32,000 nt of DNA from an uncultured Bacilli bacterium (GCA_944358535.1 CALVRH010000007.1:1-32000); one strand, 5' to 3'. Positions 1 through 32,000 are shown, counted from the stretch's first letter. The notes: generated from the sequence alone by a model not told the origin. Numbers and translations are program-made.

Positions 1-55
1 ATTAATTATAACAAAAAAAAGATAACAAAAATAGGTTCTTTAAAATTTCTTTAAT

Positions 56-300
56 TATTAGCTTGACAGCATTGGGTCGCCACCCTAATTTATATTATTT
101 ATTTGTCAAAATTTATGTTTAGATACCTTGTTCAATTTCCTTCATATATATTTTTAGTCCTTCAAACATTATATTAACTGCTGCATTATAATCACGTTCA
201 TGCTCTGTATGACATACTGGACATTCCCATTTTCTTAACTTCAAATCTTTGACTTCCTTGTTTTGATAATTACATACACTGCATATTTGACTACTTGGAT
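56..300 (-). ncRNA. Putative omega-RNA (reRNA) of TnpB copy 1
   Basis: By analogy with characterised TnpB systems, the RNA spans the tnpB 3' end and the RE. The conserved block ...AAATTAGGGTGGCGAC (minus strand) ends at 76. The next 20 nt (CCAATGCTGTCAAGCTAATA, 56-75) would be the guide. The 5' limit is a guess. Confidence 0.3.
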
Positions 301-1342
301 AATATCTATCTATTTGAATTAGTTTTTTATTATTCCAGTTAGCTTTATATTTAAGTACTTTAATTATTTCTGAAATAGGATTTTCGTTTAGTCCTTTAGC
401 CACATAGTGATTCTTCTGCATACTTTTTACATCTAAATTTTCTGTTACTATAATGTCATTTTCGTTTATTAATTTATTTGTTATATCATGTATCATGTGC
501 TTTCTTGCATTTCTTATCTTTTGATATAATCTTTGTATTTTTAGTTTCATCTTATATCTATTTTTACTACCTTTTTTACATCTAGATATTCCTCTTTGTA
601 AGCCAATCATTCTTTTTGTATTTAGTTTTATTTTGTTTTCTATTTTCTCATTAAATGATGTTACTATTAAATCTTTTATTCCTAAATCTATTCCTATTAT
701 ACTTGTAGGTACAAATGCTGGTCTTATTAGTTCTTCGTTGGTTAAGACACTTACATAATATTTACCGGCATCTTTTTTTATAACAGCACTTTTTACTTCA
801 CCAGGCACTACTTCTTTATTTCTATATCCTCTTATCTTTACTTCTTTTAATTTAGGTAAAGTGATTGTTTTATTTTTTAAATCTAGTTTAATACTATTAT
901 AATGATTTCCTTTATAACTACTTTTAATATTATTAGTTTTATAACTTTCATGAACTCCTTTTGCTTTAAATCTAGGATAGCCACTTCCATTAAAAAATCT
1001 TTTATAAGCATCTTCTAAATTAAATAGACTATTTCTAAGTGCACAGCTATCTACTTCTTTTAAAAATGGATATTCTTTAGAGAGTGATGGTATTAATTTC
1101 ATTTGGTCATAAGCTGTTTTACTTTTGCCAGTTTCTTTATATTCTTTTATTTTATCATCCAAAAAATGATTATAAAGAAATCTTGAACATCCAAATGTTT
1201 TATTAATTAACTCTTCTTGCTCTTTAGTTGGATACATTCTAAACACATAGCCTTTAAGTACTTGCATATTATCACCCTCTATCATTGTTGCAATCAATAT
1301 ATCACATACAGATGTTCTTGTAAATAACTTTTTGCAAACTTT
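76..1342 (-). mobile_element. IS200/IS605-family tnpB-only (IS1341-like) element, copy 1
   Basis: Boundaries come from alignment with the second copy (15956-17223). Similarity begins at gtcgc(c/t)accctaatttatattatttattt on the RE side and ends at ttgtaaataactttttgcaaacttt on the LE side. Flanks are unrelated and there is no tnpA. Confidence 0.6.
119..1267 (-). CDS. tnpB: TnpB RNA-guided endonuclease (RuvC-like, Zn-finger)
   Basis: OrfB/TnpB hallmarks are present: IGIDLGIKDL (D), IVTENLDV (E), CSVCNY...CPVCH zinc finger and HERDYNAAVNI (D). The start is moved to ATG 1267, which follows GAGGGTGA. The 35 upstream codons of the tracked ORF lack an SD and are absent from copy 2. Confidence 0.85.
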   Translation of the reverse strand: MQVLKGYVFRMYPTKEQEELINKTFGCSRFLYNHFLDDKIKEYKETGKSKTAYDQMKLIPSLSKEYPFLKEVDSCALRNSLFNLEDAYKRFFNGSGYPRFKAKGVHESYKTNNIKSSYKGNHYNSIKLDLKNKTITLPKLKEVKIRGYRNKEVVPGEVKSAVIKKDAGKYYVSVLTNEELIRPAFVPTSIIGIDLGIKDLIVTSFNEKIENKIKLNTKRMIGLQRGISRCKKGSKNRYKMKLKIQRLYQKIRNARKHMIHDITNKLINENDIIVTENLDVKSMQKNHYVAKGLNENPISEIIKVLKYKANWNNKKLIQIDRYYPSSQICSVCNYQNKEVKDLKLRKWECPVCHTEHERDYNAAVNIMFEGLKIYMKEIEQGI

Positions 1343-1367
1343 ATAAAAAAGTATGACTTTCCTATTG

Positions 1368-1400
1368 TACAAAAAAAGCTTTAATTTTGTTATTAAAGCT
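1368..1400 (-). terminator. Rho-independent terminator of the pilin gene
   Basis: A 9-bp stem (agctttaat / attaaagct) overlaps the stop codon. It is followed on the minus strand by a T7 run (A-run 1370-1376 on plus). Confidence 0.6.
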
Positions 1401-1773
1401 AATTACATTCAGTTTCACAAGTTTCAACATATTCATATTTATATTGATTATTTGAACTATCATAAGTGATTCTAACGCAACCATCCATTTTTTCATTGGT
1501 AGTTGGATCAATGACATCTTTATCACTTTCTAAGTATCCTTCAGTTTTTAGGAAATCTACTTTTACGTCACATGCTGTTTCCGGTAGTTTTCGCCAGTTA
1601 TCGGTTCCCCATCTTTCGGCAGCATTAATAAGAGTATTTTTTTGCTCTTCTAGGGTATCTTCTTTAGAATTATTGATAAGTCCAACAATGGTTGGGACAG
1701 CAATAGCTGCGAGTATTCCTAAGATAACGATTACAGCAAGTAATTCGATGAGTGTAAAAGCTTTATTTTTCAT
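1399..1773 (-). CDS. Prepilin-type N-terminal cleavage/methylation domain protein (type IV pilin / ComGC-like pseudopilin), orphan
   Basis: The N-terminus MKNKAFTLIELLAVIVILGILAAIAVP is a class III signal peptide with the FTLIE motif. The C-terminal globular part contains 4 Cys. SD is AGGTGA. Confidence 0.8.
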   Translation of the reverse strand: MKNKAFTLIELLAVIVILGILAAIAVPTIVGLINNSKEDTLEEQKNTLINAAERWGTDNWRKLPETACDVKVDFLKTEGYLESDKDVIDPTTNEKMDGCVRITYDSSNNQYKYEYVETCETECN

Positions 1774-1790
1774 AGTATCACCTAGTTTAA

Positions 1791-1819
1791 ATTATACGTT
1801 CTTTAAGTTTAAGTGTCAA
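1791..1819 (-). promoter_or_regulatory. Consensus sigma-A promoter of the pilin gene
   Basis: The minus strand reads TTGACA, a 17-nt spacer, then TATAAT. The SD and ATG follow about 20 nt downstream. Confidence 0.65.
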
Positions 1820-1829
1820 TAATGAAGGG

Positions 1830-1870
1830 TTACATTCTCCAAAGATTCCTTTATTTTGACAATGTGTAAA
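1830..1870 (-). repeat. Conserved ~42-nt promoter-upstream element, copy A
   Basis: The minus strand TTTACACATTGTCAAAATAAAGGAATCTTTGGAGAATGTAA matches 15734-15775 (plus strand). The match includes an identical 19-mer, AGGAATCTTTGGAGAATGT. Confidence 0.7.
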
Positions 1871-1939
1871 TTAACATTTTGATGCTGTTAAAATATTTTA
1901 TTTTAAATAATAATGAATTAAATAAATGCTTGTTATGAT

Positions 1940-1968
1940 TTGCCTTTATGTTAAAAATGTGTTATGAT
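1940..1968 (+). promoter_or_regulatory. Sigma-A promoter with extended -10
   Basis: TTGCCT, a 17-nt spacer, then TATGAT preceded by TGT. Confidence 0.45.
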
Positions 1969-1974
1969 GTATAT

Positions 1975-2088
1975 AGATGAAGGAAACTTCATACAATATT
2001 AAAGGAACATTCAATAGCTCATTGTTGGATGTATCAAAAAGTTTTTTGGACACCTAAATCATGGTAGATGAGTTAGGTGCCTTTTTCT
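1975..2088 (+). ncRNA. Candidate ~110-nt small RNA (antitoxin-like), convergent with the small ORF 2087-2170
   Basis: Bounded by the promoter at 1940-1968 and the hairpin plus T-run at 2048-2088. There is no SD-preceded ORF inside. Confidence 0.25.
2048..2088. terminator. Terminator hairpin shared by convergent units
   Basis: Stem cacctaa (2051-2057) / ttaggtg (2073-2079) is followed by cctttttc on plus. An A/T-rich tract on the other side gives weaker minus-strand termination. Confidence 0.5.
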
Positions 2089-2170
2089 ATTTAAATAATA
2101 TAATGAATATTAAAATAAATAGAAGGTAGATCATGGCATAAAGAGCTTTTTCTCTTTTTGTCACAAGCAT
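2087..2170 (-). CDS. Candidate 27-aa hydrophobic peptide (type I toxin-like), MLVTKREKALYAMIYLLFILIFIILFK
   Basis: Not in the ORF track because it is under 60 aa. GGAGGTG lies immediately upstream, so the ATG spacing is only 2 nt, while an in-frame GTG sits 8 nt from the SD. A 9-bp hairpin (2176-2198) overlaps the SD, and a promoter lies at 2231-2259. Confidence 0.3.
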   Translation of the reverse strand: MLVTKREKALYAMIYLLFILIFIILFK

Positions 2171-2230
2171 CACCTCCAATTCTAAATTATAGAATTGGTG
2201 CACCCAACTTATTAAATGTTCCTTAAATCG

Positions 2231-2259
2231 ATTATAACATAATGTTATTAGATGCACAA
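2231..2259 (-). promoter_or_regulatory. Sigma-A promoter facing the small hydrophobic ORF
   Basis: The minus strand reads TTGTGC, a 17-nt spacer, then TATAAT with an extended TGT. Confidence 0.45.
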
Positions 2260-2301
2260 TATTTTTTTACATTTTGTTATTTTTTTGGGATGTGATAATA
2301 T

Positions 2302-3408
2302 ATGAAAAGTGTTGGAATAATTTGTGAGTATAACCCATTTCATAATGGACATCTATATCATATAAATAAGGTTAAAAAAATGTATCCTGATTATGCTGTT
2401 ATTGCTGTTGTTAATGGTAACTTTACTCAAAGAGGTGATATCAGTTTAATAGATAAGTGGGAAAAAACTAAAGTTGCTTTGAATTATGTTGATTTAGTTG
2501 TTGAACTACCTTTTGTATTTGGAACGCAGGCTGCTGATATTTTTACTAAAGGTGGATGTGATATTTTAAATGCTTTAAAGGTGGATGCCTTTGTTTTTGG
2601 TAGTGAAAGTGCGGATTTAGAAAAGCTTAATGAAATAGTTAAAGTTCAAGAAAGTGCAGAATATAGTAATATAATTAAAACTTATTTAGATGAAGGGTTT
2701 AACTACCCTACTAGTTTAGCTAAAGCATTAAAAGATTTTGGTATTACTTTAGAAAATAATCCTAATGATTTACTAGGAATTGGTTATATTAGAAATTTAA
2801 AAAATGTAGAAATTAGGGCTATTAAAAGAACTAATGATTATCATAGTTATAAATTACAAAAAATTTCTAGTGCGACTAGCATTAGAGAGGCTTTAAAAAA
2901 AGGAACTGATGTTAGAGAGTATGTTCCTAAAGAGAGTTATGAGAGTTTTAGTGATTTACATTTTTGGGATAATTATTTTGATTTACTTAAATATAAAATA
3001 ATAAGTACAGATGATTTAAGTATTTATCAAACTGTAGATGAAGGTATTGAAAATAGGATTAAGAAAAACATTTTAAAAGCTAATAATATTGAGGAATTAA
3101 TTAATTTAGTTAAGTCAAAAAGATATACATATAATAAACTTAAGAGAATGTTTTTACACATTTTATGTTCGTTTACAAAGGAAGAAGCTAAAAGGTGTGA
3201 GAATATTCAATATATTAGAGTTTTAGGTTTTAATGATAAAGGTAGACATTATTTAAATAGTATTAAGAAAGAATGTAAGTTACCAATTATTACTAAGTAT
3301 GATGATGATTTTGAAATGATGAGAATAGAAAATAGAGTAAGTAATATTTATAATATTAAAAAAGATGACTTTTTAGAGGAATATAAGCATAAGCCTATAA
3401 TCCATTAG
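2302..3408 (+). CDS. tmcAL: tRNA(Met) cytidine acetate ligase (UPF0348/YlbM-type nucleotidyltransferase)
   Basis: The N-terminus GIICEYNPFHNGHLYHI carries the HxGH nucleotidyltransferase motif. Length and layout are typical of the YlbM/TmcAL family. Confidence 0.75.
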   Translation: MKSVGIICEYNPFHNGHLYHINKVKKMYPDYAVIAVVNGNFTQRGDISLIDKWEKTKVALNYVDLVVELPFVFGTQAADIFTKGGCDILNALKVDAFVFGSESADLEKLNEIVKVQESAEYSNIIKTYLDEGFNYPTSLAKALKDFGITLENNPNDLLGIGYIRNLKNVEIRAIKRTNDYHSYKLQKISSATSIREALKKGTDVREYVPKESYESFSDLHFWDNYFDLLKYKIISTDDLSIYQTVDEGIENRIKKNILKANNIEELINLVKSKRYTYNKLKRMFLHILCSFTKEEAKRCENIQYIRVLGFNDKGRHYLNSIKKECKLPIITKYDDDFEMMRIENRVSNIYNIKKDDFLEEYKHKPIIH

Positions 3409-3415
3409 TCATCTT

Positions 3416-4825
3416 TTAAATTGTATCAATTTTTAAGAAGTTAGTTGTTTTAACTTCGTGCATTCTTGGGAATCCACCTGTTACAATAACGATATCGCCT
3501 TTTTCTAGGTTCATAACTTTAGATGCTTCTTTTTTACTATATTCCATCAATTCATCAATTGTATTATAGTATCCAACGATTACTGGATAAACACCATAGT
3601 TAAGAGCTAGAGCTTTAGCTACTTTAGCATCTGGACAAGCAGCAGCAATAATTGATTTTGGTTTTAATGTACTGATTTTTTTAGCGCTATAACCACTTGT
3701 GGTTGCTGCAATAATTAGTTTAACGTTTAATAAGTTAGCACTTTCAACAACATTATGTGCGATAGCACTTGGAATGTTGTTTTCTTTTGCATATGATTTT
3801 TGGTGTGCATAGTCGTAATATCTTTCAGCTTCTTCACAAGTTTCAGCCATGTATTTAACAGCATCTGCTGGATGTTTTCCGATTGTTGTTTCACCAGATA
3901 ACATAACTGCATCTGTTCCATCTAATACTGCGTTAGCAACATCTGATATTTCAGCACGTGTTGGTCTAGCGCTAGTATACATAGATGCTAACATTTCAGT
4001 TGCTACAATAACAGTACGTCCTTTTTTACGACATTTTTCAATGATTTCTTTTTGTAATACTGGAAGTTTATTCATAGGTACTTCAACACCTAAATCTCCA
4101 CGAGCAACCATAACTCCATCACTTACTTCGATGATGTCATCGATGTTTTTGATGGCTCTATGACTTTCAACTTTAGAGATTATTTGCATGTCTTCTCTAC
4201 CATGCTCTTTTAATATTTCTCTAGCTGCTAAAACATCTTCTTTACTACTTACAAATGATAGGGCTAGATAGTCACCATCGTGCTCACAAGCATAAATGAT
4301 ATCTTCTCTATCTTGTCTACTTATGAATGGCATATTTAAATGAACACCTGGTACATTGACACTTTTTCTACTTCCTAATACTCCACCGTCAATTATTTTA
4401 CAGTTAAGTCCATTTTCTAATTTTTCGGTTACTTCTAGTTTCATTAATCCATCTTCTAGTAAGATAACGCTTCCTACTTCAATGCTATCTAAAGCATCTT
4501 TATAGTTTACGGTGATGGCTTCTTCAGTTCCTAGAATATCATCTTTTACAATTTTAATAGTTTTTCCTTCGACTAAGTTGATTTGATCATTAGTCATATT
4601 TCCTGTACGGAAATCTGGCCCTTTAGTATCAAATAAAACAGCTACATATGAACCTAAATCTTCATTAGCTTTTTTAACTAGATTTAAAGCTGTAGTTTTT
4701 TCTTCTTCTGTGGCATGAGAAAAATTAATTCTAGCTACATTCATACCATTTAATACCATTTGTTTAAATGTTTCATATTTGGCACTGCTTGGACCAATTG
4801 AACAAATTATTTTTGTTTTTTTCAT
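3416..4825 (-). CDS. pyk: Pyruvate kinase
   Basis: MKKTKIICSIGP..., MVARGDLGVE and other canonical PK blocks are present. The start is set at ATG 4825, after AAAGGAGAGG. The tracked ORF's 18 extra codons overlap mutM. Confidence 0.95.
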   Translation of the reverse strand: MKKTKIICSIGPSSAKYETFKQMVLNGMNVARINFSHATEEEKTTALNLVKKANEDLGSYVAVLFDTKGPDFRTGNMTNDQINLVEGKTIKIVKDDILGTEEAITVNYKDALDSIEVGSVILLEDGLMKLEVTEKLENGLNCKIIDGGVLGSRKSVNVPGVHLNMPFISRQDREDIIYACEHDGDYLALSFVSSKEDVLAAREILKEHGREDMQIISKVESHRAIKNIDDIIEVSDGVMVARGDLGVEVPMNKLPVLQKEIIEKCRKKGRTVIVATEMLASMYTSARPTRAEISDVANAVLDGTDAVMLSGETTIGKHPADAVKYMAETCEEAERYYDYAHQKSYAKENNIPSAIAHNVVESANLLNVKLIIAATTSGYSAKKISTLKPKSIIAAACPDAKVAKALALNYGVYPVIVGYYNTIDELMEYSKKEASKVMNLEKGDIVIVTGGFPRMHEVKTTNFLKIDTI

Positions 4826-4826
4826 G

Positions 4827-5642
4827 TTACCTCTCCTTTTGACATTTTTCACAATAATAAGTTCCGCGTCCGCCAACATTTATTTTATTTATTTTTGAAT
4901 GGCAAATAGGACACTCCTCTTTGGTGTGAACAAGTAAGTTTTGCTGAAATCTTCCGTGAACTCCTTCACTAGATTCATAGCTTTTTACGGTTGTTCCACC
5001 ATATTCTATGGCTTTTTCAAGAACCTTTCTTGTAAAATCTATAATATTTTGCAAGTCTTTGTCTTTTAAGTTTGTTGCAATAGTTTTAGGATTTATTTTA
5101 GATAAAAAGAGAATTTCATCAGCATAAATATTTCCGATACCGACAATAATAGTTTGGTCTAAAAGTTCGGTTTTAATCGGTTTTTTGTGAAATTTTTGTT
5201 TTAAGTATTCTTTGGTTAATTTTTTATCCCAAGGCTCTAACCCTAATTCATTTAATGGTTTTTCGTTAAATGCTTCATCTTTTTTTAGTAAGTACATTTT
5301 TCCAAATTTTCTGGTGTCATTATATCTTAAGTCGGTGTTATCTGAAAAGTGAAAAATAACGTGCTGGTGCTTTTCTCTAGGGTCAGTATTTTTTTTGATG
5401 TAATATTTACCTTCCATTCTAAGGTGTGATAATAGGTAATAATCATCAAGTTCAAACATTAACCACTTACCTCTTCTTTTGATGTCATGAATTATTTGAT
5501 TTTTTATTTGGTTTTCAAATTCTTTTATAGAAGGATAAGCTATTATATTATCCCAATAAATTTGAGCGGATAATATTTTTTTGTCTTTGACTTCTTTGAT
5601 TAATGTTCTTTTGACAGTTTCAACCTCAGGTAATTCAGGCAT
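4827..5642 (-). CDS. mutM: Formamidopyrimidine-DNA glycosylase
   Basis: N-terminal MPELPEVE and a C-terminal CPICHSKI...YYCEKCQ zinc finger. Confidence 0.95.
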   Translation of the reverse strand: MPELPEVETVKRTLIKEVKDKKILSAQIYWDNIIAYPSIKEFENQIKNQIIHDIKRRGKWLMFELDDYYLLSHLRMEGKYYIKKNTDPREKHQHVIFHFSDNTDLRYNDTRKFGKMYLLKKDEAFNEKPLNELGLEPWDKKLTKEYLKQKFHKKPIKTELLDQTIIVGIGNIYADEILFLSKINPKTIATNLKDKDLQNIIDFTRKVLEKAIEYGGTTVKSYESSEGVHGRFQQNLLVHTKEECPICHSKINKINVGGRGTYYCEKCQKER

Positions 5643-5650
5643 ATTACCAC

Positions 5651-5872
5651 CTACTTCTCTTTGTATTTAGCTTCAATAATTATCTTACCGTTTTTAGATT
5701 TTTTTGTTTTCTTTTTTATATATGGTTTTACACTATTATATATTATATATATTCCCCAGCACACTAAGGCAAAAAGCGCTATATATATAAAAAGATGAGC
5801 TAAAAAAAATAAGATAATTATTCCTAAAATAAATAGTAAAACTTGTTTTACATTAATGTTCAAAAAAATCAC
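5651..5872 (-). CDS. Small membrane protein (two hydrophobic helices, basic tail)
   Basis: The ORF sits at the head of the mutM-pyk operon. The true start is probably TTG at 5863, 5 nt after AGGTGA. No family was recognised. Confidence 0.5.
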   Translation of the reverse strand: MIFLNINVKQVLLFILGIIILFFLAHLFIYIALFALVCWGIYIIYNSVKPYIKKKTKKSKNGKIIIEAKYKEK

Positions 5873-5879
5873 CTAATCA

Positions 5880-5908
5880 ATTATAACATGCTTTTTATGT
5901 CATTTCAA
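5880..5908 (-). promoter_or_regulatory. Sigma-A promoter of the small-ORF-mutM-pyk operon
   Basis: The minus strand reads TTGAAA, a 17-nt spacer, then TATAAT with an extended TGT. Confidence 0.55.
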
Positions 5909-5916
5909 TTGAAAAT

Positions 5917-5951
5917 AGGTGTTTTTTTGAGGTTTTTTTGAGGTTTTTTTG
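5917..5951. repeat. Three phased A7/T7 tracts (unit GAGGTTTTTTT, ~11-bp period)
   Basis: aggtgttttttt gaggttttttt gaggttttttt lies directly upstream (minus-strand sense) of the promoter at 5880-5908. Confidence 0.7.
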
Positions 5952-6142
5952 GATATTTTAGGCTCAAATTCACCATTTCTATCTCTAGGTTAAAATTCAA
6001 GTTCTTTAAAATCTCTTTTTAAATTCATTTTAGTACTTCTATTTCTATAATTTATTTTTTCTTTCATAAAAAATCTCTCCATTTCTTCTATTTTATTATG
6101 GAAAGATTTCTGTTTATACAATTTTATTTACAGGCTCATAGT

Positions 6143-7693
6143 TTATCTTGTTTTTCCTTTTGAATTACTACTTATTTCATTTGAATATAATCTATCAAGT
6201 TGTTCAGTATCTATGTATATTACTTTCCCACCTGGCGGATTAATTTCTATTCTACCGAAAACTATCCATATTGCATCTATTGGTGTACTTGGCATATCTG
6301 CATCTCCATCTGTAAAAATTATCTTATTTTCGACTCTTCTTGTAAATGCATTGATAGCCGCATCAAAGTTAGTTCCACCACCACCATAAAATTCCAAATT
6401 GTCAATATCGGATACATCTTTAATTTCAGTAAAACCATAAAACTTTGTATCAAAACATCCAACTTTAACTTTAGATGTTTGTAATATATTTTTACACTCT
6501 CTTAAAAAGTTTCTAAGTAGTGTTTCATCTATAGAACCACTCGTATCTAATACGATTTCTGTCTCTGGTCTTGGCATTTCCTCTAAATATGCTGTTACAA
6601 CACCATCTTCTATGCCCGCATTTTGATATGACCAGTCAACATCATATTTAACAGCTTCTTTTAATAATCTTCTCCAATCAATAAATGGTTCAGCTGTTCC
6701 AATGTCAGTTATATTTCTTATTTCACTATTTGTAGTGTTTCCATAACCATGTGACTCGCTGGCTAGTGCTTTTCTTAATTCTTCTAGTTGTTTTTTTCTT
6801 AATATTTTATTTTGTTTAAATGTTTCTTTTTCTCCTAATTCTGTTAACTTTTTTATTTCTTCATTCTTTTTCTTTTCTTGCTCTTTATTTTGGTTTTCAT
6901 CAAGTTGTTGTAGCTGTGATTGTTGTTCTTTTTTCTTATCAAACATTTTACTTGATTTATCTAACAAGCTTTGTTTATCTTCACCCTTGTCGTTAGATTG
7001 TCCTGTATTAGATTGTGTTTGTTCTTCTTGATGTCTCTTTTCTACTGCTTTATCCCACATAGAATGAGTGTCATGCCCAACATCTTGTTGTTTTTCTTCT
7101 TTCTGTAAATCTTCACCAGAGCCACCACAACTTTGCTCTTTTGATTGTTTATTTTGTTCTTGTGAACTTTCACTACTAGAGCTGCTTTGTTGTTGAAATT
7201 GTGATTGCTGTTCATTGTTTCCATTTTGTCCATTACCACCACTTTGTTGTTGGCTACCTTTTTGATTTTTACCATTGCCCTGTCCATTTGGTTGTTGCTG
7301 TTGTGTCTTTTCCTCTAAAAGTTTTTTGTACATTTCTTCTGCATCATAATTAATCGCCTCTGGAATATCAACACCACCTTCAACTATAGATAATCCATCT
7401 TGTTTTAGAAAAGCATTTATAACCGAATCAGTTGCTATATTCCATAAATCTTTATCTTTACCTTCACTTCTAAAAATGTGATCAAATGCTATATGACATA
7501 TTTCGTGAGCAAAAATAAATGTTTGCTCTTCATCTGTAATAGATTCAATAAAGTTAGGATTATAATAAATGGTTTTGCCATCTGTTCCTGCTGTCCCTAC
7601 TGCTGGTTCAGCAATAAAGTTAGAATTAGCTACTACACTTCCAAAGAAAGGATACTTAACTAATAATCTTCTTTTAATAGAGTCTACATTCAT
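6143..7693 (-). CDS. Zn-metallopeptidase (DUF2201_N-like, HExxH), low-complexity linker, vWA (DUF2201-like) protein
   Basis: FIFAHEICHIAFDH (HExxH, 7493-7507) with a downstream NIATDSVIN block. Residues ~127-300 are Q/N/S/E/K-rich. The C-terminal vWA has a DTSGS MIDAS motif (6533-6547), GGGGTNF and IFTDGDA. Confidence 0.85.
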   Translation of the reverse strand: MNVDSIKRRLLVKYPFFGSVVANSNFIAEPAVGTAGTDGKTIYYNPNFIESITDEEQTFIFAHEICHIAFDHIFRSEGKDKDLWNIATDSVINAFLKQDGLSIVEGGVDIPEAINYDAEEMYKKLLEEKTQQQQPNGQGNGKNQKGSQQQSGGNGQNGNNEQQSQFQQQSSSSSESSQEQNKQSKEQSCGGSGEDLQKEEKQQDVGHDTHSMWDKAVEKRHQEEQTQSNTGQSNDKGEDKQSLLDKSSKMFDKKKEQQSQLQQLDENQNKEQEKKKNEEIKKLTELGEKETFKQNKILRKKQLEELRKALASESHGYGNTTNSEIRNITDIGTAEPFIDWRRLLKEAVKYDVDWSYQNAGIEDGVVTAYLEEMPRPETEIVLDTSGSIDETLLRNFLRECKNILQTSKVKVGCFDTKFYGFTEIKDVSDIDNLEFYGGGGTNFDAAINAFTRRVENKIIFTDGDADMPSTPIDAIWIVFGRIEINPPGGKVIYIDTEQLDRLYSNEISSNSKGKTR

Positions 7694-7702
7694 AAGTTAT
7701 CC

Positions 7703-8104
7703 TTAAATTTGTGCTAATAATGAATATACTTCTTCATTTATTTTATTAGCAGTTAAATCGGAACAAGTAACAATAACCAAACAATTTTTAGGTAATTCAA
7801 ATGTACTAACTTTTTTATATTTAAGTATCTCAATAAATTTAGTTTGTTCTTCTAATGGTGTTTCATTTATATTTTCAATTACTAAAACTGACGTGTTTGT
7901 TTTACTTCTATCTAATAATTCTTTATACCAAAGTGGAGGACAAAAATCTGTATTTTCATAATGCCCATTTAATTCAGATCTATCAATATTTGATTTTATA
8001 ATAACTGAATTATTAAAAGAATTAGAAGGTATGTTTTGAACCAATAATGGAGATACTCCAGATTTAATATAATTTTCTAATAAATTTAATCTTTCTTTAT
8101 TCAT
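7703..8104 (-). CDS. Degenerate AAA_5 core paralogue (pseudo-ATPase) of the upstream ATPase
   Basis: Aligns by eye with residues ~305-455 of the 8101-10035 product. Walker A GRSSEGKS becomes QNIPSNSF, PPTWY matches PPLWY, and Walker B IIFFDELTNA becomes VLVIENINET. LPPNARIVAAGN matches LPKNCLVIVTCS. There is a 4-nt ATGA overlap with the upstream gene. Confidence 0.7.
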   Translation of the reverse strand: MNKERLNLLENYIKSGVSPLLVQNIPSNSFNNSVIIKSNIDRSELNGHYENTDFCPPLWYKELLDRSKTNTSVLVIENINETPLEEQTKFIEILKYKKVSTFELPKNCLVIVTCSDLTANKINEEVYSLLAQI

Positions 8105-10035
8105 CTTCTTATTCCTCCTTGTGATAAGCTATCAGCCATTTGTACTTCTGCAAGGCGTTCTAATCTTCTCTCATCTCCATGTGCCCACATAGATTCAAAT
8201 GCAGCTCTTGGTTCTGCACCTACTTGCTTCATAAAATCTCTTACTACTTCAAAATGCTCATCATCAACAGAGGATAATCCAACTGCTGTTGCAAATTTTT
8301 GTGATACATCCATTTCTAAATCTCTACTTGAATAATTATGATTAATTACATCTTCAACACTTATTACTTGCCTACTTGCAAATGCTGTAAAATCCTTTGT
8401 CAAATCTTCTCCTATTAATGCTCTTAACATTTCTGGCTGTTTAGTTTTATAAAGTAATTTAGATGCCATTTCCCATTTTCTTGGGTCTGCATTAGGTTTA
8501 TCTCCAGTATACGGAGTTCTTAAGACATCATGACCACTATAAGACTTATATGCTATGTAAGCATATATAGAAGGATGAATTTTCGCCTCTGATTCTCCCT
8601 CTTTATAATCTAATCTTTCGTATTTTTCTTTAGGTGTTGATGCCCATTTTAACCAGCTATCTACTGTTGTATGAATATAAACATGAGCAAATCTGTTGAA
8701 TAATGGTTCTGCCATTTGATTTGCCGCTAATGAATCATTTAAATCGTTTCCAGCAGCAACTATTCTTGCATTAGGTGGTAACTTCCATTTACCATTTACT
8801 TCACCATCTAATACTATGTTAAATGCCATACCTTGTATGGAAGGAAGTGCATTTGTAAGTTCATCAAAGAATATAATATGAATTTTATCTGGTTCAGCTT
8901 CACATTTTTCTTTTACTTTTGAATACCATGTTGGTGGTACATCAATCATTTCTCCTGTTGCAGCGTTATAAACACTCTTTCCATTTAAGCTATCAGGAGT
9001 TGCATTTCTCATATATATTATTTCTAAGTCTGGATCTAATTGTTTTACTCTTGCTGATTTACCTTCACTTGATCTACCATGTAAGAATACTGGAACATTA
9101 CTTTCTACTGCTCCTCTTATTATATCTTCTTCTGATACTCCATCAAAATTGAAGCCATAAGGGTTTTGTTTTCTTACCGGTTCTTTTCCTTCTAAATTTT
9201 GGGTTTGTTCTACTGATGTAGTTGGTGAATAAACTCTGTCAGTTACTATTTCTTTTGAGAAATAATTATCTATAAATTGTTTTATATCAGTTCTATCAAA
9301 ATCGCCTTTGTAATCTCTACGATTTTTAAATTGTACTCCAGAAAAAATTAATTTCTTCGAAAGTGCTATATTTGCTCTTTCATCTACTAGCCAAGTTATT
9401 GGTTCAACACGAACCCAATATGTATTTCCTGATTGAATTGTTCTACCATCAGACAAAACCTCTCCATCACAGTTTGAATCACCAACAAAACGAATATATT
9501 TACTTCCATTATATTCATATTCAGTATGAGCTCTAGGCCTAAAATTTGTATCATAATCTTGGTATCTAACTGAATCTGTTGTATAATTTTTGCCTGTAGT
9601 TCTTAAACTTCCATTATTGTATGCTCTTTCTAATTCACGAGAATAATTTTCATCAACAATTGTTTGTGGATATTCACCATAAAGGGTTTCCTTAATTCCA
9701 CTGGCACCTCTCACTCCGTTCGAGGAGACCATTTGGATTGAAGAGTAAAGTAAAGCTGGGCGAGCCCCACCAAAGCGCTTATAAACATTGAACCAACTTC
9801 TAGTACCATTTCGGCTAACGACGCGCGCGTCATTGTTATAAGGTGTTTTTGTCCACCACCAACCAGTTCTATCTTTTCTAGTATTTCCTTCACTAGTATA
9901 ATCATCTGATGATACATAACCACCTAATAAAATAGAAAAATCAGTTATAGCACATTTTGTACCATATCTACTTATTATATCTAACTGATTAATTCCAAAT
10001 ATTTGTTCAACAGTTAAAAATGTAAAGTTATTCAT
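8101..10035 (-). CDS. Lectin-like (DUF6273-like) N-terminal module fused to an AAA_5 / MoxR-NorQ-class ATPase
   Basis: Walker A GRSSEGKS (9055-9078), Walker B HIIFFDE (D391-E392 at 8860-8865), sensor ARIVAAGN and EPLFNRFAHVYI. The N-terminus has GWWWTKTP...GGARPALLYSS, the motif shared with 27460-28377. Confidence 0.85.
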   Translation of the reverse strand: MNNFTFLTVEQIFGINQLDIISRYGTKCAITDFSILLGGYVSSDDYTSEGNTRKDRTGWWWTKTPYNNDARVVSRNGTRSWFNVYKRFGGARPALLYSSIQMVSSNGVRGASGIKETLYGEYPQTIVDENYSRELERAYNNGSLRTTGKNYTTDSVRYQDYDTNFRPRAHTEYEYNGSKYIRFVGDSNCDGEVLSDGRTIQSGNTYWVRVEPITWLVDERANIALSKKLIFSGVQFKNRRDYKGDFDRTDIKQFIDNYFSKEIVTDRVYSPTTSVEQTQNLEGKEPVRKQNPYGFNFDGVSEEDIIRGAVESNVPVFLHGRSSEGKSARVKQLDPDLEIIYMRNATPDSLNGKSVYNAATGEMIDVPPTWYSKVKEKCEAEPDKIHIIFFDELTNALPSIQGMAFNIVLDGEVNGKWKLPPNARIVAAGNDLNDSLAANQMAEPLFNRFAHVYIHTTVDSWLKWASTPKEKYERLDYKEGESEAKIHPSIYAYIAYKSYSGHDVLRTPYTGDKPNADPRKWEMASKLLYKTKQPEMLRALIGEDLTKDFTAFASRQVISVEDVINHNYSSRDLEMDVSQKFATAVGLSSVDDEHFEVVRDFMKQVGAEPRAAFESMWAHGDERRLERLAEVQMADSLSQGGIRR

Positions 10036-10053
10036 ATATAAATCACCATAGAT

Positions 10054-10081
10054 ATCATAACGTATTTTATTTTTTTGTCAA
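10054..10081 (-). promoter_or_regulatory. Sigma-A promoter of the three-gene operon
   Basis: The minus strand reads TTGACA, a 16-nt spacer, then TATGAT. GGTGA and the ATG follow. Confidence 0.55.
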
Positions 10082-10113
10082 GGCTTAAGGAGATTTAAGG
10101 CTTTTTTTGGATA

Positions 10114-10142
10114 TTGACTAGGTAAATTAAACATGATAAAAT
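10114..10142 (+). promoter_or_regulatory. Sigma-A promoter of the T-box leader
   Basis: TTGACT, a 17-nt spacer, then TAAAAT. Confidence 0.55.
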
Positions 10143-10149
10143 GTTGTTA

Positions 10150-10346
10150 GTAAATCAATGACAAAGAATAGTAATATAAATGCTATTTTATAAGAGAGTT
10201 AGTGGTTGGTGCGAACTAATAATGGCTTTATATGAATCTACTTTGGAGAGAAGTTAAAAACTTCCGGGATGACCGTTATCATAATTAAGCAGCCGTATAG
10301 GATGGTACCGTATTACATATACTCCTAACATAGGGCTGTTTTTTCT
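10150..10346 (+). promoter_or_regulatory. T-box riboswitch leader, serine specifier (TCT)
   Basis: AGAGAG bulge (10193-10198) and a specifier loop GAA-TCT-A (TCT at 10237-10239). F-box CCGTTA (10273-10278), T-box core GGATGGTACCG (~10300-10310), then a terminator arm and T-run (10339-10346). Confidence 0.8.
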
Positions 10347-10367
10347 TTAAATTGGAGGTGTTTATGT

Positions 10368-10874
10368 ATGAATAACTGGTTAAAATATTTTAGTAATGAA
10401 GAAGTTTCTGGATTTAGAAATGCAGAAAATTTATATGGTAAAGCATATTTAATATGTGAAAAGGTTTTTGAAGGAAAGAAAAATAAAGCGGGTATTCCCT
10501 ATATGGATTATTTATCTATATTAGCTGATTATTTTTCTGATGAGAAAGCTAAAGCTGTTTCTTTAATGCATGATATTTTTAAGGAAACTGATTTAACTGA
10601 AGAAGATTTAAGTTATATTGGTTTTCCAAGTGATGTAGTTAAAGCTGTATCGATTCTTACAAGAGGTAAAGATGAGGATTATGATTCATTTATTAATAGA
10701 ATTATCGATAGTAAGAATGGTTTAGCTTTACAAGTTAAAAAAGCTGATTTGAAACAAAGTATGAATGTTAGTGGCTTTGAGGTATCTGATGAATATTTGA
10801 ATAGAATTGATGTTAGATATAAGCCACAATATGAGAAAATTTTAGGTTATTTAGATGAAACAGAGGAGAGTTAA
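10368..10874 (+). CDS. Small HD-domain protein, RelA/SpoT-hydrolase-like (HD_4-like), partly degenerate motifs
   Basis: GIPYMDYLSILA resembles GEPYxxHPLxVA, and SLMHDIFKETD resembles LLHDVxEDT. The assignment is by motif memory only. Confidence 0.45.
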   Translation: MNNWLKYFSNEEVSGFRNAENLYGKAYLICEKVFEGKKNKAGIPYMDYLSILADYFSDEKAKAVSLMHDIFKETDLTEEDLSYIGFPSDVVKAVSILTRGKDEDYDSFINRIIDSKNGLALQVKKADLKQSMNVSGFEVSDEYLNRIDVRYKPQYEKILGYLDETEES

Positions 10875-10876
10875 AC

Positions 10877-12163
10877 ATGATAGATATTAAGTTAATTAGA
10901 GAAAATAAAGATTTAGTTAAGGAGAATATTAAGAAAAAATTTCAAGATAAAAAATTACCTTTAGTAGATGAAGTATATGAACTTGATATTAAGTGCCGAG
11001 AGGCTAAGGGTAAAGGTGACGAACTTAGGGCATTAAAAAATGAAAAAAGCGCTTTAATTGGCGCTTTAATGCGCGAAGGTAAAAAAGAAGAGGCTGAAAA
11101 AGTTAAGGCTGAAGTTAGTAAATATGGCGATGAGATTGAAAGACTAGGTAAAGAGGAAGAAGAATTACGTGAGAAAATATATGCAGATATGATGGTTATT
11201 CCAAATATTATGGATTCATCTGTGCCTATTGGTGAGGATGACAGCAAGAATGTGGAATTGGAAAAATTTGGAGAGCCTATTATTCCTTCTTTTGAGGTTC
11301 CACACCATGCGGATATTTGTGCGAGATTAAATGGTTTAGATAAGGAAAGTGCGGGAAGAACAAGTGGTAATGGTTTTTACTATTTGATGGGAGATGTGGC
11401 TAGGCTACATTCTGCAATGCTTAGTTATGCTAGAGATTTTATGATAGATAAAGGGTTTACTTACTGCATTCCCCCATTTATGATTAGAAGTGATGTTGTA
11501 AATGGTGTTATGAGTTTTGAGGAAATGGATGCAATGATGTATAAAATTGAAGGTGAAGATTTATATTTGATTGGTACATCTGAACACTCTATGATTGGTA
11601 AATTTCAAGGACAAATTATTAAAGAGGAAGAACTACCTATTACACTTACTAGTTACTCACCTTGTTTTAGAAAAGAAGTTGGAGCTCATGGAATTGAGGA
11701 ACGTGGACTTTATAGAGTTCATCAATTTGAAAAACAAGAGATGGTAGTTTTGTGTAAACCTGAAGATGGTATGAAGTTTTATGATAAAATGTGGAAGTAT
11801 ACTGTGGAATTTTTTAGAAGTTTAAATGTTCCTGTTAGAACACTAGAGTGCTGCAGTGGTGATTTAGCTGATTTGAAGGTTAAATCATGTGATGTTGAGG
11901 CATTCAGCCCTAGACAAAATAAGTATTTTGAAGTTGGATCTTGTTCAATTTTAGGTGATGCGCAAGCTAGAAGACTTGGAATACGTATGAAAACTAAAAA
12001 TGGTAATGAATATGTGACTACTTTAAATAATACAGTTCTTGCTACTCCAAGAGGTTTAATTGCCTTTTTGGAAAACAATGTAAATGAGGATGGAAGTGTT
12101 AATATTCCAGAAGCATTAAGGCCTTATATGGGAGGTATTGAGAAATTAGTTCCTAAAGACTGA
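10877..12163 (+). CDS. serS: Seryl-tRNA synthetase
   Basis: N-terminal coiled-coil arm followed by class II core blocks (FRKEVGAHG..., YRVHQFEKQE, NNTVLATPR). Confidence 0.95.
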   Translation: MIDIKLIRENKDLVKENIKKKFQDKKLPLVDEVYELDIKCREAKGKGDELRALKNEKSALIGALMREGKKEEAEKVKAEVSKYGDEIERLGKEEEELREKIYADMMVIPNIMDSSVPIGEDDSKNVELEKFGEPIIPSFEVPHHADICARLNGLDKESAGRTSGNGFYYLMGDVARLHSAMLSYARDFMIDKGFTYCIPPFMIRSDVVNGVMSFEEMDAMMYKIEGEDLYLIGTSEHSMIGKFQGQIIKEEELPITLTSYSPCFRKEVGAHGIEERGLYRVHQFEKQEMVVLCKPEDGMKFYDKMWKYTVEFFRSLNVPVRTLECCSGDLADLKVKSCDVEAFSPRQNKYFEVGSCSILGDAQARRLGIRMKTKNGNEYVTTLNNTVLATPRGLIAFLENNVNEDGSVNIPEALRPYMGGIEKLVPKD

Positions 12164-12194
12164 TATTAATTTATCGGTTTTTTTCATAATAAAA

Positions 12195-12245
12195 AGGAAT
12201 TTCGCCTTTCACGAAGTATGTTAATCTATGAAAGGAGGAATTCCT
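12195..12245. terminator. Long imperfect hairpin between convergent serS and the nuclease gene
   Basis: aggaatttcgcctttc (12195-12210) pairs with gaaaggaggaattcct (12230-12245). It is flanked by an A-run and a T-rich tract. Confidence 0.5.
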
Positions 12246-12311
12246 ATGTTTTATTTGATAGAACAATTTAGATTTATTATTTATGTTATTTGGGAATATT
12301 TTGATTATAAA

Positions 12312-13034
12312 TCAAGATAGATGGCTATCACCATTGGTATAATCGATAGTGATGCCATCTTGTACATTATATATATAGACATTGAAGCATATTTTTCCGC
12401 ATTTATCTTCTACAGAACTTGCTTCTATTTGAACACCGCTAGCTAGTAAGTTATTACTTTCATAAATTGGAGTTACTCTATATAAAACATGATTGTTTGT
12501 TTCATCTATGTAATTTGCAACTTTATTTTCAAAGTCTAACATGGCTCCAGTGTTCATCTGTCTTGTGCAGGTTATTAAGTTTTTTTCATTGGCATTTTCG
12601 CCAGTTAATTGATAACCTATTAAATGGCAACGATTATACAAATATTTTCCACTTACAATATCATATTTTATAGTATGCCAGCCAGTAGGTTTAATCATAC
12701 CGATTGAGCCTCTTTCTATAGTTGGCATAGTTTCTTTTCCAACTTTAGCAAAGGCCCTTCCAGCTCTATTTAAACTATCTAAAGCACTATATGATTCGAA
12801 TGTTTCTTTAGTATAGTCTTCATCAGTAAAATCTGGTTTATTATTATTTATTTCAGTATAAGCATTACCATTATACTTTGGTATGTTTTCTAGGGTATAT
12901 GTTTCTTTTGTTTCAATTAATGGTTCAGTTAAAAATTCTTTTATTTCGTTTTGGTATGCAATACACAAGAATATTAAAACTATTAAAGTAGTTATAAATA
13001 TATTTTGTTTTTTCTTTTTACTTCTTCTTGCCAT
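12312..13034 (-). CDS. Membrane-anchored DNA/RNA non-specific endonuclease (EndA / Endonuclea_NS_2-like)
   Basis: N-terminal TM segment IFITTLIVLIFLCIAY and a catalytic-region block YNRCHLIGYQLTGENANEKNLITCTRQMN. The start overlaps the polA stop by 1 nt (TAATG). Confidence 0.7.
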   Translation of the reverse strand: MARRSKKKKQNIFITTLIVLIFLCIAYQNEIKEFLTEPLIETKETYTLENIPKYNGNAYTEINNNKPDFTDEDYTKETFESYSALDSLNRAGRAFAKVGKETMPTIERGSIGMIKPTGWHTIKYDIVSGKYLYNRCHLIGYQLTGENANEKNLITCTRQMNTGAMLDFENKVANYIDETNNHVLYRVTPIYESNNLLASGVQIEASSVEDKCGKICFNVYIYNVQDGITIDYTNGDSHLS

Positions 13035-15622
13035 TATTTCGCCTCAGCCCAGTTTTTTCCGTAATTAATGTCAATAGTTAATGGAACAGAAAGCTCACAT
13101 ACATTATCCATAATGTCGGTAACTATTTCTTTTACTTTTTCTAGTTCTTCTTTTGGTATGTCAAATATTAATTCATCATGAACTTGAATGATCATTTTAC
13201 TTTTTAGATTATTATCTTTGAAAGCTTTATATACTTTAACCATGGCAAGTTTTATTATGTCAGCAGCTGTTCCTTGAACCGGTGTATTTAAGGCAATACG
13301 TTCTCCGCTTTGTCTAATTGTATAGACAGTGTTTTTTAATTCTGGAATGTTTCTTTTTCTATTAAACATGGTTGTTACATACCCTTTTTCTTTTGCATGG
13401 TTAATAGATGAATCCATATATTCTTTAATACCAGGATATGTTTGTAAATAAGTGTCAATGAAGTTTTTGGCTTCGGCTGGTCTTATTCCGACGTTTTCAG
13501 CTAACCCAAAACTACTAATACCATAAATGATTCCAAAGTTAACAGCTTTTGCTACTCTTCGCATGTTACTAGTTACTAGTTCAAGTGGGACATGGAAAAT
13601 GTCACTGGCGGTTTTAGCATGAATATCTAATTTATTATGAAAGGCTTCTTTTAAAGATGAAACATTAGCCATATGGGCTAGAACGCGAAGTTCGATTTGT
13701 GAATAATCGGCACCTAAAATATAATCAAAGATTGGGACAAAGGCTTTTCTTATTGATCTACCAAAGTCATCTCTTACAGGAATATTTTGTAAGTTAGGTT
13801 CAATTGATGATAATCTACCAGTTCTAGTTAGGTTTTGTGTATATATGGTATGAATTTTTCCATCTAAAGAAATTGTGTTTATTAACCCTTCGACATATGT
13901 ACCATAAATTTTTGATAGTTTGCGGTATTCGATAATTTGATTTATGATTGGATGTTTGTCTTTTAGTTTATTTAAGACATCAATGGCTGTGGAATATCCA
14001 CTAGCAGTTTTCTTTTTATGTGGAAGATTTAATTTTTCGAATAAAACTTCACTTAGTTGATTAGGGGACGAGATATTAAATTCACATCCTGCACTATTAT
14101 ATATATCTTTTTTTAGAAGTTCTAGTTTTATTTGAATATCTTCGCCCATGTCTTTTAAAACTTGTTTATCAATTTTGACACCGGTAAATTCCATGTCGGC
14201 TAAGACGGTGGCTAGAGGAAGTTCAATTTCGTTAAATAGGTATTCAACGTTTTCTTCTTTGATTTTATTTTGGAAAAGTTCTTTAGTTTCATAAATAAAT
14301 TTAGCTCTATCTACGCAAGCTTTAGCAATTATTTCTTCATTTGGTTTTTTTAAGCTAGAATTTTTACCATATATTGTTTCATAAAATTCTAATTTATAAT
14401 CTATTTGATTAGCTAGATAAGCCATATCTTCTTTCATATTATAATCTAGTAAGGCTCCTGCTATCATGGTGTCAAATGTTACATTATCTATTTTTACTCC
14501 TTGCCATTTTAAGGCGACAATCATTTTCTTTAAGTCATAGGTGTATTTGATATTTTGTGTTAAAAATTCTGGATTTTGTTTTAAGATTTCTGGTGAGATA
14601 AAATAAGCTATTTCTTCATTATAGACTCCCATACCTAATATGGATGATTTATGATAGTTTTGACCTAATATTTCTAGATATACTGCAGCGTCTCCATTTA
14701 TTTTGATATCATCTATATTTTTTACAATTTGTACTTTTACTTCTTTTTTAGTTTTTTCTTGTTTATTTTCTTTTTTTAAGAAAGAATAGAATTCTAAATC
14801 TTCATATAATTTGTTTAATTCTTCTCTATTTTCACCTTTATATTTAGTGTCTTCAATGGTTATTTCCATTGGAACGTTTTTGACAATAGTAGCTAGATGG
14901 TAAGATTTATAGGCGTTTTCTTTATCGTTTCTAATTTTTTCACCTAATTTTCCTTTGATGTTATCTGCGTTTTCATATATTCCATCTAATGTTTTATATT
15001 CATGAAGAAGTTTTAAAGCTGTTTTTTCACCTACACCTTTAACTCCTGGAATATTATCTGATGAGTCGCCCATTAGGGCTTTTAAATCAATTACGTTTAT
15101 TGGTTTAATTCCATAAGCTTCTTCAAAATTTTTTTCATTATATCTGATATAATCTTTTTGTTTTAAAAGTTTTATATCAACATCGTTTGAGATTAACTGT
15201 AATAAGTCTTTATCACTACTTACGATAGTTCCAATAAAATCTTTATCATCATCACAAAATTTAGCAAATGTTCCAATAATATCATCGGCTTCGTAATTAT
15301 CTATTTCATAGTATTTTATACCCATGGCAGTTAGTAGTTTTTTAGCTATAGGAAACTGCTTTTTTAGTTCATCGGGTGTTTCTACTCTACCGCCTTTATA
15401 GTCTTCATATTCTTGATGTCTAAATGTTTTTCCTTTATCAAAAGCAACTATGACATATTCGGGATTTTCTTCATTAATTATTTTATGAATCATATTTACA
15501 AAGCCAAATAAGGCATTGGTTGGAAACCCTTTACTATTATTCATAAAATTACCATTATAAGCGGTTGCATAATAACTTCTAAACATGAGGTTATTTCCAT
15601 CTATCATAATTATTTTTTTCAT
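13034..15622 (-). CDS. polA: DNA polymerase I
   Basis: 5' nuclease N-terminus, motif A DYSQIELRVLAH and motif C IIQVHDELIF. Confidence 0.95.
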   Translation of the reverse strand: MKKIIMIDGNNLMFRSYYATAYNGNFMNNSKGFPTNALFGFVNMIHKIINEENPEYVIVAFDKGKTFRHQEYEDYKGGRVETPDELKKQFPIAKKLLTAMGIKYYEIDNYEADDIIGTFAKFCDDDKDFIGTIVSSDKDLLQLISNDVDIKLLKQKDYIRYNEKNFEEAYGIKPINVIDLKALMGDSSDNIPGVKGVGEKTALKLLHEYKTLDGIYENADNIKGKLGEKIRNDKENAYKSYHLATIVKNVPMEITIEDTKYKGENREELNKLYEDLEFYSFLKKENKQEKTKKEVKVQIVKNIDDIKINGDAAVYLEILGQNYHKSSILGMGVYNEEIAYFISPEILKQNPEFLTQNIKYTYDLKKMIVALKWQGVKIDNVTFDTMIAGALLDYNMKEDMAYLANQIDYKLEFYETIYGKNSSLKKPNEEIIAKACVDRAKFIYETKELFQNKIKEENVEYLFNEIELPLATVLADMEFTGVKIDKQVLKDMGEDIQIKLELLKKDIYNSAGCEFNISSPNQLSEVLFEKLNLPHKKKTASGYSTAIDVLNKLKDKHPIINQIIEYRKLSKIYGTYVEGLINTISLDGKIHTIYTQNLTRTGRLSSIEPNLQNIPVRDDFGRSIRKAFVPIFDYILGADYSQIELRVLAHMANVSSLKEAFHNKLDIHAKTASDIFHVPLELVTSNMRRVAKAVNFGIIYGISSFGLAENVGIRPAEAKNFIDTYLQTYPGIKEYMDSSINHAKEKGYVTTMFNRKRNIPELKNTVYTIRQSGERIALNTPVQGTAADIIKLAMVKVYKAFKDNNLKSKMIIQVHDELIFDIPKEELEKVKEIVTDIMDNVCELSVPLTIDINYGKNWAEAK

Positions 15623-15733
15623 ATACTATCACCTAATAATATTTTAGCATTAATAAATACTTTATAACAAGAAAAAAGTCCATATTTTGAACTTTTATTA
15701 TTTTTCATATTTAAATTATGAGGTATTACCTTC

Positions 15734-15775
15734 TTTACACTTTGTCAACATATAGGAATCTTTGGAGAATGTTAC
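15734..15775 (+). repeat. Conserved ~42-nt promoter-upstream element, copy B
   Basis: TTTACACTTTGTCAACATATAGGAATCTTTGGAGAATGTTAC matches the minus strand of 1830-1870. Confidence 0.7.
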
Positions 15776-15777
15776 TA

Positions 15778-15806
15778 TTGATAAAGAAGAACAAAATGAT
15801 TATATT
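15778..15806 (+). promoter_or_regulatory. Sigma-A-like promoter with no gene behind it
   Basis: TTGATA, a 17-nt spacer, then TATATT. It sits in the same position relative to the conserved element as the pilin promoter does in copy A. Confidence 0.4.
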
Positions 15807-15885
15807 AAAAACTTTTGTTAACTAAATCATCTATTTTAACTTCATAAATCTTAGAGAACAAAATACCAAAATAAATTTTGGCATT

Positions 15886-15915
15886 AGCTTACCTCACGGT
15901 AAGCTCTTTCTACTT
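15886..15915 (+). terminator. Hairpin (8-bp perfect stem, TCAC loop) with a weak T-rich tail
   Basis: agcttacc tcac ggtaagct is followed by ctttctacttc. Confidence 0.35.
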
Positions 15916-15935
15916 CACAGAAACCTAAGGCTTCT

Positions 15936-16180
15936 CCATAGACCAGTATCGGATAGTCGCTACCCTAATTTATATTATTTATTTACCAAAATTTATTGAT
16001 TAAATAGATTGCTCTAGATATAACATGTATTTTTCTAAACCTTTGAACATTATATTAACTGCTGCATTATAATCACGTTCATGCTCTGTATGACATACTG
16101 GACATTCCCATTTCCTTATACTTAAATTTTTTACTTCCTTATTTTGATAATTACAAACATTGCAAAGTTGACTACTTGGA
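15936..16180 (-). ncRNA. Putative omega-RNA of TnpB copy 2
   Basis: The conserved RE block ends at 15956. The predicted guide is the minus-strand TATCCGATACTGGTCTATGG (15936-15955). The 5' limit is a guess. Confidence 0.3.
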
Positions 16181-17223
16181 TAATATCTGTCTATTTGTAT
16201 TAGTTTTTTATTATTAAAGTTAGCTTTATATTTAAGTACTCTGATAATTTCTGAAATAGGATTTTCGTTTAAGCCTTTAGCTACATAGTGATTCTTCTGC
16301 ATACTTCTTACATCTAAATCTTCAGTTACTATAATGTCATTTTCGTTTATTAATTTATTTGTTATATCATGTATCATATGTTTTCTTGCATTTCTTATCT
16401 TTTGATATAATCTTTGGATTTTTAGTTTCATCTTATATCTATTTTTACTTCCTTTTTTACATCTAGAAAGTCCTCTTTGCAGGCCTACCATTCTTTTAGT
16501 GTTTAGTTTAATGGTATTTTCTATTTTCTCATTAAATGATGTTACTATTAAATCTTTTATTCCTAAATCTATGCCGATTATGCTTGTTGGAACAAAAGAT
16601 GGTCTTATTAGTTCTTCTTCTATTAAAACACTTACATAATATTTACCGGCATCTTTTTTAATTACTGCACTTTTAATCTCACCAGGCACTACTTCTTTAT
16701 TTCTATATCCTCTTATCTTTACTTCTTTTAATTTTGGTAAAGTGATTGTTTTATTTTTTAAATCTAGTTTAATACTGTTATAATTATTTCCTTTATAACT
16801 ACTTTTAATATTATTGGTTTTATAACTTTCATGTACTCCTTTTGCTTTAAATCTAGGATAACCGTTTCCATTAAAAAATCTTTTATAAGCATCTTCTAAA
16901 TTAAATAGACTATTTCGAAGTGCGCAGCTATCTACTTCTTTCAAAAACGGATACTCTTTAGAAAGTGATGGTATTAATTTCATTTGGTCATAAGTTGATT
17001 TACTTTTGCCAGTTTTTTTATATTCTTTTATTTTATCATCCAAAAAATAATTATATATAAATCTAGAGCAGCCAATAGTTTTATTAATTAATTCTTCTTG
17101 CTCTTTAGTTGGATACATTCTAAATACATAGCCTTTTAATATTTGCATACCATCACCTTCAATCTTTATTGCAATCAATATATCACGAATAGTTATATTT
17201 GTAAATAACTTTTTGCAAACTTT
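15956..17223 (-). mobile_element. IS200/IS605-family tnpB-only element, copy 2
   Basis: See copy 1. The two copies are diverged, with many substitutions, so they are not a recent duplication. Confidence 0.6.
16000..17148 (-). CDS. tnpB: TnpB RNA-guided endonuclease, copy 2
   Basis: Roughly nine in ten residues match copy 1 by eye. The D/E/D and Zn-finger motifs are intact (IVTEDLDV). The start is ATG 17148, after GAAGGTGA. Confidence 0.85.
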   Translation of the reverse strand: MQILKGYVFRMYPTKEQEELINKTIGCSRFIYNYFLDDKIKEYKKTGKSKSTYDQMKLIPSLSKEYPFLKEVDSCALRNSLFNLEDAYKRFFNGNGYPRFKAKGVHESYKTNNIKSSYKGNNYNSIKLDLKNKTITLPKLKEVKIRGYRNKEVVPGEIKSAVIKKDAGKYYVSVLIEEELIRPSFVPTSIIGIDLGIKDLIVTSFNEKIENTIKLNTKRMVGLQRGLSRCKKGSKNRYKMKLKIQRLYQKIRNARKHMIHDITNKLINENDIIVTEDLDVRSMQKNHYVAKGLNENPISEIIRVLKYKANFNNKKLIQIDRYYPSSQLCNVCNYQNKEVKNLSIRKWECPVCHTEHERDYNAAVNIMFKGLEKYMLYLEQSI

Positions 17224-17516
17224 TACCTTTTACAAAGCAAATTCCTAGTAAATAAAATAATTAATTTTTCTAAAGTAATGTTTTTTGATGTATAATTAGG
17301 GTTTTCTAATCTACTATAATGTCTTCTTGATATACCTAATAGTGAAGATATGTTATCTAGACTATATGGGTTATCAATTTTATTATTAAGTTCTTTATAT
17401 TTGTTATAATGCCCTGGCCTAAGTTTTTTTAGGTTAGCAGCAAGGGTTTTAGCATGATTACTGTTTTTTACTTGTTCAGCAATTTCTTCCATTTGATATG
17501 CCTGTTTGATATGCAT
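17223..17516 (-). CDS. XRE-family helix-turn-helix protein (possibly 3'-truncated by the IS)
   Basis: SLDNISSLLGISRRHYSRLEN is an HTH motif. The start is ATG 17516, after AAAGAGGTG. The stop codon sits at the IS left-end junction. Confidence 0.6.
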   Translation of the reverse strand: MHIKQAYQMEEIAEQVKNSNHAKTLAANLKKLRPGHYNKYKELNNKIDNPYSLDNISSLLGISRRHYSRLENPNYTSKNITLEKLIILFTRNLLCKR

Positions 17517-17655
17517 ATAAACACCTCTTTTTATAATTATCACATTACGCTTATCGAAAATTAGGACATTTTAGGTGCTTTTTTTAAAAAATGTGCTATA
17601 CTAAAAATGTAATAAACAAATCATAGAATATTTTGTTTGAAAAGGAGTATGAAAG

Positions 17656-18594
17656 ATGGTTGAAAAAGTGAAGAAATTTTTTAAAAGAAATATTTTAGGA
17701 ATTATTATTGGGGACTTATATTTGGAAGTATAGGTGTTTATGCGGCAACTTACTTTCCCTATTATGATGTAACATATGACAATAGTTCAAGTGGACTTAA
17801 AAGCACTGATGTACAGGGCGCTATTGATGAGCTTTATGGAGTATGTACACATGATGAAACTGGTCCTTCAGTAGGTAATCAATTATTAGATGAAGTAAAT
17901 ATAGTAACATCTGGTGATGGATTATAAAGATGAATATGAAGATAGATATTTTTATAAAGGAGCCAACCCTAATAATTATGTTAATTTTAATAATAGTTTA
18001 TGGAGAATTATTTCAATCGAAAATGATGGAACTATAAAAATCATGAAAAACGAAAATATAGGAGAAATGGTATGGGATACATCAGTGGGAGTATATTGGG
18101 GAACAGCTTCTTTAAATGTTTATTTGAACAATTCTTTTTTAGCAACTTTATCAGATACAAGTAAAATCGTATCTAAAAATTTTAGTATAGGTGAAGTAAC
18201 GCTTCTTAATAGTAGTTTAAAAAGTCAAGTCGACGAAGAAAATGCCACTTTATTTAATGCAAAAGTTGGAATAATAACAGTTTCTGAATTTTTAAGAAGT
18301 AATAGTAATATTAGTCAGTGTTCTACTTTTTTATTAAATTCAGATAATAGGAAAATATGTGTAAATACTAGTTGGATAACTAATACATTATCTTTCGATA
18401 ATTTTTGGACAATTACTCCAGCAAAGAATAGTTATAATGATCCTTCTGTATATCCTATTGGTTCAAACGGTTATATAGATTATATTAGTAATTCAAGTGC
18501 TAAATACCATGTATTTCCTGTTATTTATCTTTCATCTACTGCCAAAGTTACCAGCGGGGACGGTTCAGAAAATAATCCTTATATCATTGAATAA
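17656..18594 (+). pseudogene. Frameshifted paralogue of the 27460-28377 membrane-anchored DUF6273-like protein
   Basis: Three collinear segments match the intact paralogue. Frame 1 runs 17656-17733 (MVEKVKKFF...). A shifted frame runs 17712-17927 (GLIFGSIGVYAATYFPYYDVTYDNSSSGLKSTDVQGAIDELYGVCT...). Frame 1 resumes at 17914-18594. Confidence 0.75.
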
Positions 18595-18597
18595 AAC

Positions 18598-18630
18598 ACA
18601 AAACAAGTCAGATAATCTGGCTTGTTTTAA
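18598..18630. terminator. Bidirectional terminator between the pseudogene and polC
   Basis: A 10-bp stem acaagtcaga / tctggcttgt (one G-U pair) with a 3-nt loop, flanked by A-rich and T-rich runs. Confidence 0.6.
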
Positions 18631-18636
18631 ATTATT

Positions 18637-21600
18637 TTAAAATAAAGATAATTGACTAGATTCATCCATGCCATCTAGTATGCCCATTGAACGAATTTTT
18701 TCTACTAATGTTGAAGATAGTTTAGCTCTTTTTTGGAGATCTTCAATACTGATAAATGGTTGTTTTTCTCTTTCTTCAACTATTTTTTTAGCAACTACTT
18801 CTCCTAGTCCATCGATTGCCCTAAATGGAGGAATTAAGTTACCATCATCGTCGATGACAAAGTCATGATAATGACTTTTATATAAATCAATTGGTTTGAA
18901 TTTTACATTACGAGCTAAAGCTTCTATGGCAACTTTTAAACATTCTAAGACTGATGATTCTTTGTTTGTGGCATCATATCCTTTTTCATTTATTTCAATT
19001 ATTCTTTGTTTTACAGCTTCATAACCTTTAATCATTGAATTAATATCAAAATCATCATATTCAGCAGAGAACTGGGCAGCATAATAAACAGCTGGTTTAT
19101 GAACTTTATAATATGCGAGTCTAAAAGCATTAATGACATAAGCTACGGCATGTGCTTTTGGGAACATGTATTTAATTTTACTACATGAGTCAATAAACCA
19201 CTGTTCTATGTTATTAGCTTTTAATAGTTCAACATATTCAGCCCACTGTTCTGGTTCTTTGGATGCTTTTCCTTTTCTGACGAATTCCATTATTTTGAAA
19301 GCTTTTATTGGTTCGACTCCATGATACATTAGATAAACCATAATATCATCACGACATCCAATAACTTCACTGAATGGTACAATTCCTTGATCAATTAAGT
19401 CTTTGGCATTACCATTCCAAACATCGGTACCATGTGATAGACCTGATATTTTAACTAATTCAGCAAATGTTTTTGGCTTTGTTTCTCTAACCATTTGCAA
19501 GGTAAATGGGGTCCCGAATTCAGGAATGCCTAAAGTTCCTGTATCATTCATTATTTGTTCTTTGGTGACGCCTAGTGGATTTGGAGATAAGAATATACCC
19601 ATAGTTTCTTTATCATCTAAAGGTACTTTGGTTACATCATCACCGGTTATATTTTGAATTAATCTTAGTTTTGTAGGTCCAGAATGCCCTAAGATATCTA
19701 GTTTTAAAACGTCTTGATCAATGGCGTGATAATCAAAGTGTGTTGTTCGCCAAGCTGATGTTGGATCATCAGCTGGATATTGGAATGGTGTAAAATCAAA
19801 GACGTCCATATATCCTGGAATAACGACAATTCCACCTGGGTGTTGACCAGTTGTTCTTTTAACTCCGGTACAGCCATTAGCTAGTCTTTCAACTTCAGCA
19901 GTGCGCATAGTAATTCCTTTATCTTCACAGTACCCTTTTACATATCCGAAGGCGGTTTTTTCAGCAACTGTGCCAATAGTTCCAGCTCTATAAACATTAT
20001 CAACACCAAATAATACTTTGGTATACTCATGAGCGGCTGCTTGGTTTAAGTCTGAGAAGTTTAAATCGATATCTGGAACTTTGTCAGCGTGAAAGCCTAA
20101 GAATGTAGCGAATGGCATGTCTTGGCCTTCTTTATTCATTTTAGTTCCACATTTTGGACAATTCATGTCTGGGAGGTCATATCCACTACCATAGTCTGCT
20201 CCGAGTGATTTTCCATTTAATTCAAAGATTGAGTGTTTACAATTTGGACAAACATAATGAGGTGGTAAGGCGTTAACTTCGGTAATACCCATCATTGTAG
20301 CAACTAGTGATGAGCCGACTGATCCTCTACTTCCAACTAAATAACCATCATCATTTGATTTTTTAACTAGTTTTTGGGCAATTAAATAAATAACATCGAA
20401 GTTAGCACCAATAATACCAGTCATTTTTTGTTTGATTTCATCTTCTGTAATGTTAGGATTTTCTTCTTTGAATAAATTAATTACGCCTTCTTTATAACTA
20501 CGCATGACTTTATTTAATTTTTGATGAATTTGGATTTGATATTCTTCTTCGGTCATGTTATCTTTTGGAGTTAGTCTTTTAATTGTATTTAATGGTTCAT
20601 CTCCATAAAGTTCTGAGGCAAGTCTTTCTTCAATATTATAAGGTAGTGGTTTACCATAAATGCTTTCTGCTTTATCATAAACCATATCAGTGGTTGTTTC
20701 TGTACAGTTTGGAATTTTAGGAGCGAAAGGAATACCACCAGTATCGATAATTACTTCAATTATTTCAATCATATCAGCAATTTTATTTGGATTATCAATG
20801 ACTATTTCTTCTGCCAATTCATTTGGCAAGAATGAGAAGTCTTCTAGCATTTCTTCGGTTGTACGTAGGTGCTGAGAAGGAATTTGAGTAATATCTTTTT
20901 TAGCTAGAGGGTGTCTTCCACCACCTGGGACTTTTTGATTAACAATGATTTCTCTATATATTTTGTCTTCTGGCTTTATTTGGTGGACATCGCCTGTAGC
21001 AACGATTAGTTTTCCGGCTTCTTTGGTTACCCTGATAATTTTTTTGATATGTTCTAAAAGTTCTGCTCTATTTGCAAAGTCTCCCATTTGAAGTAAATGG
21101 TCATATACGGTTGGTGGCTGAACTTCAACATAGTCATAGAAGTTAATTAGATTTACTAGTTCTTCATCGTTTTTACTTCTAGCAAGTCTAAATATTTCAC
21201 TTTCATAGCAACCACTACCTATTAATAGACCTTCTCTATGTTTTTCAATTTCACTTCTTAAGATTCTTGGTGTTTTATATAAGTATTTTGTATTAGCTAG
21301 AGAAATTATTTTGAAGAGATTTTTTAAACCAACTTTATTTTTAGCAATTAAATTAACATGATAACTTGTACCATATTTATGGATTTCATCTTTTGAAACT
21401 AGTTTATTTAAATCTTCGATGGTTTCAAAGTTTCTTGACATTAGTTTTTTTAACATTTTATGAAATACTAAAGCTGTTCCTTCGGCGTCATAATCTCCTC
21501 TATGGTGGGCAGATTCATCCCATGGAACATCGTATCTTTTAACTAACGCAGATAAACTATGTCTAGCATAGCCAGTATCTAAGGCTCTAGATAGTTCTAG

Positions 21601-23145
21601 AGTATCGATTACAGTATTTTTGAATTCACCTAGGTTATATTTACTATGAGCCATAGCAATAAATGAGACATCAAATTTGGCATTATGAGCAACCATGGGT
21701 AAGTCACCTACCCACGTAATGAATCTTTTAACAGCATTTTCTTCATTATCTTTATCTTGTAACATGTCATCGGTGATGTTAGTAAGTTCGGTAATTTTAG
21801 TTGGTAATTTTCTTCCAGGGTTAATTAATTCATCAAATCTATCAGTGATTTCTCCATTATCGATTTTGACAGCACCAATTTCAATAATGGAATCGGCGCC
21901 ACCAGCATTAAATCCTGTCGTTTCTAAGTCAAAAACAACATAGGTTGTTTCTAATAGTTTTTTATCTGATGGTCTTAAAACAATGTCGACGGTATCATCA
22001 ATTAGGGTTAATTCTGTACCATATAGAGCTTTAAATTTATCTTTGTCTTCCTTTCCTTTATTGTATTTTGTTACTAAATTAAAGACATGTGGGAATGCTT
22101 GACATCCGTTGTGGTCGGTTATAGCTATGGCTTTATGTCCCCAGTTCATGGCTGTTTCTACTAGTTTTACTTCATCAGCGACGCCGTCCATTTGACTCAT
22201 CTTAGTATGGGCATGAAGTTCTACTCTTTTTCTTTTTGCTTCATCTTTTCTAACTTTATCTGCTTTTGTAGAGATGTTTATGTCTCTAGCGTTTAAAACA
22301 ATTTCTCCAGAGTATTTATCATTTTTTGTGTAACCTCTAATGATATAATATTTACCTTCTTTTAGAGCTTTTTTATATTTAGTAAAATCATCTTCTTCTC
22401 TACAGAATATTTTACAATACATACTATCAGTTCCATCAGTTATTTTTAAGGTTATTATTTTAAAGTTGTTTTTAGATGATTCAAATATGTCTATTCCAAA
22501 TATTTTAGCTTCTACTGTAACATTATCCATTTCAAAAGTAATTAAGTTTATTGGGGTTGGTTCATTTTTAATTTCTTTGCCCATTATAAATGGGCTTTCT
22601 TTTTTGGGGGCAACTTTGGGAATTATTTTAGTTTTTTCTTTTTCGATTTCTTCTCTTAGTTCCTCTGCTTTTTCTTCATTAATTTTAGTTATTATTTTTA
22701 TATTAAAGCCTGATGATTTTAAGTCTTTTTCTAGCTGCTTTTTAATGCTATTAAATTTCATTTCTTCAGCTTTATTAGTGAGGTCAATTAATAAGTTATC
22801 ATCATCTAATGTTAAGGAGGTGGTGACAAACATTTTTAAAAGTGGAGCTTCTTTACTATAGTTTTCTAAAAAATGGCGATAATATTCAGTTAATAGTTCA
22901 ATATTAAAGTTATTTGTATTTATTTGTGATTTTATAGATTTGAAGTTAAAAAAACGAGTTTTTAATTTTTTGTTAAATTCTAAATATGTTTGAAGTGGAA
23001 GTGGGTTTGTTAAAGAAAGACAAAAAACATATTTGTCTTTAGTTTTATTACAAACAATTTTATTTAGTTTGCCATTTTTGAAACTGTTTTTTTGGTTCTC
23101 ATTTAGTTTGATTTGTTCTAATAATAACTGTAATTTGTCATCCAT
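18637..23145 (-). CDS. polC: DNA polymerase III alpha subunit, PolC type
   Basis: PHP domain, inserted DEDDh exonuclease (FDLETTG) and the PolC zinc module CPNC...CPKC. The start is ATG 23145, after AAGGTGA. Confidence 0.95.
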   Translation of the reverse strand: MDDKLQLLLEQIKLNENQKNSFKNGKLNKIVCNKTKDKYVFCLSLTNPLPLQTYLEFNKKLKTRFFNFKSIKSQINTNNFNIELLTEYYRHFLENYSKEAPLLKMFVTTSLTLDDDNLLIDLTNKAEEMKFNSIKKQLEKDLKSSGFNIKIITKINEEKAEELREEIEKEKTKIIPKVAPKKESPFIMGKEIKNEPTPINLITFEMDNVTVEAKIFGIDIFESSKNNFKIITLKITDGTDSMYCKIFCREEDDFTKYKKALKEGKYYIIRGYTKNDKYSGEIVLNARDINISTKADKVRKDEAKRKRVELHAHTKMSQMDGVADEVKLVETAMNWGHKAIAITDHNGCQAFPHVFNLVTKYNKGKEDKDKFKALYGTELTLIDDTVDIVLRPSDKKLLETTYVVFDLETTGFNAGGADSIIEIGAVKIDNGEITDRFDELINPGRKLPTKITELTNITDDMLQDKDNEENAVKRFITWVGDLPMVAHNAKFDVSFIAMAHSKYNLGEFKNTVIDTLELSRALDTGYARHSLSALVKRYDVPWDESAHHRGDYDAEGTALVFHKMLKKLMSRNFETIEDLNKLVSKDEIHKYGTSYHVNLIAKNKVGLKNLFKIISLANTKYLYKTPRILRSEIEKHREGLLIGSGCYESEIFRLARSKNDEELVNLINFYDYVEVQPPTVYDHLLQMGDFANRAELLEHIKKIIRVTKEAGKLIVATGDVHQIKPEDKIYREIIVNQKVPGGGRHPLAKKDITQIPSQHLRTTEEMLEDFSFLPNELAEEIVIDNPNKIADMIEIIEVIIDTGGIPFAPKIPNCTETTTDMVYDKAESIYGKPLPYNIEERLASELYGDEPLNTIKRLTPKDNMTEEEYQIQIHQKLNKVMRSYKEGVINLFKEENPNITEDEIKQKMTGIIGANFDVIYLIAQKLVKKSNDDGYLVGSRGSVGSSLVATMMGITEVNALPPHYVCPNCKHSIFELNGKSLGADYGSGYDLPDMNCPKCGTKMNKEGQDMPFATFLGFHADKVPDIDLNFSDLNQAAAHEYTKVLFGVDNVYRAGTIGTVAEKTAFGYVKGYCEDKGITMRTAEVERLANGCTGVKRTTGQHPGGIVVIPGYMDVFDFTPFQYPADDPTSAWRTTHFDYHAIDQDVLKLDILGHSGPTKLRLIQNITGDDVTKVPLDDKETMGIFLSPNPLGVTKEQIMNDTGTLGIPEFGTPFTLQMVRETKPKTFAELVKISGLSHGTDVWNGNAKDLIDQGIVPFSEVIGCRDDIMVYLMYHGVEPIKAFKIMEFVRKGKASKEPEQWAEYVELLKANNIEQWFIDSCSKIKYMFPKAHAVAYVINAFRLAYYKVHKPAVYYAAQFSAEYDDFDINSMIKGYEAVKQRIIEINEKGYDATNKESSVLECLKVAIEALARNVKFKPIDLYKSHYHDFVIDDDGNLIPPFRAIDGLGEVVAKKIVEEREKQPFISIEDLQKRAKLSSTLVEKIRSMGILDGMDESSQLSLF

Positions 23146-23364
23146 TTTAATCACCTTTTTTATTATAACACAATGGTTTACTTTTTTATCATTAAAAGCG
23201 TATAAAAGTTTGCTTTACATTTACTTTAAGTGTAATTTGTACGTTTATATGCTATTTGTTTCTTTTGGTATAAAGTAATATTTTTGAAAGATGTATTAAG
23301 AATATTAGGAGATGATTGGTAATATTTTTTAGGATAGTGTAAAAGAAAAGTAAAGAAAAAAATC

Positions 23365-25536
23365 CTATTTTAGGACTTTTTGTCTAGTTTTTGATAGTTT
23401 TTTATAGTTTAAATTGAAGTAAATTATGCGATGGGGTATAGATACTTCTTTAATTAGGACATATACTTTTTCTCCTAATCTTAATTTCTCGTTATGGCCT
23501 ACAGCTTTGGCGTGAATGATGTCTTGTGGAGTTACATGACCTATAATATTATTATCAAGTTTTATTTTGGTATCATAAGGAGTCATTTCAATGATTTTTC
23601 CGCGGTATATTCTAGTTTTATCTTCTTCATACATTCTTTGCATGTATTCAGCCATTTTTAAGTCTAAGACTTCTTTTTCGGCTTGATCAGCTTCTCTTTC
23701 CATTTCTGAGTCATGGTCACAAATATCTGGAAGCAGACTATAGTATTTATTTATTTTAGATAGGCCATATTTTTCAAATGGATTAGTTAATCTATGAACC
23801 ATTAAATCTGGGTGTCTTCTAATTGGTGATGTGAAATGGGTATAGTATTTTAGACCGAGTCCATAATGGCCATCACATGAGCTTGAGTATTTGGCTTTAC
23901 TCATGCTTTTTAAAATCATGATTGATATTATTTGATAGTTTTCATTATCTTTGAAATGGTCTAAAAAGAAGTTTAAGTCATTTGAATTGTAATGGCCATT
24001 TTTAATTTTATTTATTAATCTATCTACTTCTTCTTTAGAACATAATTTTTCTTTTTTTAATGTTTTTAAAGCTTCAATTAAGTGGTCATCATTAGGGGTT
24101 CCATGAACTCTATATACTTCTGGGGTTTCTAACCATCTATAGTATTCAGCAACACAGCTATTAGCAGCAACCATGAAGTTTTCAATTAGTTTTTCGCCTT
24201 TTCTTTGAATTTGTGGTTTAAAACTTAAGGCTTCGCCTGTTGGGGCGGTGATGACTTTTACTTCATTTGAGGCAAAGTCAACTTTACCACTTGCTTTATT
24301 TATGTTATTCATTTTTTCAGATAGTTCATTCATTATTATTAAATCGTTAGCAAATGATTCATAACCTTTCGGAATAATGCCTTTTTCTAATATTTGGTTT
24401 ACGTCATCATAGTTCATTTTCTTTTTAGAGTTGATAACACTATCATAAATTGAATAATCTAATATTTCGCCATTTGGACTTATCAACATATCAACGGTTT
24501 TGGTTAAGCGGTCTTCACCTTCGTTTAAGGAACAAATACCGTTTGAGATTTGGTGAGGAAACATTGGTATTACAGAGTCTGCTAGATAGGCAGAGGTTCC
24601 TCTTTTAGCGGCTTCAATGTCTAGTGGTGTGCCTTCTTTAATATAATAGCTAACATCAGCTATATGAACACTTAATAGATAATAACCTAATATGTTTTTT
24701 TTGATACTAATGGCATCATCCATATCTTTAGTGTCTTTACCGTCAATAGTGAATATTCTTTGATATCTTAAGTCTTTTCTTCCTTCCATGTCTTCTTCAG
24801 TTACATGGTCTTTTATGGTTTCTAACTGTTTTATGACATCTTCTGGGAAGTCTTTGAAGAAACCGTGCTGGGCGGCTATGGTGGCAATTTCGATGTCAGG
24901 ATCATCTTTATGGCCAATTATTTTATCTATGTGTCCTTCAAAGATGGCTTTATTTTCAATGGTGGCTATTCTTTCTTTACCAATGTTTACTAGTACTCTA
25001 TGACCTGTGACAATTTGTTTTAATTCATCTTTAGGACATATTACGGTAACATTACCGTGAATAGTGTATGGTATAAATTCACCATCTTTGGCATATTCAA
25101 AGACGGTTTTTCCTTTTGCTCTTTTGACTATTTTTTCAACTGAAGCATCAGCATAATTAGTTTTACCATGATGAATATCTTTTAGGACAACAGTATCGCC
25201 TTCTAAAGCGCCATTTAGGTTTTGTTCATTTATTAAGTATTTTATTTTATGACCATTATATTCAATAAATACGAAGCCATTACCCAAATTATCAATATGT
25301 ATTTTTCCTTGAACTTTACCTAGTTGTTTAGAGTCAAACTTTTTATAATATCCTTCATCATCTAAATAAATTTTTCCTTCTTCTTCTAACTCGTTTATTA
25401 CATTAACAAAAGAAGCTCGCATAGATTCTCCTTTAATGTGCATGATTTTACGGAGTTCATCTAATGTGAGCTTCTTTAAGTCTATATTTTTAAGTATTTC
25501 TTTTTTGATATTTTCTAATTGAATTTCTTTTTCCAT
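23365..25536 (-). CDS. rnr: Ribonuclease R
   Basis: RNB catalytic blocks (FTIDGKDTKDMDDAIS, HFTSPIRRHPDLMVHR) and a C-terminal S1-like region. Confidence 0.9.
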   Translation of the reverse strand: MEKEIQLENIKKEILKNIDLKKLTLDELRKIMHIKGESMRASFVNVINELEEEGKIYLDDEGYYKKFDSKQLGKVQGKIHIDNLGNGFVFIEYNGHKIKYLINEQNLNGALEGDTVVLKDIHHGKTNYADASVEKIVKRAKGKTVFEYAKDGEFIPYTIHGNVTVICPKDELKQIVTGHRVLVNIGKERIATIENKAIFEGHIDKIIGHKDDPDIEIATIAAQHGFFKDFPEDVIKQLETIKDHVTEEDMEGRKDLRYQRIFTIDGKDTKDMDDAISIKKNILGYYLLSVHIADVSYYIKEGTPLDIEAAKRGTSAYLADSVIPMFPHQISNGICSLNEGEDRLTKTVDMLISPNGEILDYSIYDSVINSKKKMNYDDVNQILEKGIIPKGYESFANDLIIMNELSEKMNNINKASGKVDFASNEVKVITAPTGEALSFKPQIQRKGEKLIENFMVAANSCVAEYYRWLETPEVYRVHGTPNDDHLIEALKTLKKEKLCSKEEVDRLINKIKNGHYNSNDLNFFLDHFKDNENYQIISIMILKSMSKAKYSSSCDGHYGLGLKYYTHFTSPIRRHPDLMVHRLTNPFEKYGLSKINKYYSLLPDICDHDSEMEREADQAEKEVLDLKMAEYMQRMYEEDKTRIYRGKIIEMTPYDTKIKLDNNIIGHVTPQDIIHAKAVGHNEKLRLGEKVYVLIKEVSIPHRIIYFNLNYKKLSKTRQKVLK

Positions 25537-25591
25537 TATTTTCTCACCCTACAGTTTTATTATAACGGGTTTTCTAATAATTAACAATAGT

Positions 25592-26308
25592 TTAATTAGA
25601 AATATTATTAAAAATGAAGATATATCTATCTTTTCCAGCTAAGTCTTTTTCTGTTTTAATGATAGAATTGGGTAAATAAGTTTTAGCAATTTCGGTGATG
25701 GCTTTACTTTGAGTCATGCCTATTTCAAAGGCTATAAGGGATTTTTCTTTTAGGTATGGGTTTATGTTTTGTAAAATATTTTGATAAAAGTATAGGCCAT
25801 TGTTGTCAGCATAAAGTGCGAGAGGTGGTTCATTATTTTTTACTAATGGATCGATAATTTCATCTTTTGCGATATATGGTGGATTACTAATTATTATATC
25901 GAATTTTCCTTTTATATGGTGGAATAGATTACTTTGTTTAAAAGATATTTTAACGTTATTTCTTTTTGCGTTTTTTTGGGCTATTTCTAAGGCTTTTTCT
26001 GATATGTCGGTGGCTAAAACATTACTATTTAGATGTTTAGCTAAGGTGATGGCAATGGCACCACTTCCTGTTCCAATATCTAAAATATCTAAGGGAGTGT
26101 TTAAGTTTTTAGCATAATTTATGGTTTTTTCCACCAATGTTTCTGTTTCAAATCTAGGTATTAAAACATCTTTATTTACTAATAAATTAACATCATAGAA
26201 GTCAACATTGCCAACTATATATTGAACAGGTATTCCTTTTTTTAGTTTGTTTAGACCTTCTTCTAATTTATCTTTTGGAAGATATTTTTTTAAATAATCT
26301 TCTAACAT
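25592..26308 (-). CDS. prmC: Release-factor glutamine N5-methyltransferase
   Basis: SAM motif DIGTGSGAI and the NPPY motif (ISNPPYI). It lies directly downstream of prfA. Confidence 0.9.
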   Translation of the reverse strand: MLEDYLKKYLPKDKLEEGLNKLKKGIPVQYIVGNVDFYDVNLLVNKDVLIPRFETETLVEKTINYAKNLNTPLDILDIGTGSGAIAITLAKHLNSNVLATDISEKALEIAQKNAKRNNVKISFKQSNLFHHIKGKFDIIISNPPYIAKDEIIDPLVKNNEPPLALYADNNGLYFYQNILQNINPYLKEKSLIAFEIGMTQSKAITEIAKTYLPNSIIKTEKDLAGKDRYIFIFNNISN

Positions 26309-27364
26309 TTAAGCCTCTTTTAATTTTCTATTTTGATCTTCAGTTATTAAGGCTTCAATTATATCTTCTAGGTTACCTTCCATTACTCTATCTAGGTTTT
26401 TAGTTGTATATCCTATTCTATGGTCAGTTACCCTATTTTGTGGATAGTTATAGGTCCTGATTTTTTCTGATCTATCACCAGTTCCTATTTTACTACGTCT
26501 TTCTGAGCCTAGTTTTTCTTCTTGTTCTCTTAGTTTTGCTTCATAAAGTCTAGTTCTAAGCATTTGCATGGCTTTTTCTTTGTTTTGAATTTGACTTCTT
26601 TCGTTTTGACAAGTTACAACAGTGTTTGTAGGTAAATGAGTTATTCTAACAGCACTATCGGTGGTGTTTACGCACTGTCCACCAGCACCAGTACTTCTAT
26701 AAACATCAATTCTTAAATCGCTTGGATTAATTTCGACATCAACTTCTTCGGCTTCTGGCATGACTAAAACAGTGGCTGTAGAAGTATGAACTCTACCTTG
26801 GGTTTCAGTTACTGGAACTCTTTGAACTCTATGAGCGCCTGATTCATATTTTAATTTTGAATATACATTATCACCTTTGACCATAAATTCAACTAAAGGA
26901 TATCCACCAGCATCTGAGTGTTCTTCGGATAATATTTCAATTTTCCAGCCTTGTTTTTCGGCATATTTAGTATACATTCTATATAGGTCTCCAGCAAAGA
27001 TATTAGCTTCATCACCACCAGCGGCACCTCTTATTTCGACAATAACATTTTTACCATCATTTGGGTCTTTTGGAAGAAGGATTATTTCAATTTTGGATTC
27101 TAAATTTTCTTTTTCTTTTGTTAATCTTGAAATTTCTTCTTTAGCAAATTCGCCTAAATCAGGATCTTTAGTCATTTCTTTAGCTTCTTCTAGGTCAGAT
27201 TCAATTTTTTTATATTTTTGATAAGCGTCATAAGCATCTTTGAGAGAAGCTTGTTCTTTGGTTAGTCTTAAGGTTTCTTTGATATTGGATAGGATTTCTG
27301 GTTTACTTAGTTCTTCTGATAATTCATTATATTTTTCTTCAATGGCTTTTAATCTTTCTAACAT
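26309..27364 (-). CDS. prfA: Peptide chain release factor 1
   Basis: GGQ ([10 protein letters not shown]) and an RF1-type PxT tripeptide (VPVTETQGR). The start is ATG 27364, after AGGGTGA. Confidence 0.95.
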
Positions 27365-27388
27365 TTTAATCACCCTTTTCGCAATAAG

Positions 27389-27417
27389 ATTATACTATAT
27401 TTTATGTATTTTATCAA
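27389..27417 (-). promoter_or_regulatory. Sigma-A promoter of prfA-prmC
   Basis: The minus strand reads TTGATA, a 17-nt spacer, then TATAAT. Confidence 0.5.
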
Positions 27418-27423
27418 ACATTA

Positions 27424-27449
27424 TAAAAACAAGCTATTGTTTTAGCTTG
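27424..27449 (-). terminator. Terminator of the 27460-28377 gene
   Basis: A 7-bp stem caagcta / tagcttg followed on the minus strand by TTTTT. Confidence 0.5.
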
Positions 27450-27459
27450 CATATAAAGT

Positions 27460-28377
27460 TTATTCAATTTGATATGGGTTATTTTGGCTTCCATCTCCTC
27501 CAGTGATTTGGACTTCAGATGAAAGAGTTATGGCAGGCCTGACCGCATGGTTCGTAATGTTCGCGTCGTTGTTGTAGGGGTTGCCGTTAGAGTGCACGTA
27601 GAACACGTGGTTAGAGTCGCCGGCAATGGACGACAAGGTCCACCAATAATTACTTGAATCATACATCCACGTGGTATTTTTACATGTACTATAATTACTA
27701 TTAAAAGTACTATATGTTTTACAGTTTGAATTTGAATTTGTTCTTAAATATTCGCTTACTGTTGGTAATGCTATTTTTCCATTCCATGTTTTACTATTTT
27801 CATCATTGACTTGATCGGCTAAATCATTATTATAAACTGTTACTGCACCTATACTATAATCAGATGCAACTATTTGACTTTGGGCTTCACTACTTAAACT
27901 ATTTAAATATGTTCCATTTAAATATGTATTTAAACTGGCTGGTCTAGCCCAATTATTTGAATTAGATGTATCCCATGCTAAAGAATTGCTAGTATTTATA
28001 TTTGCTGTTTTCATTATCTTTATAGTTCCATCACAACCTACAGAAATAATTCTCCAGCCTGCAGTTTCTCCATTAAAGGTTACATAATTATTTGGGTTTG
28101 CTCCCGTAAAGAAATACCTACATTCATATGGGTCTTTTTCTAACCCATTATCTTCTATTATTTGTTCTCCTGGTGGCTTAGTTGTACATACTCCATATAA
28201 TTCATCTATTGCTTCTTGTACATCTGTACTTTCAAGTCCACTCACAGTATTATCATATGTCACATCTTCACTTGGAAAATATGTTGCTGCTATTACACTT
28301 GCTGCTCCACAAATTATTAAACCTGTTATAAATCCTGGTAAATATCCAATCATAATTTTCTTTATTTTTTCTTTCAT
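27460..28377 (-). CDS. Membrane-anchored DUF6273-like (lectin-fold-like, WW...VRPA) protein with a VR-like C-terminal patch
   Basis: N-terminal TM anchor, then the TYFPSEDVTYDNTVSGLESTDVQEAIDELYGVC motif. The body (GWRIISV..., WARPASLNTYLNG, ALPTVSEYL) is followed by YWWTLSS...AVRPAITL and a GDGSQNNPYQIE tail. SD is GGAGGA. Confidence 0.8.
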   Translation of the reverse strand: MKEKIKKIMIGYLPGFITGLIICGAASVIAATYFPSEDVTYDNTVSGLESTDVQEAIDELYGVCTTKPPGEQIIEDNGLEKDPYECRYFFTGANPNNYVTFNGETAGWRIISVGCDGTIKIMKTANINTSNSLAWDTSNSNNWARPASLNTYLNGTYLNSLSSEAQSQIVASDYSIGAVTVYNNDLADQVNDENSKTWNGKIALPTVSEYLRTNSNSNCKTYSTFNSNYSTCKNTTWMYDSSNYWWTLSSIAGDSNHVFYVHSNGNPYNNDANITNHAVRPAITLSSEVQITGGDGSQNNPYQIE

Positions 28378-28443
28378 ATTTCATCCTCCATCTTTTTGAA
28401 TTTTTTATCTTAGTTATAGTATATCACAAAAATTACTTTTTGT

Positions 28444-28460
28444 GTTACATTTTGTGTAAC
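28444..28460. promoter_or_regulatory. Inverted repeat (candidate operator) in the divergent intergenic region
   Basis: GTTACA-ttttg-TGTAAC overlaps the -35 region of the extended -10 promoter (TGATATACT) of the 27460-28377 gene. Confidence 0.35.
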
Positions 28461-28525
28461 TTACTAATTGTATTACATAATTTTATAATTTAAATAATGA
28501 GGTGTTAATCTGAAAAATAATTATA

Positions 28526-28783
28526 TTGTTCATGACTATGTGTGTCTTGAACAAAGTGAAAGGAATGAAACTTATAATGGAAAAGTTTAAGTTACCAAAC
28601 AATGAGGATGAACAATCTGTTTTAAAAACTGTTAGAATTAAGTTTGTAACTTTAAAGAAAGTTGAAGAAGTGGCAAAAGAAAGCAATTTATCAGTTAATA
28701 GAGTTATTAATGAATGTATAGAGTTTGCACTTAATAATTTAGATAGTAAACATGAAAAAGATAAAAATGATTATAATAATTAG
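28526..28783 (+). CDS. Small ribbon-helix-helix (CopG/Arc-like) DNA-binding protein, start uncertain
   Basis: KTVRIKFVTLKKVEEVAKESNLSVNRVINECIEFAL fits a beta strand plus two helices, as in RHH proteins. Several in-frame starts are possible (TTG 28526, or ATGs at codons 3, 5, 14 and 18). A TTACTA-17-TATAAT promoter lies at 28461-28489. Confidence 0.4.
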   Translation: MFMTMCVLNKVKGMKLIMEKFKLPNNEDEQSVLKTVRIKFVTLKKVEEVAKESNLSVNRVINECIEFALNNLDSKHEKDKNDYNN

Positions 28784-28820
28784 TTTAAGATAAAATTTAA
28801 AGATTTTATTTAGAATACAT

Positions 28821-28858
28821 AAAAGACTGACATTTTTTTAGTTTGTCAGTCTTTTTTT
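28821..28858. terminator. Bidirectional terminator between the RHH gene and rpoE
   Basis: A 10-bp stem aagactgaca / tgtcagtctt is flanked by A4 and T7 runs. Confidence 0.65.
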
Positions 28859-28904
28859 GTAATAAAGCCGAATAGTTTTTTTACAGGTTATTAACAAAGT
28901 AAAA

Positions 28905-29360
28905 TTAATCAAGTTCTTCTTCATCTAATATGGTTAAATCATCATCGTCAACATCGTCGACATCATCTAAGTCTGTATCGTCGATGACAGAGTCATCATC
29001 CATGTCATGCATATCTTCTGACGCCATGTCGTCTAATTCGTCATCTAATTCTTTTTCTGTTTCAACTAGGTCTTCTTCATCTTCTGTGTCGTCTTCAAGG
29101 TTTACTTGGACTGAGTGACGATCTCTTAAATCCCAAGTCGCGTCATCTAATAAAATGAATGTTTTATCAGTAGTAAGGGTTGTATAGAAATCTCCTATTT
29201 TATTTGCATAGTCTTCATCTGACATATCTAGTAATTTACAAATTCTTTTAAAGATTTCTGAAGTATTTAAACTCTTTTTTTCTTCTTTTAAAATCATGGC
29301 AGCCAAATCAGTGAAGGAATAAAGTTCTAATTCATTTTTAGACATTTTTGATAATTTCAT
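28905..29360 (-). CDS. rpoE: RNA polymerase delta subunit
   Basis: HARE-HTH N-terminal domain (YSFTDLAAMILKEEKK..., FYTTLTTDKTFILLDDATWDLRDRH) and a long D/E-rich tail. Confidence 0.9.
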   Translation of the reverse strand: MKLSKMSKNELELYSFTDLAAMILKEEKKSLNTSEIFKRICKLLDMSDEDYANKIGDFYTTLTTDKTFILLDDATWDLRDRHSVQVNLEDDTEDEEDLVETEKELDDELDDMASEDMHDMDDDSVIDDTDLDDVDDVDDDDLTILDEEELD

Positions 29361-29416
29361 ATTATACCTCCTAAATTACATCTGAATTAATCTTAGAACA
29401 TTGTATCATATTCTAT

Positions 29417-29779
29417 CTATGTGTCAAGGGTAAATTTTAAATTATATGTAAAGGTGTCGATGAGGTCTTGATTTACCATTAATTTATAAGTAATTTCAAG
29501 TTCATCTTTTTTTTGAATTATTTTAGTGGCAAAGGTTTCTAAGTTAATTATTCCATAATTAGTTATGTATGTTCCATGCTCTTTTATACCATTTTTTAAA
29601 TTTATTTTTAAATGATAATTTGATTTTCTTTCAATAGTTATTATTTTATCAATAGTTATTTTTGTTTGAACATTTTCATCATTATAGATAATTTGGTTAT
29701 TTCTTTTTATTCCTTTACCTTTAAAAGTATGTGTTTCGCTTGTGTTTTTTAAAGTGGCTATGATATTTATTTTACTCAT
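29417..29779 (-). CDS. DUF1934 (YwiB-like) beta-barrel protein
   Basis: Size, alternating beta pattern and a position next to rpoE fit the family. The start is ATG 29779, after GAGGT. The family call is from memory. Confidence 0.5.
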   Translation of the reverse strand: MSKINIIATLKNTSETHTFKGKGIKRNNQIIYNDENVQTKITIDKIITIERKSNYHLKINLKNGIKEHGTYITNYGIINLETFATKIIQKKDELEITYKLMVNQDLIDTFTYNLKFTLDT

Positions 29780-29877
29780 AAAATTACCTCGCACAAAGAT
29801 TATAACACATATATAATTTTTTTACTTATATTTTTGAAATTTTTTCCAATAATAATTTTAGAAAGCGAAGTGATTTG

Positions 29878-31860
29878 ATGAAAAAGGAAAAAGTTAAGAA
29901 ACGAAAAAAATCAAAAAAATGGTTAATTATTATTTTAGGAATTATTTTCTTTTTTATTATTATTTACTTCGGTATATATTTATATGCAAGAATGCAACCA
30001 AAATTACCAATTACAGGTGCGAATGGTTATCATTTATACGATATTAATGGTGATGTTTATACTGCAAGTTCTAATGAGAATGTAAGTTTAAAGGATATTT
30101 CTAAGCATTTAATTAATGCGACGATTGCGGTTGAAGATAAAAATTTTTACAAACATCACGGGTTTGATTTTTTAAGAATTATTAAGGCGATGTTTGTTAA
30201 TGTCAAATCTGGAGAAAATTTACAAGGGGCTTCGACAATTACACAGCAATATTCCAAAAACTTATTTTTAGATTTTGACAAAACATGGGATAGAAAGATA
30301 AAAGAGGCTTGGATTACAATTAGGCTTGAGAGTCACTATAGTAAAGATGAGATTTTAGAGGGTTATTTAAATACGATTAATTATGGTGGAATATTTGGAA
30401 TTGAAAATGCTTCTAAGTATTATTTTAACAAGAGTGCGAAAAATTTAACGTTAGCTGAGGCAAGCATGCTGGCGGGTATACCAAAAAACCCAAGTAAGTA
30501 TTCTCCTTTAATAGATGAAGAGAGTGCGAAGTCTAGACAAAGGATTATATTAAATGCAATGGTTAAAAACGGGTATATTACACAAAGCAAAGCTGATAAT
30601 GCTTATAATACTGAGCTTAACTACGAAAAAAGTGAGGAAGAGGCAAATTTAAAGATGATGATGTATTATCAAGATGCAGTTATGGATGAACTTAATTCAA
30701 TAAAGACAATTCCATCTTCTTTTTTGGAAACAGGTGGTCTTAAGATTTATACTAATTTAGATATGAAAGCACAGAAGGCTTTAGAGGATAGTGCGAATAA
30801 AAATATTACTAATCCAGATATTCAAATGGCGGGAGTTGTTATGGATCCTCAGACTGGTAAAGTTTTAGCTTTATCTGGAGGAAGGGATTATAACAAGAGT
30901 CAGTATAACCGCGCTACGATGGCAAAAAGGCAGGTAGGTTCAACGATTAAACCATTTTTATATTACTCGGCTTTAGAAAATGGATTTACTCCTTCAACAA
31001 CGTTTACTAGCGAGAAAACGACATTTAGTTTTTCGGGTAATAAGACATATACTCCAAAAAATTACAATGATGAATATGCGAATGGGCCAATTAGTTTAGC
31101 TGCGGCAATTAGTTATTCTGACAATATTTATGCGGTTAAAACACATTTATTTTTAGGAGATAGTGCTTTACCGGATATTTTAAGAAGAGTTGGTATTGAA
31201 GAAGAATTAAATACTCTACCTTCTTTAGCTTTAGGGGCAGAAGAGATTAATATGATGGATATGATGGCAGCTTATAGCGCTTTAGCGAATGAGGGTTATA
31301 AGGTTAAGCCATATTTTATCAGTAAGGTTACTGATATGGAGGGCAATGTTTTATATGAATATAAACCTAATTTAGAGAATGTTTTGAATAAAAACACAGT
31401 TTATGTTTTAAATGAATTACTTACAACAACTTATGCGAAGGAGTTTCAAGATTACAATACACCAACTTGTCTTAGTATTGCGCCAAAGATGACACATAAA
31501 TATGCAATTAAGTCTGGGACAACAAATACGGATAATTTAATTTTTGGTTACAATAAGAATTTAGTGGTAGGTATGTGGACAGGATATGACGACAACAAAG
31601 ATGTATCTAGTAAGGATAGTTCTAATTTGAAAAATACTTGGGTCGATGTGATGGAAACATATTTAGCTGGTAAAACAGATGAAGAAACATGGTATGAGAC
31701 ACCTAAAAATGTTGTTGGTGTAGCTATTGATCCAATAAGTGGAAAAGCGGCAACTAACGGTTCTAAAGCAAAAGTTTTATATTATATAAAAGGAACTGAA
31801 CCAACTGAGAATAAAGTTTCATTAGATGAGGCTATTCCGACAGTTAAGTTAGAAGAATAA
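29878..31860 (+). CDS. Class A penicillin-binding protein (transglycosylase/transpeptidase, PBP1A-like)
   Basis: TM anchor; glycosyltransferase motifs EDKNFYKHHGFD and GASTITQQ; transpeptidase motifs STIKP (SxxK), SDN and KSGT. Confidence 0.9.
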   Translation: MKKEKVKKRKKSKKWLIIILGIIFFFIIIYFGIYLYARMQPKLPITGANGYHLYDINGDVYTASSNENVSLKDISKHLINATIAVEDKNFYKHHGFDFLRIIKAMFVNVKSGENLQGASTITQQYSKNLFLDFDKTWDRKIKEAWITIRLESHYSKDEILEGYLNTINYGGIFGIENASKYYFNKSAKNLTLAEASMLAGIPKNPSKYSPLIDEESAKSRQRIILNAMVKNGYITQSKADNAYNTELNYEKSEEEANLKMMMYYQDAVMDELNSIKTIPSSFLETGGLKIYTNLDMKAQKALEDSANKNITNPDIQMAGVVMDPQTGKVLALSGGRDYNKSQYNRATMAKRQVGSTIKPFLYYSALENGFTPSTTFTSEKTTFSFSGNKTYTPKNYNDEYANGPISLAAAISYSDNIYAVKTHLFLGDSALPDILRRVGIEEELNTLPSLALGAEEINMMDMMAAYSALANEGYKVKPYFISKVTDMEGNVLYEYKPNLENVLNKNTVYVLNELLTTTYAKEFQDYNTPTCLSIAPKMTHKYAIKSGTTNTDNLIFGYNKNLVVGMWTGYDDNKDVSSKDSSNLKNTWVDVMETYLAGKTDEETWYETPKNVVGVAIDPISGKAATNGSKAKVLYYIKGTEPTENKVSLDEAIPTVKLEE

Positions 31861-31869
31861 AGAAGAATA

Positions 31870-31910
31870 AAGAAGATTAAACTGTTTTAAATTTAATCTT
31901 CTTTTATTTT
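31870..31910. terminator. Bidirectional terminator
   Basis: A 12-bp stem aagaagattaaa / tttaatcttctt is followed by a T-rich run. Confidence 0.6.
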
Positions 31911-32000
31911 TATATTTCTAAAATAAATGGATTATCTTGTGAGCCATTTCCATCAGTAATTTTGGTTTCTGATGAAAGATATAAACTTGGGCGAACGGCA
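31910..32000 (-). CDS. C-terminal end of a further DUF6273-like paralogue (partial, runs off the window)
   Basis: The minus strand translates to AVRPSLYLSSETKITDGNGSQDNPFILEI*. This is collinear with AVRPAITLSSEVQITGGDGSQNNPYQIE* of 27460-28377. Confidence 0.7.
   Translation of the reverse strand, partial: AVRPSLYLSSETKITDGNGSQDNPFILEI

Follow-up and report, generated by a model that had tools for sequence, protein, structure and literature searches.

The window (the whole 32-kb stretch of DNA that was analyzed) carries a gene whose product begins with a basic, Lys-rich N-terminus, which is followed by one hydrophobic helix and then by a DUF6273 domain (Table 1). The domain was identified as PF19789 with a score of 40.7 bits (E 3e-10, residues 130-286), the Pfam gathering cut-off being 23.5. 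The location and topology read from the hydrophobic stretch suggest that the protein is anchored in the membrane and that its DUF6273 domain is extracytoplasmic, probably exposed at the cell surface. An AlphaFold model of the protein, built on 47 homologues, had a mean pLDDT of 80.5, with values above 90 over most of residues 80-305 and below 50 at residues 1-43. The best PDB match of this model in Foldseek was 9qa6, the IgAse of Thomasclavelia ramosa (E 2.8e-8, 289 aligned columns, 18% identity, and a TM score of 0.48 normalized to the query); weak matches were also found to Lcl (8q4e) and to classical C-type lectins. The T. ramosa IgA peptidase's N-terminal domain is C-type-lectin-like and resembles the C-terminal domain of Legionella Lcl (PMC12237041), and DUF6273 has itself been termed C-lectin-like (PMC10743442). 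Because the best match of the model is an IgAse with a C-type-lectin-like N-terminal domain, the label of a lectin-like surface protein, which the preliminary description of this DNA had given to the gene product, is reasonable and is also in agreement with the Pfam assignment. A phage homologue of the protein was not found by tblastn in 50,697 phage records.

A degenerate paralogue with two frameshifts lies elsewhere in the window. Its stretch equivalent to the 3' end of the intact gene (18403-18522) has a GC content of only 29% and contains three AAT codons and one AAC codon. It is thus AT rich and non-templated, and the use of this paralogue as an internal control, as had been proposed, is justified.

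Table 1. Features of the window and of related loci
Feature	Sequence	Position	Strand	Basis or remarks
Candidate DGR target gene, 305 aa	window	27460..28377	-	ORF list; Pfam PF19789; 1959 homologues at E <= 1e-5; AlphaFold; Foldseek
Predicted N-terminal membrane anchor, codons 10-32 (IGYLPGFITGLIICGAASVIAAT), after the Lys-rich start	window	28282..28350	-	sequence; inferred topology
Probable variable region (VR), 108 nt, codons 247-282 (TLSSIAGDSNHVFYVHSNGNPYNNDANITNHAVRPA), 56.5% GC	window	27532..27639	-	composition; codons; BLASTN with the L151 TR; homologue variation; sibling VR
GC-rich VR 3' end (GCGGTCAGGCCTGCC), encoding AVRPA, 15 nt	window	27532..27546	-	VR/TR alignments
Recombination tract, gene nt 87-315	window	28063..28291	-	48 of 55 differences from L005; L005 VR identical
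Degenerate paralogue of the target gene, two frameshifts	window	17656..18594	+	sequence comparison
Complete cis cassette	L151	VR 274-384; TR 588-695; MutS_I 982-1389; Avd 1383-1733; RT 1708-2847
Cassette of a strain of the UMGS841 species	L152			a single contig carries target, VR, TR, and cassette
Cassette between tig and priA	L131/L132			intact TR abutting a truncated TnpB
Decayed cassette	L127/L128			TR truncated to about 30 nt
Decayed cassette	L135			TR deleted, RT frameshifted
Decayed cassette	L149			RT truncated

Composition and variation of the 3' end of the gene

The preliminary description had drawn attention to a patch of about 56% GC with only AAC codons for Asn near the 3' end of the gene. 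A direct count gave 65 G or C in the 116 nt of positions 27531-27646 (0.560). When the entire 32 kb was scanned with 116-nt sliding windows, the GC content had a mean of 0.297 and a standard deviation of 0.059, and the maximum of 0.560 was reached at the start position 27529; elsewhere, a GC content of 0.50 or more was found only at 9714-9831. The binomial probability of at least 65 G or C in 116 nt at p = 0.297 is 3e-9. The codon usage is equally deviant. All seven Asn codons of the patch are AAC, against 3 AAC and 26 AAT in the remaining gene (Fisher p = 1.4e-5), and across thirteen long ORFs in the window AAC makes up 29% of the Asn codons. GC3 falls from 84% within the patch to 13% in the remainder of the gene. 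The codon reading that had been given for the patch matches the minus strand of the ORF exactly, its limits fall within a few bases of the stretch homologous to the templates (TRs) described below (27532-27639, ACC TTG TCG ... CCT GCC), the patch covers the stretch from the WW motif to VRPA, and the GC-rich palindrome noted at its end is present as CAGGCCTG in the 3' end GCGGTCAGGCCTGCC. The anomaly in GC content and codon usage is real.

This stretch, here called the VR, is built of NNC codons and fixed scaffold codons (TCT, GTG TTC, GTG, GGC, GCG, ACG, and GCG GTC AGG CCT GCC) in alternation. The VR lies at the C-terminal end of the DUF6273 domain. The same GC-rich periodicity of NNC and scaffold codons is found in homologues from other genomes of about 28% GC, namely the second gene of L002 and the genes of L148, L151, and L153. 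The possibility that the patch is itself a TR was rejected, since it is in frame within a conserved ORF and has no RT beside it.

An alignment of 47 homologues showed near-complete conservation of the proteins save for one interleaved stretch, WWTLSPxSxxSxxVFxVxSxGxVxxxxAxxxxxAVRPA. To describe the variation in the family, 32 unique homologue VRs of 37 aa were compared with the codons of the TR from L131. For the 17 codons with AAY in this TR, the column entropy averaged 2.9 bits, and for the 17 others 0.52 bits, so that the hypervariable columns coincide with the AAY codons of the TR, as the proposal of AAY-templated variation had implied. Only 7 of the 544 residues in the AAY columns are K, E, Q, M, or W (1.3%), whereas these amino acids make up 15.8% of the proteins elsewhere. 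Such a near-absence is expected from mutagenesis of the first two bases of AAC and AAT, which gives NNC and NNT codons. The column of the ACG codon is mainly occupied by T, A, P, or S (NCG).

The window VR has its 15-nt 3' end GCGGTCAGGCCTGCC in common, without any mismatch, with both the VR and the TR of L151; the TR remnant of L127 deviates from it by a single base (GTT for GTC). Directly past this element the sequences diverge, the VR continuing with ATAACTCTTTC and the TR with AACTCTCTAAAAC. This is in agreement with the earlier suggestion that the VR ends in a GC-rich, IMH-like element, and by analogy with the DGR of Bordetella phage BPP-1 the element is presumed to be the site at which cDNA integration starts. 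A hairpin was not found 3' of the VR (DNA fold of 27455-27550 on the minus strand, -5.9 kcal/mol, z 0.66), nor was an inverted repeat of at least 8 nt found just 3' of it.

DGR cassettes and templates in relatives

The preliminary description had noted that the window holds no RT, Avd, or TR. We came to the same result: tblastn with the proteins encoded by L151 detected no RT, Avd, or MutS-like gene in the 32 kb (best E 0.2), and a second copy of the patch, which might represent a TR, was not found in the window either. We therefore turned to public data and scanned viral sequences, JGI metagenomes, and GTDB genomes with patterns of the VR scaffold, in which the variable codons were NNY or A-tolerant and TCN was fixed at the 17th VR codon. 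With these patterns, no match was obtained in the viral sequences or the JGI metagenomes. Because TCN was fixed where the cognate TR most likely has WAT, such scans are blind to the cognate TR, and their silence is uninformative. The source genome lies outside the GTDB representative set, since its own VR would otherwise have matched the scaffold pattern. Among the GTDB representative genomes there was one match, L126, which is filed as "uncultured Tenericutes bacterium UMGS841."

In L126, a non-coding repeat rich in Asn codons comes after the 3' end of a DUF6273 gene, and then the genes of a 132-aa protein with MutS domain I, a 114-aa bAvd-like protein, and a 364-aa RT in which the motifs IGNLTSQ and YMDD are present. 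Further cassettes were reached through homologues of this RT. TRs were recovered in L131, L132, and L151, and most of the remaining contigs end at the TR or close to it. In L126, L127, L131, L151, and L152, the genes for MutS_I (132-136 aa), bAvd (114-116 aa), and RVT_1 (364-386 aa) follow in this order 3' of the TR, and none of these five cassettes contains an HRDC gene. The Pfam assignments of the three proteins are MutS_I (E 1.5e-7), bAvd, and RVT_1. The Avd also matches NF033474 and phrog_3206. The best PDB relative of the RT is 8ub7_A (328 aa, E 3.6e-33), a chain that we take to be the bRT of BPP-1; group II intron RTs are matched with an E value of only 4e-10. A stem-loop, CTATGGRTTATGAACYAAYRTGGTCATAATGAAAAGAT, is conserved 3' of the TR in all four cassettes that were aligned.

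The two cassettes with VR and TR together display the specificity for adenine that is typical of DGRs. In L151, VR and TR differ at 15 of 36 TR adenines and at none of the 72 other bases (p 6e-9), apart from one extra codon in the VR/TR comparison. In L152, the mismatches fall on 18 of 31 TR adenines and on 3 of 77 other bases (p 1e-9). The cassettes of the relatives are genuine DGRs and belong to the MutS-like (MSL) type, which by gene content are assigned to Architecture D of Wu et al. 2018.

When the L151 TR was searched against the window by BLASTN, its sole match was at the VR (27636-27524, 79% identity, E 1e-21). Over the last 45 nt, the window VR deviates from this TR at 4 of 18 adenines and at none of the 27 other bases. 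AAY-rich TRs beside an RT, which the DGR proposal had called for, thus exist in close relatives together with MutS-like and Avd genes, and across the 3' 45 nt of these TRs the window VR departs from them only at TR adenines. When all 108 nt are compared, in contrast, 10 mismatches to the L151 TR lie at A and 12 at non-A (p 0.14), and the corresponding numbers are 12 and 17 for the L131 TR and 10 and 32 for the L126 TR. With so many non-A mismatches over the full length, no recovered TR is the template of the window VR; the TR of UMGS841 (L126) was rejected as the template on the basis of its 32 non-A mismatches.

A closer counterpart of the window VR was found in a sibling locus. The homologue P0020 adjoins uvrC on the 59.9-kb contig L153, which was obtained from sample ERZ28614151. 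The same sample also gave strain L005, which over 14.5 kb shows 99.65% identity with the window. The VR of L153 (10721-10819) has the private scaffold of the window VR, including TCC, GCC GGC, and C-ending codons where the L131 and L151 TRs have T. The two VRs differ at 19 of 96 aligned nucleotides; 18 of these differences are in codon positions 1 and 2, and 16-17 of the 19 coincide with an A of the L151 and L131 TRs (p 3e-6 and 3e-7, respectively). The scaffolds are identical at all positions but one. This pattern is most simply read as the work of one unseen, lineage-specific TR that served as the template of both VRs. From the two sequences, this TR would read ACC TTG TCG TCC AAY GCC GGC AAC TCT AAC AAC GTG TTC WAC GTG AAC WAT AAC GGC AAC MAC WAC AAC AAC AAC GCG AAC AAT ACG AAC AAT GCG, for which the search string with A allowed at any position is ACCTTGTCGTCCAAYGCCGGCAACTCTAACAACGTGTTCWACGTGAACWATAACGGCAACMACWACAACAACAACGCGAACAATACGAACAATGCGGTC. 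Scans of viral sequences for this putative cognate TR, and for the 3' end of an L151-type TR, gave no match. Since they share a sample and have near-identical gene middles, the prfA-adjacent locus of the window and the uvrC-adjacent locus of L153 are likely to belong to one genome.

Origin and present state of the window VR

Considering the templated variation in the family, the cassettes of the relatives, and the sibling VR, which all support the DGR interpretation put forward earlier, we suggest that the GC-rich patch is very probably the VR of a DGR target gene and that the retroelement that wrote it lies outside the window. In the mechanism that we propose, the TR would be located elsewhere in the genome, beside a MutS-like/Avd/reverse-transcriptase cassette that would still be present there. 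It would be transcribed and then reverse-transcribed with misincorporation opposite adenines, and the cDNA would replace the VR from the GC-rich 3' end GCGGTCAGGCCTGCC onward. The VR would in this way take on the make-up of the TR, that is, AAC codons among G/C-rich scaffold codons with about 47% GC, and its GC content would rise above that of the TR as A's are replaced. The seven AAC codons of the VR may then be TR codons that escaped mutation, and the other NNC codons (CAC, TAC, GAC, GGC, and CCC) may be mutated AAC codons. The TR would act in trans on at least two targets of the lineage, the prfA-adjacent gene of the window and its uvrC-adjacent paralogue. The last loops of the DUF6273 ectodomain, between WW and VRPA, would form the face that binds a biological ligand.

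Whether the VR is still being rewritten is a separate matter. The preliminary description had pointed to strain-level hypervariability as a mark of a DGR target, and in consensus sequences none was seen. Four assemblies, each from a different sample, have the window VR without any change, namely the window itself, L141 (BRZ_AD), L145 (BRZ_AQ), and L142 (ONAT22-1), and the VR of L153 is identical in three samples. Ongoing diversification is thus not visible at the consensus level. The locus does recombine. L142 has a recombination tract with 48 differences in the 5' part of the target gene together with a VR identical to that of the window; L140 and L146, which come from different cohorts, have one common VR, distinct from that of the window, in genes that differ in the rest of their length. 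In ten strains with identical RF1, the alleles at the target locus are mosaic, which indicates that recombination moves whole alleles at this locus.

The identical VRs, the shuffling of alleles, and the decay of the cassettes in sister lineages leave room for an orphan VR, one that was written by a DGR of which the TR or RT has since been lost or inactivated in this strain, or that was imported with its allele by homologous recombination, and that now is a static, inherited binding site. This explanation would account for a VR that is unchanged among four assemblies although one of them has a recombined 5' part of the gene, for the VR shared by the otherwise different genes of L140 and L146, and for the mosaic alleles in the ten strains. 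It would also fit the repeated decay of the cassettes in L127/L128, L135, and L149, and the pseudogenized paralogue of the window, whose fully AT-rich VR equivalent shows that such loci decay. However, the patch bears no sign of AT-biased erosion, given its GC3 of 84% and a scaffold that matches the L153 VR at all but one position, so that the last templating must have been recent on the mutational time scale. Moreover, the cohorts concerned also contain intact cis DGRs (L151, found in a BRZ sample), the four assemblies may represent one recent clone, and a consensus hides minority variants. We consider an orphan VR to be possible but rather unlikely.

A related and somewhat more doubtful proposal is that the strain has no working DGR of its own and that ready-made VR alleles, produced by MutS-like-type DGRs in other members of the lineage, pass between strains and paralogous loci by homologous recombination. 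If this were true, the population would have DGR-generated receptor diversity as a common resource, with the retroelement itself being lost time after time. The combination of diverse alleles with VRs that are identical across samples, and the repeated decay of cassettes, in any case bears on the question of how often gut DGRs are active.

It had also been considered that the patch might be a tract of gene conversion or horizontal transfer from a homologue of higher GC content, in which case no retroelement would be involved and the composition would reflect the codon usage of the donor. The target locus is demonstrably recombinogenic, and neither the window nor the public scans for this exact scaffold gave a TR, which would both suit such an origin. 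Nevertheless, the same NNC and scaffold periodicity recurs in other genomes of about 28% GC, non-coding TRs with the same scaffold adjoin RT genes, the variation of the VRs avoids K, E, Q, M, and W, and the differences between the sibling VRs lie almost only at TR-adenine positions. Although recombination does shuffle whole alleles, a higher-GC donor as the source of the composition is unsupported and very improbable. Selection for an Asn/Tyr/Ser/Gly-rich binding loop combined with a local codon preference, without templating, is hardly credible at all, because, even though lectin-like and antibody-like binding loops are often rich in Tyr, Ser, Asn, and Gly, it explains neither the synonymous choices (AAC only, GTG, GCG, ACG, GGC; GC3 of 84% against 13%) nor the nucleotide identity of the scaffold with the non-coding TRs of the relatives.

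Comparison with known DGRs

A VR written by a DGR at the window locus would leave the current understanding of DGRs unchanged. The present system stands out by its host lineage, the small and apparently membrane-anchored target, the chromosomal cassette, the apparent action in trans on several loci, and the absence of a hairpin 3' of the VR. Its host is a gut bacterium with a small genome of low GC content, and the associated chromosomal MutS-like/Avd/RT DGR appears to act in trans on several loci. With these genes, cellular DGR targets would gain a family of small, probably membrane-anchored, lectin-like DUF6273 proteins with about 2000 homologues in public data. The case also illustrates that an anomaly in GC content and codon usage in the raw sequence can correctly flag a DGR target when the retroelement lies tens of kilobases away or on another contig.

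The DGR of BPP-1 (Mtd/TR/Avd/bRT) shares with the present system the adenine-specific VR/TR mismatches, the AAC-rich TR, the Avd, and the homology of the RT. The position of the VR at the C-terminus of a C-type-lectin-fold protein and the GC-rich element at the VR 3' end are likewise the same. The differences are the 3' hairpin/cruciform of BPP-1, which the window VR does not have, and, on the side of the present system, the additional MutS-like gene, the chromosomal location of the element, and the several targets in trans. A hairpin or cruciform 3' of the VR is a feature of BPP-1-type targets and is not universal.

Chromosomal DGR targets include TvpA of Treponema denticola and LdtA of Legionella, which are surface lipoproteins with FGE-type or DUF1566-type domains. 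As in these cases, a cellular DGR would here diversify a surface-anchored protein with a lectin fold. TvpA and LdtA are lipoproteins, however, whereas the window target has a predicted transmembrane helix as its anchor and a DUF6273 domain. The T. ramosa IgA peptidase (9qa6), the closest structural match, is different again: its CTLD is part of a large metallopeptidase, has no VR signature, and is not a known DGR target.

DGRs that contain an MSL gene correspond to Architecture D of Wu et al. 2018, which includes the DGR of Legionella pneumophila (PMC5758913). The cassettes of the relatives have the same small MutS-like gene with Avd and RT and without HRDC, a likeness that refers to the description of the class (PMC5758913). 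They differ from it in the DUF6273 target and in the host, which is a gut bacterium of low GC content with a relative entered as "uncultured Tenericutes bacterium UMGS841."

DUF6273 is a described target domain of phage DGRs, as in the tentaclins of nd4 and nd12 (PMC10743442) and in the Faecalibacterium prophages Lelie, CP11, Roos, and Pioen (PMC11792537). In the targets of the Faecalibacterium prophages, the VR is at the C-terminal end of the DUF6273 domain (PMC11792537). The phage targets and the window protein belong to the same Pfam family and are C-type-lectin-like, and the VR of the prophage targets is C-terminal as in the window. The window protein is not a tail or receptor-binding protein of a phage but a small chromosomal protein, apparently membrane anchored and encoded beside housekeeping genes (prfA, uvrC). 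Unlike the phage DUF6273 DGRs, the cassettes of the relatives sit between chromosomal genes (tig ... priA) and include a MutS-like gene. Among phage records, the RT of L151 is closest to that of phage nd12, with 35.8% identity.

Allele exchange at the target locus

The locus upstream of prfA that carries the target gene is a hotspot of allele shuffling, and this does not depend on the variable region (VR). The window is 99.65% identical across 14.5 kb to L005, a near-identical strain, and 48 of the 55 differences between their target genes fall in 28063-28291 (gene nucleotides 87-315). The clustering suggests gene conversion or recombination; the tract is also ~77% similar to the frameshifted pseudogene paralogue (17742-17849). 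In the ten strains compared at this locus (L138-L147), the target gene has a fixed chromosomal position and occurs as several deeply divergent mosaic alleles of 302-317 aa, and the RF1 protein encoded by prfA is identical in all 10 of them. The spacer that separates the target gene's stop codon from prfA contains a hairpin followed by a T-run; this hairpin looks like an intrinsic terminator and is listed as a candidate in the table.

Features of the window and of cassette-bearing relatives
Feature	Position	Strand	Remarks
OrfB/TnpB gene, IS605 family, first copy	119-1372	minus	HTH_OrfB_IS605, OrfB_IS605, Cas12f1-like TNB
OrfB/TnpB gene, IS605 family, second copy	16000-17178	minus	HTH_OrfB_IS605, OrfB_IS605, Cas12f1-like TNB
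Three-gene block	6143-10035	minus
Block member, DUF2201 metallopeptidase/VWA-like protein			516 aa; long Q/S/N/E/K-rich low-complexity insert
Block member without family			133 aa
Block member with DUF6273-like N-terminus	8101-10035 (ORF)		644 aa
T-box leader	10149-10329	+	RF00230, 93.5 bits
Candidate terminator hairpin	27423-27451	minus	GCAAGCTA...TAGCTTG, then T-run
Post-TR stem-loop	L151:707-760; L131:8990-9045; L126:355-410; L127:133-190		cassette alignment

A second GC-rich stretch

Elsewhere in the window, a GC content of at least 50% is reached only in 9714-9831 on the minus strand, inside the ORF of the 644-aa protein. This stretch falls within the coding sequence for the DUF6273-like N-terminal part of the protein (WWW...ARPAL), whose Pfam match is below threshold (E = 0.006), and the hexapeptide PYNNDA is common to the protein and the VR. 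The stretch 9714-9831 lacks the NNC periodicity and so seems not to be a current VR. The same protein contains a Walker-A-like GKS motif, and no ATPase domain was found in it by Pfam; that it is an AAA-type ATPase is a guess.

Noncoding elements and IS605-family genes

The intergenic region 1950-2267 (~320 nt) shares 79.7% identity with positions 20611-20929 of L131, a contig from a different species; as a yardstick, housekeeping DNA is ~79% identical between L131 and L127, which represent two related cassette-bearing species. A search of this region against Rfam gave no match, even at E ≤ 1; the region may hold a leader or an RNA not yet described. The T-box leader, an ordinary one, precedes the seryl-tRNA synthetase gene (10877-12163). 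The two OrfB/TnpB copies, spaced 15,881 nt apart, have segment identities of 85-100%, and a truncated OrfB/TnpB gene with 92% identity to them (L131:8348-8860) adjoins the template repeat (TR) of that relative.

Post-TR stem-loop and decay of the cassette in relatives

Directly after the TR, a stem-loop (CTCTAAAACACTATGGRTTATGAAC...TGGTCATAATGAAAAGATTAGAG) is conserved in all four aligned cassettes, with almost no covariation among these only four sequences. Its role in the DGR RNA may be that of a priming element or a spacer. The cassette has been degraded repeatedly across sister lineages: ~30 nt of the TR is left in L127 and L128, the latter with three tyrosine-recombinase genes upstream of the shortened TR; L135 has lost both the TR and the post-TR stem-loop and carries a frameshifted RT; and the RT of L149 is truncated.
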